From contig CAZDDU010000001.1 of NCBI GenBank assembly GCA_964504255.1, positions 99,512 through 163,511 on the forward strand: a DNA stretch of 64,000 nt, written 5' to 3'. Both the position numbers and the translations under genes were made by a program. The stretch is from an uncultured Candidatus Saccharibacteria bacterium (GTDB lineage: Bacteria; Patescibacteriota; Minisyncoccia; Phycocordibacterales; Zambryskibacteraceae). Of this stretch, positions 1 through 64,000 are shown in pieces. Positions within the stretch are counted from its first letter, which is position 1. Each line of letters opens with the position of its first letter. Below the pieces are notes generated by a model. That model was not told the DNA's origin and made no database searches. It saw nothing but the letters and a program-made list of their open reading frames with translations.

Positions 1-1
1 T

Positions 2-52
2 AAGGTTAAGGACCTAGCCGAGGCAGCTCGCGAGGCCGGACTAAAGTTTTAA
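2..52 (+). CDS. rplR: 50S ribosomal protein L18, C-terminal fragment (partial at window edge)
   Basis: Frame ends ...KVKDLAEAAREAGLKF* directly upstream of rpsE; typical L18 C-terminus and operon position. Confidence 0.5.
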   Translation, partial: KVKDLAEAAREAGLKF

Positions 53-57
53 ATATT

Positions 58-714
58 ATGGAAGATACAAAAGTACAAGAGAATACAGAGGTTGTAGTCG
101 CTCCAACAGAGCCAGTTCTTGAGAGTGTTGTTGTGGCCGACACTGTGACTCCAGCTCAGACAGTAGACCCTCGCAATTCTAGAGGAGGAGACAATCGTCG
201 TGGTCCAGGTGGTCCTCGTAGAGACAATCGTCGTGGTCCTCGTCGTGACACTCGTCCTAAGTCTGAGTTCGACCAGAAGATCGTGAGTCTCCGTCGTGTG
301 ACTCGTGTTACTTCGGGAGGTAGACGCTTCGCCTTCTCTGTCTGTGTTGTAGCAGGCAACAGGAAGGGTATGGTCGGTGTTGGACAGGGCAAGGCTACCG
401 ATACTCCACTAGCTATAGAGAAGGCCTTTAGAGATGCGAAGAAGAACATGATCTCAGTCAACATGACAAAGAACATGTCTATCCCTCACGAGGTTGAGGC
501 TAAGTATGCTGGATCCCGTGTGAAGATCATGCCAGCACCGGGCAAGGGTATCCTCGCAGGTTCATCAGTCCGTGCAGTACTTGAGCTAGCGGGATTGAAG
601 GAAATTTCTTCAAAGCTCCTCTCTCGTTCTAAGAACACTATTAACAACGCCTATGTAGGTATCAAGGCACTAGAGCAATTGTCGAAGACCAAGATAAAGG
701 CTAAGGACAGATAA
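58..714 (+). CDS. rpsE: 30S ribosomal protein S5 with ~85-aa Arg/Gly-rich N-terminal extension
   Basis: GGRRFAFSVCVVAGNRKGMVGVGQGKA and GSRVKIMPAPGKGI S5 motifs; extension carries RRDNRRGP repeats. Confidence 0.9.
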   Translation: MEDTKVQENTEVVVAPTEPVLESVVVADTVTPAQTVDPRNSRGGDNRRGPGGPRRDNRRGPRRDTRPKSEFDQKIVSLRRVTRVTSGGRRFAFSVCVVAGNRKGMVGVGQGKATDTPLAIEKAFRDAKKNMISVNMTKNMSIPHEVEAKYAGSRVKIMPAPGKGILAGSSVRAVLELAGLKEISSKLLSRSKNTINNAYVGIKALEQLSKTKIKAKDR

Positions 715-724
715 CCACACCACC

Positions 725-1165
725 ATGCAACTACACACTCTCAAATCAAAGACCAAGAGGAAGAAGTCACGCCAAGTAGGTCGTGGTGGTAAGCGCGGTA
801 AGACATCGGGTAAGGGTACCAAGGGTCAGAATGCTCGTGCCGGCAGAAAGAAGCGCCCAGAACTTAGAGACTTCATCAAGCGCTTCCCTAAGCTTCGTGG
901 ACGCGGTGTTTCCTCACTCAAGTCATTCCAGGACGCAGCTCTTGTTGTTAACTTGAAGGCAATAGACGTTGCGTACAAGGTTGGTGAGGTTGTCTCGGTT
1001 GCTACTCTACTCGACAAAAAGTTAATTGATATGAAGAACGCCAAGGCTACCAAGGTTAAGATCCTAGCTACAGGAGACTTGAGTAAGAAGCTCGATTTCG
1101 ACGGACTATTGGTCTCAGAGAGTGCAAAGAGTAAGATAGAGAAGGCAGGCGGCACTATCCGCTAA
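725..1165 (+). CDS. rplO: 50S ribosomal protein L15
   Basis: KRKKSRQVGRGGKRGKTSGKGTKGQNARAG N-terminus typical of L15; follows rpsE with 10-bp spacer (no rpmD). Confidence 0.9.
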   Translation: MQLHTLKSKTKRKKSRQVGRGGKRGKTSGKGTKGQNARAGRKKRPELRDFIKRFPKLRGRGVSSLKSFQDAALVVNLKAIDVAYKVGEVVSVATLLDKKLIDMKNAKATKVKILATGDLSKKLDFDGLLVSESAKSKIEKAGGTIR

Positions 1166-1169
1166 TCAA

Positions 1170-2444
1170 ATGTTTAAAACTTTTATAGAAAAGGTCGGCC
1201 TAGTTCTCAGTGACTCGGTCCTTAAGAGAAGGATTTTCGTTACCATTGCCATTCTCGTACTTGCGAGAGTTTTGGCGGTTGTTGCTATCCCTGGTATCGA
1301 CCAAAGTGCCTTGGCGTCTTTCTTTTCTGGTAACCAGTTCCTCTCACTTCTGAACATCTTCTCAGGAGGTGGGCTTGCATCACTCTCTATCATCATGCTC
1401 GGAGTAGGTCCATATATCACTGCATCTATTATCATGCAGCTTCTAACCTTGATGATTCCAAACCTGAAGGAGATGCAGCAAGACGGGGGAGACTCAGGTA
1501 GACAGAAGCTCTCTCAATACGGTCGACTCTTGGCAGTGCCTCTATCCTTCCTTCAGGCATATGCATTTATCTCACTCTTCCAGAAGCAGGGTGTCTTGCC
1601 AGCTCTTACCACAGGTACTCTAGTACTCGACATTCTGCTTATCACTGCGGGTTCGATGCTCCTAGTATGGTTGGGAGAGCTCATTACTGAGTTTGGTATA
1701 GGTAACGGAGTCTCTCTTATTATCTTCGCGGGTATTGTGAGCTCACTACCTAGTGCTATCGCGCAACTTGCCTTCACCTTCGATCCAGCACAGATCCCTG
1801 TCTACATAGCTATGTTTGTTGTAACCATCCTACTTATCTTCGGAGTGGTTATTGTGAGTGAGGCTGAGCGTCCAATACCGATTACTTACTCCAAGCAGAT
1901 TCGAGGAGGCACAACCTCAGGAGGTATGCAGAGCTACCTCCCACTACGAGTCAACCAGGCTGGAGTGATCCCAATAATTTTTGCTCTTTCAATCCTTCTC
2001 TTCCCACAAATGATTTTGCAGTTCCTCACTTCCTCTACAGTAGCGTCAGTTGCAAGTGCCGCTACTGCCATACTAGCTCTTCTTAATAATCTTTGGTTCT
2101 ACAATTCTGCTTACTTTCTCTTGGTCTTCCTCTTTACTTACTTCTACACTGCAGTGACCTTCGACCCAGAGCAGATAGCAGAGAACTTGCAGAAGTCGGG
2201 TGCCTTCGTCCCAGGTATACGCCCTGGTGAGCCAACAGCAGACTATATCTCGAGAGTCTTGACCCGTCTCACTCTCATAGGAGCACTCTTCCTCGGTGTG
2301 GTAGCTGTGCTCCCGCTCGTGCTTCGCTCTGTTACTCAGATACAGTCTATGGCTATCGGTGGTACAGCACTTCTTATCGTGGTCTCAGTGGTCATTGATC
2401 TCATCAAGAAGATCGACGCACAACTTTCGGTACGAGAATACTAG
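1170..2444 (+). CDS. secY: preprotein translocase subunit SecY
   Basis: 10 TM helices; GNGVSLIIFAGIV and plug/hinge motifs; operon position after rplO. Confidence 0.9.
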   Translation: MFKTFIEKVGLVLSDSVLKRRIFVTIAILVLARVLAVVAIPGIDQSALASFFSGNQFLSLLNIFSGGGLASLSIIMLGVGPYITASIIMQLLTLMIPNLKEMQQDGGDSGRQKLSQYGRLLAVPLSFLQAYAFISLFQKQGVLPALTTGTLVLDILLITAGSMLLVWLGELITEFGIGNGVSLIIFAGIVSSLPSAIAQLAFTFDPAQIPVYIAMFVVTILLIFGVVIVSEAERPIPITYSKQIRGGTTSGGMQSYLPLRVNQAGVIPIIFALSILLFPQMILQFLTSSTVASVASAATAILALLNNLWFYNSAYFLLVFLFTYFYTAVTFDPEQIAENLQKSGAFVPGIRPGEPTADYISRVLTRLTLIGALFLGVVAVLPLVLRSVTQIQSMAIGGTALLIVVSVVIDLIKKIDAQLSVREY

Positions 2445-2467
2445 TTTTGCTCTATAATAATTAGAGC

Positions 2468-3067
2468 ATGTTACACACCGTTATATTTATAGGGCGTAGT
2501 GGTTGTGGTAAGGGGACTCAGGCAGAGCTACTTCGTAACCGCATCAAGGAGCACGATCTCAAGAAGAGGCAGATCCTCTACATCGAGACAGGCGACGGAT
2601 TTAGAGAGTTCGTTAGAGGCAAGAGTTTGTCGTCTAGGTTGTCTAAGGCTATATACGACCGGGATGCTAGGCAACCAGACTTCCTCGCCACAATGATGTG
2701 GGGCAAGATGCTTCTCGAGCAGTTGGACGAAGAGATGCACCTAGTCTTCGACGGTGTGGCTCGTTCCAAGGCCGAGGCACACATGCTCTCTACTGCTCTT
2801 TGGTTCTACGAAAGAGAGAAGCCAACGGTGATTTATATCAACGTCTCTCGTAAGTGGAGCGAGGAGAAGTTGCTCAAGCGTGGTCGTGCTGATGACGTTA
2901 ACCTGGCAAGGATAGACAAGAGACTCGACTGGTTCGACAAGGATGTTATACCCTCTATTGAGTCCTTCAGGGAAAATCCATTCTTTAGAGTGATAGAAAT
3001 CAACGGCGAGCAGAGTGTAGAGGCGGTGCATGCAGAATTAATTTCTAAATACGAATACTCAGAGTGA
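2468..3067 (+). CDS. adk: adenylate kinase
   Basis: P-loop IFIGRSGCGKGTQAELL; operon position secY-adk-map. Confidence 0.85.
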   Translation: MLHTVIFIGRSGCGKGTQAELLRNRIKEHDLKKRQILYIETGDGFREFVRGKSLSSRLSKAIYDRDARQPDFLATMMWGKMLLEQLDEEMHLVFDGVARSKAEAHMLSTALWFYEREKPTVIYINVSRKWSEEKLLKRGRADDVNLARIDKRLDWFDKDVIPSIESFRENPFFRVIEINGEQSVEAVHAELISKYEYSE

Positions 3068-3831
3068 TCAGACTAAAGACCAAAGAACAAATACAAACAA
3101 TGCATGAGGGTGGCAAGCGACACTCCGAGATTCTTCGTGCTTTAGCCGAGATGGTCACTCCAGGTATGTCCACTCTAGTACTCGAGGAGGAGGCCCTACG
3201 GCTTATTCATGCTCACGGTGACACGCCAGCTTTTTTGAACTACTCTCCTAAGGGTGCTTCGCGTCCATTCCCCGCAGCACTCTGTGTATCTATAAACGAC
3301 GAGATTGTGCATGGAATACCAAATGAGAAGGAGAGGATACTTAGAGATGGCGACATAGTATCACTCGACCTTGGGCTCAAGCATGAGGGCTTCATTACCG
3401 ACTCAGCAGTCACAGTAGCAGTGGGTTCTGTAGACGATGAGTCTAGAGACATCATGCGTCTTGCCAAGGAGGCACTAGAGGCGGGGATTAAGGCTGCACA
3501 GCCAGGTGCGCATATAGGTGACATTGGTGATGCTGTATACAAGGTAGTGAAGGGCACTGGCTACTCACTCGCAGAGGACCTAGCAGGACACGGTGTTGGC
3601 TTCGAGGTGCATGAGGACCCATTCGTACCAAACATGGGGAGGAGGGGAGAGGGTGAGAAGTTGGTCCCTGGTATGGTTATTGCTATAGAACCAATGGTTA
3701 ATGCTGGAGGTGGTGCCATAGCCGACACCGATGACGGATATACCATCGTCACCGCAGACGGTTCTCGCAGTGCTCATTTCGAACATACTATTGCAATTAC
3801 CGATACAGGAAACATCGTTTTGACTCGTTAG
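3064..3831 (+). CDS. map: type I methionine aminopeptidase
   Basis: 4-nt overlap with adk; pita-bread fold motifs (DIVSLDLG, GHGVG..HE, IAIEPM). Confidence 0.85.
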   Translation: MIRLKTKEQIQTMHEGGKRHSEILRALAEMVTPGMSTLVLEEEALRLIHAHGDTPAFLNYSPKGASRPFPAALCVSINDEIVHGIPNEKERILRDGDIVSLDLGLKHEGFITDSAVTVAVGSVDDESRDIMRLAKEALEAGIKAAQPGAHIGDIGDAVYKVVKGTGYSLAEDLAGHGVGFEVHEDPFVPNMGRRGEGEKLVPGMVIAIEPMVNAGGGAIADTDDGYTIVTADGSRSAHFEHTIAITDTGNIVLTR

Positions 3832-3877
3832 GTGGGTGTGGTAGTGTTGGCCATAGAATCAACCTACAGGGGGCCAA

Positions 3878-4309
3878 ATGTCAGCGAAGATCTTGCTTGG
3901 GCTCATCGTCGCTATCGTAGCTTTCGGAATACTAGCTGAGTGGTACTACCGCTGGATCAGGCGCGTGCAACCGGTGGATAACTCTGATCCGTTTGCTGCA
4001 CCAGATCTGGACAAGTATGTTGCTGATATTGAACATGGTGATAATTTGGATAGAGGTCATAATTTATTAGACTCAGTAGAGAAATGGGCTGCTGAGAGGG
4101 GAATGACACTAGATGAGTATCGCGATCACATCATCGAACAGATAGCGAAGTGTCCATACCCAACGATCAACTGCCTTACTCAGACTGAGCTCGAGGATGT
4201 AGCAATGCAGAGATTTGGTCTCTCTTCTCCGAGAGTGGCTGATCATGCATATCATTGTAGGTATTGTCGGCCACAAGTCCTGTTGCTTCGTCAGCGAGGA
4301 CCGAGATAA
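3878..4309 (+). CDS. hypothetical protein, N-terminal TM anchor
   Basis: ORF with single N-terminal hydrophobic helix; no recognisable domain. Confidence 0.4.
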   Translation: MSAKILLGLIVAIVAFGILAEWYYRWIRRVQPVDNSDPFAAPDLDKYVADIEHGDNLDRGHNLLDSVEKWAAERGMTLDEYRDHIIEQIAKCPYPTINCLTQTELEDVAMQRFGLSSPRVADHAYHCRYCRPQVLLLRQRGPR

Positions 4310-4365
4310 TCTCGGTCTTTTTCTTTGGTCTAACCTTTGTTATACTCATCTTCTAATTCATATTT

Positions 4366-4968
4366 ATGTCACATCCAAAGAAAGAAAGGAGTTTCGTAGC
4401 TGTTAAGCACGATGGAGTGCAGAGGACTTTGGTGGGGGAGATCATCAACCGCGTAGAGAGGACAGGACTTAAGATTATTGGTCTCAAGATGTTTGTGCCA
4501 AGTATGCCTCAGACGGTAGAGCACTATGGCAAGGATGATGCTTGGTGTGAGAAGGTGGGTCAGAGGACTTTAGACAATATGGCGAAGGAGGGTAAAACTA
4601 CAGATAAGACAGCTGTTGAGATTGGTCGCGAGGTGTTGAATGCTCTTTATAGGTACTTCACTCTAGGACCAGTTGTTGGATTTGTCGTTGAGGGCAACAA
4701 GGCGGTTGACATTGTGAAGAAGTTGGTCGGTGGTACCGAACCTACTACTTCGGATGTTGGTACTATAAGAGGTGATTACACTCTAGACTCATATGATTTG
4801 GCCAATGTAGATGGGAGAGCAGTGAGGAATCTTATACATTGCTCCGATAAGCCAGAGGAAGCAGAGCGCGAGATCAAGATTTGGTTTAAGAATGACGAAT
4901 TGATCAACTACAAATCTATTCAAGAGGCGATATTGTACGACGTAAACATTGACGGTATCTTAGAATAA
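4366..4968 (+). CDS. ndk: nucleoside diphosphate kinase (long variant, 200 aa)
   Basis: N-terminal FVAVKHDGVQRTLVGEIINRVERTGLKIIGLKMF matches NDK fold; longer than canonical ~140 aa. Confidence 0.7.
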   Translation: MSHPKKERSFVAVKHDGVQRTLVGEIINRVERTGLKIIGLKMFVPSMPQTVEHYGKDDAWCEKVGQRTLDNMAKEGKTTDKTAVEIGREVLNALYRYFTLGPVVGFVVEGNKAVDIVKKLVGGTEPTTSDVGTIRGDYTLDSYDLANVDGRAVRNLIHCSDKPEEAEREIKIWFKNDELINYKSIQEAILYDVNIDGILE

Positions 4969-5187
4969 TTCTGTATTCTTAGCTTAGTATTCCCATTTTT
5001 TCGAAAACTGGGGATTACTCATCTCTTATAACTTTTGCAAAAGTTCTAAGTAGTTATAATGATTGTAGGGTTATCTAAGGTATTATCTAGCTAACCAATA
5101 TTTAGGGATCTCGAATCGTTCTCGACCTTGGTCCTGAACTGAGAGAACCCACCTAGTTTTAGAACTAGGGAATACCAAGGTAACCCC

Positions 5188-5640
5188 ATGAAAGTCCCCC
5201 ATTCCGCGCAAGCGTTATGGGGGGTTCTCGTTTATAATATGCCGATGCAACGCAACTTCCTCTTCCTAACCTTTCTCTCTGTGGCCCTTATGGGCTTTCT
5301 TCATCATTTAGGAAGTTATTACTTTCTGTATTGGAGTATCGGTTGGTTTGATATGGTGATGCACTTCTTGGGTGGACTCTCTGTGGCACTCATTTTTGTC
5401 TGGGGGTATTACTTCTCTGGAGTTGGGGGAGGGGATGTGTCTGTCGACAAGCGTTTGATTATGAAGACCTTTCTCTTTGTCATGATTATTGGTGTTGCAT
5501 GGGAGTACTTCGAATATTATTTCAAAATTGCTAATCCAACGAAGGGCAATTATGTAGAGGACACCACTCTCGACCTCATCTTCGACGCACTTGGAGCACT
5601 CTTGGTCGGTATAATAAGTAACAAAAAAATAAATTCATGA
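5188..5640 (+). CDS. hypothetical integral membrane protein
   Basis: 4 predicted TM helices; stop overlaps start of downstream gene (ATGA). Confidence 0.45.
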   Translation: MKVPHSAQALWGVLVYNMPMQRNFLFLTFLSVALMGFLHHLGSYYFLYWSIGWFDMVMHFLGGLSVALIFVWGYYFSGVGGGDVSVDKRLIMKTFLFVMIIGVAWEYFEYYFKIANPTKGNYVEDTTLDLIFDALGALLVGIISNKKINS

Positions 5641-6956
5641 AAACAAATCTAACTTGCTACGGTGGTGTAGGTACAGTCACGGGAGCGAACTTCCTCCTTG
5701 AAGTAGAGGGTGATGGGAAGTTGCTCAAGGTACTTATTGACTGTGGGCTTTTCCAAGGATTAATCGCTGAGAGTGAGGTGTCAAAAACTTTTGATTACGA
5801 TACCACTACCATCGACTTCCTCTTCATCACTCACGCGCATATTGACCATATTGGTCGCATACCTGACCTGGTTAAGGCTGGCTTTAACGGTAAGATTCTC
5901 TCTACTCGAGAGACGAAGGATATCGCACGCTTTATGTTGAAGGATCTCTCGCATATTGCGGGGGAAGGGGACGATGCTGCCGAAAAGGCTCTAAGCATGT
6001 GGGATACACTGCCTTATCACACAGCTAAGAAGTTTGATCTCGGTGGAGTAGAGGCTTTCTCACTTGAACTCTTCGATGCCGGCCACATCTTGGGCTCTGC
6101 AATGTACAAGCTCACCTTCCCCTCGGGTAAGTCGATCTTGTTTAGTGGTGACATTGGTAACTCACCCTCACCACTCCAGAGTGATGTCGAGAGGGTGAGC
6201 GATACTACCTACATTCTTATGGACTCTGTCTATGGAGACCGTAATCACCAAAGCAATGATGAGAGAGACAAGCGGTTTGCCGAGATAATAGAGGATGTTA
6301 TAGAGAGGAAGAGTACTCTCCTTATACCCGTTTTCTCTCTCGAGCGTACACAGGTAATGATTCATGAGTTAGACAAACTCTTTACTTCTAAGGGTCTTAG
6401 GAGTATTCCAGTATTCCTCGACTCACCACTCGCGATCAACATTACCGAGATTTATAGAAATCATTTCAACACTCCCGATAAAGATTTGTACTTCAACAAG
6501 CTTCAAGAGACCGCACAGGTGAGAGACTCAATTAGCATCAGTCATATCCCTGGACCCAAGATCATTATGGCTGGCTCTGGTATGTCGACTGCTGGACGCA
6601 TTGTGCATCACGAAGAGCATTATTTACCAGACCAGAATGCCACACTGCTCTTTGTCGGGTACCAAGCAGCTGGGACTCTAGGACGACTTATCCAAGACGG
6701 TGCGAAGGAGGTGAAGATCAATGACAAGTTGATTAAGGTTAATGCGAGAGTGCTGACTATTGACGGCTTCTCTGCACACGCAGACTCTGACCAGTTGGTG
6801 AAGTTCGTTGAAGCGAGCGAGAAGAGTGTGCAGAAGGTCTTCATTACTATGGGTGAACTCAAGTCCTCGATTTTCTTGGCACAAAGACTCAAGGACGAGC
6901 TCGGTGTTGAGTCTGTCATCCCAGAGAAGGGCAAGAGGTACGAACTCGACTTATAG
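5637..6956 (+). CDS. MBL-fold metallo-hydrolase, beta-CASP RNA-processing family
   Basis: HAHIDHIGRIPDL (HxHxDH), downstream D/H motifs, C-terminal GFSAHADSDQL beta-CASP motif. Confidence 0.7.
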   Translation: MKTNLTCYGGVGTVTGANFLLEVEGDGKLLKVLIDCGLFQGLIAESEVSKTFDYDTTTIDFLFITHAHIDHIGRIPDLVKAGFNGKILSTRETKDIARFMLKDLSHIAGEGDDAAEKALSMWDTLPYHTAKKFDLGGVEAFSLELFDAGHILGSAMYKLTFPSGKSILFSGDIGNSPSPLQSDVERVSDTTYILMDSVYGDRNHQSNDERDKRFAEIIEDVIERKSTLLIPVFSLERTQVMIHELDKLFTSKGLRSIPVFLDSPLAINITEIYRNHFNTPDKDLYFNKLQETAQVRDSISISHIPGPKIIMAGSGMSTAGRIVHHEEHYLPDQNATLLFVGYQAAGTLGRLIQDGAKEVKINDKLIKVNARVLTIDGFSAHADSDQLVKFVEASEKSVQKVFITMGELKSSIFLAQRLKDELGVESVIPEKGKRYELDL

Positions 6957-6963
6957 TAAAAAT

Positions 6964-7125
6964 ATGAACACCAAACTTATTTGGTTACTGATGGCAGTGG
7001 GCACTACTCTCGGTGGTTATGTACCACTATTTTGGGGCGGCAGCACCTTCTCTATGTCATCAATTATACTCGCAGCAGTTGGTGGCTTCCTTGGTATCTA
7101 TGCTGGTTACAAACTCAGTCAGTAA
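6964..7125 (+). CDS. small Gly-rich membrane protein (54 aa)
   Basis: ATG at 6964 in frame of ORF 6808..7125; two hydrophobic segments with GxxxG-like spacing. Confidence 0.35.
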   Translation: MNTKLIWLLMAVGTTLGGYVPLFWGGSTFSMSSIILAAVGGFLGIYAGYKLSQ

Positions 7126-7130
7126 GAGGG

Positions 7131-7475
7131 TTACTTAACTGCTTCTACAATCTTAGCGAAAATAGTTGGATGATTCTCTGCGAGGTCAGCGAGGATCTTG
7201 CGATCAAGCTTGATACCCTTCTTGTTCAAAGCGTCGATGAACTTTGAGTAGGAGAGACCTAGTGGCTTAACAGCTGAGGAGATGCGGACATTCCAAAGAC
7301 GGCGGAAGTCACCCTTCTTGTCTCGTCTGTGAGCAAAGGCGTATGTACCTGCATGGAAGATGGCCTCGTTAGCCTGGCGTTCCTTGGTTGAGCGACCAAA
7401 GCGGTAACCCTTAACCTTTCTTAATATATTCTTTCTTGTTTTGAGGGCATTTACACCCTTTTTGACTCTGGTCAT
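7131..7475 (-). CDS. rplT: 50S ribosomal protein L20
   Basis: MTRVKKGVNALKTRKNILRKVKGYRFGRS... canonical L20. Confidence 0.9.
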   Translation of the reverse strand: MTRVKKGVNALKTRKNILRKVKGYRFGRSTKERQANEAIFHAGTYAFAHRRDKKGDFRRLWNVRISSAVKPLGLSYSKFIDALNKKGIKLDRKILADLAENHPTIFAKIVEAVK

Positions 7476-7501
7476 GGACTTGTAGTGAGTTTATCGAACT
7501 A

Positions 7502-7696
7502 TTATTTGATATTTACTAGGAAACGGCTCCTCTCCTTGTTGCTCATGTGGAACTCTGAGTTCCTACCCTTGGCACCCTTCTCAGAGCTAGACTCCTTGGC
7601 GTTGAAGTGGTTTTGACCAGTTTTGCGCACCAAAATCTTGCCCCTCTTGGTGACTTTGATCCTTTTGGCGAACGATTTGTTGGTCTTAATTGACAT
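7502..7696 (-). CDS. rpmI: 50S ribosomal protein L35
   Basis: Lys/Arg-rich 64-aa protein between infC and rplT. Confidence 0.85.
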   Translation of the reverse strand: MSIKTNKSFAKRIKVTKRGKILVRKTGQNHFNAKESSSEKGAKGRNSEFHMSNKERSRFLVNIK

Positions 7697-7747
7697 AAAA
7701 TAAGCCGTTTATTGGCCTGTACATATTACTTATTTCTGAGCGTTTGT

Positions 7748-8254
7748 CTAGGCTTTTTCGATAATAGCTGTCATGCCCTTCGGGCTCTTTTTGGGAGCAT
7801 CAGCGATCTTGTGGGGGACAGTTACCAGCTTGAGTAGGCGCTCTATACGCTCTTTGAGGAACTTCTCATCCAGGTACTTAGCTCTGCCTGGGAGGAAGAG
7901 GTTGATCTGGACTCTGTTGCCCTCAGCAAGCCATTCTGAGGCCTTCTTAGCCTTGAGGCCGAGATCGCTCTCGCCGGTACCTAGCTTCACTTGGACGCTC
8001 TTCACCTCGACTGAGTGGGCCTTCTTCTTTGATTCCTTCTCCTTCTTAGCTTCGGCATACATGTACTTACCTAGGTCGGTAATCTTAGCTACCGGGGGTA
8101 TCGCGTTTGGAGAGATCTCGACTAGGTCAAGGGAGAACTCAGCCGCCTTCTTAAGAGCGTCTTCTAGACTAAGGACACCGAAGTTCTCTCCCTCAGGGCC
8201 TATGACTCGAACTTCTTTAGATCTTATGGCGTGATTCGTTCTCGGGGTGAGCAA
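7748..8254 (-). CDS. infC: translation initiation factor IF-3 (non-ATG start, TTG at 8254)
   Basis: EVRVIGPEGENFGVLSLEDALKKAAEFSLDLVEISPNAIPPVAKITDLGKY... IF3 N- and C-domains. Confidence 0.85.
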   Translation of the reverse strand: MLTPRTNHAIRSKEVRVIGPEGENFGVLSLEDALKKAAEFSLDLVEISPNAIPPVAKITDLGKYMYAEAKKEKESKKKAHSVEVKSVQVKLGTGESDLGLKAKKASEWLAEGNRVQINLFLPGRAKYLDEKFLKERIERLLKLVTVPHKIADAPKKSPKGMTAIIEKA

Positions 8255-8321
8255 TGCCTTTTTATTAGTTGGTGTGAGTATACACTATATTTTCCTTAGT
8301 TTCTACTGGTACTATATAGGT

Positions 8322-8777
8322 ATGGAAATAAAGCACAGTCTCCCAGATCTTGAGCAAATCATCAGATCTCGCCGTCCTTTGAAGAACGCTTTCGTGAAGA
8401 CTCAAGCAACTTTATCTGCCTCAGAGCGATTCGCTGTTTATGTTACTCATCATGTGGGTTCTATCGAGTTTTTCTCCATTCTTATGGTGTGGAGTTTGGG
8501 GTGGCTCATGTGGAACCTCTTTGGTCCATCACACCTACGCTTCGACCCAGCACCCGCTTTCGTTATATGGCTCTTCCTCTCAAATATCATCCAGCTCATT
8601 CTTTTGCCACTCATTCTTATTGGACAGAACTTGGACAACAGACATACCAACATGCAGGCAGAGGAAGATTATCAGATTAACAAGCACTCAGAGGAGGAGA
8701 TTAAGATCATCATTGGCCATCTTGAGAACCAGAACGAGCTTATGTTAGAAATTATGCGCAAACTAGACAGAAATTAA
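8322..8777 (+). CDS. DUF1003-like membrane protein
   Basis: Internal ATG at 8322 avoids overlap with infC; LSASERFAVYVTHHVGSIEFFSILMVWSLGWLMWN, two TM helices. Confidence 0.45.
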   Translation: MEIKHSLPDLEQIIRSRRPLKNAFVKTQATLSASERFAVYVTHHVGSIEFFSILMVWSLGWLMWNLFGPSHLRFDPAPAFVIWLFLSNIIQLILLPLILIGQNLDNRHTNMQAEEDYQINKHSEEEIKIIIGHLENQNELMLEIMRKLDRN

Positions 8778-8902
8778 TCGTCGCTTTAGAATGGTCAGAA
8801 TGACAATTAAGCAGACATTTATTGGACTCGATCTGGCCTACACGGAGGTTCGGAGTCTTATGTCTGTCTTTCTTAAGAAACTAATTTAAGGAAACCAAAC
8901 AC

Positions 8903-8934
8903 AAGCCTCTGAACCACAGAGGCTTTGTTCTTTT
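8903..8934 (+). terminator. intrinsic terminator
   Basis: aagcctctg-aacca-cagaggctt hairpin followed by T-run. Confidence 0.5.
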
Positions 8935-8966
8935 ACCCCGTGTCTCACTCCCAACCAGAGGACAAG

Positions 8967-9134
8967 ATGCAGCAAGAGCTCGAAGTTGTGAAGGTCGATG
9001 TGAAGGATGGCAAGAAGATCGCCAAGATCAGGCACCAGTGTGATCCGACGACGCTCCTGACTTTGACGGAGACACACCATGGCTGGGTGGACGAACTCGG
9101 GGTGAAGTATCCACCGGACTACATCGAGGTGTAG
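8967..9134 (+). CDS. hypothetical small protein (55 aa)
   Basis: ATG at 8967 preceded by GAGGA; upstream part of ORF 8925 overlaps the terminator. Confidence 0.3.
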   Translation: MQQELEVVKVDVKDGKKIAKIRHQCDPTTLLTLTETHHGWVDELGVKYPPDYIEV

Positions 9135-9138
9135 TCTC

Positions 9139-9164
9139 AGTCCCGCGCAAAGCGGGACTTTTTC
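9139..9164 (+). terminator. intrinsic terminator
   Basis: agtcccgc-gcaaa-gcgggact hairpin + TTTTT. Confidence 0.55.
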
Positions 9165-9170
9165 TATAAG

Positions 9171-9195
9171 AAAAACCGCACCACAAGTGGTGCGG
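9171..9195 (-). terminator. intrinsic terminator (convergent partner)
   Basis: ccgcacca-caag-tggtgcgg hairpin preceded by A-run on plus strand (T-run on minus). Confidence 0.5.
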
Positions 9196-9197
9196 AC

Positions 9198-9443
9198 TTA
9201 CTTCAGGAACTTGATTCCGATTTTGATAATGATAGCGAGGAAGCTAAGAGCGCACATCACACCCGTAGTACGGTGGAAGAAGCTCTCAAGTATCGAGTCG
9301 AACATTGGTACTTGCTTGTTCTTCTTCCGCTTCGTATCATTTTTCTCCCACTGGATACAGTAGAGAAGAAGAGGGAAGAATGTCGCAAGGATCATGACGG
9401 CCCAGAGGTTGTCGAAACCAAGCACCAAGTCGAGCACACTCAC
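9198..9443 (-). CDS. hypothetical small membrane protein
   Basis: 81-aa ORF with two hydrophobic helices. Confidence 0.4.
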   Translation of the reverse strand: MSVLDLVLGFDNLWAVMILATFFPLLLYCIQWEKNDTKRKKNKQVPMFDSILESFFHRTTGVMCALSFLAIIIKIGIKFLK

Positions 9444-9452
9444 TCCTTTTTT

Positions 9453-9722
9453 CTAAGTGTTAGGCTCTGGGATTTTCTCGATCTTGATTCGGAATTGCTT
9501 AGGCCCACTAATGGCCATCTTGTGGAGGGCTCTGTGGCAAATACCGATCATTGTACCTTCGAAGTAAATCCATTTGCCGGACGTTGCCTCAAAGCCATCG
9601 AGCGGATGAGGCTTTTCGACCAGTGTGTATGTACAAGGCGGACACTCCATCTCAACAAAATTGTTGTCCGCATCGTAGAGATAGAATCTCACCGGGAAGG
9701 TGACCTCATACATGTTCGCCAC
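9453..9722 (-). CDS. hypothetical protein
   Basis: 89-aa ORF; upstream AAAGGAGG RBS, TTGACT-17-TAGTAT promoter and its own terminator. Confidence 0.45.
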   Translation of the reverse strand: MANMYEVTFPVRFYLYDADNNFVEMECPPCTYTLVEKPHPLDGFEATSGKWIYFEGTMIGICHRALHKMAISGPKQFRIKIEKIPEPNT

Positions 9723-9810
9723 CTCCTTTAGGGTTCAGGTCTAGTGCGATACTAAGTCCTCCAAACCCCAAAGTCAAACAAAAAAACTCCACGCAGGGTG
9801 GAGTGTGGTA

Positions 9811-10173
9811 CTAGTCAGAATATGGTGGATTCAGAAGCTTGAGTTCGTAGAGCTCACCGACGATGAATTTGATCAGGTACTCGGCAGCATCATCGTGGTA
9901 CATCTCTAGGAGTTCCTCAGCTCGATCGAGGAATGTGAGGATGTGTCCCGCGGTGGGCCCCTCCTTGCTCGCGTTCGTCAGAGACTCATTCTCATGGCCC
10001 CAACAGCGTAGTGCCCCACGGTACTTTGTAATGAGTGAGCGGAGCATGATGCGTTTGTCGCTCCTTCGTATGTCAGCTCGGAGACGCCGACCAGCGTCGT
10101 TGAGGTGGCCCCAGAAACCAAACTTAGCTACCTGCTCTTCGTCAAAACTCGGGGTTGTACCACGGTTGCCCAT
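9811..10173 (-). CDS. hypothetical protein
   Basis: 120-aa ORF; AGGAGG RBS 7 nt upstream of ATG; higher GC than neighbours. Confidence 0.45.
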   Translation of the reverse strand: MGNRGTTPSFDEEQVAKFGFWGHLNDAGRRLRADIRRSDKRIMLRSLITKYRGALRCWGHENESLTNASKEGPTAGHILTFLDRAEELLEMYHDDAAEYLIKFIVGELYELKLLNPPYSD

Positions 10174-10212
10174 TAACTCCTCCTGTAAGGTTCAAGATTC
10201 TTCAGTCAGCCT

Positions 10213-10268
10213 ACTCTCAAAATTAAAAAATGCAAAAGAAAAACTCCGATACTGTCGGAGTTTTGTAT
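10213..10268 (-). promoter_or_regulatory. terminator hairpin followed by conserved 31-bp promoter-like element (copy 1)
   Basis: Plus-strand actctcaaaattaaaaaatgcaaaagaaaaa (10213-10243) identical to 10811-10841; minus-strand reading gives hairpin + TTGCAT-16-TAGGCT. Confidence 0.4.
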
Positions 10269-10772
10269 CTAGCTCAGCTTCGCTTCATCCCAGGGCCATT
10301 TGGGGAGCCAAGCTTTGCAGAACTTGAGTGCCGCCTTGCGAATGGTTTTTGAGTGGACCCTCTTCTTTTCTGAATCGTCCTCGAAACTGTAGCTAAACTT
10401 CGGGGTGATAAAGTACACAGCGTCTTTCTCTTCAGGTAGATAGATCAGTATCGCTGGGCACTTACCGTCTTCACCTTTTCGATAGAAACGGCCCTTGAAC
10501 CCGAGTGTCTTAGCAAAGGCGGGGAAGTGTTCATGAAGTTCATCCGGAGAAATTGGGATCAATGCCCCTAATGCCTCATGGTATTGACCAATAGCCATGA
10601 GACACAAATGAACTCTTTCGTAGGCCAGCCTTTGGTGAACCGTTAGAGACTTGAGGTAATTAACGCGCTTCTCCACTTTCTTCTTTCGCGTGTTCGCGGA
10701 CGCCTTATTAGCATGGGGGTTCCATCTGCTCCAGCCCACTGCATGTTCGCGCTCATCATGACACAGTGCCAT
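10269..10772 (-). CDS. hypothetical protein
   Basis: 167-aa ORF, no recognisable domain. Confidence 0.45.
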   Translation of the reverse strand: MALCHDEREHAVGWSRWNPHANKASANTRKKKVEKRVNYLKSLTVHQRLAYERVHLCLMAIGQYHEALGALIPISPDELHEHFPAFAKTLGFKGRFYRKGEDGKCPAILIYLPEEKDAVYFITPKFSYSFEDDSEKKRVHSKTIRKAALKFCKAWLPKWPWDEAKLS

Positions 10773-10810
10773 TTTGTCTCCAAGTGTGGGTTCGTTTCTA
10801 TTTTTAGAAT

Positions 10811-10866
10811 ACTCTCAAAATTAAAAAATGCAAAAGAAAAATCCCCTAAGCCGGGCCTGGGGGATT
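10811..10866 (-). promoter_or_regulatory. terminator hairpin + conserved 31-bp promoter-like element (copy 2)
   Basis: Same 31-mer as 10213-10243; minus-strand TTGCAT-16-TATTCT; hairpin aatcccc..ggggatt. Confidence 0.4.
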
Positions 10867-10903
10867 GAAGGAATGTCCTCGTTGTGAGGATTGGAACAGA
10901 GCT

Positions 10904-11222
10904 TTAGTGGCGTCCGGGCGCGACGACGTTCAGAACAACCTTCTTCCATTCGGGAGAAGTATTGGCCTTGTCGTTGTCCAATGCCGCCTTGTACACTTCG
11001 TAGCTCTGTGCGGCAAGACCGAGCTGACGAGCTTCTCGGACAACATGGCGGCACTGGTTGTTGTGCTGCCGCCACTCTTCGGCCTCGGCCATTCTGCGCC
11101 GGAATGATTCCGCGTCTCCATCGTTTGGGTGATCTTCCTCGGTCAAGATGGAACGGAGCCCAATTCCGAAGAGACGGAGGAAGGCGTTGAGATGAATCTT
11201 CAAACCTATGAACATAACAGTG
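10904..11222 (-). CDS. hypothetical protein (start uncertain)
   Basis: ORF in locally GC-rich stretch with several overlapping antisense ORFs; most protein-like frame kept. Confidence 0.3.
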
Positions 11223-11347
11223 CTCCTATATGTGAGTTCTACATTAATAGAATCACACATCATTAAAATTGTCAAGCTACCACAATATAGAACTACTATG
11301 AGGAGGGTTAGTGGAGAAGAGGCTGTGGCGCAGATGAGTACATCTGC

Positions 11348-11403
11348 ATCCTACCAAAATATAGAAAAGCCCCGCTCATGCGGGGTTTTCTTATTTTGGT
11401 GGA
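11348..11403. repeat. second copy of the 56-bp ssrA 3'-flank/terminator
   Basis: atcctaccaaaatatagaaaagccccgctcatgcggggttttcttattttggtgga; one mismatch versus 14270-14323. Confidence 0.7.
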
Positions 11404-11466
11404 CTTAGTTAGCGAAAATTGGAATATGCTCCATCTATGGGTTTTCGAAGCCTCTGAGGTGATTTC
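11388..11466. repeat. direct repeat R copy A
   Basis: cttattttggtgga + cttagttagcgaaaattggaatatgctccatctatgggttttcgaagcctctgaggtgattt. Confidence 0.7.
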
Positions 11467-11474
11467 CAGCTCAA

Positions 11475-12200
11475 ATGATAGAATTATCTATCATGAGTTA
11501 TGAAAGCCTAAATTCTGATCTCGACAAACAAGAATTTCTATTTCTGAGTGAGAAAGATCAGCAAGTCTTAAAAGAAGGGGGGCGAAAGGTTGTGGAACTT
11601 TTACTTAAAGACTTTACAGATGAATTACCCAAAGCAATAATTTTCCCTGATACTTCCGCGAGGCCTCTCGCTCACATGTTTCTGCCTATTTTAAGGAAGT
11701 TGTCAGAAGAAAGGGGGCAAGAGATTCCGTCTTTTTATTTTTTCCAACAGGTCCATGGTGACCCATCAAATATAGAGAGAGCTGAAGAGATCCTGGATTA
11801 TGAGGGAAGGGGCTCTAAACTGGAAGAATTTTTAAAGAAGTTTCTATTTAAAGATGGTGGTGGGATAGCAATTATTGATGATTATGTCAGTGCAGAAGCA
11901 AACACTATAGGTAAAATCAGACACGCATTTGGTGACAAAAATATCCCTGCTTATGCAGTGATTGGACAGGTAAATTTTTTTCCTGATTTTGCCAAGATAA
12001 ATGTTGGGTTGCTTGATCCATATGCATCTCGTCCAGGAAGATTGTCAAAAGGTTTCGATTACAGAGAAAGTAATGCTATTGGAGTAAGTAAGGATTCTAA
12101 CTCGATCTATGTATCTAAAAATGAAAGTGTTGGGGAGGATGTTACCAAGCTGAGATCTGATATGAAAAAAGTGGGTGAGGAAATTGCTTCTGGTCTATAG
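11475..12200 (+). CDS. hypothetical protein, diverged phosphoribosyltransferase-like fold
   Basis: GIAIIDDYVSAEANTIGKI resembles the PRTase PRPP-binding loop (hhhhDDhh-TTG-T); GAGGTG RBS supplied by repeat A. Confidence 0.4.
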   Translation: MIELSIMSYESLNSDLDKQEFLFLSEKDQQVLKEGGRKVVELLLKDFTDELPKAIIFPDTSARPLAHMFLPILRKLSEERGQEIPSFYFFQQVHGDPSNIERAEEILDYEGRGSKLEEFLKKFLFKDGGGIAIIDDYVSAEANTIGKIRHAFGDKNIPAYAVIGQVNFFPDFAKINVGLLDPYASRPGRLSKGFDYRESNAIGVSKDSNSIYVSKNESVGEDVTKLRSDMKKVGEEIASGL

Positions 12201-12224
12201 CACAAAACCCACCATGAAGGTGGG

Positions 12225-12303
12225 TCGTGTTATCTGGGGACTTAGTTAGTGAAAATTGGAATATGCTCCATCTTTGGATTTTTGAAGTCTCTGAGGCGAT
12301 TTT
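12225..12303. repeat. direct repeat R copy B
   Basis: hairpin cccaccatgaaggtggg + tcgtgttatctgggga + cttagttagtgaaaattggaatatgctccatctttggatttttgaagtctctgaggcgattt. Confidence 0.7.
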
Positions 12304-12317
12304 AAACAAAACAAAAG

Positions 12318-12350
12318 GAGAGCTGGTTGGGCTCTCCTAAAATCTTTTTG
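12318..12350 (-). terminator. intrinsic terminator for 12369..12650
   Basis: ggagagc-tggttg-ggctctcc hairpin with T-run on minus strand. Confidence 0.5.
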
Positions 12351-12368
12351 GACCAGAGCACTTTCATG

Positions 12369-12650
12369 CTACTCAGGCTTCGTCTTCTTGAATCGCTCGT
12401 CCTTCTCTGCGAGCCAAGTTTCAAGGGCACCGAAGAGTTCTCCGGATTTCACGCCCAGGAGTGTGTGTGGTGGAACTAAGAGAGCATCTTTAGTTCCGTA
12501 AGTCACGTGCCGCTCCTCGCAGATTGCCCTGCCGACCGCTTCAGCGCGCTCGCGGTATTCGCGGTAGAAGTCGGGGTCACTTCCGAAGAGAGTAGTTACA
12601 ACGCCCACTAGTTGAACAGCTTCTATCACATCACTCACAGTTCTTGTCAT
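12369..12650 (-). CDS. hypothetical protein (93 aa)
   Basis: Strong AAGGAG RBS and TTGACA-17-TTTTAT promoter immediately downstream of the duplicated ssrA 3' end. Confidence 0.45.
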   Translation of the reverse strand: MTRTVSDVIEAVQLVGVVTTLFGSDPDFYREYRERAEAVGRAICEERHVTYGTKDALLVPPHTLLGVKSGELFGALETWLAEKDERFKKTKPE

Positions 12651-12712
12651 GGGGGCTCCTTTGGAGATGGTTCTACCAACATAAAATCACAATCAAAAAA
12701 GTATGTCAATAG

Positions 12713-12729
12713 TGGTGGAGATGGGCGGA
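12713..12729 (-). other. 17-nt duplicate of the ssrA 3' end (att-like core)
   Basis: tggtggagatgggcgga identical to 14317-14333, same orientation as ssrA. Confidence 0.6.
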
Positions 12730-12870
12730 CGCTTAGCTATCTCACTCCTCGGAAACCCACGGTTTTCCGAATCCTTCCTCCACGGGAGACCAGAGTGTTC
12801 TCCCGACCCCTCTCCAAGGTTCGATTCCATCACTACTAGCAGATAACACAAAACTCACCATGAAGGTGGG

Positions 12871-12949
12871 TCGTGTTATCTGGGGACTTAGTTAGTGAAA
12901 ATTGGAATATGCTCCATCTTTGGATTTTTGAAGTCTCTGAGGCGATTAT
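12871..12949. repeat. direct repeat R copy C
   Basis: Identical core to copy B, preceded by the same caccatgaaggtgg hairpin. Confidence 0.7.
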
Positions 12950-12974
12950 AGGCTAACGGTGTTAATATGATTGT

Positions 12975-13235
12975 ATGAATTTTGAAAAACCAATAACACA
13001 GGAATCTAACAAGAGGGAAGTTTTTATTAATAAGCTTCGTGAAGAAGTGGGTAGGCTAGTGGAAGCAGGAAGACTTACTCAAGAGCAAGCAGATGAGAAG
13101 ATTGCTAACGCAGAAAAGATTGAGGAGGGTCTTTCTGAAACTCCTGAAGTAGACGCAGAGATATTCGCAATTGCTGGAATATCTACGGAGGCAGAAATGA
13201 TTCAATTGTTAGGAAAAAGAAAAACTGACATTTAG
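12975..13235 (+). CDS. hypothetical protein (86 aa)
   Basis: Coiled-coil-like acidic protein; immediately downstream of repeat C. Confidence 0.4.
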   Translation: MNFEKPITQESNKREVFINKLREEVGRLVEAGRLTQEQADEKIANAEKIEEGLSETPEVDAEIFAIAGISTEAEMIQLLGKRKTDI

Positions 13236-13243
13236 TCAGTCTT

Positions 13244-13320
13244 CTTATTTTGGTGGACTTAGTTAGCGAAAATTGGAATATGCTCCATCTATGGGTTTTC
13301 GAAGCCTCTGAGGCGATTTT
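13244..13320. repeat. direct repeat R copy D
   Basis: cttattttggtgga + core nearly identical to copy A (single T/C difference). Confidence 0.7.
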
Positions 13321-13377
13321 CAAAAATGGCTCTAAATAGGGGTTTTGAACTACCTTTGTTTCAGTGCAGGGTATCTA

Positions 13378-13406
13378 TTGACAGACAGCTCTTACTATGC
13401 TATACT
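13378..13406 (+). promoter_or_regulatory. sigma70-type promoter candidate
   Basis: TTGACA-17 nt-TATACT upstream of ORF 13546. Confidence 0.45.
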
Positions 13407-13545
13407 TATTAGGTAAAGTAAGTTCTTTGAAAGATGTCATCCTGTTGAGTTTGGAAGAAGGGACGTAATTGACTTGCTGGCGAAACAGCTAAGCCGATTA
13501 TAGATTTTCTTCCAAACTCAACTCAACCCACAGGAGAAGCATACA

Positions 13546-13944
13546 ATGATTAAGTTCGTTACCACCTACCACGGCATGCACCTCAATGTCTTCCTGGTTG
13601 TCGACCAGGACCAAGCCTACCTTTTGTGCTATGAGCACGAGACGGATGAGTTCGGTTACATGTGTCCTTGTTGCATGAACGACAGTCATCGTCGAGCCAT
13701 CATGGACACGGTGAGTGAGGCTATCCGTGATGGTAACGTGAAGGGGACAGTCTTGTGGTGCAGCCACAAGAATGACTCTCCTCACCTCGGCGAAAACTTG
13801 GGCCACTATGCTCCCTTGGAGCAACGCATGTTCAAGGGTGGTTCGGCGAAAGGAATTTCTGCCGAAACTAAGGCCCTCATTCGTGAGGAAGCTTTGCGTC
13901 AGGTGGCTGTGGGAGCCATCAAGGATTTTGCGCCGCGAACGTAA
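13546..13944 (+). CDS. hypothetical Cys-rich protein (132 aa)
   Basis: AGGAGA RBS; CPCC..H motif; chosen over antisense ORF 13498..13959, which is low-complexity. Confidence 0.5.
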   Translation: MIKFVTTYHGMHLNVFLVVDQDQAYLLCYEHETDEFGYMCPCCMNDSHRRAIMDTVSEAIRDGNVKGTVLWCSHKNDSPHLGENLGHYAPLEQRMFKGGSAKGISAETKALIREEALRQVAVGAIKDFAPRT

Positions 13945-14282
13945 TAGCGGTAAACCCACTCGGTGAAGTAACCTACGAGTTCAATCCTCGTAAAACTTTC
14001 AAACAGAACGCACGACCTTAGGGTACGGCGTTCTTTTTCTTTGAATAAAACTATACCTCAAAGAAACAAGAGCTTGAGGGCAGTGGCTTTAATAGCTAAT
14101 AGAAAAGAAATGAACAGTCCACAAAATATCACAAGCTAAACTCGGGAAAGTCTTTCGAGATACTTTCGCGGGCAGATGTGGCTTTAATGAAGCGTCCCGA
14201 TATGCGCAAGCTTATCGAGTATATTGAATCCACCACCTCAGTTGGTGTGGCGTCGCATAGTAATGCGACATCCTACCAAAAT

Positions 14283-14306
14283 ATAGAAAAACCCCGCTCA
14301 TGCGGG
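14283..14306 (-). terminator. intrinsic terminator of ssrA
   Basis: ccccgc-tcat-gcgggg hairpin followed on minus strand by TTTTTCT. Confidence 0.6.
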
Positions 14307-14316
14307 GTTTTCTTAT

Positions 14317-14711
14317 TTTGGTGGAGATGGGCGGAATCGAACCGCCGTGCAAAGATGAATCAGAGTGAGGTCTACATGAGGTAGACTGCTTCATTTGGTT
14401 TCAAACATTAAGATACAAAACAGACGAAAGCTCTTAATGCTCTATCCTCGAGTGTTAGAAGGAGAGTGAGGAGGCTCTACTTCGAGTCCAAAGTATTCCA
14501 CAACTTTCAAGCCCTTGGACAAAGCTTGAGGTCATGCGCACATGCGAGCTTACGCTCTAGCGTATGCGAACTGGAAGTCCTTCATACCGAAGTATGGAGA
14601 AATCCTAGCAAAAGAATCTTTTGCAGTTGAGTTTTGAGAGGGATTTAAGAGTCCTCTCGGCTCTCTCACGCGTCACTCTGATGGTCGTCCTTGTCTAGGC
14701 CGATCATCCCC
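14317..14711 (-). ncRNA. ssrA: transfer-messenger RNA (tmRNA)
   Basis: 5' GGGGAUGAUCGGCCUAGACAAGGACG; 3' GGCGGUUCGAUUCCGCCCAUCUCCACCA; acceptor stem with G3-U70 wobble; sits directly downstream of smpB; ~395 nt. Confidence 0.75.
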
Positions 14712-14726
14712 GTATTTAAATGTAAG

Positions 14727-15164
14727 TTACAAACTTCTCTTTAGGTCTCTCTCGGTGTCGCGCTTCTTGATCGATTCGCGTTTGTCGAATTCCTTCTTAC
14801 CGCGAGCAATAGCGACGCGACACTTGATAAACCTACCTTTATTATACACCGTAATTGGCACAATTGTCAAGCCCTTGGTGGCCTCGGCTGTGGCGAGTTT
14901 CGAGAGCTCGTCTTTGGTCATGAGGAGCTTCCTAACTCTTTTAGGGTCGTAGTCTGTCTTAAGATTTTTGGGCTGGTACGGAGCCACCTCTGCATTGAGG
15001 AGGAAGGCCTCTCCACCTCGGACCGAGACGAAGGAGCCGGCGAGACTCATCTTCCCAGCACGAACACTCTTCACCTCGGGACCATCTAGTTCGAGCCCCG
15101 CCTCGAACTCTTCCATAAGTTCGTAGTCGAAGCGTGCCTTCCTGTTCTCTGCGTAATTACTCAT
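14727..15164 (-). CDS. smpB: SsrA-binding protein SmpB
   Basis: ENRKARFDYEL..AGLEL.G.EVKS.R.G...L..SFV; C-terminal Lys/Arg tail. Confidence 0.9.
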   Translation of the reverse strand: MSNYAENRKARFDYELMEEFEAGLELDGPEVKSVRAGKMSLAGSFVSVRGGEAFLLNAEVAPYQPKNLKTDYDPKRVRKLLMTKDELSKLATAEATKGLTIVPITVYNKGRFIKCRVAIARGKKEFDKRESIKKRDTERDLKRSL

Positions 15165-15209
15165 GGTGTCATCATAGCAAAACCTAGATTTTTCGGTATA
15201 ATTCGGTGA

Positions 15210-17147
15210 ATGTCAGAGAACAAAAACCAGCATAATAAGAAGAAGATCATCATCACTAAGTCAGGTGGTAAGGGCAAGATACCCGAGAGCTTCGCCAGAC
15301 AAGCAATTCTCACGGTCTTCATCTTCTTCGTCATTACCAGTCTCTACTCTTATATCAATGGCAGTGGAGAGAAGCCGGCTGAGATACCGCTATCTGTCCT
15401 TGCTCAGGATGTGGTTGCTGAGTTGGTACAGAAGATCGAGGTGAAGGGTGACGAGCTCATCATCACCTACAAGGATGAGACACAGAAGATCTCTAAGAAG
15501 GAGGAGGGAGCACCACTCACCACCACTCTCGCTAACTATGATGTCACCAAGGAGGCACTTGCTGGTGTAGAGGTCTCTATAATCTCAGACCGTGGAGCCG
15601 GCTTCTGGATCCTCTCACTCACACCCATCATCCTCCCAATTATTTTTGTTATCTTCTTTGTTTGGTTCCTTTCGAGACAAGTTAAGGGTGCGGGGATGCA
15701 AGCCTTCACCTTCGGACAGTCGAAGGCGAGGATGATCCATCCAGACGACAAGGTGAGTCGCATTACATTTAAGGATGTAGCGGGTGCCAAGGAAGCTAAG
15801 GAAGAACTAAGTGAGATAGTCGACTTCTTGAAGAATCCAAAAAAGTTTTTAGAAATTGGCGCGAGGATTCCTAAAGGTATTCTTCTCATGGGTGCACCAG
15901 GTACAGGCAAGACCTTGCTTGCACGAGCGGTGGCGGGGGAGGCTGGAGTGGCCTTCTTCTCCATTTCGGGTTCTGAGTTTGTCGAGATGTTTGTCGGAGT
16001 GGGAGCGTCACGAGTACGCGATCTTTTCGACATGGCGAAGAAGTCAGCACCAGCAATTATTTTCGTCGATGAGATTGATGCAGTAGGCCGAGTGCGTGGT
16101 GGTGGTATGGGCGGAGGGAACGACGAGAGGGAGCAGACTCTAAACCAAATCCTAGTCGAGATGGATGGCTTCGAACCGAACGAGAAGGTAATAGTCATGG
16201 CCGCGACGAATAGACCCGATGTCCTTGACCCCGCGTTACTTCGACCTGGTCGCTTTGATCGTCGTGTTACTCTCGACCTACCAGACCGATCTGATCGCGA
16301 GGAGATTTTGAAAATACATGCGAGGAAGAAGCCTCTGGCTGAGGATGTGAACTTGATCCTCATTGCCGAGCGAACACCAGGCTTCTCTGGTGCCGACCTC
16401 TACTCGCTGATGAACGAAGCGGCGATACTCGCCGCTAGGGAGAATAGGACTAAGGTGTCTCAGTTTGATTTGATCCGCTCGATAGAGAAGGTGATGCTTG
16501 GTCCAGAGAGGAAGAGCCATATTCTGAGCAAGAAGGAGAAGGAGTTGACCGCCTACCACGAAGCAGGGCACGCCATCGTTGCATCTGTCCTTCCATACGC
16601 GGACCCAGTGCACAAAATTTCTATCATTAGTCGAGGTCGCGCAGCGGGTTATGTTCTTAAGCTACCAATTGAGGACAGAAAGCTCCAGAGTAAGAAGGAG
16701 TTCTTAGATGACATTGCAGTAGCGCTCGGTGGTTATGTAGTGGAGAAGACGATCTTCGGTGACCTTACTACTGGTCCATCTAACGACCTGCAAGTTGCCT
16801 CAGCTCTAGCTCGGGATATGGTGGCGAAGTATGGCATGAGCGAGAAGTTGGGTGCCGTAGCGTTCGAGAGTCAGCCTGGTAGACCAATGTTTGGTCAACG
16901 CCTAGAGGAGAAGGGTTATTCGGAAGAGGTGGGGGCGAAGATAGATGCAGAAGTTTCTAAAATAATTGATGACTCAATGAAGAGGGCACACGAGATCATT
17001 ACTACTCATCGTGAGGCATTGAATGATATTGCGAAGACTCTGATAGAAGTCGAGACAATAGAGCAGAAGCAGTTTGAAGAGATCTTAGTGAGGAACAAGA
17101 TCAAGCCTAAGAAGAAGCTCGATATAGAGCATCAGCCTCTAGTGTAG
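15210..17147 (+). CDS. ftsH: ATP-dependent zinc metalloprotease FtsH
   Basis: Two N-terminal TM helices; AAA Walker [19 protein letters not shown]; SRH; HEAGHAIV zinc motif. Confidence 0.9.
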
Positions 17148-17151
17148 TAAC

Positions 17152-17187
17152 AAAAAACCGTCCCGAATCTCGGGACGGTTTTTTTTG
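17152..17187. terminator. bidirectional intrinsic terminator
   Basis: aaaaaaccgtcccga-atct-cgggacggtttttttt. Confidence 0.65.
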
Positions 17188-17207
17188 ATTCTTAAGAATA
17201 CTCTCAA

Positions 17208-17417
17208 CTACATTGTTGAACCAGAAGCGTTGCAGTTTCGGCACATCTTCTTGTGGCCGAAGATCTCAACGATAGCTGAGATACCTACGAGGATGTAGAT
17301 AACCATAGCTACTGTTGGACCAACGAAGTTAGCTAGGTCCCAACTAGACATAAGTCCAGTTAGAAGCCAGTTAAGACCTCCAACAATGAGCAAGATAAAC
17401 GCGATTTTGTGAAGCAT
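17208..17417 (-). CDS. DUF378-like small membrane protein
   Basis: LIVGGLNWLLTGL motif; internal Met start chosen so the CDS does not abut or overlap the tRNA at 17526. Confidence 0.45.
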   Translation of the reverse strand: MLHKIAFILLIVGGLNWLLTGLMSSWDLANFVGPTVAMVIYILVGISAIVEIFGHKKMCRNCNASGSTM

Positions 17418-17525
17418 TAAATTAATTAATTTACTTATAACCTCACGGTTAATTATAGCAATATAGATAGTGTTAAGGATGAAGTTTGTCCACAGAGGTT
17501 TTTTGATATATCCTTGTGTAAACAA

Positions 17526-17599
17526 CCGCCCGTAGCTCAGTTGGTTAGAGCACAGAGCTTATACCTCTGGGGTCCTTGGTTCGAATCCAAGCGGGCGGA
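17526..17599 (+). tRNA. tRNA with anticodon UAU (Ile-AUA by standard code); C1-G72; no encoded CCA
   Basis: Cloverleaf: CCGCCCG/CGGGCGG acceptor, TAGCTCAGTTGGTTAGAGC D-arm, CAGAG-CTTATAC-CTCTG anticodon arm, TTCGAAT T-loop. Confidence 0.6.
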
Positions 17600-17638
17600 C
17601 AAGAAAAATCCCCAAACAAAAGTTCGGGGACATGTAAA

Positions 17639-18445
17639 TTACTGATCCTTCATAAGCACGAGGAGTGCGGCTCTTGCTTCCTCGGCACTCTTGTACACCC
17701 TGGTCTTCACAGTGATGTTCGGTACCTTCACTGGATTCGAGAGGACACCCAAGGGTTCTTGTGAGTCTGTGCGTCGAAACATTACTCCAGCAGATGATGT
17801 GATCTTAGTCACTCCATCACGAACGCACATAAGGGACTTAACCTCGTACGAGCTCTCAAGGAAGTACACAGCCTTCTGCTGGCTGAAGTAGTTCACATTC
17901 GCCAGCCCATTCTTCACATCTTTGATCCGCCAGATGTGGTCGTTGCCATACTCCTTCCAGAGTGGTCTGCCAAAGGCATCGAACTCAGTAACTCTCCAGA
18001 AGCCCGAGTAGAAGCGAGTCTTACTCGCAACCTCTAGACCATTCGTTGTGTCACTTGGGTTCTGTACATTCCAGTCGGAGTTTTGAAGCAGGTTTGCCCC
18101 AGTACTACCGTATGGGTAGATGTTGTAACCGTAGTAGTTCCTCGCCGCGATGAAGAAAGTCTTACCCTCTTCGATCATGAAGCTTGTTCTATACTCGTCG
18201 GGCAGACGCCGTATCCACCAAGGTAGACCCAGGTAGTATGCACCTGTGTCTGGTGGGGTAGGACTTACATAGATGTCACTCATCTCGATCCAATAGGGTG
18301 GATTCGAGTCGATCATGATGATGTCGACGACGCACATTTGTTTGGGCTCTTCGGGCTCAATGATCGTCGGCCTCTCCTCAGAAGTGCAGTTGAGCACAAT
18401 GCTGAACAAGAGGAAGAGCAAGATAACTCTGATAACTCGGCGCAT
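17639..18445 (-). CDS. hypothetical lipoprotein / secreted protein
   Basis: Signal peptide MRRVIRVILLFLLFSIVLNCTSE; no known domain. Confidence 0.5.
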   Translation of the reverse strand: MRRVIRVILLFLLFSIVLNCTSEERPTIIEPEEPKQMCVVDIIMIDSNPPYWIEMSDIYVSPTPPDTGAYYLGLPWWIRRLPDEYRTSFMIEEGKTFFIAARNYYGYNIYPYGSTGANLLQNSDWNVQNPSDTTNGLEVASKTRFYSGFWRVTEFDAFGRPLWKEYGNDHIWRIKDVKNGLANVNYFSQQKAVYFLESSYEVKSLMCVRDGVTKITSSAGVMFRRTDSQEPLGVLSNPVKVPNITVKTRVYKSAEEARAALLVLMKDQ

Positions 18446-18592
18446 GCTACATCTCCAAGTCGGGGGAGTGTATGAGAAGAACTTCTAGTCGCATATTGCT
18501 CTTCGGTTAGAGCCTTGTCAAACAATTTTTATAAAAAAGCACCCCCGCGACATCTCTGTCGTCAGGGGTTTTCTCTCGGCCGAGCTCTAGGC

Positions 18593-19024
18593 TCAGCCCT
18601 TGCCGAGGGCGGGTACAGCGGTGACGCTGAAGGTGGAGGTCCGCGACGGATTCGATTGATCGTAAACCGAAATCAATGCTTCGCCGGGATTCTTGGCGGC
18701 GAAATCGACGTAGAGTCTCCACGTCACCCGCTCGCAGTTAGGGGAGCACGGCTCGTCCATGGCGGGATACGCATACAAGCGGATCGTCATGTCCGGGTTG
18801 CCCGAGACCTCCTTCACCTTGTAGTCGAGCTGGGGTGCGCGACCGGCTGGGGCGTAGAAGTTCATCGACTGGGAGTGGAAGTTCCCAACCTGGATCTCGA
18901 AGGAGAGCCATTCGAACGGCGGGAGCTCGATCTTCTCCTCGACGACGGGCGCGAGGATCTCCTTGGTGCAGCCGGTGAGCGTGAGCGACATGAAGATCAT
19001 GACGAGCGAGAGCAGACGACGCAT
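18593..19024 (-). CDS. hypothetical lipoprotein
   Basis: Signal peptide + lipobox LTGC; GC-rich; preferred over antisense ORF 18515..19171. Confidence 0.5.
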   Translation of the reverse strand: MRRLLSLVMIFMSLTLTGCTKEILAPVVEEKIELPPFEWLSFEIQVGNFHSQSMNFYAPAGRAPQLDYKVKEVSGNPDMTIRLYAYPAMDEPCSPNCERVTWRLYVDFAAKNPGEALISVYDQSNPSRTSTFSVTAVPALGKG

Positions 19025-19098
19025 GGACTACCTCCGAACGGGGTGGATTTGTTGCGGGGAACTTCTGCCTATATTATATTACACAAATGCCCATTTTG

Positions 19099-19533
19099 TC
19101 AAGCCCTGGCTAAACGCTTCTTCTTGAACACTTTTTTCAAAAACTTTCTTAATTTAAATATTTCCATATGAAAGAATGGGGTGAACCAGTCGATAGAAGC
19201 AGTGAAGAGGATTCCACCAGTAAAGAAGGTTGAGTGCTGCACAGTTTTAGATGCGAGAGAGACATCAAAAAGTTTATGCATATAGTAGGGGAGGAAGCCG
19301 ACTGAGGTGAGGTTCACCCCAGTTTGTCCCGCAAGATCGCGGAAGCGTTGCTCGACAATGGTCAACGGACAGTTGCCGTAGTATGACCAGAGTATGACGA
19401 TGAGCACCAAGGCTCCCGCCTCCCAAGGACGAAATCTCTTATATCTAAATGAGAGCAAAAGTCCAAGTACTACAGCAATAAGGGTGGCGACGTGTGCGAG
19501 GGCGGTTAGGTTCGCGAGTAGTGCATAATTCAT
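19099..19533 (-). CDS. hypothetical integral membrane protein
   Basis: 3-4 TM helices, Lys-rich C-terminus. Confidence 0.45.
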   Translation of the reverse strand: MNYALLANLTALAHVATLIAVVLGLLLSFRYKRFRPWEAGALVLIVILWSYYGNCPLTIVEQRFRDLAGQTGVNLTSVGFLPYYMHKLFDVSLASKTVQHSTFFTGGILFTASIDWFTPFFHMEIFKLRKFLKKVFKKKRLARA

Positions 19534-19600
19534 TCCGATAATTTTAGCACAAAGAAAAACACCATTCGGATTCTTTCGAATTCAAATGGTGTTGTTGTGC

Positions 19601-20173
19601 CTACGGGCAAGTAGTTTTGACAGTGAGGACGATGTCGCTTACTCCCATAGTGGCGGTGACATTGTCACCAGAAACGGTTTTCACCCTGATCGAGTCACTC
19701 ATGATCGAGAAGGTGTACGAACCAGCAGTCGGAGGGTTGGGGACACTGCCCTTGAGGGTTGTTCGCCACTTGCCTCCTGGCAGGATCGCAGACAATGTAC
19801 CGAACTGGATGTACGAAGCGATTGAGTCCGTCTGCGCATCGATGTTTGGGGTGATACTGTTGTCGCTGTTCCGCCATGAAGGGCTGAACTGCCACACCTT
19901 TATGCCAACAACAGTGCGCGCGGTCATTCTGACCGTGAGTTGCTTTGGTACGATTGAAGCTGTGCTCGAAGTGTTCTCGAACTCGACAGTGCCCATGTTG
20001 AGCGAGTCACTTGGTGTGTCGAGTCTCGCACACACACCCGGAGCGAGGAAGCGCACAGTCGCGCCGACAGTCTCGGGTCCGGGCTCGGTCGTACCTCCCT
20101 CGCCACAAGCAGTGATGAGGGAGATGAGGCCGATCAGGCTGAGGATCACGAACCTGCGGATGCTAGCAGTCAT
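19601..20173 (-). CDS. hypothetical lipoprotein
   Basis: Signal peptide + lipobox LITAC; preferred over antisense ORF 19617..20216. Confidence 0.5.
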   Translation of the reverse strand: MTASIRRFVILSLIGLISLITACGEGGTTEPGPETVGATVRFLAPGVCARLDTPSDSLNMGTVEFENTSSTASIVPKQLTVRMTARTVVGIKVWQFSPSWRNSDNSITPNIDAQTDSIASYIQFGTLSAILPGGKWRTTLKGSVPNPPTAGSYTFSIMSDSIRVKTVSGDNVTATMGVSDIVLTVKTTCP

Positions 20174-20251
20174 TGGCCCCTCCGGGTCAATAGGGTTTGG
20201 AGAACTACATATCTGAAAGCCATTAGACTCCTATCATGTGTTCTTGTCAAC

Positions 20252-20270
20252 TTTATTCAAAATGGATTTT
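20252..20270. repeat. 19-bp direct repeat, left copy
   Basis: tttattcaaaatggatttt identical to 21101-21119; the copy equals the last 6 codons + stop of recG read on minus strand. Confidence 0.8.
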
Positions 20271-20371
20271 GTAGGTGGAGCAGGAGAGACGGTTTTTTGA
20301 CATCCGTATTTTAAGGAGTACCTTGGTATTTGAGAGGTACGCCTCTCATAACCTTCACTGGAGGATCGGGT

Positions 20372-21082
20372 ATGCCCGAGACCACAGGAAACAAAGTTCT
20401 TTCCACGGGTGTTCTGACTCGTACGACTCCGCTTAGTCTGTCGGACTGGGAGGTTCTCATCGAGGATCGGGTGGCCATGCTCAGGCCTCATTGGGATGAG
20501 TTGGCGACGAGAGAACTCGCCACCGCCTTCCACTTGAGGAGTTGCAGTACTCGCAGGCATTTGATCAGGGAGGATGACCCTAAGTTCGAGAGGATTTTTC
20601 CCGATGGATCAAGGGATAAGAACTTCGAATTGGAGAGAGCTCTCTACGGGGATGAATTCAAGGCTCGGCGAGTGACGATTCCCAATTCTGGCTACGTGCC
20701 GGATGGTTTGCTGGGGGATTACGGAGCTCGTGATGGGGTGCTACTTAGTTGGCGGATCATGGAGAGCCGGACTTGGTCGATCGTGAGGGTTCACTTTATT
20801 GGTATTCGTGACCCAGAAGTCGACAAGCTGGATGACAGTCATGCGATGAACATCGCTGGCTGGTTCAGTGGGTATGAGAAGGCGACTCTAGTAGAGGTGC
20901 AGCCAATGGAGCTTGGCGAGCTCATCCAGACTCTTGCCATCAACCCTCTTGAGATCTGGCTCCGATTGGGTGAGGCGCTAATCCAACTCACCAGTCATCG
21001 CCGCCGTCTCTACGAGTCACTCCAAGCGCTCGAACGTAGGGTTCAGCGCGAGGAAGAGATGTTCCGTCATGTTCCCAACTGA
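20372..21082 (+). CDS. hypothetical protein (236 aa), GC-rich cargo gene of a DR-flanked insertion
   Basis: GGAGGA RBS before ATG at 20372; no recognisable domain; terminated by hairpin shared with recG. Confidence 0.45.
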   Translation: MPETTGNKVLSTGVLTRTTPLSLSDWEVLIEDRVAMLRPHWDELATRELATAFHLRSCSTRRHLIREDDPKFERIFPDGSRDKNFELERALYGDEFKARRVTIPNSGYVPDGLLGDYGARDGVLLSWRIMESRTWSIVRVHFIGIRDPEVDKLDDSHAMNIAGWFSGYEKATLVEVQPMELGELIQTLAINPLEIWLRLGEALIQLTSHRRRLYESLQALERRVQREEEMFRHVPN

Positions 21083-21104
21083 GAGCCTTGCTCTCAGTTT
21101 TTTA
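21080..21104. terminator. bidirectional intrinsic terminator
   Basis: tgagagc-cttg-ctctca + TTTTTT. Confidence 0.5.
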
Positions 21105-21119
21105 TTCAAAATGGATTTT
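21101..21119. repeat. 19-bp direct repeat, right copy (recG 3' end)
   Basis: tttattcaaaatggatttt. Confidence 0.8.
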
Positions 21120-23258
21120 TTGTTCTGAGGATCCCAATCTCTTGCTTAGTTTTGGATACTTTTTTAATTCGGGATCCGTTTCAATAATCTTTACTGCCTC
21201 AGTGCGAGCCGCTTCGACCATCTTGAGGTTCTTAATAGCTTCCATTCCAATGTCCGAGATGCCCCATTGTTTTAGACCACCAAGTTCGCCGGCACCACGC
21301 TGACGAAGATCGTGCTCTGCAAGTTCGAACCCATTCTTTGCTGTTTTGAGCGCCCTCAATCTCTCAATAGAAGTTTGAGAAGTCGAGTCAGTGAAGACAT
21401 AGGCGTACGGCTGGTGAGTACCACGAAGCACTCGTCCACGAAGTTGATGAAGTTGTGAGAGACCAAAGCGCTCTGCACCTTCGATAACTATCACACTAGC
21501 ATTCTCCACGTTCACTCCCACTTCGACTACCGATGTAGAGACGAGTATATCCAATCTTCCTTCCTTAAACTCATTCATCACTCTCTCCTTTTCATCTGTG
21601 CTCATCTTCGAATGCATGATACCTATCTCGTATTCGGGGAAGATGCTTTTCTTCAACCTTTTTGCTTCTTCTTTAACCGACTTCGCTTGCACGGCAAATT
21701 CTTTGTCTGGGTCTGGTTCGTCTATGCGTGGACAGATAATGTATGCTTGGCGACCCTTCACGAGTTCCTCGCGTATCTTTTCGTAAGTTTCTTTACGCTT
21801 GCTTGGGAGGACTATCTCAGTAATTATTTTTTTCCTTCCTTCTGGCATCTCGTCTAGTAGAGTGAGATCAAGGTCGCCGTAGAGTGTAAGTGCGAGAGTG
21901 CGAGGTATGGGAGTAGCCGTCATTGAGAGTAGGTGGGGTGCGACCTTGTCTTTATTTACCAGAGCTTGTCTTTGCTTCGTGCCGAAGCGATGTTGCTCGT
22001 CAATTACAGCTAACGCCAGGTGTTTGAAGGAGACTGACTTCTGTATCAGAGCATGAGTGCCTATGACTATAGCAATTTCACCATTAGCCACCCACTTCTT
22101 GAGCTGGGGTCGAGAGATGTCAGTTGGGTTTTCTGGATTCACCTTGCTTGGGAATTTCTTGCAACCTGCTCCTGTGATGAGAGCGATGTTTATCGGCATG
22201 TGTCTAAAGAGCTTGATAAACGAGTCGAAGTGTTGCTTGGCCAGTATCTCAGTTGGTGCCATGATCGCCGTTTGCAACGTACCGAAGCTCTGGCCCTTGG
22301 GTTTCGAGGTTGTAATAGCGTATGCGAGCGTGGCTGCGACAGCAGTCTTGCCACTGCCCACATCTCCTTCTAGAAGCCTAGACATTGGGTACCCACGACG
22401 GAAGTCATCAAGCGCAGCTTCGACCGCTCTCCTCTGAGCTTTCGTTGCCTCGAAGGGGAATCTAGATATAAACTTTTCTACGTCATCCACACCCTTCTCA
22501 ATCTTGAAGGCATTCTGTATTTGGAATAAATGCTTGGACCTCTGCTTCTCTAATTGGATAAAAAATATTTCCTCGAAGGCAAATCTTTTCCTTGCTACTT
22601 CAGCGTCACTAAGTTTTTTGGGTGTATGGATATAGAGGAGTGCGGTGCGGAGAGAGGGGAGAGAATACTTTTTCAAACTATTTTCTGGTATTGGATCTTC
22701 TAGTTTGTCGAGGACACCACTAAGGAAGATGTTTTGAATCTTATGCATGATCCAGTTACTCGTTAGCCCCTTCGTCTCTCTGTATACTGGGTAGAGAGCA
22801 TGGACACCACTCTCTTCACCAAAGAGTGATACTCCGATAGTCTCTGGGAGTTTATCTACCTGCTCGACCTTGGGGTTTGAGAAGTAGAGTTCATTTCTTC
22901 TTTCACTTACTTTGCCCTCAATACGTACGAAGCCTCCTTCATGGAGCATCTTCGCAAGGTACGCTTGGTGGAACCAAACTATTTTTATCTTCTCTGACCC
23001 GTCTGTTACCCAAGCCTCTGACATTGGGATCTTCTTAGTCCAAGCTTTTTTGGTTTCTAGTCCTGTGATCTTGCCGAAGATGGTGGCTGTCTCTCCTTTC
23101 TTAAGTGAGGCAATGTTACTCACTTCTGCTGTGTCGGTATAGCGAGTGGGGAAGTGATAAAGTATGTCCTCGATAGTGAGTAGTCCGAGTCTCTTCAGAG
23201 CCTTCTCTTGTGCAGGAAGTATCCGGAAGTGTGTCTTGAGGTTATCCCTTAAATTCAT
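21102..23258 (-). CDS. recG: ATP-dependent DNA helicase RecG
   Basis: Wedge domain; helicase motif I GDVGSGKTAVAA; DEQHRFG; motif VI QLRGRVGR-like. Confidence 0.85.
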   Translation of the reverse strand: MNLRDNLKTHFRILPAQEKALKRLGLLTIEDILYHFPTRYTDTAEVSNIASLKKGETATIFGKITGLETKKAWTKKIPMSEAWVTDGSEKIKIVWFHQAYLAKMLHEGGFVRIEGKVSERRNELYFSNPKVEQVDKLPETIGVSLFGEESGVHALYPVYRETKGLTSNWIMHKIQNIFLSGVLDKLEDPIPENSLKKYSLPSLRTALLYIHTPKKLSDAEVARKRFAFEEIFFIQLEKQRSKHLFQIQNAFKIEKGVDDVEKFISRFPFEATKAQRRAVEAALDDFRRGYPMSRLLEGDVGSGKTAVAATLAYAITTSKPKGQSFGTLQTAIMAPTEILAKQHFDSFIKLFRHMPINIALITGAGCKKFPSKVNPENPTDISRPQLKKWVANGEIAIVIGTHALIQKSVSFKHLALAVIDEQHRFGTKQRQALVNKDKVAPHLLSMTATPIPRTLALTLYGDLDLTLLDEMPEGRKKIITEIVLPSKRKETYEKIREELVKGRQAYIICPRIDEPDPDKEFAVQAKSVKEEAKRLKKSIFPEYEIGIMHSKMSTDEKERVMNEFKEGRLDILVSTSVVEVGVNVENASVIVIEGAERFGLSQLHQLRGRVLRGTHQPYAYVFTDSTSQTSIERLRALKTAKNGFELAEHDLRQRGAGELGGLKQWGISDIGMEAIKNLKMVEAARTEAVKIIETDPELKKYPKLSKRLGSSEQKIHFE

Positions 23259-23300
23259 TTTTCTATTTTACCCTTAAAAGGATAGAATAGGGTCTATTGT

Positions 23301-23945
23301 ATGAAGGACTTTTTCAAGACATTGCCAGAGAATATAGCTGAAAACTTCAAGGGTCTTAACCTCGTTTGGAACGCTCTTGCTATAGTTATAACTTTTTTAG
23401 TGGTTACTTTGGGTGTTGATTGGTACTACTTTCTCCTAACCAGGAGTGACTTTGTAATTCTCTTCTCTTGGCCAGCCGCTGTGCTCGGAGGATTGCTGCC
23501 CATTTTGCTTCCCCTCACCTTACTTATTTACGGTAGGCGTAAGAGTAGAACGAATCTTGTTATTCTGGCATGGGCACTAGCACAGGCTGCACTTATTGGT
23601 TCACTCGTCTCTTCTTTCTACAAGTCTTTAACGGGCCGTATTCAACCAGATTTGGCTAACACACTTATTGACTCTAGTCGGCAATTTAATTTTGGATTTT
23701 TGGAGCATGGAGTCTTTTGGGGTTGGCCGTCTTCGCATACCACCATTGCCTTTGCTATGGCGCTTACACTAGTTGCCTTATACCCAGATAATAAGAAGTT
23801 GAGATTCTTCGCTATTCTTTATGCAATATATATTGGCCTTGGTGTCTCAACCACCATACACTGGCTTTCCGAATTTCTCGCTGGCGCAATTATTGGCTCT
23901 GTTATAGGCATGGTTGTTGGCAAGAGTTTCAAGAAAAGATTATGA
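23301..23945 (+). CDS. PAP2-family membrane phosphatase-like protein
   Basis: KSLTGRIQP (KX6RP), PSSH (PSGH), 5-6 TM helices. Confidence 0.5.
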   Translation: MKDFFKTLPENIAENFKGLNLVWNALAIVITFLVVTLGVDWYYFLLTRSDFVILFSWPAAVLGGLLPILLPLTLLIYGRRKSRTNLVILAWALAQAALIGSLVSSFYKSLTGRIQPDLANTLIDSSRQFNFGFLEHGVFWGWPSSHTTIAFAMALTLVALYPDNKKLRFFAILYAIYIGLGVSTTIHWLSEFLAGAIIGSVIGMVVGKSFKKRL

Positions 23946-23957
23946 AAAAGCCGCGGA

Positions 23958-24236
23958 CTACTGTCCGCGGCGCCTGACCACTTCATCCCTGAAGAGTCTG
24001 AGAAGGTCTCCGTCGAGACCGAGGTCACCGTTCTCACGGACTCTGATGAGATTCTTCTCAAGCAGAGAGTCGGCTGCTCCCTTGAAGTCGGCACTGCTCA
24101 TGCGAGTCTCCACCTCAACAAGATTAAAATCGATGTACTCCACACCTCCAGCTACAGAGAGTTCATTGAAGAGAACTGAGGCGATCAGAGCCTCTTTGAA
24201 GTTAAGTGTGTACCACGCCGGCGAATGGTCGAGCAA
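23958..24236 (-). CDS. hypothetical protein (92 aa)
   Basis: Downstream of the ECF sigma gene but separated from it by a terminator; no anti-sigma zinc motif. Confidence 0.3.
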   Translation of the reverse strand: MLDHSPAWYTLNFKEALIASVLFNELSVAGGVEYIDFNLVEVETRMSSADFKGAADSLLEKNLIRVRENGDLGLDGDLLRLFRDEVVRRRGQ

Positions 24237-24312
24237 TGCTACTCCTATGTTAAGTTGTCTACGTACAATTATAACCTATTTTTATTATGTAGTCAATGAA
24301 AAAGCGTACCCA

Positions 24313-24942
24313 CTAGGTACGCTCGCGTCTGATCAGTCTCCTGGCAAGACGAGTGATCTCACCCTCAGCCCGGTTCACATCTGACTTCACGGTGCCTTGT
24401 GGGCACATCATGATTAATGCAGTCTCGGCGATGGTATGGCGCTCGAGTCTCCGGAGTTCGAAGATCCTTCTCCTTCTTTCCGGTATCCGCTTGAGACATT
24501 CAGCGAGTACGAGTCTTGCTTCTCGTTCTCTTATAGCGATTTCCGGGTCTTGCCTCGGATCCTCAAACTCGATCTCCCTGTCTCCAGTTTCACTTTTTTT
24601 GATTGGCTGGAAGAGGGAGATTATGTTTCTTTTACGACTACGAATCTCATTCGAGCATAGTCTTGAAGCTATGGTATAGATCCAAGTAGAGAACTTCCTT
24701 GTCGGATCATATTTCTCGAGATGTCGCCAGACTCTGAAGAAGGTCTCTTGGACGATGTCCTCTGATCTCTCTTTGTCGCCCACCATGCTTTGTACAAACC
24801 GCAGGAGTTTCTTCTCGTACTTCTGGTGGAGAAGTTCGAAGGCTCGTTCATCACCTTTGAGGTGTCTCGCTACTAGTTCGTTGTCCTCATCATGGAACTC
24901 TGGATTATCTCTGACTCGTCTCACAGCCCTCGCTCTTGGCAT
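24313..24942 (-). CDS. ECF-type RNA polymerase sigma factor
   Basis: Region 2 (DIVQETFFRVWRHLEKYDP...FSTWIYTIA) and region 4 HTH. Confidence 0.75.
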   Translation of the reverse strand: MPRARAVRRVRDNPEFHDEDNELVARHLKGDERAFELLHQKYEKKLLRFVQSMVGDKERSEDIVQETFFRVWRHLEKYDPTRKFSTWIYTIASRLCSNEIRSRKRNIISLFQPIKKSETGDREIEFEDPRQDPEIAIREREARLVLAECLKRIPERRRRIFELRRLERHTIAETALIMMCPQGTVKSDVNRAEGEITRLARRLIRRERT

Positions 24943-25004
24943 GTTCGGGTCCTCTGAGTGGGGTTTGGGTACAGTCTGGGGATGATTTTGCTCCTCCTTA
25001 AACT

Positions 25005-25394
25005 TTATTGCAAATGAGATTCACCGTTTCTGACTCTTTTCCTGTGTGCGAGGAAGCCCCATGTATTGAAGATGAGGAAGGCTACTATAGAGCAGATGAC
25101 TACTGAAAGACTTATGCTCATGTCACGTCCAAGATAGAAGTAGAGGACAGCAAGGAAGCCCAAGAAGTCGAATACCACATCCATTACCATGTTTGATATG
25201 TGTTCCTTTATGCCGAGAGTCACTTCTACGGCCTCCCAACCTACAAAGAGCATCGATGCTACAACGAAGGAGAGTGTAAGTTCTGTGTTGAAGTAGAAGA
25301 GTGTGGATGCGAGCACCACTCCCGAGAGAGTGTGAGTAATACTCCAAAGATCGTAATGTCTACCTTCCTTCCAATGATGTGCGAATCCTTTCAT
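25005..25394 (-). CDS. hypothetical integral membrane protein
   Basis: 4 TM helices. Confidence 0.45.
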   Translation of the reverse strand: MKGFAHHWKEGRHYDLWSITHTLSGVVLASTLFYFNTELTLSFVVASMLFVGWEAVEVTLGIKEHISNMVMDVVFDFLGFLAVLYFYLGRDMSISLSVVICSIVAFLIFNTWGFLAHRKRVRNGESHLQ

Positions 25395-25461
25395 GCACGA
25401 AGCATATCACACTAGGTTGCTTAGTCTGTTACAATGTTTCTATTAACATAATCTAACCACC

Positions 25462-25812
25462 ATGCTTATCTCACTACTCGACTACTTCGACATTGGCTTA
25501 CTTCTTCTTAGGCTCACAGTTGGAGCGATATTCATCGTCCACGCAATACCTAAGTTCAAGGACAAGGAGTGGATGCCTCTCGGGGTAGTAGAGGTCTTAG
25601 GTGGTATAGCAGTCGCACTAGGCATCTTTACTCAACTAGCGGCTCTCGGTCTCTCGATCATCATGGTCGGTGCTATCTACATGAAGTCGAGAAAGTGGGG
25701 GATACCATTCACCACCCAGAGTTCTACTGGTTGGGAGTTCGACTTACTTATCCTTGTGGCGAACATTGTCATTGTTACAACTGGTGGAGGTGCCCTAGTA
25801 CTCTTCTCATAA
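25462..25812 (+). CDS. DoxX-family membrane protein
   Basis: LLRLTVGAIFIVHAIPKF and 4-TM topology typical of DoxX. Confidence 0.6.
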   Translation: MLISLLDYFDIGLLLLRLTVGAIFIVHAIPKFKDKEWMPLGVVEVLGGIAVALGIFTQLAALGLSIIMVGAIYMKSRKWGIPFTTQSSTGWEFDLLILVANIVIVTTGGGALVLFS

Positions 25813-25816
25813 ATAT

Positions 25817-26149
25817 ATGAAGACTCTCATACATCTATTACTCTCAGCGTTGGCTATATTCGTTACTGCTTACTTACTCCCAGGAGTTGAGGTAGATACT
25901 TGGGTTACTTACTTTATTCTTGCTGTAGTCTTGGGTGCGATCAACATCTTCATAAGGCCCATTCTTACCTTACTTACTCTCCCTCTCTCGATCATCACTC
26001 TGGGTCTATTCTCAGTAGTTATCAACGCCTTTATGGTGATGCTTGCTGACAGGATCGTTCCTGGTTTTTCTGTTGACGGTTTTGTCTCCGCACTTCTCTT
26101 CGGGATCGTTCTCGGAGTAGTTACTTTTGTACTTAAGAGGTTTGATTAA
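25817..26149 (+). CDS. DUF360 / phage-holin-4-like membrane protein
   Basis: LPGVEVDTW...AINIFIRPILTLLTLPLSIITLGLF...VPGFSVDGF pattern of the YvlD family. Confidence 0.5.
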   Translation: MKTLIHLLLSALAIFVTAYLLPGVEVDTWVTYFILAVVLGAINIFIRPILTLLTLPLSIITLGLFSVVINAFMVMLADRIVPGFSVDGFVSALLFGIVLGVVTFVLKRFD

Positions 26150-27075
26150 CTGCTTAGTGTGAACTCGACAATCACATAGGTTATCCAAAGTAGCGCAAGG
26201 ATCGCACCTTCCTTCACACTGATCTTTCTGTTTGTATGCATAAAGTTCACGAGCATCATCGCTCCGAGGAACATGAACCCTCCAGTAATGTAAATAATTT
26301 TTGTGGGGAAGGCGAATGGCGATATGACTGCAAGTATGCCGACAACTATAGTTGCGTCAGCAAGCACTGTGCCCAAGAGGTCGCCGACAGCCAGACTGTC
26401 CTCCTCACGCTCGACAGACTTGAGAGAGAAGAAGAGTTCGGGCATAGTGGTCCCAAGACCGACGATGAGCATGCCGATAAGTACTGGACTAATGCCCAAA
26501 GCGAGCGCAAGCGAGCTAGCAGATGAGACGGTGAAGTGGGATCCAACTAGCAGGAGTGCTACAGAGAAGGTGAGTAGGTAGAGACTCTTGTACGCTTTCA
26601 CCGCTGTGTGTTGAGTGGGGGAGTCGCTCACTCCACCTTTAAATATTTTGTAGTAGAAGTAGCTTCCCGCGATAATGAGGAAGATCCCTTCGAGTCTAGA
26701 GTAATACCCATTGAGTCCAAAAATAAGTGGTATGAGGATAAAGAGAGGGAAAAACTCAGTGCTGCTTAGAACTTTGTTGCTAACTCTAACACCTCGCCCG
26801 ATATGGAAGATGAGTATGGCGAAGATGATCGTGAGATCAGCGACATTCGAGCCGAAGAGTGTACCGAGTCCGAACTCGGGCATTCCGGCTAGAGCCGAGT
26901 TAATCGCGATCATGGTCTCAGGGAGTATCGAGATGAGTGCTACGACAATGAAACCGATAACATAGCGAGAGATGTGGAAGCTCTGGGCTAGTCTCGTCGC
27001 ATGCTTGGTGGACATGGTAGAACCACGTATAACGAGGAAGAGCGAGCCGACGAAGATAAAGATACTTTCTGCCAT
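26146..27075 (-). CDS. Ca2+/Na+ antiporter (CaCA / YrbG family)
   Basis: Two alpha-repeats GSNVADLTIIFAI and GTTMPELFFS; 10 TM helices. Confidence 0.7.
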   Translation of the reverse strand: MAESIFIFVGSLFLVIRGSTMSTKHATRLAQSFHISRYVIGFIVVALISILPETMIAINSALAGMPEFGLGTLFGSNVADLTIIFAILIFHIGRGVRVSNKVLSSTEFFPLFILIPLIFGLNGYYSRLEGIFLIIAGSYFYYKIFKGGVSDSPTQHTAVKAYKSLYLLTFSVALLLVGSHFTVSSASSLALALGISPVLIGMLIVGLGTTMPELFFSLKSVEREEDSLAVGDLLGTVLADATIVVGILAVISPFAFPTKIIYITGGFMFLGAMMLVNFMHTNRKISVKEGAILALLWITYVIVEFTLSS

Positions 27076-27156
27076 CCTTTGATTATATCCGTATTTCGCA
27101 CCCCGAGCACTTTTTTTGTTATAGTATCAACTGTAACCAGATTAATTGATAATAAA

Positions 27157-27570
27157 ATGAACATGAGTAGAGAGAAAATGGTGGACGTTGCCTTCGTGCT
27201 CCTTAGAGTAGTCGCAGGATTATTATTCCTTCAACATGGTGGTCAAAAGATTTTTGGCTGGTTTGGTTCAGGTATGAGTATTGGTGCGCTACCAACCTTG
27301 ATAGCAATTGCCGGCCTTCTTGAAACCATAGGTGGGTTACTAATAGTGGTGGGTGCTTTTGTAAGACCAGTCGCCTTTATCCTATCAGGTGAGATGGCCG
27401 TAGCTTACTTCATGGCACACTTCGCCAAAGGTTTTTGGCCGATACAAAATGGGGGTGAGGCAGCAGCTCTCTTCGCATTCATCTTTCTATTTCTTGCTGC
27501 ACAGGGTGCAGGTAAGTGGAGTATTGATGATTGGATGAAGAACAGGAAGATGGGTGTTCAGCAGGTGTAA
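27157..27570 (+). CDS. DoxX-family membrane protein
   Basis: Internal ATG; VLLRVVAGLLFLQHGGQKIFGWFG DoxX N-terminus. Confidence 0.6.
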   Translation: MNMSREKMVDVAFVLLRVVAGLLFLQHGGQKIFGWFGSGMSIGALPTLIAIAGLLETIGGLLIVVGAFVRPVAFILSGEMAVAYFMAHFAKGFWPIQNGGEAAALFAFIFLFLAAQGAGKWSIDDWMKNRKMGVQQV

Positions 27571-28134
27571 CTACATCTTTCTAGAATCATATGCCCAATG
27601 AAGCAGCGCCTGGCGCTGCTTTGTATTGCAAGAGAAGTCGCCCACCCGACATTTGTTCACCACCTGCGCGACATGTCGTCTCATAGCGACCCAACGCTTG
27701 ATCTGCTTCTCATCTTCTTTAGGTGTCCTCCTGCCCATGTAGTAGCGGGCGTACCACTCGAACCAACCCCTGGGGTCGTCCTTGTGTATCCAGCCCTTCT
27801 CTCGCCATACCTCTAATGGTTGAGACGCATCTACTTTGAAGAAGTTTAGAGTTTTGTCATGCCCAGGCACACCTTCTTTATGTAGCTTTGCTTTAGCAAA
27901 CCAATTCTTAGGGTACTCGTCTTTGCAATCTCTCATGTACCTGCCACCGAAGACTCCGAGCTCAAGCATCTCTTTTGGTGTTAGGTCTGGTTTAAAGTCT
28001 TTATCAAAGTTTTTCCCCACAGGTTCTACGAGTTCGTACTCGTAACCCTTTTGCATTTTGTTGTCTACCTTTACGATCTTTTTCATTAGTTGGTACTCAA
28101 ATAGTATGCGAGGAGGAAGAGTGCAGACCACCAA
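27571..28134 (-). CDS. hypothetical protein
   Basis: 187-aa ORF, Trp/Lys-rich; no recognised domain. Confidence 0.45.
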   Translation of the reverse strand: MVVCTLPPRILFEYQLMKKIVKVDNKMQKGYEYELVEPVGKNFDKDFKPDLTPKEMLELGVFGGRYMRDCKDEYPKNWFAKAKLHKEGVPGHDKTLNFFKVDASQPLEVWREKGWIHKDDPRGWFEWYARYYMGRRTPKEDEKQIKRWVAMRRHVAQVVNKCRVGDFSCNTKQRQALLHWAYDSRKM

Positions 28135-28544
28135 CCGAGGTCAGATATGATAAATGAGAAAGCAACCTTCCTCTGCCAACTTTCGGGCAAGAGCTCCTTT
28201 GCCTTACCCTCTACCTCTTGCTTCAAAAGGTATGGACTCACAACAAAACTGAGGAAGAGTCCGTTCAAGATGAGTACTACTGCAATACATAAGAGAGTGA
28301 GAGGAATGGTGGTGAAGGGGAAATTTCTGAAGTATAAAACTCCGCCAATTATCGCGAGTGTCGTGCCGAGCCAGATCAAGGGCTTCGTTACCTTGTGAGT
28401 GCGGATAGTTGCTTCACTCCAGTAAGAAGACTTCCTCCCCAAGAAGCCGTGCATATCGATCACTGTCACTGCACCGAGCCCGATGACAAAGCCCGAGAGT
28501 AGGAGAAAGAGGGGGATAACTTCAATAATGTTATTTGTCATCAA
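28086..28544 (-). CDS. hypothetical integral membrane protein
   Basis: 4 TM helices. Confidence 0.4.
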   Translation of the reverse strand: MMTNNIIEVIPLFLLLSGFVIGLGAVTVIDMHGFLGRKSSYWSEATIRTHKVTKPLIWLGTTLAIIGGVLYFRNFPFTTIPLTLLCIAVVLILNGLFLSFVVSPYLLKQEVEGKAKELLPESWQRKVAFSFIISDLGWWSALFLLAYYLSTN

Positions 28545-28629
28545 TAGATTATTTCACATTCTTTGACTTGACCAAAGCTCTCTAGTATTAGAGGATTCTC
28601 CTAGACAGAACCTAAATTCCGGAGGAGAG

Positions 28630-28938
28630 ATGAAGAAACCGAAGTTCCTTAGGAAGAGGTATGCCGACTTTTCGCTAGGGGAGTTAGGTCTTTGCTTGGG
28701 GGCACTCTGTGTTGTTACGCAGACTCTATATGTGCTTCTGAGTCTTGTGGCAGATAGCAAGTTTGTTTTTCATCCGGTTGTGTACTGGGTCTTGGCAATT
28801 GTAGGGTATCTGATCTTCATCGTTCTCGGAGTCTTGACCTTGGTCTTTGGATTTGGAGTCATACTTCGAATCATGGATCGAAGGGAGATTAAGAAACTAA
28901 TCAAAGAATGTAACGAAGAGGAAAAGGTGCATAGATAA
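28630..28938 (+). CDS. hypothetical membrane protein
   Basis: Two TM helices; followed by terminator aagcgcgacc-ccac-ggtcgcgctttttc at 28942-28968. Confidence 0.4.
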   Translation: MKKPKFLRKRYADFSLGELGLCLGALCVVTQTLYVLLSLVADSKFVFHPVVYWVLAIVGYLIFIVLGVLTLVFGFGVILRIMDRREIKKLIKECNEEEKVHR

Positions 28939-28992
28939 TTAAGCGCGACCCCACGTCGCGCTTTTTCTTACCTAGGAGAGGTCTAGGGAAAG

Positions 28993-29829
28993 TTATTGGC
29001 GGATCAGGTTCGAGTAGTTGGGGACATCTCCAGCTTTCTCAGATTTATCGTTTATCAAATATTTTTTTCTTGCTTCGTCTATTGATAGATCTGTATCGAG
29101 TAGGCCGCTCTTCAAAGCGAGTTCGTCGGCTGAGGCTGTGAGATAGAGTTGCCAAGAGAGGGAAGAGATCCTGCCTGGTGTGATGTTGTTCACATGCTTG
29201 GCGATGCTTGAGGTACAACTAGCAAAGAGGGTGTTGTACCAAACTGGTTTCTCTACCAACTCATTCATCATACCTAGCATGTCCACCAAGAGTAGGCGAG
29301 GGTTCTCAGGGCTCGAGGTCTTAACAGGATAGACATAGACCTTGTCCTTTCGAACATTCGCTCTTAGTAGCACCACGTCTCTCTCGTCTGCTGCAATGTA
29401 GATAAGTGGATAGGTCTTAAGCATTCCTTTGCCCATACTATACTTTTGACCTTTAGCCTTTCTCGCTTCGATAGTAATAGCGAGGAAGTCGCCGTTCTTA
29501 AACTCGAAGGAGACGAAGGTGTGTGCAGCATAAGTCGCTTCGTTGAAGGGCTCAGTGATGTACCACACTTTCTCCACCTCACGCAGGTCATAAGTCTTGT
29601 CGTAGTAGTTGGGGATTATGTCTGCTTCAGTAGGTGAGTAACGGAAGTTTCTGACATTCCTCACTGTGACAAGGTCACCGTCGAACTCTGCAGTCGAAGC
29701 GATCTTCAAATGCTCTTGCCAGTCCGCATCTTTGGGAGGGGAGAGAAATGGTTTGTACACTACAATGAAAACAATCACCAACAACCCGAGTACAATCCAT
29801 TTCTTGTGAGATTTAATGAACTTAATCAT
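28993..29829 (-). CDS. hypothetical membrane-anchored protein
   Basis: N-terminal TM anchor, 250-aa extracytoplasmic domain. Confidence 0.5.
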   Translation of the reverse strand: MIKFIKSHKKWIVLGLLVIVFIVVYKPFLSPPKDADWQEHLKIASTAEFDGDLVTVRNVRNFRYSPTEADIIPNYYDKTYDLREVEKVWYITEPFNEATYAAHTFVSFEFKNGDFLAITIEARKAKGQKYSMGKGMLKTYPLIYIAADERDVVLLRANVRKDKVYVYPVKTSSPENPRLLLVDMLGMMNELVEKPVWYNTLFASCTSSIAKHVNNITPGRISSLSWQLYLTASADELALKSGLLDTDLSIDEARKKYLINDKSEKAGDVPNYSNLIRQ

Positions 29830-29845
29830 TCCTCAATCTTAGCAC

Positions 29846-30139
29846 TCATCTAAAGAGGAAGAAGAAGATGACAAGAGTAATCCCGCCGAAGGTCACGAGA
29901 GTTTTGAGGAAGAACCTGACCGATTCCTGCTTCTGTCCATCTAGATACATTTGTAGAGGGACGAAGACAAAGAAGTAGCCCATAGTCGCGACAGAGAGGG
30001 TGAGGAGAGAGATGAAGGCGATACCGCTGTACCACTTGTCTGGAGTGTTGGCGTAGCCCTTCTCCATAAGGTGCATGAATGTGCCCACTACTCCTATATA
30101 TAGACTCGCACACACTGCGTTTAAGTATGGATTTTTCAT
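29846..30139 (-). CDS. hypothetical membrane protein
   Basis: 3 TM helices. Confidence 0.4.
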   Translation of the reverse strand: MKNPYLNAVCASLYIGVVGTFMHLMEKGYANTPDKWYSGIAFISLLTLSVATMGYFFVFVPLQMYLDGQKQESVRFFLKTLVTFGGITLVIFFFLFR

Positions 30140-30187
30140 ATTTTCAATTATAACAAAAAGCCCCTCGCATACGCTCGGGGCGGGGAA

Positions 30188-30436
30188 CTATATACCCGTG
30201 GTGAGACGACCAGCCACTTCTTTGATGGTTGGATTACGACCCTTCTCGCGATGGAGGTCGGAGATAGCTTCGCTTACTCTCTGGCGGCTCTCCCTCACAT
30301 TCTGGTCATTGCCACCAGCGAGGATACGCAATTTCTCGAAGAGGTTGTTCACATCCTCACGGTCGAACTTCTTGTCCTTGGACATCCTCCAGATGATGAA
30401 GACCACAACGAGACTCCCTAGGATCTTCTCAAACAT
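30188..30436 (-). CDS. hypothetical protein with N-terminal TM helix
   Basis: 82-aa ORF. Confidence 0.4.
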   Translation of the reverse strand: MFEKILGSLVVVFIIWRMSKDKKFDREDVNNLFEKLRILAGGNDQNVRESRQRVSEAISDLHREKGRNPTIKEVAGRLTTGI

Positions 30437-30507
30437 CGTGTGCCTCCTGTGAGTGAGCTTGAGTCTAGACTAAAGATATCACAAATTTGGAAGAGTTCGC
30501 AGTTTCA

Positions 30508-30975
30508 TTAAATTAGGTCAGATAAATTATTTTCTTTGATGAAGTTTTTAAAACTTTTAAGTGCTTCGTTGTAACCAGCGGGCGGAAAATAAACTCCATC
30601 TCTGCTTATCGTAGCGGTAATTTGCATTTTGTGTCTCCCAACATGATTTTTATCGATCAATTTCATTTCACGATCGGTTTTTAAGTATTTGATACCCTTA
30701 TCATTGTTTATTAGAAAGAAATCAACAGTTTGTGTATCGTCCTTTTTTATATAGAAGAGCTCAAGAATGAATCCAGAATTATCTGAACTTAAAGATGGTT
30801 CAACCGAGTATAATACTCCATCCTTGTTTCTTATTTTTATTCCTTCTGATGATAATAATTTGATTATTCTTGCAGTCCATTCTTTTGGTCTACCATAAGT
30901 TTCTAACATCAATTCTCTAATCCCATAATACGAATCTGGATATTGAGATATAAAATGTTTATCTAGGTCAATCAT
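30508..30975 (-). CDS. hypothetical protein
   Basis: Truncated to internal Met (MIDLDKHF...) because the first 32 codons of ORF 30508..31071 overlap tRNA-Ser. Confidence 0.4.
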   Translation of the reverse strand: MIDLDKHFISQYPDSYYGIRELMLETYGRPKEWTARIIKLLSSEGIKIRNKDGVLYSVEPSLSSDNSGFILELFYIKKDDTQTVDFFLINNDKGIKYLKTDREMKLIDKNHVGRHKMQITATISRDGVYFPPAGYNEALKSFKNFIKENNLSDLI

Positions 30976-30980
30976 TATAG

Positions 30981-31069
30981 CGGAGACGGGGAGATTCGAA
31001 CTCCCGAGGCCTTTTAAAGGGCCTGCCTCTTTAGCAAAGAGGTACGTTAGACCACTCTGACACGTCTCC
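30981..31069 (-). tRNA. tRNA-Ser (GCU), type II
   Basis: GGAGACG acceptor, CCTCT-TTGCTAA-AGAGG anticodon arm, long variable arm, TTCGAAT T-loop, G73. Confidence 0.75.
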
Positions 31070-31122
31070 AAACATTCAAATTAGAGGCTAGTTAGACTTC
31101 ACCCCGCCAGGGCGGGGCAAGC

Positions 31123-31137
31123 TCTGACACGTCTCCA
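31123..31137 (-). other. 15-nt duplicate of the tRNA-Ser 5' end followed by hairpin
   Basis: ctctgacacgtctcc identical to 31051-31065; ccccgccagggcgggg hairpin between copies. Confidence 0.5.
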
Positions 31138-31214
31138 GAATGTGGTCAATTTAGCATAATTGGCCATTTTTAGCGAAGACGCTTTCTGCTATAATCGGCT
31201 CTTAAGTAGCCCAA

Positions 31215-31301
31215 GGAGAGATGGATGAGTGGTTTAAATCAACAGTTTACTAAACTGTCGTTCCTTAATTGGAACCGCGAGTTCGAATCTCGCTCTCTCC
31301 G
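31215..31301 (+). tRNA. type II tRNA, Ser-like (G73), anticodon reads ACU by my fold
   Basis: GGAGAGA/TCTCTCC acceptor, 3-bp D-stem, ACAGT-TTACTAA-ACTGT anticodon arm, 18-nt variable arm, GCGAG-TTCGAAT-CTCGC T-arm. Confidence 0.55.
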
Positions 31302-31325
31302 CATGTGTGCCTCTATAATAGAGAG

Positions 31326-31565
31326 ATGAAAATATGGGTTAAGGCACGGACGGGGGCGAAGGTGGATGAAGTGGTGTCTCCACAAGCTAGACTCATACCA
31401 CAAGAGGAGGAATGGTATGTGGTGAAGACGAAGGCCGAGCCCGTGGAAGGGAAGGCGAATGAGGCCATCACCATCCTTCTTGCAGAGCACTTTGGTGTGG
31501 CTAGGTCACAAGTGAGACTCATAAGAGGGGCGACCTCGAAGCAAAAAATTTTCGAGATAAAATAG
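31326..31565 (+). CDS. DUF167 (YggU-like) protein
   Basis: KARTGAKVDEVV...PVEGKANEAITILLAEHFGVARSQVRLIRGATSKQKIFEI. Confidence 0.6.
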   Translation: MKIWVKARTGAKVDEVVSPQARLIPQEEEWYVVKTKAEPVEGKANEAITILLAEHFGVARSQVRLIRGATSKQKIFEIK

Positions 31566-31616
31566 ATTTTACGTGACGCACGAAAATCTATTTTATTGGT
31601 AAGATAGATACAAATT

Positions 31617-32105
31617 ATGACTAAAAAGATTGTACTAGCGGGTGGGTGTTTCTGGGGTTTGGAGGATTTAATAAGGAGTCAGCCAGGGGTGGTGAATACC
31701 GAGGTGGGTTACACTGGCGGAGAAAACCCTGATCCAACTTATGCGAACCACCCAGGTCACGCAGAAGCGGTCGAGATAGAGTACGACCCAGAGATCACCA
31801 CATACAAAAAGCTTTTGGACTTCTTCTTCCAGATACATAACCCTACGACTCTGAATCAGCAGGGTAACGACATCGGTACTTCATACAGGTCTGCAATATT
31901 CTATGCGAATGACGAAGAGCGAGGGGAGGCGGAGAAGTTTATCAAGATTGTGGATGACTCGAAGAGGTGGCCGAAGCCAGTGGTCACGAGTCTTGAGCCT
32001 CTAACTAAGTTCTACAAAGCAGAGGAGTATCATCAAGACTACTTACAGAAGAATGTTGGAGGCTACACCTGCCACGCCATCTGGTTCGATAGTTATTTGA
32101 AATAG
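31617..32105 (+). CDS. msrA: peptide methionine sulfoxide reductase MsrA
   Basis: GGCFWGLE catalytic motif. Confidence 0.85.
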
Positions 32106-32120
32106 GAGTAAAATAGATAA

Positions 32121-32516
32121 ATGAACACATACAATTGGTATTCGACACTTATTAAGCCTACTTGGGCGCCACCGGCCTTCCTCTTCGGACCAGTGTGGTC
32201 TGTACTCTACCTGCTTATTGCCATCTCCTTCGGCTTTGTCTTCTATAAGGTGTGGCAAGGCGAGTTGCCTAAGATTGTACTCTTGCCCTTCGTGCTTAAC
32301 CTCATCTTCAACTTCGCCTTCACTCCACTTCAGTTTGGCCTGCAAAATAACCTCCTCGCCTCTATAGATATCTTGCTTGTACTCGGAACACTGGTCTGGA
32401 CTCTATTCTCTATATTTAGCTACATACCTTGGGTCGCCTTCATCAATATCCCGTACTTACTCTGGGTCTCCTTCGCTACTTGTTTACAATTAACCATAAC
32501 TTACTTAAATAGATAA
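32121..32516 (+). CDS. TspO/MBR-family tryptophan-rich membrane protein
   Basis: LIKPTWAPPAFLFGPVWSVLYLLIAIS and Trp-rich 5-TM pattern. Confidence 0.55.
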   Translation: MNTYNWYSTLIKPTWAPPAFLFGPVWSVLYLLIAISFGFVFYKVWQGELPKIVLLPFVLNLIFNFAFTPLQFGLQNNLLASIDILLVLGTLVWTLFSIFSYIPWVAFINIPYLLWVSFATCLQLTITYLNR

Positions 32517-32517
32517 C

Positions 32518-32916
32518 ATGTTCATAAAATTATACTCGATCGCACTACCAGTATTCTTTGCTATTGATATGTTTTGGCTTGGGGTGGTGTCTAAGGATTT
32601 TTATCGTGCACAAATAGGCACACTCATGAAGTCAGATGTGAATTGGACCGCAGCCATCATCTTCTATCTCATCTTTATAGCTGGCCTAGTGGTATTTGTC
32701 ATATCACCAGCAATGGAACGAGGTTCGTGGACACACGCACTTATCTTCGGTGCGTTGTTTGGTTTAGTTTGTTATGCCACCTATGACCTAACGAATTTGG
32801 CTGTAGCGAAGGATTGGCCGCTTCTAGTGACGATCGTTGATTTGGCATGGGGGGCGGTGCTCGCTGCCTCAGTTTCAGTTGTGACATATTTTATCGGAGC
32901 TAAGCTTGGTTTATGA
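32518..32916 (+). CDS. hypothetical membrane protein
   Basis: 4 TM helices; start overlaps the upstream stop. Confidence 0.4.
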   Translation: MFIKLYSIALPVFFAIDMFWLGVVSKDFYRAQIGTLMKSDVNWTAAIIFYLIFIAGLVVFVISPAMERGSWTHALIFGALFGLVCYATYDLTNLAVAKDWPLLVTIVDLAWGAVLAASVSVVTYFIGAKLGL

Positions 32917-33677
32917 ATTATTATTTAACTCTAGCCTTAGTATTGTTTGTGTACATGAGTCTTTGGTTTGTAGTTTCTTTGATCAAGAGAAGAAATGATG
33001 TAGCGGATGTGGCATGGGGTTTGGGTTTTGTACTTTTGGCATGGACATCTTATTTCCTTTCTGAGGACTCAGATGTGCGTGGAGTTCTGGTAAACATACT
33101 AGTGAGTATTTGGGGACTGCGCTTAGCGTGGCACATTCATAAGAGGAACAAGAACAAGACCGAGGATTATCGTTATTTAGCATGGCGTAAGGAGTGGGGG
33201 GCATGGTTCTACCCACGCTCGTATTTGCAGGTCTATCTTTTGCAGGGATTTCTACTCTTCTTGATCGTTTCTCCTGTACTTTTGATCAACAAGGGGCAGG
33301 GTTCGTCTCTTGGCTGGATCGATCTTGCTGGTGTAGTGGTGTGGCTCGTTGGTTTTTGTTTTGAGGCGATCGGTGACGCACAGCTAGCACAATTTATTAA
33401 AAATCCATCTAATGGAGGCAAATTGATGCAGAGTGGTCTCTGGGCATATACTCGTCATCCAAATTACTTTGGAGAGGTAACTCAGTGGTGGGGTATTTGG
33501 CTTATAGCACTCTCAGTTTCGGGAGGAGTGTTTACTATTATTGGTCCTCTCACAATTACTTTTTTGATTTTGAAGGTCTCTGGCGTCCCAATGCTCGAAA
33601 GGAAGATGGAAGAGAATCCAGACTTCGCTGAGTATAAGCGTAGAGTAAGTATGTTTGTGCCTTTGCCTAGAAGATAG
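32913..33677 (+). CDS. ICMT/DUF1295-superfamily membrane protein (steroid-reductase-like fold)
   Basis: C-terminal YTRHPNYFGEVTQWWGIWL motif. Confidence 0.5.
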   Translation: MNYYLTLALVLFVYMSLWFVVSLIKRRNDVADVAWGLGFVLLAWTSYFLSEDSDVRGVLVNILVSIWGLRLAWHIHKRNKNKTEDYRYLAWRKEWGAWFYPRSYLQVYLLQGFLLFLIVSPVLLINKGQGSSLGWIDLAGVVVWLVGFCFEAIGDAQLAQFIKNPSNGGKLMQSGLWAYTRHPNYFGEVTQWWGIWLIALSVSGGVFTIIGPLTITFLILKVSGVPMLERKMEENPDFAEYKRRVSMFVPLPRR

Positions 33678-33762
33678 TTCTAATCCGCATCTGGGTTATA
33701 TAAATATTCAATTTGTATTAGACACCTCGGTGTGGTATTAAATGGTTAGACACAGAACCTAA

Positions 33763-34215
33763 ATGGGGGAGACAATGGGTGTTCACGAGAAGATCAGGCG
33801 AGAAGATCTGAAGGTCGAGGTGTTCAAGTCAGTGACTGAGAACCACCGCCTCGAGCTATGCCCGAAGTGTGGTGAGGGGGTCGAGAGACCGACGTGCTTC
33901 TCTGGCAGAGAAGACTTGCAGTACGGCGCTCCGGGCTCAGGCTCTGCGAAGGTGATCTGCCACAAGTGCAGTATCGTCTGGGAGCTCCAGCTCTTCAACT
34001 GGACGAATGAGAACGGTGATGGCACGATCAGGGGTGAGGGTCATCGCATCACGCTTCTCGCCTTCGCGAACTGCTTCTGCCGCAGGTCGCTCATAGATCA
34101 TCATCCAGCCTCCATTCACATTCACGAAGGAGTGGATCATTCTCGACTTGACTCACCTTGTGGCTCGACGAGGAGTCAGAGGGGGACGGTGGTCATGAAG
34201 AATCTCGAGTACTAG
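33763..34215 (+). CDS. hypothetical Cys-rich protein
   Basis: CPKCGEG...CHKC zinc-ribbon-like; GC-rich; C-terminal part doubtful. Confidence 0.3.
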   Translation: MGETMGVHEKIRREDLKVEVFKSVTENHRLELCPKCGEGVERPTCFSGREDLQYGAPGSGSAKVICHKCSIVWELQLFNWTNENGDGTIRGEGHRITLLAFANCFCRRSLIDHHPASIHIHEGVDHSRLDSPCGSTRSQRGTVVMKNLEY

Positions 34216-34259
34216 ACCTCATTTGAGGTCTTTTTCTTTAAATGAGATAAAATAGACAG

Positions 34260-35177
34260 ATGTCCATTCAAAATTTTCAGGATAAACAAAAAATAATTCC
34301 ATCACTTTGGTTCGACAATAATTGTGAGGAGGCTATCAACTTCTACGCTTCCATCATTCCGAACTCGAAGATCACTACTATCAAGCGCTATCCAACTGAC
34401 TTCCAAGTTGGTCCCATTCCAGGTATGGGAGGTAAGGTGCTTACAGCGGTATTTGAGTTAGCTGGAGAGAAGTTCATGGCCTTAGACGGAGGAGACTACT
34501 TTAAGTTTAACCCTACAGTGTCACTAACCATCACTTGCCCAACAGTTGAAGAGACAGAAGAGATGTACAAGAAGCTCTCAGAGGGAGGTGAGACCCTCAT
34601 GCCATTCCAAAAATATCCATGGGCCGAGAGATATGGGTGGTTCAAGGATAGGTTCGGACTATCCTGGCAGATTAATCTTGAGCCCGGAGCGGTCAAGATC
34701 GTGCCTTCGATGATGTTTGTCGGCAAGTACTTTGGACATGTCGAGGAGGCACTCGACTTCTACACTTCAATATTCAAAAATTCTTCAAAGCACATGGTGG
34801 TTAAATACGAGGAGGGGGACAGTGATGTAACAGGGAAGGTGAAGTACTCGAGCTTCTCACTTGAGAACCACCCCTTTGTCGCGATGGAGAGTAGCGCGGA
34901 CCACAAGTTCGAGCCGAACGGAGCAATTTCCTTTACCGTTGATTGTGAGGATCAGGCCGAGACAGATTATTATGCAGACAAGCTCTCGGCGAACCCTGAG
35001 AATGATCAGTGTGGCTGGGTACAAGACAAATACGGCTTCTCTTGGCAGATAATACCTAAGGGTATGGGGGAATTGGTTACTGGGCCCGACAAAGCTGGAG
35101 CAGACAGAGCTCTCAAGGCCATGTTACAGATGAAGAGGATCAATCTGGCTAAGCTTGAGGAGGCATATAAGGGCTAA
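34260..35177 (+). CDS. tandem PhnB-like VOC-family protein
   Basis: Two repeats of the SLWFDNNCEEAINFYASIIPNSKI-type PhnB/3-dmu-9_3-mt motif. Confidence 0.55.
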   Translation: MSIQNFQDKQKIIPSLWFDNNCEEAINFYASIIPNSKITTIKRYPTDFQVGPIPGMGGKVLTAVFELAGEKFMALDGGDYFKFNPTVSLTITCPTVEETEEMYKKLSEGGETLMPFQKYPWAERYGWFKDRFGLSWQINLEPGAVKIVPSMMFVGKYFGHVEEALDFYTSIFKNSSKHMVVKYEEGDSDVTGKVKYSSFSLENHPFVAMESSADHKFEPNGAISFTVDCEDQAETDYYADKLSANPENDQCGWVQDKYGFSWQIIPKGMGELVTGPDKAGADRALKAMLQMKRINLAKLEEAYKG

Positions 35178-35262
35178 TTTGACCTTCAAAACCATTGTTG
35201 TTAAATGGTCTGAATGGTATATAGTAGATTGGTAACTAAATTTAATAAGAAAGATCAAAAAC

Positions 35263-35709
35263 ATGGATAGCAATATGCAAAGTGCTTGGTACAAGAACAA
35301 GATAGTCCTCGGCGTTGTGCTTATAGTAGTCGTGGCTCTAGGCTTGGTACTCTTCGGTGGCGATAAGGCACCAAAGACTGAGGGTGGTGTAGTAGGAGAG
35401 GTAACAGAGACAACCAATGTCGAGCCAAAGACTGGCGAGATCGCAGTCACAGGTAAGCTCGGTTGTACTCCATTAAAGAGTGGTGCTCAGCCAAGTGCTG
35501 ATCAATGTGTCTTGGGACTCGTTGGTTCTGATGGTAAGTTCTACGCTCTTGAGACCTCAAAGATCGAGATGGCAGAAAGTGGTATCGAACCTAACTCAAC
35601 CATCAAGGTTGTAGGTGTTTACACCAAGATCGATGCTGCAAGTGAGGAGGCAGGAGTTTTCAAGTATGACGGTGTGATGGCCGTTAGACTAATGGTGATA
35701 AACAAATAA
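35263..35709 (+). CDS. hypothetical secreted protein, paralogue 1
   Basis: N-terminal TM; shares TGEIxxTGxLxCTPxKSG...DGKFYxLxTSK motifs with the next gene. Confidence 0.45.
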   Translation: MDSNMQSAWYKNKIVLGVVLIVVVALGLVLFGGDKAPKTEGGVVGEVTETTNVEPKTGEIAVTGKLGCTPLKSGAQPSADQCVLGLVGSDGKFYALETSKIEMAESGIEPNSTIKVVGVYTKIDAASEEAGVFKYDGVMAVRLMVINK

Positions 35710-35710
35710 T

Positions 35711-36118
35711 ATGCCAAGGAATTTAGCAATCGCAGTTGTAGCTATTGCCCTTATAGGTGGAGGCTATCTGCTCAAGAATAATAGTGTTCCTCAGGTTGCT
35801 ACTACTCCCTCTGACACTAACTTGGCTCTCGTATCCTTCGAGGCTAGAACTGGTGAGATAGATGCGACCGGGACACTAGACTGTACTCCACACAAGAGTG
35901 GCAAGCCTGTAGCTGAGGGCGAGTGTGTCATGGGTCTCAAGGCCGATGATGGTAAGTTCTACTCACTCGACACTTCTAAGATGGAAGACGCCAAGGGTTC
36001 AACACTTGAGAAGGTTAGAGTGCTCGGAATGCTCGTTCTTACAGATGCAGAGAATGAAGAAGTTGGCGACTACGCATACGATGGAGTTATCACAGTTAGA
36101 GCGATAGAGGCTAACTAG
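35711..36118 (+). CDS. hypothetical secreted protein, paralogue 2
   Basis: Same architecture and motifs as 35263..35709. Confidence 0.45.
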   Translation: MPRNLAIAVVAIALIGGGYLLKNNSVPQVATTPSDTNLALVSFEARTGEIDATGTLDCTPHKSGKPVAEGECVMGLKADDGKFYSLDTSKMEDAKGSTLEKVRVLGMLVLTDAENEEVGDYAYDGVITVRAIEAN

Positions 36119-36134
36119 CCCTTCCGAATTAGGA

Positions 36135-36785
36135 CTAGTGCGCTAGAGTAAAGCAAATAATCTTCTTCGCACCTGACTCGCGAAGAGCCCGACGGGCGTC
36201 ACCTAAGGTGGCGCCCGTTGTTGTTACATCATCTATGAGTATTGTGTTTCTATCCTTCACAAGTTCTGGATCTTTGACATCCACGGTGTTACTCATGTTT
36301 GCTATTCTTTCTTTTCTATTCTTTGTATGTGTCTGGCTCTCAGTATGCACCACCCTTCTTAGTGAGGTAGGGGAGTACTCAAACAAGTTTTCTGTATCAA
36401 GCTTTTTCATGGCCTTACAGAGCAATTCAGTTTGATTGTAACCTCGCTCGAGCCTGCGTCTCTTAGATATGGGTACGGGGATGAGGAGGGGGTTAACGAA
36501 ATTCTCTGTCACGACTCTCTCCAAGATCTCTGTTGAGACTGTGTCGTATAATACTTGCGCTACATTTTCTATAATCTTCTCATTTCTCCTGTACTTTATC
36601 TCCCAGATGATGGTGCGGACATTCTCGTCAGCATAGTTCCATATAGCGATAGTATCATTGCTCAAGCCTTTCGCTGGGGTGAGCTTCACTAGTAAATATT
36701 CGGGTTTGAGACTCTCTAGAGCGATCACTCTGGAGTCCTTAGGATAGAGGAAATCGAATAAGCTAGAGATAAATGCTCTAAACAT
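36135..36785 (-). CDS. comF: ComF-family protein (PRTase domain), lacks N-terminal zinc finger
   Basis: ILIDDVTTTGATLGDA canonical PRTase loop; location next to the pilus locus. Confidence 0.65.
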   Translation of the reverse strand: MFRAFISSLFDFLYPKDSRVIALESLKPEYLLVKLTPAKGLSNDTIAIWNYADENVRTIIWEIKYRRNEKIIENVAQVLYDTVSTEILERVVTENFVNPLLIPVPISKRRRLERGYNQTELLCKAMKKLDTENLFEYSPTSLRRVVHTESQTHTKNRKERIANMSNTVDVKDPELVKDRNTILIDDVTTTGATLGDARRALRESGAKKIICFTLAH

Positions 36786-36786
36786 A

Positions 36787-37911
36787 ATGTATAATGAGCA
36801 TTATATGGCATTTCTCGGGAAGTTCTTTGGTAAGAAAGAGTCTCCTTCCGTCGTCGGGGTAGATATCGGCTCTTCTGCTATCAAAGTTGTTCAGATTAAG
36901 AAGAAGAGCGGTCAAGCAGTGCTCGAGACTTACGGCGAGCTCGCTCTTGGTCCATACGGAGGTGCGTCTATAGGCCAGGCGGTAAACTTACCCCAAGACA
37001 AAGTAGCCTCAGCTCTATTCGACCTTATGCGAGAGAAGGAGGTCAACATCACCACCACTCAAGCGGGAATCTCTATACCGTTCGGTTCCTCTCTAATGTC
37101 GGTAATTGAGATGCCAGAGGTTAGTCAAAAGCAACTCGAGGTGATGGTCCCTATCGAAGCGAGGAAGTATATACCAGTACCTGTGAACGAGGTGATGCTC
37201 GACTGGTCGGTCATCCCCAAGCCTTCGAATCCAAATGATGATGAGGACGAGGATAAGAAGAACGCTTTGAAGCGCATCGATGTGCTTGTAGTCGCTATAC
37301 ACAACGACACTATTGCTCGGTATCAAAATATTATTCAAAAGGCTGGGCTCGAACCAGGGTTCTTCGAGATAGAGATTTTCTCCACAATGAGGAGTGTGGT
37401 AGATGAGAGTCTGACCCCGGTCATGGTTATGGATATGGGCGCGGCCTCAACCAAGCTCTACATTATTGAGCGAGGGATCATCCGCGCCTCGCATACAGTG
37501 AATCGCGGGGCTCAAGACATTACCTCTGCCATTGCTCAGTCACTTGGACTCTCAATCGAGAAGGCCGAGATCATGAAGAGAGAGATTGGGGCATCGGGGC
37601 AGGATCCGACTCTGGCCAAGATTATTTCTCTCGTACTCGACTTCATCTTTGCCGAGACCAACAGGACGCTACTCAACTTCGAGAAGAAGTACAACAAGAG
37701 TGTCTCGAAGGTGGTACTTGTCGGTGGTGGAGCAGCAATGAAGGGGTTGAATGAACTCACCAAGAATGCCTTCAAGACTGAGGCGGTGATGGGGAACCCC
37801 TTCGGCAAGCTTGCCACCCCAGCATTTATAGAGAATATTTTGAAAGAGACTGGTCCAGAGTTCGCTGTAGCCATTGGCTCAGCACTTAGGAGACTAAATG
37901 ATCTTAATTAG
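36787..37911 (+). CDS. pilM: type IV pilus assembly ATPase-like protein PilM
   Basis: VVGVDIGSSAIKVVQIKKK actin-like fold; locus context. Confidence 0.7.
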   Translation: MYNEHYMAFLGKFFGKKESPSVVGVDIGSSAIKVVQIKKKSGQAVLETYGELALGPYGGASIGQAVNLPQDKVASALFDLMREKEVNITTTQAGISIPFGSSLMSVIEMPEVSQKQLEVMVPIEARKYIPVPVNEVMLDWSVIPKPSNPNDDEDEDKKNALKRIDVLVVAIHNDTIARYQNIIQKAGLEPGFFEIEIFSTMRSVVDESLTPVMVMDMGAASTKLYIIERGIIRASHTVNRGAQDITSAIAQSLGLSIEKAEIMKREIGASGQDPTLAKIISLVLDFIFAETNRTLLNFEKKYNKSVSKVVLVGGGAAMKGLNELTKNAFKTEAVMGNPFGKLATPAFIENILKETGPEFAVAIGSALRRLNDLN

Positions 37912-38000
37912 GTCGAAGTGCTTGTGCTGAGAGACTGAAAGAGTCGAAGTGTGTATAGAACTCTGTGTTTGTGTGCCAACTTGTTCTATAATTTAGAAAG

Positions 38001-38672
38001 ATGGAACCGAAATTCCAATCATCATTCATACCCAAAGGACCGTTGGCAACAACCGGCACTGTAACCAAGACTTCTCGCCAATCAAACACGAGTTTCCTTG
38101 GTACTTTGGCTGTATTTGTTTTCGTCCTGTCTATACTTGCTACCTTAGGTGCTGCGGGTTACGAATATTATTTGAAGAAGGATATCGGCAACCTGGCAGA
38201 GAAACTCCTTGCCGCTAAGTCTACCCTCGAACCAGAGATCATCCAGAAGATCAGTGACTTAGATGAGCGTATTAACGCCACAGAGAGTTTGTTGAACCAA
38301 CACATTATCCTCAGCCCTCTCTTTGCATATCTTGAATCCTATACTGTTAAGACTGTTCAATTGACTCATTTCAAATATGCTTCTGAAGATGGGGTACTCA
38401 AGCTCTCTATGCGAGGTAAGTCTCGCGGGTACTCTACATTGGCTTACCAAGCACAACTCTTTAACAGTAGTGATTTTATGAGGGATGTTGTCTTTGGGGA
38501 CTTGTCCCTCGATGAGACGGGTAATGTGGACTTCACCTTCAAGGCCATTCTTGAACCATCAATAATTGCGTTTAAAAGTGGGGATGATGAAGTGGTCGAG
38601 ATAGAGACAGCACCAGAGGCTGCCGGAGTAGGAATCCAGGACGCAGTTACAACTAACGGAACCACACAATAA
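38001..38672 (+). CDS. PilN-like bitopic membrane protein
   Basis: Short cytoplasmic N-terminus, one TM, periplasmic coiled coil; follows pilM. Confidence 0.45.
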   Translation: MEPKFQSSFIPKGPLATTGTVTKTSRQSNTSFLGTLAVFVFVLSILATLGAAGYEYYLKKDIGNLAEKLLAAKSTLEPEIIQKISDLDERINATESLLNQHIILSPLFAYLESYTVKTVQLTHFKYASEDGVLKLSMRGKSRGYSTLAYQAQLFNSSDFMRDVVFGDLSLDETGNVDFTFKAILEPSIIAFKSGDDEVVEIETAPEAAGVGIQDAVTTNGTTQ

Positions 38673-38673
38673 C

Positions 38674-39222
38674 ATGAGGAACTCTACTGCTTTACTCCTA
38701 CTCTTGATCTCAGTTGTAGTGGTTTATGCAGTGGGTTTCCCTTACTACGACAAGATTATGATTCTCAGGAATCAGTCTAGCCAGTACAAGGAATCACTAG
38801 AAAAGGTTGATGTTTTAATCAAGACAAGGAACGATCTTGAGGCTAAGTATAAGAACATGCCTCAAGATGAGATCGCTAAATTGGAGAAGGTGTTGCCCGA
38901 CAATGTTGATACCGTTAACTTGGCGGTAAACTTTGACTCCATTGCTGCCAAGTACGGCATCTCTATCAAAAAGATAAGTACAGTAGACAGCGTCGATCAA
39001 TCTGGTGCAGCTATTATACAAGACACCACCGGTGGGGCTTACAAGCCAGTGACAGTGGTCTTCTCCTTCACAGCGGCATATCAAGACTTCAGAGATTTTA
39101 TTGGTGATATCGAGCAGAGTCTTAGGATTACAGATATTAAGAGTGTCTCTTTCGAATCAAACGAAAAAGGTTTGTACGAATTTAGTCTAGCGGTGCAGAC
39201 TTATTGGCTAAAGACTAAATAA
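38674..39222 (+). CDS. PilO-like bitopic membrane protein
   Basis: N-terminal TM then coiled coil; position after the PilN-like gene. Confidence 0.45.
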   Translation: MRNSTALLLLLISVVVVYAVGFPYYDKIMILRNQSSQYKESLEKVDVLIKTRNDLEAKYKNMPQDEIAKLEKVLPDNVDTVNLAVNFDSIAAKYGISIKKISTVDSVDQSGAAIIQDTTGGAYKPVTVVFSFTAAYQDFRDFIGDIEQSLRITDIKSVSFESNEKGLYEFSLAVQTYWLKTK

Positions 39223-39232
39223 ACTTAATACC

Positions 39233-39535
39233 ATGGACTTCTTCCACAAAAATCAAAAAATGATCCTCGTAGTGGTTCTCCTGGCGTGCGGATTCTACTT
39301 TTATAGCACCTACTTTAAGTCTGATGCAGCGCTCGTAGTAACTCAAAATGATATTACAGCTCAACAAGTAGGTGCTGAGGTTATAGAACTACAAAACAGA
39401 ATTAGCTCAGTTAATTTGCGACAAGGACTCTTTACCTCATCTCTGTATAACAAGCTTATTGATTTCTCGGTGCCAATACTAGAGCAACCAAGAGGGAGAA
39501 TTAATCCATTTGGACCAATAGTCTTTGGTGAATAA
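39233..39535 (+). CDS. hypothetical small membrane protein (PilP position)
   Basis: One TM helix, 100 aa. Confidence 0.35.
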   Translation: MDFFHKNQKMILVVVLLACGFYFYSTYFKSDAALVVTQNDITAQQVGAEVIELQNRISSVNLRQGLFTSSLYNKLIDFSVPILEQPRGRINPFGPIVFGE

Positions 39536-39547
39536 AGTTAGTTCCTA

Positions 39548-41272
39548 ATGACAATACTTGATGTACTAAAGGATAAGAAGGTGATCAAGGCAACAGACGT
39601 TGCCTCAATCGAAGAAGAGGCTAAGAGCACTGGCCTTTCTTTAGAGCAGGTGCTCGTGGGCCGTGGTGTACCTCCACAGAGGATTCTTGAGGCCAAGGGT
39701 GCCGAGCTCGAGATACCTACAAGGAGTCTGAAGAATGTCTCAGTACCTTCGAAAATGCTCGAATATATTTCGGAAGAGAGTGCTGAGCACTACAAGGTGG
39801 TGCCTATAGGCACTAAGGACGGAGTACTCGAGATTGGTGTGGTTGACCCAGACGACATTGAGGCTAGAGACGCACTCAACTTTATCTCGTCCAAGGCGGG
39901 GATGCCCTACAAACTATTTTTAATAACTGAAGAGGATTTCGACAGAGTTTTTGCTCAGTACAAAGGGCTTTCAAGTGAGGTGACTCAAGCGCTCTCGGAG
40001 CTCGATAGTGAGCTCACCCAGAGAGAGAATGTCATTCTAGAAAAGACAGATAAGGAGAAGGAGGCTCAACAAGATAGAGAGGCTAAGATTGTCGAGGATG
40101 CACCGGTGACGAAGATCGTGGCTACTATACTTTCGTACGCTGCTGAGGGAGCGGCTTCGGATGTGCATATCGAGCCCCTCCACGAGACAGTTCGAGTCCG
40201 CTTCCGTGTAGATGGAGTTCTTAACACCTCGCTTACTCTCCCTATCAAGGTTCACTCAGCGGTAGTGGCACGCATAAAGATTCTTTCTAACATGCGTTTA
40301 GACGAGAAGAGGAAGCCTCAAGACGGTCGCTTCTCTGCCAAGGTTGATGACAGGCGTATCGACTTCCGTGTTTCGACATTCCCAACAACTTTCGGCGAGA
40401 AGGTGGTGATGAGAATTCTTGACCAGTCTAAGGGAGTGAAGACTTTAAATGATTTAGGGTTATCTCCTGAAAACATGCAACTTATTAAGGATGCTATTGA
40501 TCGTCCTTATGGCCTTATTCTCATCTCTGGTCCTACCGGAAGTGGTAAGTCGACAACTCTTTATGCCATGCTAAACGAGCTCGATAAGGACCATGAGAAC
40601 GTGCTCTCGCTTGAAGACCCGGTCGAGTACAATATGGAGGGTGTGAGTCAGTCGCAGGTTCAGCCAGAGATTGATTACACCTTTGCCACCGGACTACGCA
40701 CTACTCTTCGCCAAGACCCAGATGTGATCATGGTTGGAGAGATCCGCGACAAGGAGACAGCCCAGCTTGCTATCCAGGCGGCACTTACAGGCCACCTTGT
40801 GCTCTCTACTATCCACACCAACAATGCTATCGGTGTGATCCCTAGACTTATCGACATGGGTGTTGACCCATACCTTATCGCACCAACTCTTGTCCTAGCT
40901 ATGGCTCAGAGACTGGTATCTAAACTAGTAGATGGTGGTGGTAAGCCAGTGCCCGTATCTGAAAGCATGAAGCTCATGATGGAGAAGCAGTTCGCTGACC
41001 TACCTGCCGAGTTCAGGAAGAAGATTCCAACAGGCAAGGAGTTCTATGAGGCAGCGCCAACTCCAGAGAGTGTAACAGGAGTATCCGGTCGAGTAGCCGT
41101 CATGGAGGTGCTCTCAATGGATAAGGATATAGAACAAGTGCTTTTAAAGAATCCAACAGAAATAGAGCTCTTTAAGATGGCAAGGTCTAAGGGCATGCTA
41201 ACCATGAAGGAGGACGCTATCATCAAAGCCTTTGGCAGAATGATTCCTTTCGAAGAAGTAAATACGCTATAA
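39548..41272 (+). CDS. pilB: type IV pilus assembly ATPase PilB (GspE family)
   Basis: Walker A LISGPTGSGKSTTLYAML, Asp box, His box, tetracysteine-like region. Confidence 0.85.
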   Translation: MTILDVLKDKKVIKATDVASIEEEAKSTGLSLEQVLVGRGVPPQRILEAKGAELEIPTRSLKNVSVPSKMLEYISEESAEHYKVVPIGTKDGVLEIGVVDPDDIEARDALNFISSKAGMPYKLFLITEEDFDRVFAQYKGLSSEVTQALSELDSELTQRENVILEKTDKEKEAQQDREAKIVEDAPVTKIVATILSYAAEGAASDVHIEPLHETVRVRFRVDGVLNTSLTLPIKVHSAVVARIKILSNMRLDEKRKPQDGRFSAKVDDRRIDFRVSTFPTTFGEKVVMRILDQSKGVKTLNDLGLSPENMQLIKDAIDRPYGLILISGPTGSGKSTTLYAMLNELDKDHENVLSLEDPVEYNMEGVSQSQVQPEIDYTFATGLRTTLRQDPDVIMVGEIRDKETAQLAIQAALTGHLVLSTIHTNNAIGVIPRLIDMGVDPYLIAPTLVLAMAQRLVSKLVDGGGKPVPVSESMKLMMEKQFADLPAEFRKKIPTGKEFYEAAPTPESVTGVSGRVAVMEVLSMDKDIEQVLLKNPTEIELFKMARSKGMLTMKEDAIIKAFGRMIPFEEVNTL

Positions 41273-41279
41273 TATAAAT

Positions 41280-41666
41280 ATGAAAAAGCCATACACAGTA
41301 CTCTTGGTCGATGACGATAAGTTCCTCCTCGGAATGTACCAAAAGAAGTTTGATAAGCTTGGCGCTAAGTCTGAGATGTCTGCAGTGCCAGAAGAGGCTC
41401 TTAATAAGTTACGAGAGGGTGCCAAGTACGACATAGTTGTCCTAGATGTCATTATGCCAGGTATGGATGGACTAGAACTTTTGAAGAAAATTCGTGAGGA
41501 GAAGCTTGGTGAGGGTTCGATCTTTATCATGTTAACGAACGAGAATACCTCAACCAGGATCGAGGAGGCCAAAGCCTTAGGTGTTGCAGGCTATATCGTT
41601 AAGGCCACCTCAATACCATCTGAGGTTGCAGAAGAAATTATCAAGATTGCTGATGCAGAGAATTAA
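41280..41666 (+). CDS. single-domain response regulator (CheY-like receiver)
   Basis: VLLVDDD...D(54)VIMPGMDGLELL...K receiver motifs. Confidence 0.75.
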   Translation: MKKPYTVLLVDDDKFLLGMYQKKFDKLGAKSEMSAVPEEALNKLREGAKYDIVVLDVIMPGMDGLELLKKIREEKLGEGSIFIMLTNENTSTRIEEAKALGVAGYIVKATSIPSEVAEEIIKIADAEN

Positions 41667-41669
41667 TCT

Positions 41670-42734
41670 ATGGTCGCATCTCACTCACTCTTAGACGAGT
41701 TGGTAGATATTGTGAACAAGGAGGGTGCATCAGACCTCCATATTGCTGAAGGTAGGAAGCCTATTATTCGTGTATCGAGCTTCCTCATCCCACTTGAGAA
41801 GTATCCTGCTATGACCGTTGAGGATGTTAAGGGCTTTTTCAATATCTTTCTCACACCTGAGAACTTGAAGGAGTTTGATATGAAGCAGGAAGCTAACTTT
41901 GCCTATGCTCACAAGAATGGTTCTCGCTTCCGAGGCAACGCCTTTGAGACGGTGGGCAAGCGTGCTATTGCACTTCGCCTTATTCCGACGAGGATCAGGA
42001 CCTTCGAAGAATTAAATTTGCCAAATATTTTGAGCCACTTCACTTCTAAGCAACAAGGATTCTTCCTTGTGGTAGGTCCAGCGGGTCAGGGTAAGTCCAC
42101 AACGCTTGCAAGCATGATCGAGCTTATCAACAACGACAGACTCGAGCACATCGTGACTATCGAAGATCCTATTGAGTTTCTCTTTGAGCCAAAGAAGTCA
42201 ATGATCGACCAAAGAGAGGTGAAGACTGACACTCCAGACTTCCACACAGCACTTTGGGGCATTTTCCGTCAGGATGCAGATGTCATCATGGTTGGAGAGA
42301 TGCGCGAGCCTCATACTATTGCGACTGCTGTAACGGCAGCTGAGACTGGTCACCTTGTGCTCTCCACCCTCCACACCAACACGGCAGCTCAAACTGTGGA
42401 CCGCATTATTGACTCCTTCCCAGCAGAGAGTCAGGATCAGATTCGTTACCAACTTTCTAGCTCACTCCTCGGCATTTTCTCTCAGAGACTCTTGCCTCGT
42501 ATTAAAGGAGGTCTCATCCCAGCTTATGAACTTCTCATCAACAATACCGCTGTGTCTAATCTTATAAGAGAGAAGCGCACCCACGAACTAAATTCAATTA
42601 TCGAGACCTCAAGTGAGGAGGGGATGATCGACTTCAATCGCTCACTTGGAGAGTTGGTTAGACTCGGTGAGATTACACCAGAGAATGCCTTCCAATACTC
42701 TACAAACCCAAGGTCACTAGAACGCATGATTTAA
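41670..42734 (+). CDS. pilT: twitching-motility/retraction ATPase PilT
   Basis: Walker A LVVGPAGQGKSTTLASMI; ~350 aa PilT size. Confidence 0.85.
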   Translation: MVASHSLLDELVDIVNKEGASDLHIAEGRKPIIRVSSFLIPLEKYPAMTVEDVKGFFNIFLTPENLKEFDMKQEANFAYAHKNGSRFRGNAFETVGKRAIALRLIPTRIRTFEELNLPNILSHFTSKQQGFFLVVGPAGQGKSTTLASMIELINNDRLEHIVTIEDPIEFLFEPKKSMIDQREVKTDTPDFHTALWGIFRQDADVIMVGEMREPHTIATAVTAAETGHLVLSTLHTNTAAQTVDRIIDSFPAESQDQIRYQLSSSLLGIFSQRLLPRIKGGLIPAYELLINNTAVSNLIREKRTHELNSIIETSSEEGMIDFNRSLGELVRLGEITPENAFQYSTNPRSLERMI

Positions 42735-42741
42735 TAAAGCA

Positions 42742-43950
42742 ATGTTATACAACTACAAAGCACTAGAGCAGTCAGGGTTACAGAAGGAGGGATCTATTGA
42801 CGCAGTCTCGCTTGAGGTTGCAATAGATAGTTTGCAGAAGAGAGGATTAATTATTGCTTCGATAGACGAGGATGACAAGGAGCCTTGGTACTCTAAGCTC
42901 ACCATTGGAGCGAAGGTGAAGAACAAGGACATTGTGATCCTAAGTAGGCAGATCTCGACACTTTTCGGAGCATCAGTTTCAGCTCTCAAAATTTTCTCTC
43001 TCCTCTCAGCGGAGATAGAGAATATCCATCTTCGCAAAAGCATGGTCGAAATTGCGGATGATCTCCAGGCTGGTAGTTCAATCTCCAAGGCTTTATCGAA
43101 GCATCCAGACATCTTTTCTGACTTCTATGTGAACATGGTCAAGGCGGGTGAGGAAACTGGTAAGCTTAATGAGACCTTCGACTATCTCGCTGACCACTTG
43201 GACAGGAATTATGAGGTTGTCTCGAAGGCTAAGAACGCTTTGATCTACCCAATTTTCGTGATCGGAGTATTCGTAGCGGTGATGGTTCTTATGTTCACTC
43301 TTATTATTCCTAAGATATCGGTCATTCTACTTGATTCAGGTCAACCGGTGCCTATCTACACAGCTATTGTATTCGGTATCTCCGACTTTATTATTGATTA
43401 TGGAGTGATATTACTAGTTTTCTTGGTTATTATGGTTTTTGTGCTTATACGATACCTAGGCACTCCTGATGGCAAGAGAGCTCTGGGCCGATTCAAGCTA
43501 GAAGTGCCTTATGTGGGGGACTTGTATCAGAAGCTCTATCTCTCTGTTATATCAGACAACTTGGCCACGATGATCTTATCGGGTATACCTATGGTTCGAG
43601 CAATTGAGGTGACAGCGAACGTGGTGGGGAATGATATTTATAAGACAATACTCTCAGACAGCGGAGTGTCGGTGAAGAGCGGCAGCTCACTATCTCAATC
43701 TCTTATGCAGTATGAGGAGGTGCCATCTATACTCACTCAAGTGATCAAGGTGGGGGAGGAGTCGGGAGAGTTGGGTGAGATTCTTAAGACCATGGCCAAG
43801 TTCTACCAAAGAGAGGTTATCAATGCGGTGGATACCCTAGTTTCACTTATTGAGCCAGTGATGATCGTGGCGCTTGGCTTGGGGGTTGGAATACTACTTG
43901 CATCAGTGCTTATCCCCATCTACAATATTGCTAACACCGCAGGCGTTTAG
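42742..43950 (+). CDS. pilC: type IV pilus platform protein PilC (GspF family)
   Basis: Two GspF repeats, 3 TM segments. Confidence 0.8.
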   Translation: MLYNYKALEQSGLQKEGSIDAVSLEVAIDSLQKRGLIIASIDEDDKEPWYSKLTIGAKVKNKDIVILSRQISTLFGASVSALKIFSLLSAEIENIHLRKSMVEIADDLQAGSSISKALSKHPDIFSDFYVNMVKAGEETGKLNETFDYLADHLDRNYEVVSKAKNALIYPIFVIGVFVAVMVLMFTLIIPKISVILLDSGQPVPIYTAIVFGISDFIIDYGVILLVFLVIMVFVLIRYLGTPDGKRALGRFKLEVPYVGDLYQKLYLSVISDNLATMILSGIPMVRAIEVTANVVGNDIYKTILSDSGVSVKSGSSLSQSLMQYEEVPSILTQVIKVGEESGELGEILKTMAKFYQREVINAVDTLVSLIEPVMIVALGLGVGILLASVLIPIYNIANTAGV

Positions 43951-43993
43951 GCTAAGGTGTATAATGAGTGGGTATTAAAAATTTATAATTTAC

Positions 43994-44461
43994 ATGCTTA
44001 AAAGGACAACAAAAGGCTTTACCCTCATCGAACTCTTGGTGGTTATTGCCATCATCGGTATCTTGAGTTCAGTCGTGCTCGCATCGCTTAACAGTGCCAG
44101 AACAAAGGCAAATGACTCAAAGGTTAAGGCTCAGCTTGCTACCTTGAGAGCTTCTGCAGAACTTTACTACGACAACAACAACAGTTCTTACGGAGTAGCA
44201 GTCAGCATGGCGGCTCCAGCTTCTGTTTGTGCTGGTCCTGGTATGTTCCTCGACACTACATCAGGTATGGCTAACTTGACCAACAACTCGGCAGCATGGC
44301 CATCAGGTACATTACTTAGTTGCCAAGTTACCGCAACTTCCCCAGTGGGTTATGCAGTGTCTGCAAACCTATCTACAGCTGGCACCTTCTGGTGTGTCGA
44401 CAGCTCTGGTAAGTCAGCATCTACCAGTGCCCAGCAAGCTTCTGGTGACATTACTTGCTAG
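43994..44461 (+). CDS. type IV major pilin paralogue 1
   Basis: Prepilin leader MLKRTTKG|FTLIELLVVIAIIGILSSVVLASL; C-terminal Cys pair. Confidence 0.75.
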   Translation: MLKRTTKGFTLIELLVVIAIIGILSSVVLASLNSARTKANDSKVKAQLATLRASAELYYDNNNSSYGVAVSMAAPASVCAGPGMFLDTTSGMANLTNNSAAWPSGTLLSCQVTATSPVGYAVSANLSTAGTFWCVDSSGKSASTSAQQASGDITC

Positions 44462-44484
44462 TTTTTAAACCGCAAGGATAATAC

Positions 44485-44513
44485 AAAAAAGCTCGGGTAA
44501 CCGAGCTTTTTTG
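44485..44513 (+). terminator. intrinsic terminator
   Basis: aaaaaagctcgg-gtaa-ccgagctttttt. Confidence 0.6.
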
Positions 44514-44586
44514 TATGTGTGGATTAATACTGGATGAAGATCTGAAATTAGAGGTATAATTATATGGTAATAATTTTTTAATTTAC

Positions 44587-45042
44587 ATGCTTAAAAGGAC
44601 AACAAAAGGCTTCACACTTATTGAACTTCTAGTGGTGATCGCAATTATCGGAATCCTCAGTTCCGTCGTGCTCGCATCACTTAACGCTGCACGAGGCAAG
44701 AGTCAAAATGCCAAGATCAAGGCTCAGCTAGCAAACGCTAGATCATCTGCTGAGATTTACTACGACAACAATGGTAGTTCCTATAATGGTACAGCAGGGG
44801 ACGTGAGCGGTGATTGCACTACAGCAGATAGTATGTTCGTTGATGGTAACAGCAACATGGCTTCTTTCACCGATCCGGCTAATTATCCAAACACACCAAC
44901 TATTACTTGTTACTCAACTCTTGATGCGTATGCTGTATCTGCACCTCTTTATGTAGACGACAATGGTAATAACGAGTGGTGTGTTGACTCAACGGGTACC
45001 TCGATGGGTAGAGTTGGACCTATTACATCAACATCATGCTAA
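44587..45042 (+). CDS. type IV major pilin paralogue 2
   Basis: Identical leader/N-terminal helix to paralogue 1. Confidence 0.75.
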   Translation: MLKRTTKGFTLIELLVVIAIIGILSSVVLASLNAARGKSQNAKIKAQLANARSSAEIYYDNNGSSYNGTAGDVSGDCTTADSMFVDGNSNMASFTDPANYPNTPTITCYSTLDAYAVSAPLYVDDNGNNEWCVDSTGTSMGRVGPITSTSC

Positions 45043-45539
45043 GCACTAGGCAAAGGGGCTTCACTCTTATAGAGCTTCTGGTGGTGATAGCAATTATTGG
45101 TGTGCTTAGTTCTGTGGTACTTGCATCACTCAATGCTGCTAGAAGTAAGGCAAATAATTCTAAGGTAAAGGCACAATTAGCTACGGTTAGAGCCGCTGCT
45201 GAGATTTACTACGATAATAACAATAGTTCTTATGCACCAGCAGTTACTGGAATGGTGTCTGCTCCTGCTTGTACTGCGGGTGCGCCGGTAAACGGAGGGG
45301 GAATGTTTGTTGATGTTAACTCCGGTATGAACACTTTGACGGGAACAGCTGGCTCTTGGCCCACAAACACCAGCATGAGATGTTATTCTACGGCACAGGC
45401 TTACTCTGTCTCAGCAACCTTGCCAGTTGCAGAAGTTGTAGGTGCCAATACTTATACAATCTGGTGTGTAGACAGTAGTGGTAGATCTATGGGTAGAACC
45501 GCACTACAGGGTCATGTTACTGCAGCAACATGCTTATAA
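45036..45539 (+). CDS. type IV major pilin paralogue 3
   Basis: MLSTRQRG|FTLIELLVV...; ATG overlaps the paralogue-2 stop (ATGCTAA). Confidence 0.7.
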   Translation: MLSTRQRGFTLIELLVVIAIIGVLSSVVLASLNAARSKANNSKVKAQLATVRAAAEIYYDNNNSSYAPAVTGMVSAPACTAGAPVNGGGMFVDVNSGMNTLTGTAGSWPTNTSMRCYSTAQAYSVSATLPVAEVVGANTYTIWCVDSSGRSMGRTALQGHVTAATCL

Positions 45540-45550
45540 ATTATTAGTTA

Positions 45551-46042
45551 ATGTATACTAGAGTGACCATGACAAAGACAAGGCAACAAGGCTTCACACT
45601 TATTGAACTTCTAGTGGTGATCGCAATTATCGGAATCCTCAGTTCCGTCGTGCTCGCATCACTTAATAGTGCCAGAGCCAAAGCTAATAATTCTAAGGTG
45701 AAGGCTCAACTCTCAAGTATCAGAGCATCTGCAGAGCTTTTCTACGATAGCAACAATAGTGCTTATGTCGCATCAAACATGGGCACAGAGCAGTCTGCAT
45801 GTACGGGGACGATGTTCTTCGACACAGCATCACCTGTCTCTACAATAACCGGTAATTCTCAGGTTTGGCCAGGCAATGTCCTACTTAGCTGTCAGGCAAC
45901 TGACAGTGCATACGCAGTTTCAGCATCTTTACCTGTAGCAGAGGGTGTCGGAGGCACTATAACTCACTGGTGTATAGATAGTTCGGGTAGATCTATGGGG
46001 ATCACCAGTGCTCTCGCAAGTAATGATGTTAGTTGTAACTAA
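45551..46042 (+). CDS. type IV major pilin paralogue 4 (start 45551 or 45569)
   Basis: MTKTRQQG|FTLIELLVV... Confidence 0.7.
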   Translation: MYTRVTMTKTRQQGFTLIELLVVIAIIGILSSVVLASLNSARAKANNSKVKAQLSSIRASAELFYDSNNSAYVASNMGTEQSACTGTMFFDTASPVSTITGNSQVWPGNVLLSCQATDSAYAVSASLPVAEGVGGTITHWCIDSSGRSMGITSALASNDVSCN

Positions 46043-46055
46043 CTAATTCTTTAGT

Positions 46056-46799
46056 TTGGCTTTATTTATCTTTATCTTAGGCACAATAGTAGGCAGCTTC
46101 TTGAATGTGGTCGGGTTGAGGTTTAGGAGTAGTCTGACCCTTGGGGGCAGATCCTTTTGTCCAACATGTAGTAAGACCCTTAAGTGGTATGAGCTTGTAC
46201 CTGTATTTAGCTTCCTCATTCTCCGTGGTAGGTGTAGCAAGTGTAAGTCACCGATCTCGGTGCAGTATCCCATGATTGAGCTTTGGACAGGTATTGTCTT
46301 TGTCTCTTTGTATTCTATCTTCGGTCTTACCACTTACTCTTTGCTACTTACAATAGTTTTCTGTATTTACACTGTTATTCTTATATATGATCTGAGGCAC
46401 AAGATAATTCCTGATTCTCTGGTCTATCTCTCTATTGGACTTAGTCTACTTGTTCCATTATTCCTCATTCCTTATTCTTTGATCGACTGGCTGACCGGAC
46501 CGATACTTTTCTCGGCTTTCGGTCTTATCTGGCTAGTGTCCAAGGGTCGAGCGCTCGGCTTTGGTGATGCAAAGCTGGCACTTTCTATAGGACTTCTTCT
46601 TGGTTCCTCACAGGGCTTCTCGGCTATTGCTTTAGCTTTCTGGATAGGGGCTGGACTCATGTTACCAGTGATGCTCTTTTCCCGAAAAGGCATTACAATG
46701 AAGAGCGAGATACCCTTCGCTCCATTCATGATTATTGGTGCCTGGGTCTCAATATTCTTTGGTTTTGATCTCTTTCATGTCCAAGCACTCATCAATTAA
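46056..46799 (+). CDS. pilD: prepilin peptidase PilD (A24 family)
   Basis: N-terminal CxxC...CxxC zinc motif, multi-TM, Asp active-site region. Confidence 0.75.
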   Translation: MALFIFILGTIVGSFLNVVGLRFRSSLTLGGRSFCPTCSKTLKWYELVPVFSFLILRGRCSKCKSPISVQYPMIELWTGIVFVSLYSIFGLTTYSLLLTIVFCIYTVILIYDLRHKIIPDSLVYLSIGLSLLVPLFLIPYSLIDWLTGPILFSAFGLIWLVSKGRALGFGDAKLALSIGLLLGSSQGFSAIALAFWIGAGLMLPVMLFSRKGITMKSEIPFAPFMIIGAWVSIFFGFDLFHVQALIN

Positions 46800-47460
46800 G
46801 GGTAAAAGAGGACTAACTGTGATGGAACTTCTTGTCTCTATCGCCATCATGATCATTATTAGCACCGTCATTGCCTCGAACCAGAAGCAGTTCGGTGCAG
46901 GTGCCGCACTTAAGAATATTGTGAATAACTTGAGCCTCTCTCTCAGACAAGCGCAGATCTACGGAGTCTCTGTTAAGCAGCTGTCTCCATCAAGTTCCCA
47001 GGCTTATACCACCACTGGATTCAATGCTGGATACGGTGTGCACTTTAGTATTAATCCATCATTTCCTACTGGGGACAATGGCTCATACCTATTTTTCCTC
47101 GATACTAAGCCGTCTCCCGTTACCGCGCCGAACGGTCTCTATCTTGGAGATATGAACTGTAACCCGATTGGAGGCACCCCAGCATCAGAGTGTTTGGATA
47201 AGGTAGTCTTGGGTCAGGGGCACACCATCACAGCGCTTTGTAGTGTTGAGAGTGGTTCGGAGAACTGCACCAATGAGCAGTTGGACATTACCTTCGTTAG
47301 GCCGGCAGTCGATGCTCAGATAAGGTTTAATAACACCGGTGTACTCACAGATACGGCTTGTATAGAGGTGACAGCCACAGATGGAAGAAAAAATTCTGTC
47401 GTGGTTTATACTACGGGACAAGTCTCTGTTAGAGGAACCTCATGTATAGACGCGCTATGA
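46777..47460 (+). CDS. minor pilin / pseudopilin
   Basis: KRG|LTVMELLVSIAIMIIISTVIA prepilin N-terminus; overlaps pilD end. Confidence 0.6.
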   Translation: MSKHSSIKGKRGLTVMELLVSIAIMIIISTVIASNQKQFGAGAALKNIVNNLSLSLRQAQIYGVSVKQLSPSSSQAYTTTGFNAGYGVHFSINPSFPTGDNGSYLFFLDTKPSPVTAPNGLYLGDMNCNPIGGTPASECLDKVVLGQGHTITALCSVESGSENCTNEQLDITFVRPAVDAQIRFNNTGVLTDTACIEVTATDGRKNSVVVYTTGQVSVRGTSCIDAL

Positions 47461-48023
47461 TGAAGAAGGGCTTCACATTGATAGAGATAATGACGGCGGT
47501 GTCGATCTTTGCTGTTATTACTACAATATCTATGGGCTCAATACTTACGGTCTTTGATGTGAATAGGAAGTCTGAGTCTATCAAGACTGTGATGGATAAC
47601 CTGAACCTCGCTATCGAAAGCATGGCGCGCGAGATGCGCTTCGGCACCAACTATATTTGTAGTCCACTTTTGCCAATGTTAGACACCATAACCTCACCTC
47701 AATCATGTCCATCGGGTGATATCTCTGTAGCATTCTTGGCGACGGATGGAGTTACTAAGGTGGTTTATCGCCAAACTGGCTCAGGTGTAGGTATAGAGAA
47801 GTCTAAGGACGGAGGACAGAGCTTTGTGCCTGTCACCGCACCGGAGATCACTATCCAGGACCTGAAGTTTTTTGTAATAGGTGCACTGCCATCAGTGTCT
47901 GAGGGCTCACCACTACAACCTAAAGTACTTATCCGCATAAGAGGAGTGGCTGGGAGTAAGGCAGGGACGAAGACCGACTTCACCATTCAGACTTTGGTCT
48001 CGCAAAGAAGGCTTGATATATAA
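47442..48023 (+). CDS. minor pilin
   Basis: MMKKG|FTLIEIMTAVSIFAVITT. Confidence 0.65.
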   Translation: MYRRAMMKKGFTLIEIMTAVSIFAVITTISMGSILTVFDVNRKSESIKTVMDNLNLAIESMAREMRFGTNYICSPLLPMLDTITSPQSCPSGDISVAFLATDGVTKVVYRQTGSGVGIEKSKDGGQSFVPVTAPEITIQDLKFFVIGALPSVSEGSPLQPKVLIRIRGVAGSKAGTKTDFTIQTLVSQRRLDI

Positions 48024-48566
48024 AACAATGTTTAAAAAATCCTTACACACAAATAGACAAGGCTTCACTCTAGTTGAGACTCTTATCGCTATATCAATAC
48101 TAGTCTTGGCGGTCACAGGAGCCTTCGCTGCTGCACACAATGGTATGATGTCTTCTTTGTACTCTAAAGATCAGGTGACAGCCTTCTACCTTGCACAAGA
48201 AGCAATAGAGCAAATAAGAAACCTACGGGATCAAAATGGTATTAGCGGTAATGCACAAGGTTGGCTTGCGGGTATAGCTAATGCAGGTGACCCATGCGCA
48301 GTGGGGAACGTCTGTTATGTGAATGCTTTGAGCTCGTCAGCTCCATTGATACAGTGTCCAGCAGTCTGTCCAAACTTACTCTTGAACTCAAATGGCTTCT
48401 ATAGTTATGACAATGGCACAACCACCAAGTTCAGAAGAGAGGTAACCATTACCTCGGTTGCTGGTAGTAGTGGAAATGAGATAGTAGTTCAAGCAAAAGT
48501 CTTTTGGTCTAAGGGGTTACTTGTAGACAAGAGCTTTACCGCGACAGAACATTTATTTAACTGGCA

Positions 48567-48570
<4 letters not shown>
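48013..48570 (+). CDS. minor pilin
   Basis: NRQG|FTLVETLIAISILVLAV. Confidence 0.65.
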
Positions 48571-51034
<2,464 letters not shown>

Positions 51035-51038
51035 GTTT

Positions 51039-51317
51039 ATGAATAAAAGTGAGGTCCAAAAGCTGGCCAAGCTAGCTAGGGTTAGCATAAGCGACGAGGA
51101 AGCAGAGAGTCTCTCTCATGAATTCGAGAGCATTCTTAATTATGTCGGCGAGATCAAGAAGGCCAACATTTCTTCCTCTTTGTCACAGGACTTACTTATT
51201 AAGAACGTGATGAGGGAAGATACTGATCCACATGAGTCTGGGCTTTATACAGAGGCGATTTTAAGAGAGATGCCAAGTGCTGAAGGTCAGTACTTGAAAG
51301 TAAAGAAAATACTCTAG
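51039..51317 (+). CDS. gatC: Asp/Glu-tRNA amidotransferase subunit C
   Basis: 92 aa; LAKLARVSISDEEAESLSHEFESILNYV. Confidence 0.75.
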   Translation: MNKSEVQKLAKLARVSISDEEAESLSHEFESILNYVGEIKKANISSSLSQDLLIKNVMREDTDPHESGLYTEAILREMPSAEGQYLKVKKIL

Positions 51318-52718
51318 ATGATAGATCTCACTAAATTAACCGTCATAAGCGCAAGACAGGCCCTGAAGAAGGGTGAGTTCACTGCTACGGAATTAACCAA
51401 GAGATCCCTTGAGGTCATAGGTGAGAAGGATGCAGAATTACACGCATTCCTAGAAGTGTTTGAAGATGTACTAGACCAAGCCAAAGTTTCTGACGAGAAG
51501 ATTGCCTCTGGTGTGGACCTACCTCTTCTCGGTATCCCAGTTGCTATTAAGGATAATATTTTGTTTGATGGTCACACTGCTTCAGCTGGGTCAAAGATAC
51601 TCGAGAAATATCGAGCAACTTACGACTCAACTTTGATCAAGAAGTTGAAGGAGGCTGGGGCGATTATCATAGGTAGAACCAATTGTGATGAGTTTGCTAT
51701 GGGCTCTTCAACCGAGAACTCGGCCTATGGAACCACCAAGAATCCCATCGATACTTCGAGAGTCCCGGGAGGCTCATCAGGAGGCTCGGCTGTGGCAGTA
51801 TCGGCCGGCATGGTGCTTGCGAGCTTCGGTTCTGATACTGGTGGCTCAATAAGGCAACCAGCTGCCTTTACGGGCATAGTGGGTATGAAGCCGACATATG
51901 GCAGGGTGTCTAGGAGTGGGCTAATTGCCATGGCAAGCTCTCTAGATCAAATTGGTCCATTTACCAAAACAGTTGAGGATGCAGAACTTTTGTATGAGAT
52001 TGCGAAGGGGAGAGATGCGATGGACAGCACTACAATAAGCGATGATACATATAAATTAAGAGAGAATAAGAAAGTGATAGGGGTACCAAGATCATTCTTC
52101 GAATCCAGTTTGGATAAGGAGGTGATGAAGAACTTCAATAATACAGTTGATAGGTTTAAAAAACTTGGCTATGAAGTTAAAGACATTGAGTTGCCCCACC
52201 TCAAGTACTCACTTGCTGTGTACTACATCCTAATGCCCGCTGAGGTCTCCTCGAACCTTGCACGCTTTGATGGGGTGAAGTATGGACTTCATGTAGATGG
52301 AGATAATTCTATTGATGATTATTTTAAAACCCGTGGGGCAGGTTTCGGCCGTGAGGTTAGAAGGAGAGTGATACTCGGTACTTACGTGCTCTCGTCTGGA
52401 TACTATGATGCTTACTATGGTCAGGCCCAGAATATGAAAAAGGCTATTACTGATGAGATCAGAGAGGCATTTAATAATGTAGATGTCATAATTACTCCGA
52501 CGACTCCAACACCCGCCTTTAAATTCGGGGAGAAGACAGATCCACTCTCAATGTATTTGGCAGATATCTTTACTGTACCAGCGAACATTACCGGTTGCCC
52601 TTCTATTTCAATACCCTCGGGCGAGGTTAATGGTCTACCACTTGGACTCCTTATTACCGCTGACCTAGGTAGTGAGGAAAAGCTTTTTGCCACAGCCAAA
52701 GACTTCGAAAAGAGTTAG
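51318..52718 (+). CDS. gatA: Asp/Glu-tRNA amidotransferase subunit A
   Basis: Amidase signature GGSSGGSAVAVSAG, Ser-cisSer-Lys triad context. Confidence 0.85.
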   Translation: MIDLTKLTVISARQALKKGEFTATELTKRSLEVIGEKDAELHAFLEVFEDVLDQAKVSDEKIASGVDLPLLGIPVAIKDNILFDGHTASAGSKILEKYRATYDSTLIKKLKEAGAIIIGRTNCDEFAMGSSTENSAYGTTKNPIDTSRVPGGSSGGSAVAVSAGMVLASFGSDTGGSIRQPAAFTGIVGMKPTYGRVSRSGLIAMASSLDQIGPFTKTVEDAELLYEIAKGRDAMDSTTISDDTYKLRENKKVIGVPRSFFESSLDKEVMKNFNNTVDRFKKLGYEVKDIELPHLKYSLAVYYILMPAEVSSNLARFDGVKYGLHVDGDNSIDDYFKTRGAGFGREVRRRVILGTYVLSSGYYDAYYGQAQNMKKAITDEIREAFNNVDVIITPTTPTPAFKFGEKTDPLSMYLADIFTVPANITGCPSISIPSGEVNGLPLGLLITADLGSEEKLFATAKDFEKS

Positions 52719-52727
52719 AATGTAAGC

Positions 52728-53381
52728 ATGGCAGACAAGAAAGAAGGTCCCAAAGATAATGGTCCCGTAGTAGAGGTTGGCTTTATTATCCTCGTGCTTA
52801 TATTCCTCTGGGTAATCTGGTCAACAATCCTAAATTACTTTCTTGTATCTCGTTTTGGATCATATGGCACCATCTGGGCCACCATGGTGGCTTGGTTTAT
52901 TAAATATATATATCCCATCATTATCCTCTTGGGTATTGTAGCCACCATTCTTGCTATTATGAGTATGGTAAGGAATGTGTCTAAGCTTAAGGATTTGAAG
53001 GAGGCAGAAAAGAAAGTGTTTGGTTCAGATCCTGATGGTACTGAGGTCAAAGAAATCATTGCACCCTTGAACCCAAAGTGGGAGAAGGCCATGAGCCACC
53101 TCAACTCCACCAATGCCTCAGAATGGCGCTTGGCTATCATTGAGGCCGATATCATGCTCGATGACATGCTTCGTGCTCAGGGCCACCACGGCGACTCCAT
53201 AGGTGAGATGCTTAAGGGTATAGAGAAGTCAGATATGCTCACTCTCGACTATGCCTGGGAAGCACACAAGATAAGAAACGAGGTGGTTCACTCCGGTTCT
53301 ACCTATGAGTTAAGCGAGCGCGAGGCAAAGCGAGTGATGTCACTCTTCGAAGCCGTTTTCCGAGAATTCAAGATGATATAA
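52728..53381 (+). CDS. hypothetical membrane protein with C-terminal HEPN-like region
   Basis: Two N-terminal TM helices; C-terminal EAHKIRNEVVHSG (R-x4-H). Confidence 0.4.
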   Translation: MADKKEGPKDNGPVVEVGFIILVLIFLWVIWSTILNYFLVSRFGSYGTIWATMVAWFIKYIYPIIILLGIVATILAIMSMVRNVSKLKDLKEAEKKVFGSDPDGTEVKEIIAPLNPKWEKAMSHLNSTNASEWRLAIIEADIMLDDMLRAQGHHGDSIGEMLKGIEKSDMLTLDYAWEAHKIRNEVVHSGSTYELSEREAKRVMSLFEAVFREFKMI

Positions 53382-53412
53382 TAAATTTGTTATTAAAGTT
53401 TATTAATTACAA

Positions 53413-54231
53413 ATGTCAAAGAAATTAAGTTTAATATTGGGTAGTTTTTTTGTTTTATTTGTTGGAATAGCGTCTGCCAGCTTAACTACTGATATTATGC
53501 CAACGGGTGACGGAGCATACACACAGTGGACGAAGAGCTCAGGTCTCACTCACTACACATTGGTTGATGAAAGTTCATGTAATGGTGTTACTGACTACAA
53601 TTTCACCACAACTGTGGGCAATAGGGATTCATATGTAGTCAGCACAAGCCAGGTTTCAAATGGTTCTCAAATAACTAAAATAGAAATAAAGCCTTGTGCC
53701 TCAAGAAATTCTGGAGGAGGCGCTAGCCCAGTTATGAATGTTTTCTACAGACTTAATGGTTCAAACAGTGCAGATGCTGGAGCATACTCACTTACAGGCA
53801 CAACTCCTGTACAACTCGCTACGACCACCTTCAGTGGTCTATCGGCTATTAAGACTGGGACAACTACACTAGAAGTTGGTTCTGTTCTAACTTCCGGTAT
53901 TAGAGGAGCAAGATTGAGTAGGATAGCAACTGTTATTACTTACACAGCTCTCAATGCTCCATCGGGCCTTGGGGCAACCACAACCTCATCTTCTCAAATT
54001 AATTTGGGATGGTCTGACAATTCAACCTTTGAGGATGGTTTCGTGATAGAGAGACAGAATGTTACTGCTTCTAGTACCTTCTCAGTAATCGCTACAACAA
54101 CTGCAAATGTTGTTGGTTATAGTGATATGGGATTAGCATCTTCAACTGTGTACAAATACAAGGTTCGTGCATACAACATTGGTGGGTATTCGAATTACTC
54201 AAATACCGCCACAGCTACAACTACTCCATAA
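53413..54231 (+). CDS. secreted protein with C-terminal fibronectin type III domain
   Basis: Signal peptide; INLGWSDNSTFEDGFVIERQ...YKYKVRAYNIGGYS FN3 pattern. Confidence 0.5.
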   Translation: MSKKLSLILGSFFVLFVGIASASLTTDIMPTGDGAYTQWTKSSGLTHYTLVDESSCNGVTDYNFTTTVGNRDSYVVSTSQVSNGSQITKIEIKPCASRNSGGGASPVMNVFYRLNGSNSADAGAYSLTGTTPVQLATTTFSGLSAIKTGTTTLEVGSVLTSGIRGARLSRIATVITYTALNAPSGLGATTTSSSQINLGWSDNSTFEDGFVIERQNVTASSTFSVIATTTANVVGYSDMGLASSTVYKYKVRAYNIGGYSNYSNTATATTTP

Positions 54232-54323
54232 GAGTAAGTTGATACCTGAAACAAAAACTGCCTTAGGGGCAGTTTTTGTTTGCATCAAATAGAGTACCTT
54301 CCGAAAGTTTAAATGATCTAGTT

Positions 54324-54623
54324 TTAAAGCTTGTTGGCTTCCTCCGTTAACTTCTCAAAAAGTTCATCATCATTCTCTTGCCATGCTTGTTCTGCCGCAT
54401 CTATCAAAGCTTCTTTGGCTAGTTTATTTAGACCAGCTTCTTTGTACATATAAGCCACTTCGACATTGAGCATCATGCCTTGTTGACTGGTTTCGATCTC
54501 AAGTTGTCTTCGATCAAGAAACTCATTCAATAATGATAAATCTTCTGTTCCGAGCTTAAGAGACTCGATCACTCTTGCTTTGAGGGATTCTATATCTTCC
54601 TGATTTGGCGCTCCTTCAAACAT
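54324..54623 (-). CDS. hypothetical acidic protein
   Basis: 99-aa ORF. Confidence 0.35.
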   Translation of the reverse strand: MFEGAPNQEDIESLKARVIESLKLGTEDLSLLNEFLDRRQLEIETSQQGMMLNVEVAYMYKEAGLNKLAKEALIDAAEQAWQENDDELFEKLTEEANKL

Positions 54624-54666
54624 GACTCAAGTATATACCTTTGCACAGGCTAGACTAGCCCGTAGG

Positions 54667-55098
54667 CTATGGCCGAGGGTGGATGATTTCAGAACTAAAA
54701 TCTTCAAAAAATTGGTCTAAAATACTTCTATTACGATCGATCATTTTTAAACCAGTAGAATTATGATACCCAAAGAATCCTAGATCCGTTCCTTCAGTCT
54801 GCTTAATTCTTAGCTCTTCCTCCGATTCATTTACCGGAATAAGAAAATAGAAAACTTCTTCATTTGTTCCGTCATTAGATTCTACGCGTCCGAAGAATTT
54901 GAATTCAGGCTGATTGAATGTAAGGGACAGCTCTTCGTCTAACTCCCTAGTGAGAGCTTCCTCTATGGATTCATTATCTTCGACTGCTCCACCGAAAAAG
55001 GCCCAAGTGTTTGGGTACAGAGGAGCCTTACCGTCCCTGAGTTGCAGTAATACTTGACCTTCTCTGTTATAAAGAACCGCCTTTGCGATTTTCTTCAT
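54667..55098 (-). CDS. NUDIX hydrolase
   Basis: Nudix box GGAVEDNESIEEALTRELDEELSL. Confidence 0.7.
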   Translation of the reverse strand: MKKIAKAVLYNREGQVLLQLRDGKAPLYPNTWAFFGGAVEDNESIEEALTRELDEELSLTFNQPEFKFFGRVESNDGTNEEVFYFLIPVNESEEELRIKQTEGTDLGFFGYHNSTGLKMIDRNRSILDQFFEDFSSEIIHPRP

Positions 55099-55164
55099 AA
55101 TGAGATTATACCTTTGCGCGGGATATTTATCCTGAGCTAGTCGAAGGTGTGGAGGATGTTAGAA

Positions 55165-55767
55165 CTAAATTGCAGAACAGTTCCAGTCTTCCGTCCGTGA
55201 ATTGCTATTAATACGAGCTTCCGAACATTTCGTTTTTTCGCTTTCAGGGCTACACTGGAAAGCAAATGTTGCCCGAGCAACAATATGGCTCTCATTACTA
55301 CCAGAAGGAGTGTATGAGAAGTTTTCGCAAGCGTACGTTCTAAATGAGAAGTCATTCGGAACATAACTGCTCTTAACCATTTTGCATTCATTAGTAGCGG
55401 CTGCGTAGACTGGACCTCTGCCAACTCTTACACTCCCAACTTCTGAGAACTGTGTCATTAGTGTTCCACATGGAGAGAAGTATTGCAGGTAATTCCCATT
55501 ATTTGAGTCATCTTTGTATTCATACACAACAGTGTGTTCTGCCTTACCAAGAGTTTGCGAAGACACTTGCTTATAATTTTGGTCATAGAAAGCTGGGTCG
55601 CTAGATGAAGATGGACCTAAATCAGAAACTCCACCAGGCACAGCTCGAGGCGCATTACTAATCTCTTTCTCATAAAAATAGAACACTGTTCCTCCCGTTA
55701 ATATCACAACTGTAATAGCAGCTAAAATAGGTGTTATGGTAAAACCTTTGTTCATTTTTATTTTCAC
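55165..55767 (-). CDS. hypothetical secreted/anchored Cys-containing protein
   Basis: N-terminal TM; preceded by TGGTATAAT extended -10. Confidence 0.45.
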   Translation of the reverse strand: MKIKMNKGFTITPILAAITVVILTGGTVFYFYEKEISNAPRAVPGGVSDLGPSSSSDPAFYDQNYKQVSSQTLGKAEHTVVYEYKDDSNNGNYLQYFSPCGTLMTQFSEVGSVRVGRGPVYAAATNECKMVKSSYVPNDFSFRTYACENFSYTPSGSNESHIVARATFAFQCSPESEKTKCSEARINSNSRTEDWNCSAI

Positions 55768-55860
55768 TTATTTATTATACCAGTTCCATATCTCATAGAC
55801 CCATACAGAAAAGAGCCCTTCCGCCAGCTGGCGGATCTAGGACTCTTTTCGTTTGCGCGG
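55768..55860 (-). promoter_or_regulatory. repeated terminator + extended -10 promoter module (copy 1)
   Basis: ~90 bp ~85% identical to 56508-56600; minus-strand TGGTATAAT. Confidence 0.5.
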
Positions 55861-55889
55861 GCTAGTGGATGATGTTAGAACTGTTTTTT

Positions 55890-56504
55890 CTAAAGAGGAT
55901 CTGGTTCATTAGAATAACAAGTCAAACTCGACGTTGGAATTTGTTCAAATTTATCAGTTTTAGAACTTGATACCCAGGCCATAGTAGGATACACCCTAAT
56001 TAGGTCAGGGCTCTCATATTTATTTTTTTCAACCATGGCCACAATAAGAGTGCGGTCGGGCATATATGGAAATTGAACAGAGGTACAGTTATCAATGGCC
56101 ATAGTTAGACCGCTGTCAGCTGACGGGAAGGATAATGTGTCTGTTACCGTATACATCTGTGAGCATTCGTCCTTGTGGCTTAATATGTATTCATAGCTTT
56201 TTGTGTCAACATTCGTCATCCAAATCTCTTTTCCTTCTTTTGTCATCATAAGCTCTAAATTATTATAGTAGCCGACATTCTCTGTGCCATTCGGTGGTAA
56301 ATTCGAGCAGTAACTAACCCCAATCCATTTAGATTTAGGAGCATCGTTTTTTTCAGAAGAGTATGTCGATATCTCGTCTTGTTGTGGTTCTGTAGAGAGT
56401 GTTGTTTCTTGAGCCAAAAAACCAGGGTTGTTTTTGTACAGATAACCTCCTACTAGAAAAAGTCCCACTACGGTTAAGCTTAGGATAATTGTAAATTTTC
56501 TCAT
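55890..56504 (-). CDS. hypothetical secreted/anchored Cys-containing protein
   Basis: N-terminal TM; same promoter module upstream. Confidence 0.45.
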   Translation of the reverse strand: MRKFTIILSLTVVGLFLVGGYLYKNNPGFLAQETTLSTEPQQDEISTYSSEKNDAPKSKWIGVSYCSNLPPNGTENVGYYNNLELMMTKEGKEIWMTNVDTKSYEYILSHKDECSQMYTVTDTLSFPSADSGLTMAIDNCTSVQFPYMPDRTLIVAMVEKNKYESPDLIRVYPTMAWVSSSKTDKFEQIPTSSLTCYSNEPDPL

Positions 56505-56507
56505 TTC

Positions 56508-56600
56508 TTAATTATACCAGTTCCACGTCCCATAGACCCCTACAGAAAAGAGCCCTTCCGCCAGTTGGCGGATCGAGGACTCTTTTCGTTTGCGCGGTCG
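56508..56600 (-). promoter_or_regulatory. repeated terminator + extended -10 promoter module (copy 2)
   Basis: ccgccagttggcgg hairpin then TGGTATAAT on minus strand. Confidence 0.5.
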
Positions 56601-56666
56601 ACCGGACTTGAACCGGCAACCTCTCGCGTGACAGGCGAGTGCTCTAACCAGTTGAGCTACGACCGC
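56593..56666 (-). tRNA. tRNA-Asp (GUC)
   Basis: GCGGTCG acceptor, CTCGC-CTGTCAC-GCGAG anticodon arm, TTCAAGT T-loop, G73. Confidence 0.8.
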
Positions 56667-56743
56667 AAGGGGAGTATCAGAAACTTGTTTACGCTTACTC
56701 CGAGCGCAGCGGACCGCCTTACGAAGTAAGACAGTCCGCAATG

Positions 56744-56818
56744 TGTCGGCGGGAGGGATCGAACCTCCGACCTTGGGCTTATGAGTCCCACGCTCTAACC
56801 AACTGAGCTACGCCGACA
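56744..56818 (-). tRNA. tRNA-Met (CAU), elongator type (G1-C72)
   Basis: GTCGGCG acceptor, CTCATAA loop, TTCGATC T-loop. Confidence 0.65.
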
Positions 56819-57056
56819 AGCTTTGGCTTACTGCCGTAAGCTGTCTCACATTGCGTGGCTAGTACTATACTATTTTACATTGATTTTGTCAGTAGAGTGC
56901 GATATAATGGCTCTCTACAGCGGGTTGGAGGAGCAGTACCTCGACAGGCTCATAACCTGTAGGCGTCCGTGCAAATCGGGCACCCGCAACAAATTTGTTT
57001 TTCGAATAGGAGTATAATCTATAAGGGATTAGGATTATCAATAATCTTTTATATTC

Positions 57057-57416
57057 ATGTCCAATTCACAAAAGGCTGTTTGGGTATTGCGTATCGCTGT
57101 CGCAGGAGAGTTCTTGGGTCATGCGGTGTTCGCTCTACAAGGTAAGGCAGACTGGGTTAAGTGGTTTGCCAAATTTGGAGTAAGTGACCCAGCGACTGCA
57201 ACGACTCTTCTTATGCTAGTGGGTATTATGGATCTTATTGTCGCGCTAGTCGTCTTGGTTAAGCCGATGAAGCCAATACTTCTCTGGGCTGTGTTCTGGG
57301 GCTTCTGGACTGCACTTGTCCGACCAATTGTAGGCATGCCTATTTGGGACTTTATCGAAAGATTTGCTAATTGGGGAGCACCTCTCGCTCTGTACTACTT
57401 GATCAAAAAGGAGTAA
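57057..57416 (+). CDS. hypothetical integral membrane protein
   Basis: 3-4 TM helices. Confidence 0.45.
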   Translation: MSNSQKAVWVLRIAVAGEFLGHAVFALQGKADWVKWFAKFGVSDPATATTLLMLVGIMDLIVALVVLVKPMKPILLWAVFWGFWTALVRPIVGMPIWDFIERFANWGAPLALYYLIKKE

Positions 57417-57428
57417 AGTTTTTTCCAT

Positions 57429-58088
57429 ATGTGGAAGCAGTTAACATCACTAGTACTCTTGGTATTAGTGTTTACGGTCGTGGCTGGTGTGGCTTGGTTT
57501 GTTGATTACTACAAGCCAACCAATTCCTATGATCCAGTGATTATTGGCGGTGTTTTTCCAACCAAGGAGCCAGAAGAAGGTCGGATTACTCTCAGAGTCG
57601 GTGAGACTGGGGTGTTTAGGAACATCTCTATCAAGCCAACAGAGGTAGTAGAGGATAGCCGTTGCCCAGTGAATGTGAATTGTATCTGGGCGGGAACTCT
57701 TAAGGTTAAGCTTGATGTACTCTCGGGCCTTGGTGCTTCCAATCCTACAATTGAGCTGGGCGGTTTAATCACCACAGAAGCCGAGGAGATAAAACTAATT
57801 TCTGTATCACCTGAGAAGATGCGGGAGGAGACTCTGCCGAGTGACTATGAATTTGTTTTCGAAGTATCTAAGAGGGGTCAGACTCCTATAGGAGCTAGAG
57901 GCTGCTTCGTGGGTGGGTGTTCTGGTCAGATTTGCTCGGATAGTCCTGACATGGCTTCTACTTGTGAGTTTAGAGCTGAGTATGCCTGCTATAAGACATC
58001 TAAGTGCGAGAGACAGACAAGTGGACAGTGTGGATGGACTGATACAAGTGAACTGAGGATGTGTCTCAATAATCCTCCCGCACTTTAA
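57429..58088 (+). CDS. hypothetical secreted Cys-rich protein
   Basis: N-terminal TM/signal; 12 Cys in C-terminal half. Confidence 0.45.
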   Translation: MWKQLTSLVLLVLVFTVVAGVAWFVDYYKPTNSYDPVIIGGVFPTKEPEEGRITLRVGETGVFRNISIKPTEVVEDSRCPVNVNCIWAGTLKVKLDVLSGLGASNPTIELGGLITTEAEEIKLISVSPEKMREETLPSDYEFVFEVSKRGQTPIGARGCFVGGCSGQICSDSPDMASTCEFRAEYACYKTSKCERQTSGQCGWTDTSELRMCLNNPPAL

Positions 58089-58127
58089 AAAGTACTCGAT
58101 TTGTAATACTATAATGGCCTGTTTCGT

Positions 58128-58203
58128 GCCAAGATAGCTCAGTTGGTAGAGCACTTCCATGGTAAGGAAGAGGTCCCCGGTTCGATCCCGGGTCTTGGCT
58201 CCA
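58128..58203 (+). tRNA. tRNA-Thr (GGU), CCA encoded
   Basis: GCCAAGA/TCTTGGC acceptor, CTTCC-ATGGTAA-GGAAG. Confidence 0.8.
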
Positions 58204-58223
58204 AGTGTTAGAATGCTTCTTGT

Positions 58224-58296
58224 GCCAAAGTAGCTCAGTTGGTAGAGCGGCAGTATCGTAAACTGCAGGTCGTGAGTTCGATCCTCACCTTTGGCT
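58224..58296 (+). tRNA. tRNA-Thr (CGU)
   Basis: GCCAAAG/CTTTGGC acceptor, GCAGT-ATCGTAA-ACTGC. Confidence 0.8.
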
Positions 58297-58299
58297 CAT

Positions 58300-58790
58300 T
58301 TGTTTATGCTTAATCTCTGATATAGAATCAGTTGGCACTCAAGGCAACCAATGCGAGCCACCGCATAAATAGAGCATGCTACAAGGTTTTTGCTCTAGTC
58401 GCGGGATTAGATACCCTGCGAGCAATCCTCGGTTGACCTTATGCTTAGGGTGAAAATCCCGCAATAGGCGAAACGGGTGTTAAACACAAATCCTGGAGTT
58501 GAGAGCAGTCAGCGTAGATATGTCGGGGTAGTTTAAGCCTTGAGCTTACGACAACCTGACTTATTACGAGGATTGTGATCGACGATAGGTGCAGATGATG
58601 CCTGATATACGTAGTGTGGCTAGACGCGTGTATCGAGCCGGGTGCCTCACTGGTGAGGTCCGGGATTTAGATCATCTGGCTCTATCCCTGTGCTCGGGGA
58701 ATGTCGGCCCCAGATGCACGAAAGGGAAATACGGCACTGGCCAAGCGGAGAGATACTTCTCCCTTGGCCTTTCCCTTTTGGTATACTTCT
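58300..58790 (+). ncRNA. candidate structured ncRNA (identity unresolved: SRP RNA or RNase P RNA are testable hypotheses)
   Basis: ~490 bp with no convincing ORF between tRNA-Thr and prfB; nested helices GCGGGAU...AUCCCGC and CATCTGG...CCAGATG; motifs GGGUGAAA, GACGCGUGU, AGGUCCGGGAU. Confidence 0.3.
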
Positions 58791-58795
58791 AATAC

Positions 58796-59674
58796 ATGGC
58801 AAGTAAGGACGAAATACAGAAGAAAATTGAAGCGATTGAGGAGCGGATGCAAGCTCCGGACTTTTGGTCTGACAAGGACTCGGCTCAAGGCGCTATCAAA
58901 GAACTGGAGAATTTGAGGAACGAGCTCGAAGGAGTTGGTAAGTACGATAAGGGAGATGCTGTGATGACAATATTTAGTGGCGCTGGGGGAGATGATGCAG
59001 AGGACTTCACCAACATCTTACTCCAAATGTATTTAAAGTATTTTGATAATAAGGGATGGAGTTACTCTGTGATGCACAAGAATGATAATGACCATGGGGG
59101 ATATAGAAACATCACTCTTGAGATAAACGGTAAGGGAGTGTATGGCACTCTGAAGAACGAATCAGGGGTTCACCGACTGGTACGCATCTCTCCCTTCAAT
59201 GCGAAGAAGTTACGACACACATCCTTCTCTATGGTTGAGGTGATACCTAAGTTTGAGAAAGTGGGTGAGGTTAGCATACCGCCTGAAGATATTCGGCTTG
59301 AGTATTCGAAGTCGTCTGGTCCAGGAGGACAGAATGTGAACAAGCGTGAGACTGCGGTGCGTGTAGTGCATATACCAACAAATCTTGCAGTGCATGTAGA
59401 AAGTGAGAGAAGTCAGGCACAGAACAAGGAGAGAGCTCTCGCTATGCTCGAAGCTAAGCTCTATAAACTACAAGACGAAGAGAGGAAGGCGAAAGAGAAA
59501 GGAATGTATGTCTCTAAAACAACAAGTATCGAGTGGGGGAGCCAAATACGATCTTATGTCCTGCATCCATACAAGATGGTTAAGGATCATAGAACAGATG
59601 TAGAAGTACGAGATGTAGATAAGGTGTTGAATGGAGATCTCGACGAATTTATCGAAGCTGAAAGAGGTTTGTAG
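58796..59674 (+). CDS. prfB: peptide chain release factor 2 (short, 292 aa, no programmed frameshift)
   Basis: SPF tripeptide (RF2-specific) and GGQ motif SGPGGQNVNK. Confidence 0.8.
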   Translation: MASKDEIQKKIEAIEERMQAPDFWSDKDSAQGAIKELENLRNELEGVGKYDKGDAVMTIFSGAGGDDAEDFTNILLQMYLKYFDNKGWSYSVMHKNDNDHGGYRNITLEINGKGVYGTLKNESGVHRLVRISPFNAKKLRHTSFSMVEVIPKFEKVGEVSIPPEDIRLEYSKSSGPGGQNVNKRETAVRVVHIPTNLAVHVESERSQAQNKERALAMLEAKLYKLQDEERKAKEKGMYVSKTTSIEWGSQIRSYVLHPYKMVKDHRTDVEVRDVDKVLNGDLDEFIEAERGL

Positions 59675-59686
59675 TTGTGTTAAAAT

Positions 59687-60373
59687 GTGAGGATGATTTT
59701 CTTTGACCGAGTGACGAAAGTTTACCCGGATACTTCGGTAGCCCTTCAAAATATAACGCTCACGATAGAACCAAGTGAGTTTGTGTCTATTGTGGGTCAG
59801 TCCGGTGCGGGTAAGACCACGCTATTGAAGATGCTTTTGGCCGAGGAGAAGCCGAGTGAGGGCAAGGTCTTCTATGAGTCCTCCGATGTACACCGCTTGA
59901 GTAAGAGTGGAATGAACGATCTTAGGAGGAAGATCGGTATGATCTTCCAAGACTTCCGTCTCATATCAGGTAAGACTGTGTATGAGAACATTGCTTTCAC
60001 CATGGAGGCATCTGGGAAGACCGATGAGGAGATAGAGCAAGATGTGCCTCATGTGCTCGAGCTTGTGGATCTGAAGAACAAGATTTGGAATTTTCCTCAC
60101 GAGCTCTCTGGAGGAGAGAAGCAGAGAGTGGCCATAGCTCGTGCCTTGGTGAATCAGCCTGACGTCCTTATAGCTGATGAACCTACGGGTAACCTAGATC
60201 CTGTAAACACCTATGACATTGTGCAGATACTAAAGAAGATCAACGACTACGGTACTACCGTCATCCTCACCACACACAACAAAGGTATTATCGACATGCT
60301 AGGCAAGCGTGTAGTAGCTATGGAGAAGGGGAGAATTGTACGAGACGATAAGGAGGGCAAGTACTTTATATAG
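59687..60373 (+). CDS. ftsE: cell-division ABC ATPase FtsE
   Basis: Walker A GQSGAGKTTLLKML, signature LSGGEKQRVAIARAL, Walker B LIADEPTG. Confidence 0.85.
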   Translation: MRMIFFDRVTKVYPDTSVALQNITLTIEPSEFVSIVGQSGAGKTTLLKMLLAEEKPSEGKVFYESSDVHRLSKSGMNDLRRKIGMIFQDFRLISGKTVYENIAFTMEASGKTDEEIEQDVPHVLELVDLKNKIWNFPHELSGGEKQRVAIARALVNQPDVLIADEPTGNLDPVNTYDIVQILKKINDYGTTVILTTHNKGIIDMLGKRVVAMEKGRIVRDDKEGKYFI

Positions 60374-60387
60374 TAGAATAAAAAACA

Positions 60388-61314
60388 ATGCTCTGGACTA
60401 ATTTTAAAAGAATATCGAAGACCGGCTTCATGAACTTCTGGAGGAACGGCACTGTCTCTCTAGCCTCTGTCTTCATGATGACTGCCACCCTCTCTGTCAT
60501 TGGCTTCACTATGCTTGGAGGTGCAGTGCTTACCACCGCACTTGAGACTCTTAAGGATAAGGTGGATATATCTGTAACCTACATCCCTACTGCTCCAGAG
60601 GAGGACATCTTGAAGATCAAGAGCTCACTCGAGACACTATCTGAAGTCTCGCTTGTTACTTACACCTCAAGAGAGGAGGCACTCGAAGCCTTCAAGCTTC
60701 GTCATGAGAATGATCAATCTATTCTTACAGCATTAAACGAGCTTGATGAGAATCCTCTTGGAGCCTCGCTTGATATCAAGGCCAAGGATCCATCTCAGTA
60801 CAAGAGCATTGCCGAGTTTCTCGAGGGCAACAGTGCCCTCTCGAGTGGTGGGCTCACCATTGTTGACCATGTGAATTATTATCAAAACAAAGTAGCCATA
60901 GACAAGCTTACCGGGATAGTAAAGAGTGCTGACAAACTCGGATTTGCTATTGCTCTCTCGTTCATCCTCCTCTCAGTGCTTATTGCTTTCAATACTATTC
61001 GCCTCACTATCTACATCTCGAGAGAAGAGATCAATGTCATGCGACTTGTTGGAGCGTCGACAAATTATATTGAGGGTCCTTTCGTTACCCTGGGTGTCAT
61101 CTACGCTGTCGTAGCAACTGTGCTCACAGCTCTAGTATTTCTGCCTATGACTTATTGGATAGGTGGAGCGACACAAGATTTCTTCATTGGACTCAACCTC
61201 TTTAGTTATTATATAGGACACTTCGTCTCGATCTTCTTTACTTTACTTGGCGCTGGAGTGGTAGTTGGGGTTGTATCCTCACTTCTTGCCATCAGGAAGT
61301 ATTTGAGAGTTTAA
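60388..61314 (+). CDS. ftsX: cell-division permease-like protein FtsX
   Basis: N-terminal TM, periplasmic domain, 3 C-terminal TMs; follows ftsE. Confidence 0.8.
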   Translation: MLWTNFKRISKTGFMNFWRNGTVSLASVFMMTATLSVIGFTMLGGAVLTTALETLKDKVDISVTYIPTAPEEDILKIKSSLETLSEVSLVTYTSREEALEAFKLRHENDQSILTALNELDENPLGASLDIKAKDPSQYKSIAEFLEGNSALSSGGLTIVDHVNYYQNKVAIDKLTGIVKSADKLGFAIALSFILLSVLIAFNTIRLTIYISREEINVMRLVGASTNYIEGPFVTLGVIYAVVATVLTALVFLPMTYWIGGATQDFFIGLNLFSYYIGHFVSIFFTLLGAGVVVGVVSSLLAIRKYLRV

Positions 61315-61316
61315 AA

Positions 61317-61340
61317 AACTGCCCCTCTGGGGCAGTTGTG
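61317..61340 (+). terminator. intrinsic terminator (weak T-run)
   Basis: aactgcccc-tctg-gggcagtt. Confidence 0.4.
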
Positions 61341-61345
61341 TTGTT

Positions 61346-61717
61346 CTAGGCCATGATGGCAAGTATGGGCTGACCACAGTGCCTGCACTTGCCGTTCCTT
61401 TCCGGCTCATGATCGCAGATCGAGGAAAGGTCAAGCTGTTGCTGCTTCAAGCCTCTGACCTCCATCTCGAGCCTCGCGAGTTCTTCCTTGAGATCTCCTC
61501 CATATCTCCTTGCATCATTCGTCTGAACTGGTGTCATCTTGGGCGTTTTGCCAGGACGAGCTGGGCCATTGCCTCGATTTTCTTCGATGAGGCTTCTGAT
61601 TGGAAGTGGTACCACGAGCATTAATACTCTCCGGAATGGGTAAAAAGGTACTGCTCCAGGAGAGACTTTACAGTAACCAGCCGAAAAATCAAATCTTGAA
61701 ATAAGGCCAAAATTCAA
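61346..61717 (-). CDS. hypothetical protein (start uncertain)
   Basis: C-terminal coiled coil and CxxC; GC-rich. Confidence 0.3.
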   Translation of the reverse strand: MNFGLISRFDFSAGYCKVSPGAVPFYPFRRVLMLVVPLPIRSLIEENRGNGPARPGKTPKMTPVQTNDARRYGGDLKEELARLEMEVRGLKQQQLDLSSICDHEPERNGKCRHCGQPILAIMA

Positions 61718-61732
61718 GTATTCTAGGCTTAT

Positions 61733-61804
61733 TGGGATATCGTCTAATGGTAGGACAACCGCCTCTGGAGCGGTTAATTGGGGTTCGAATCCCTGTATCC
61801 CAGC
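61733..61804 (+). tRNA. tRNA-Gln (CUG), U1-A72
   Basis: TGGGATA/TATCCCA acceptor, ACCGC-CTCTGGA-GCGGT anticodon arm. Confidence 0.75.
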
Positions 61805-61866
61805 ACTTCGACTCGCTTTGCTCGCTCAGTGCGAGCTAGGCGAAGTAATAATGAAATTATTTAGAT

Positions 61867-62268
61867 ATGAGAGATAAACTTGAAACACCAGTCACAAAAT
61901 TTAAATTGCGCACGGGGTTAGGTCTTTCCGGTAAGGGTGTATTTGCTCTGGAAGCAATTCCTAAAGGGAAAAGAATTATTGAGTACATCGGCAGAAATAT
62001 CCCACTCGAAGAGCAAGATTATGCGACTGGAAGGTATTTGTTTTTGACTGGGAGGAATAAAATGATCAACGGAAATATAAAGGAGAATATAGCAAGATTT
62101 ATCAATCATTCGTGTAAGCCTAATTGTGAAGCTAGGGGTCCAAGTGGAAGAGTCTTTGTATATTCGTTGAGAAGAATAAAGGCAGGGGAAGAGCTTACAT
62201 ATGATTATGGGGACGAATACTTTAATGATTTTATTAAACCAATTGGTTGCAAGTGTAATAAGTGTTAA
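61867..62268 (+). CDS. SET-domain protein (putative protein-lysine methyltransferase)
   Basis: ARFINHSCKPNC (NHSCxPN) and GEELTYDYG (ELxxDY) SET hallmarks; C-terminal Cys cluster CKCNKC (post-SET-like). Confidence 0.7.
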   Translation: MRDKLETPVTKFKLRTGLGLSGKGVFALEAIPKGKRIIEYIGRNIPLEEQDYATGRYLFLTGRNKMINGNIKENIARFINHSCKPNCEARGPSGRVFVYSLRRIKAGEELTYDYGDEYFNDFIKPIGCKCNKC

Positions 62269-62329
62269 GCAATACAAGGAGGTAGGGGTGTCATGTGTTA
62301 CCCAGATCTAGGCGGGTTATAATTGGGTT

Positions 62330-62626
62330 ATGCGAATAATTAAGGAACATTTAGGCTGTTTGAATGATAATCCAGAGAAACTATGGTTCAAGCGGAAGCT
62401 CTATGGTTGGGGATGGACACCCGCACGTCCACAAGGGTGGTTGGTAATACTCGTTTACATTCTCTTGATCATACCCTTCTCACTAAACATAAGTGAGAGC
62501 TCTACTCGAAGTGAAGTAATCCTTAACTTCTTCTTACCCATCTTGATACTGACATCAGTCTTGATACTTATTTGTTATAAAAAAGGGGAGGCTCCTCGTT
62601 GGCAGTGGGGAGATCCTAATAAATAG
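62330..62626 (+). CDS. hypothetical membrane protein
   Basis: 2 TM helices. Confidence 0.4.
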   Translation: MRIIKEHLGCLNDNPEKLWFKRKLYGWGWTPARPQGWLVILVYILLIIPFSLNISESSTRSEVILNFFLPILILTSVLILICYKKGEAPRWQWGDPNK

Positions 62627-62785
62627 GATTGTATTTACCCAAACAAGGGGAGGGCTTGTCAGGCTGGGGTATAATTAAATTATGCTACTTAAACTTTATG
62701 CCATAACTTTGCCAGTGCTTTTGGTTATGGACTTTGTATGGCCAAGATTCATTGATAGAGGATTTTATCAGGAGAATATCTGATT

Positions 62786-63151
62786 ATGAAGAAGGTCTTT
62801 TTAGAAATATTTTTCAGTCTCACATTCGTCGCTGTCGCAACTTTTCTTATGTATGGTCAGCTGGTTGGAGTGAGTGATTTTTGGAACGCTCAGAATGTCT
62901 GGAGCATTATCCTTGCATGTGGTTGGGTAGTCGTCTCACTGGGCTATTACCACCAAGGGTATGTGGTCCATAAGAGTAAGAGCGCTGAGCATGTGTCCAT
63001 CGTCCTGCCTGGAGCAGTTTTTATCGTTCAGTGTATTCTGTTCGTGAAAGGGATTTATTATGATGATTGGGCGCTCATATTCGGCGCCTTGGTAGTTAAC
63101 TCGGGCGTGATCTTCAGCCTCTATCAGATTACTCACGTTAAGTTCAGATGA
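62786..63151 (+). CDS. hypothetical integral membrane protein
   Basis: 4 TM helices. Confidence 0.45.
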   Translation: MKKVFLEIFFSLTFVAVATFLMYGQLVGVSDFWNAQNVWSIILACGWVVVSLGYYHQGYVVHKSKSAEHVSIVLPGAVFIVQCILFVKGIYYDDWALIFGALVVNSGVIFSLYQITHVKFR

Positions 63152-63169
63152 TTTTGCTATAATCAGGCT

Positions 63170-63568
63170 ATGAAAGGATACATCACAAACATTGAGAAAG
63201 AGACAATGGAGAATGATTACTTTAGGAAGGTGCTTTATACCGCCAAGAGTTCTCAACTCGTGCTTATGAGTCTTGAGCCACTTCAGGATATTGGTGAGGA
63301 GGTGCATCATTTGGATCAGTTTCTAAGGGTTGAGGCTGGGATAGGTCGAGTGGTACTAGACGGCGTCGGACATGAGGTTAGAGACGGCTCAGCTATAGTT
63401 GTTCCCGCAGGTACAAAGCATAATCTAATAAACACCTCTGTTGATAAGCCGCTCAAGCTATATAGTGTTTACTCTCCACCTAACCACAAGGATGGGACAA
63501 TACATGAGACTAAGGCAGATGCTGAAGCCAACGAGGAGCACTTTGATGGCATTGTGACAGAAGCCTAG
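63170..63568 (+). CDS. cupin-domain protein
   Basis: HHLDQF...E...GHEVRDGSAIVVPAGTKH cupin motifs 1 and 2. Confidence 0.6.
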   Translation: MKGYITNIEKETMENDYFRKVLYTAKSSQLVLMSLEPLQDIGEEVHHLDQFLRVEAGIGRVVLDGVGHEVRDGSAIVVPAGTKHNLINTSVDKPLKLYSVYSPPNHKDGTIHETKADAEANEEHFDGIVTEA

Positions 63569-63622
63569 TATTGATACTTGCTCGAAGGTAGGTCAGGGAG
63601 TATATTTGGCATACTAATCAAC

Positions 63623-64000
63623 ATGCTCTGGAGCAAGCTCAACTCGATCTATAAGAATTACGAGTACCACATTTCTTCTATTGCCCTTGTCTTGGGGTTC
63701 ATATTTGATGTCTTGACTCTGAGGCGGGCTGATGCATTTTGGGAGAACTTCTGGGTTGTCTTCCATCTCATTGTTGTTGCTACAGCTATACTACTTATCA
63801 ACAGGAAGAGTAAGTCCGAAGACAGGGACTCTGACATGGATTTCTGGTTACTTAGCTTGATGCAATTTAGCTTCGGAGGTTTGCTCTCTGCCTTCCTGAT
63901 ACTCTACTTTAGAAGTGCCTCACTAGCAGTGAGTTGGCCCTTCCTCCTTATGCTCGCACTCGCCTTCATTGCGAATGAGAGGTTGAAGCGACATTATCAA
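63623..64000 (+). CDS. hypothetical membrane protein (partial, runs off window)
   Basis: Open frame from ATG 63623 to window end, 3-4 TM helices. Confidence 0.35.
   Translation, partial: MLWSKLNSIYKNYEYHISSIALVLGFIFDVLTLRRADAFWENFWVVFHLIVVATAILLINRKSKSEDRDSDMDFWLLSLMQFSFGGLLSAFLILYFRSASLAVSWPFLLMLALAFIANERLKRHYQ

What the first reader, a model, noticed from the sequence alone, without database searches (positions are those of the whole stretch)
58300..58790. ~490-bp ORF-free structured region between tRNA-Thr and prfB: likely ncRNA
No ORF longer than 67 aa lies in this stretch, and none has protein-like composition. It contains nested complementary segments: GCGGGAU (58399-58405) with AUCCCGC (58453-58459), CATCTGG with CCAGATG, and gagca…tgctc. 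It also contains motifs reminiscent of known RNAs: GGGUGAAA (RNase P CR-II-like); GACGCGUGU…CCGGG…AGGUCCGGGAUUUAGAUCAUCUGGC, which resembles SRP RNA domain-IV sequences. A 490-bp leader for prfB would be unusual.
Basis: partly seen in the sequence, partly recalled or inferred. Interest (0 to 1): 0.6.

Follow-up and report, generated by a model that had tools for sequence, protein, structure and literature searches.

The report
Swappable structured RNA cassette before prfB
The 498 bases between a threonine tRNA gene and the release-factor-2 gene of this tiny (Parcubacteria/CPR) bacterium do not code for protein; they most likely encode a strongly folded RNA of an undescribed kind that is present, absent or replaced by a different version in closely related species, and it is not RNase P RNA, SRP RNA or a long leader of prfB.

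Summary
The ORF-free stretch 58298-58795 is real. It folds far better than shuffled sequence on the + strand (z -5.96). No Rfam family matches it, even at E<=10.

The organism is a Paceibacteria (CPR) bacterium. In many relatives tRNA-Thr(CGU) abuts the prfB ATG directly. This lineage has an insert there, in four versions that cannot be aligned over most of their length (498, 479, 424 and 338 nt). Sister lineages lack it.

The versions share these features:
- a hairpin whose 9-nt loop AUUAGAUAC equals the 16S rRNA 790 loop, with covarying stems (in three of the four);
- short motifs in a fixed order;
- a strong terminator-like hairpin with compensatory changes;
- an extended -10 box (TGGTATACT) 8 nt before the ATG, which implies a leaderless prfB.

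Within one version the RNA body is about 99.6% identical, while the flanking genes are only 92-95% identical.

Best reading: an accessory structured-RNA gene cassette of unknown function, exchanged between species, ending in a terminator followed by prfB's own promoter. RNase P, SRP and "490-nt prfB leader" are not supported. Expression has not been tested.

The parts
58110..58115 (+). TATAAT box 12 nt upstream of tRNA-Thr(GGU): probable promoter of the tRNA pair, and possibly of the RNA downstream
   Evidence: Read from the sequence. Inferred; the simple sigma-70 scan, which needs both hexamers, found nothing.
58128..58203 (+). tRNA-Thr(GGU)
   Evidence: ARAGORN; Rfam tRNA, 68 bits.
58224..58297 (+). 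tRNA-Thr(CGU). Its 3' end is the left border of the insert. In relatives without the insert, its discriminator A is the A of the prfB ATG.
   Evidence: Junction GGCTCATGG in L087, L177 and L182.
58298..58337 (+). Poorly conserved U-rich spacer with a -10-like TAGAAT (58323-58328): the tRNA trailer and/or the RNA's own promoter
   Evidence: In the L179/L180 pair the first 50 nt of the insert are only 82% identical, against 99.6% for the rest. A -10-like box sits in the same alignment columns in all four variants. The promoter role is inferred.
58338..58721 (+). Body of the structured RNA (5' end approximate)
   Evidence: MFE -185.8 kcal/mol, z -5.96 for 58298-58795. Local z of -2.1 to -4.2 on the + strand. 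No Rfam match. No conserved ORF.
58399..58421 (+). Hairpin (a): a 7-bp stem UCGCGGG/CCUGCGA and the 9-nt loop AUUAGAUAC (58406-58414). The loop matches the sequence and size of the 16S rRNA helix-24 '790 loop'.
   Evidence: Folds on its own at -10.4 kcal/mol. The same loop sits on different stems in L085 (ACCCGG/CCUGGGU, loop AUUAGACAC) and in L178 (10 bp). The motif occurs nowhere else in 170 related loci. Identity to the 16S 790 loop rests on my own knowledge of E. coli 16S positions 787-795.
58448..58460 (+). Hairpin (b): GGG-UGAAAAU-CCC (T-loop-like 7-nt loop).
   Evidence: UGARAAY loops closed by G-C also occur in L085 and L178, but at different relative positions.
58486..58494 (+). Motif (c): ACAAAUCCU, shared by all four variants (ACARAUCCY / CCAAAUCCC). 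Complementary to GGAUU of hairpin (a).
   Evidence: Shared k-mers and order. The pairing with (a) is an inference from inspection.
58491..58588 (+). Long irregular hairpin domain; the most negative local z
   Evidence: MFE and centroid agree. z -4.17 for 58450-58599.
58673..58716 (+). CAUCUGG/CCAGAUG helix enclosing motif (d): CCCU-loop-GGGG (58686-58699) followed by AAUGUCGGCCCC
   Evidence: Motif (d) is recognisable in W, L085 and L179 (AUCCC-loop-GGG-UAKRYCGGCCC).
58722..58777 (+). Terminator-like hairpin: outer AAGGGAAA/UUUCCCUU, a 9-nt bulge, inner GGCCAAG-GGAGAG/UUCUCC-CUUGGCC. Followed by UUGG.
   Evidence: -28.4 kcal/mol, z -3.9. Compensatory changes in L179 (GGCCGUGGGAGAG...CUCUCCCACGGCC, -33.7 kcal/mol). 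A different GC-rich hairpin in the same place in L178 (-21.7 kcal/mol). The simple terminator scan missed it because the U run is interrupted.
58779..58787 (+). Extended -10 box TGGTATACT (hexamer TATACT 58782-58787), 8 nt before the prfB ATG: promoter for a leaderless prfB mRNA
   Evidence: Conserved in all four variants (TGATATACT, TGATAGAAT). A TAnAnT box ends 4-11 nt before the prfB start in 31 of 58 related loci, against 5 of 58 in a control. The same arrangement occurs at 19 of 65 long ORFs in the window. The function is inferred.
58796..59674 (+). prfB (release factor 2, 292 aa, no frameshift site), followed by ftsE and ftsX
   Evidence: Pfam PCRF and RF-1 on the identical protein. SPF and GGQ motifs are visible in the translation.

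Best explanation
The stretch is a non-coding cassette inserted between tRNA-Thr(CGU) and prfB. In many Parcubacteria those two genes touch or overlap by one base.

From left to right it holds:
- about 40 nt of loosely conserved spacer, with a -10-like box;
- a roughly 385-nt highly structured RNA, including a hairpin that copies the 16S rRNA 790 loop;
- a strong terminator-like hairpin;
- an extended -10 promoter placed so that prfB is transcribed as a leaderless mRNA.

The RNA is most likely made either with the two tRNAs or from its own promoter, and it ends at the terminator. That makes it a stand-alone accessory ncRNA, not a prfB leader. Its function is unknown.

The cassette behaves as an exchangeable allele. 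Four mutually unalignable versions occupy the same site in one genus-level clade, and sister lineages lack it. It is probably swapped by recombination through the conserved flanks: the tRNA on the left, and the terminator, promoter and first 30-44 nt of prfB on the right.

Shown: non-coding status, structure, patchy distribution, shared motifs and covarying hairpins.
Inferred: transcription, termination, promoter use, and exchange by recombination.
For: Structure and coding status:
- z -5.96 on + against -2.98 on -.
- The other variants are also structured: z -5.1, -4.2 and -2.5.
- No ORF homologue and no frame conserved between variants.

Distribution:
- Same insert, 99.8-100% identical, in L081-L084 and L173-L176.
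- Different inserts at the same site in L085/L086, L178 and L179-L181.
- No insert in L087, L089, L177 and L182.
- Flank identities place carriers and non-carriers as sisters.

Shared features:
- Hairpin (a) with three different stems.
- Terminator hairpin with compensatory pairs.
- Motifs keep the order a-c-d-e.

Constraint or recent transfer:
- The L179/L180 body is 287/288 identical, against 92-95% in the flanking genes and 85% in the tRNA.
- The W/L085 3' module is 95.8% identical, against about 85% in the flanks.
- L083 keeps the W-type insert next to an L085-like prfB 5' part, so a breakpoint lies at the cassette's right edge.

Leaderless promoter.
Against: - No expression data.
- Only four independent variants, so covariation rests on a few hairpins, and no full consensus structure could be derived. 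MAFFT alignments of the bodies are poor.
- Hairpin (b) is not in a fixed position, and hairpin (a) is missing from the L179 type, so common descent of the whole bodies is not proven.
- The near-identity within a type could reflect recent transfer rather than selection on the RNA.
- The U tract after the hairpin is short, and the simple terminator scan did not call it.
- The RNA's own -10 box is weak, and in W it lacks a correctly spaced TG extension.
Confidence: 0.55

Rival explanations
1. It is a mobile or selfish structured RNA element, such as an ORF-less or degenerate group I-type intron or another ribozyme. It would have invaded the tRNA-prfB co-transcript and would spread by homing or co-conversion.
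For: - Patchy presence among sister lineages and near-identity within a type despite diverged hosts.
- The identity tract extends 30-44 nt into prfB, like a co-conversion tract.
- The neighbourhood collects selfish elements. In L085 the tRNA-Thr(GGU) gene is split after U36 by about 205 nt ending in G, consistent with a group I intron. L085 and L180 carry an HNH-endonuclease-like ORF between the tRNAs.
- CPR tRNAs with group I introns are reported (PMC8172020).
- Rfam also failed to flag the L085 tRNA insertion, so a negative Rfam result is weak evidence here.
- Short resemblances to group I J3/4 and J7/3-P3 sequences (CAAAUCC, AAUGUCGGCC), recalled from memory only.
Against: - No boundary choice that restores the ancestral junction GGCUCAUGG gives a 5' exon ending in U together with an intron ending in G (sequences).
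- I could not place P3/P7/P8 consistently in the four variants.
- The insert ends in a terminator plus a promoter for prfB, so splicing is not needed, and a terminator inside an intron would work against it.
- The first 50 nt of the insert are not part of the conserved tract.
- No Intron_gpI hit at E<=10.
Confidence: 0.13
2. It is a cis-regulatory leader (attenuator or riboswitch-like) of prfB-ftsEX. Transcription would start at the tRNA promoter or inside the insert, and the 3' hairpin would be a regulated terminator.
For: - A strong hairpin immediately upstream of prfB, conserved with compensatory changes.
- Mutually exclusive pairings: AUCAUCUG can pair with CAGAUGAU (58592-58599) or with CCAGAUG (58710-58716).
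- prfB here lacks the usual frameshift autoregulation.
Against: - An extended -10 box 6-8 nt before the ATG is conserved in all variants and in about half of 58 related loci. It predicts a leaderless mRNA that excludes the upstream RNA.
- Sister species lack the whole region.
- The supposed sensor domains cannot be aligned between species, unlike known riboswitches.
- No Rfam riboswitch, T-box or leader hit.
- No obvious antiterminator complementary to the terminator's 5' strand.
Confidence: 0.12
3. It is functionless filler: remains of past insertions, where only the terminator and the prfB promoter matter and the strong folding is incidental.
For: - The tRNA-Thr/prfB gap is highly variable across Parcubacteria. 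Among 117 loci it is 15 nt or less in 36, 151-700 nt in 36 and over 700 nt in 28.
- The bodies of the four variants do not align.
Against: - z of -4 to -6 over 340-500 nt with strand bias.
- A conserved hairpin loop on covarying stems.
- 287/288 identity of the body between genomes whose coding flanks differ by 5-8% and whose first 50 insert bases differ by 18%.
Confidence: 0.12
4. It is a highly diverged housekeeping RNA (RNase P RNA, SRP RNA or 6S RNA).
For: - CPR RNase P RNAs are so diverged that they are found only below Rfam noise cut-offs (PMC8172020).
- No RNase P, SRP or 6S gene was detected anywhere in the 64-kb window.
- GAAAAUCC is 1 mismatch from the CR-I core.
Against: - No hit at E<=10 on an 801-nt query.
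- The full CR-I and CR-V motifs are matched only at 3 mismatches, and no P4-like pairing holds in the right order; SRP domain IV motifs are not matched within 4 substitutions.
- The element is absent from this locus in sister species and is unalignable between species that are 82-85% identical in their flanks. Conserved catalytic or SRP cores would not behave this way.
Confidence: 0.03

Closest known systems
GOLLD and ROOL RNAs (large 'ornate' bacterial and phage ncRNAs of unknown function, Rfam RF01998 and RF03087)
   Same: Several hundred nucleotides long, heavily structured, non-coding, next to tRNA genes, patchily distributed, apparently horizontally moved, function unknown.
   Different: No covariance-model match to either family. 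This RNA is smaller (about 300-440 nt) and restricted, as far as sampled, to one Paceibacteria clade. It sits at one fixed chromosomal site in several unalignable versions. No phage context was seen.
Group I introns in bacterial and CPR tRNA and rRNA genes
   Same: A structured RNA insert at a tRNA gene. Patchy among close relatives and nearly identical copies in diverged hosts. A probable group I intron and an HNH endonuclease gene lie in the same neighbourhood in relatives.
   Different: It lies after the tRNA, not inside a gene. There are no U/omega-G boundaries that restore the ancestral junction, no identifiable P3-P7-P8 core and no Rfam hit. It ends with a terminator and a promoter.
rRNA-mimic operators of ribosomal-protein and translation-factor genes (for example the S15, L20 and S6:S18 leaders, and the thrS operator mimicking a tRNA anticodon arm)
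   Same: It contains a hairpin that reproduces a universally conserved rRNA loop (the 16S helix-24 790 loop, part of the 30S platform contacted by IF3, P-site tRNA and the 50S subunit). It lies upstream of a translation-factor gene.
   Different: Mimicry is limited to one 9-nt loop plus the closing pairs. No protein partner is known. The L179-type variant lacks it, and prfB appears to be leaderless, so the mimic would not be part of its mRNA.
Bacterial RNase P RNA (RF00010/RF00011), including the diverged CPR forms
   Same: Similar size, high structure, next to tRNA genes, and a GGUGAAAA-type sequence.
   Different: It fails the tests applied: CM match, CR-I/CR-V/P4, and conservation among related species.

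Membership tests
Bacterial RNase P RNA (RF00010/RF00011) | Covariance-model match | tested here: not met
   No hit at the gathering score or at E<=10 on 801 nt. Caveat: CPR RNase P RNAs can score as low as 5 bits (PMC8172020), below what this tool lists.
Bacterial RNase P RNA (RF00010/RF00011) | CR-I (GAGGAAAGUCC) near the 5' end pairing with CR-V (ACAGAA..GGCUUA) near the 3' end to form P4 | tested here: not met
   The best matches need 3 substitutions, lie at inconsistent positions in the four variants, and are adjacent or in reverse order (inspection sequences).
Bacterial RNase P RNA (RF00010/RF00011) | Essential gene: conserved and alignable among related species | tested here: not met
   Absent from this locus in L087, L089, L177 and L182. 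The bodies are unalignable between W, L085, L178 and L179, although the flanks are 76-85% identical.
Bacterial small SRP RNA (RF00169) | Covariance-model match and the domain IV motifs (GGAA tetraloop helix, symmetric and asymmetric loops) | tested here: not met
   No hit at E<=10. Neither strand of the E. coli domain IV sequence is matched within 4 substitutions.
6S RNA, T-box, riboswitches and ribosomal leaders in Rfam 15 | Covariance-model match | tested here: not met
   Also negative for the other variants.
Group I intron (RF00028) | Covariance-model match | tested here: inconclusive
   No hit. But the model also missed the probable group I intron in tRNA-Thr(GGU) of L085, so sensitivity is low here.
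Group I intron (RF00028) | 5' exon ends in U (U.G pair in P1), the intron ends in G, and excision restores the uninterrupted sequence | tested here: not met
   The four boundary choices allowed by the CAT...CAT ambiguity give introns ending in A, C, A or T (sequences).
Group I intron (RF00028) | Conserved core P3-P4-P6-P7-P8 with the P3/P7 pseudoknot and a G-binding site | tested here: inconclusive
   Manual attempts gave no assignment consistent across the four variants. No tool here predicts pseudoknots.
Group I intron (RF00028) | Self-splicing activity | not testable with these tools
   Needs an in vitro transcription and GTP assay.
GOLLD / ROOL large ncRNAs | Covariance-model match to RF01998 or RF03087 | tested here: not met
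Intrinsic terminator followed by a leaderless promoter (3' module) | A stable GC-rich hairpin followed by U residues, conserved by compensatory change | tested here: met
   -28.4, -26.9, -33.7 and -21.7 kcal/mol in the four variants. AAG/CUU in W becomes GUG/CAC in L179. The U run is short (UUUU or AUUU).
Intrinsic terminator followed by a leaderless promoter (3' module) | A -10 hexamer (TAnAnT, often TGn-extended) ending 5-9 nt before the start codon | tested here: met
   TGGTATACT ends 8 nt before the ATG. 31 of 58 related loci against 5 of 58 in the control. 19 of 65 ORFs in the window. Actual transcription starts were not tested.

The most novel reading that the evidence does not exclude
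These cassettes are a new class of horizontally exchanged, fast-diversifying large ncRNAs of CPR bacteria. Their conserved hairpin is a functional decoy of the 16S rRNA 790 loop. By binding a factor that recognises the 30S platform (for example IF3, which disfavours leaderless mRNAs, or a platform-directed toxin or modifying enzyme), the RNA would tune translation initiation in a genome rich in leaderless genes, or protect the ribosome.
Probability: 0.12. Interest if true: 0.8.

Novelty: new variant of a known kind. Interest (0 to 1): 0.55.

Why it matters
CPR/Patescibacteria have tiny genomes, so a 0.3-0.5 kb non-coding, strongly folded segment that is kept nearly invariant within a type yet swapped between related species is unlikely to be idle.

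If it is expressed, it would add a candidate new family to the short list of large bacterial ncRNAs of unknown function, this time in an uncultured phylum with almost no ncRNA annotation.

The work also shows two things of practical use for annotating these genomes:
- the tRNA-Thr(CGU)/prfB junction is a hot spot that collects structured inserts across Parcubacteria;
- prfB, and many other genes here, seem to be transcribed as leaderless mRNAs from TGnTATAMT boxes.

Tried and rejected
- Rfam at gathering and E-value thresholds on the window, the region and 18 related loci returned only tRNAs and tmRNA.
- blastn and nhmmer of the region against 170 related loci found matches only in the same species and, for the 3' 72-112 nt, in L085/L086.
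- There is no repeat of the region elsewhere in the window.
- BLAST against phage and plasmid collections found nothing.
- The 65-aa ORF that some pipelines call here has no homologue. tblastx between variants shows similarity only at the 3' end and in all frames, so it is at nucleotide level.
- Viral-contig scans for the hairpin (a) sequence gave counts that I estimate to be near chance. Two related high-GC phage contigs (L183, L187) share the 19-mer GCGGGATTAGATACCCTGC in an intergenic hairpin. That is one independent event, so chance is not excluded.
- RNase P and SRP motif searches were negative.
- Manual attempts to fit a group I core (P3/P7/P8) or a T-box or attenuator scheme gave nothing consistent across variants.
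- Duplex prediction of the RNA body against the prfB 5' region gave no excess over shuffles (z about 0); against the adjacent tRNAs only two isolated scores near z -2.4 appeared, not consistent between variants.
- A structure-aware multiple alignment could not be made. MXSCARNA is missing and MAFFT alignments of the bodies are unreliable, so no covariance model was built. Alignment A4 was not used.
- A z-score survey of the window's other non-coding gaps timed out.

Full report
**What is at the locus.**
The window carries tRNA-Thr(GGU) at 58128-58203 and tRNA-Thr(CGU) at 58224-58297. Then come 498 bases without a credible gene, then prfB at 58796-59674 (292 aa, no frameshift site), followed by ftsE and ftsX.

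- The longest start-to-stop ORF in the gap is 67 aa.
- A 65-aa version of it is called by some pipelines. It has no relative among 5.8 billion proteins except its own copies.
- Rfam 15 finds only the tRNAs here, at gathering scores and at E<=10 on an 801-nt query with relaxed filters.

**Is it structured beyond chance?**
Yes.

- The + strand folds to -185.8 kcal/mol, against -151 +/- 5.8 for dinucleotide shuffles (z -5.96). The - strand gives z -2.98.
- In 150-nt windows, the negative + strand z values (-2.1 to -4.2) lie inside 58300-58824. Most coding flanks scatter around zero; one upstream window (57400-57549) reaches -2.81.
- Some of them compete with better-supported local hairpins, as described below.

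**Whose genome, and what do relatives have here?**
prfB places the window in Parcubacteria/Paceibacteria (CPR). The best species representative is 76% identical in amino acids.

Across 117 related loci with a + strand tRNA-Thr upstream of prfB, the gap is:
- 15 nt or less in 36;
- 151-700 nt in 36;
- over 700 nt in 28.

In compact genomes the tRNA's discriminator A is the A of the prfB ATG (GGCTCATGG in L087, L177 and L182). So this junction is a hot spot for inserted DNA.

Many ORF-free inserts in other lineages are also strongly structured: L108 z -10, L027 -7.5, L012 -6.4, L026 -5.8. None hits Rfam.

**The family.**
I fetched contigs that encode close prfB relatives.

- The 498-nt insert recurs at 99.8-100% identity in strains of the same species (L081-L084, L173-L176).
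- Three other species carry a different insert at exactly the same place: L085/L086 (479 nt), L178 (424 nt) and L179-L181 (338/339 nt).
- L087, L089, L177 and L182 have none.
- Flank identities group W, L085 and L178 at 82-85%, with L182 (no insert) next at 79%.
- L179/L180 group with L087 (no insert) at 84%.
- So presence is patchy among sisters.
- The bodies do not align by blastn or nhmmer or after translation.

**What the variants share.**
- (a) A hairpin with the 9-nt loop AUUAGAUAC (AUUAGACAC in L085) on three different stems: UCGCGGG/CCUGCGA, ACCCGG/CCUGGGU and a 10-bp stem in L178. In sequence and size the loop equals the 790 loop of 16S rRNA helix 24 (my knowledge of E. coli 16S 787-795). 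The motif occurs nowhere else in 170 related loci. It is absent from the L179 type.
- (b) A small hairpin with loop UGARAAY, at varying positions.
- (c) ACARAUCCY. It is complementary to GGAUU of (a); this is an inference.
- (d) AUCCC-loop-GGG followed by UAKRYCGGCCC.
- (e) A strong 3' hairpin (-22 to -34 kcal/mol) with compensatory changes: AAG/CUU in W becomes GUG/CAC in L179.
- (f) After the hairpin, AUUUGRUAKAMU.

Motifs a, c, d and e keep the same order in every variant.

**The 3' module.**
TGGTATACT (58779-58787) is an extended -10 box ending 8 nt before the ATG.

- A TAnAnT box, mostly TGn-extended, ends 4-11 nt before the prfB start in 31 of 58 loci that have an insert. The control gives 5 of 58.
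- In the window, 19 of 65 long ORFs show the same arrangement, often with a perfect TATAAT.
- I therefore infer that prfB is transcribed as a leaderless mRNA from this box.
- The hairpin before it would then terminate whatever is transcribed upstream.
- This removes the "490-nt leader" problem.

**Constraint or transfer.**
- Between L179 and L180 the flanking genes are 92-95% identical, the tRNA 85%, and the first 50 nt of the insert 82%.
- The remaining 288 nt of the insert differ at a single position.
- The identical tract runs from -288 to +44 relative to the ATG.
- W and L085 are identical from -63 to +29 except at one base, while their flanks are about 85% identical.
- L083 combines the W-type insert with an L085-like prfB 5' segment.

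Either the RNA body is under very strong purifying selection, or each type has spread recently. In both cases the cassette and its flanks recombine independently.

**Known families tested.**
- *RNase P RNA.* There is no CM hit. CR-I and CR-V are matched only at 3 mismatches, and no P4 pairing holds in the right order. Such an RNA would not be absent or unalignable among congeners. The caveat is that CPR RNase P RNAs can score very low (PMC8172020), and none was seen elsewhere in the window.
- *SRP RNA.* No CM hit and no domain IV motif.
- *Group I intron.* The neighbourhood in L085 does hold a probable group I intron in tRNA-Thr(GGU) and an HNH-like ORF, and Rfam missed that intron too. But for this insert no boundary pair gives U|...G| while restoring the ancestral junction. 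I could not place a consistent P3/P7/P8 core, and the element ends in a terminator plus a promoter.
- *Riboswitch, T-box or leader.* No hits, and the sensor part is not conserved.

**Verdict.**

The most likely description is an accessory, exchangeable structured-RNA cassette of a so far undescribed family, with a terminator and a leaderless prfB promoter at its 3' end.

Function is unknown. The 790-loop copy is the most concrete lead.

All statements about transcription are inferences from sequence.

Noticed in passing
L087 2427-2503, L177 334-410, L182 2376-2452 (and about 36 of 117 related loci): In many Parcubacteria the tRNA-Thr(CGU) gene abuts prfB so closely that the discriminator A73 is the A of the ATG (GGCTCATGG). 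The first 17 codons vary mainly at third positions, so they look coding. Cleavage after A73 would remove the A of the start codon from the same transcript, so how prfB is expressed there is unclear.
   Followed up: partly
L085 about 1190-1435 and 1500-1930; L180 about 311-763: In L085, tRNA-Thr(GGU) is split in its anticodon loop by about 205 nt. The boundaries are compatible with ...AUGGU | ... CUCG |, which suggests a group I intron, yet Rfam does not flag it at E<=5. L085 and L180/L181 carry an HNH-endonuclease-like ORF (…DHIDGNWRNN…LICPNCD…) between the two tRNA-Thr genes.
   Followed up: partly
L082 110-183: A Logan contig joins a different tRNA-Thr(CGU) 5' part (acceptor GCCACUG) to the window's T-arm, 3' acceptor strand, insert and prfB. 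This gives two acceptor-stem mismatches and an unrelated upstream region. It is either a recombination junction inside the T arm or an assembly chimera.
   Followed up: partly
L108 981-1425; L130 2267-2452: Another lineage has a tandem duplication of a structured unit of about 215 nt (z -10) between tRNA-Thr and prfB. L130 carries a related single unit (shared GGGGU.G.G.UACUUA...GUGACC.AUUC). No Rfam match. This may be a second, unrelated structured-insert family at the same hot spot.
   Followed up: partly
L183 about 3000-3035; L187 about 6645-6680 (IMG/VR contigs from metagenome 3300037247): Two related high-GC viral contigs contain the exact 19-mer GCGGGATTAGATACCCTGC (hairpin (a), including its stem) in intergenic, hairpin-rich sequence. 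This is one independent occurrence, so chance is not excluded.
   Followed up: partly
window, e.g. 5245, 15210, 38001, 55098(-), 56504(-), 27075(-): 19 of 65 long ORFs have a TATAAT-like box, often GGTATAAT or TGnTATAAT, ending 5-9 nt before a candidate ATG, which would mean that leaderless mRNAs are common in this genome. Only 21 of 65 have an SD-like sequence.
   Followed up: partly
window 31215-31302 (+) and 30980-31069 (-): ARAGORN calls a tRNA-Ser with anticodon ACU (A34), divergent from a tRNA-Ser(GCU). An unmodified A34 serine tRNA would be unusual. The anticodon call was not checked by eye.
   Followed up: no
window 12201-13497: A 1.3-kb stretch without any ORF of 110 aa or more, next to the tmRNA gene (14319-14711). 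It has no Rfam hit at E<=10. Other gaps of about 450-550 bp lie at 8778-9272, 28545-28992, 54232-54666 and 62278-62785. The z-score survey of these gaps timed out.
   Followed up: no
window 58800-59200 against L083: The 5' third of prfB is only 82-88% identical between two genomes that are otherwise 99-100% identical. In L083 it matches the L085-type allele, so there is a recombination patch starting right at the edge of the insert.
   Followed up: partly
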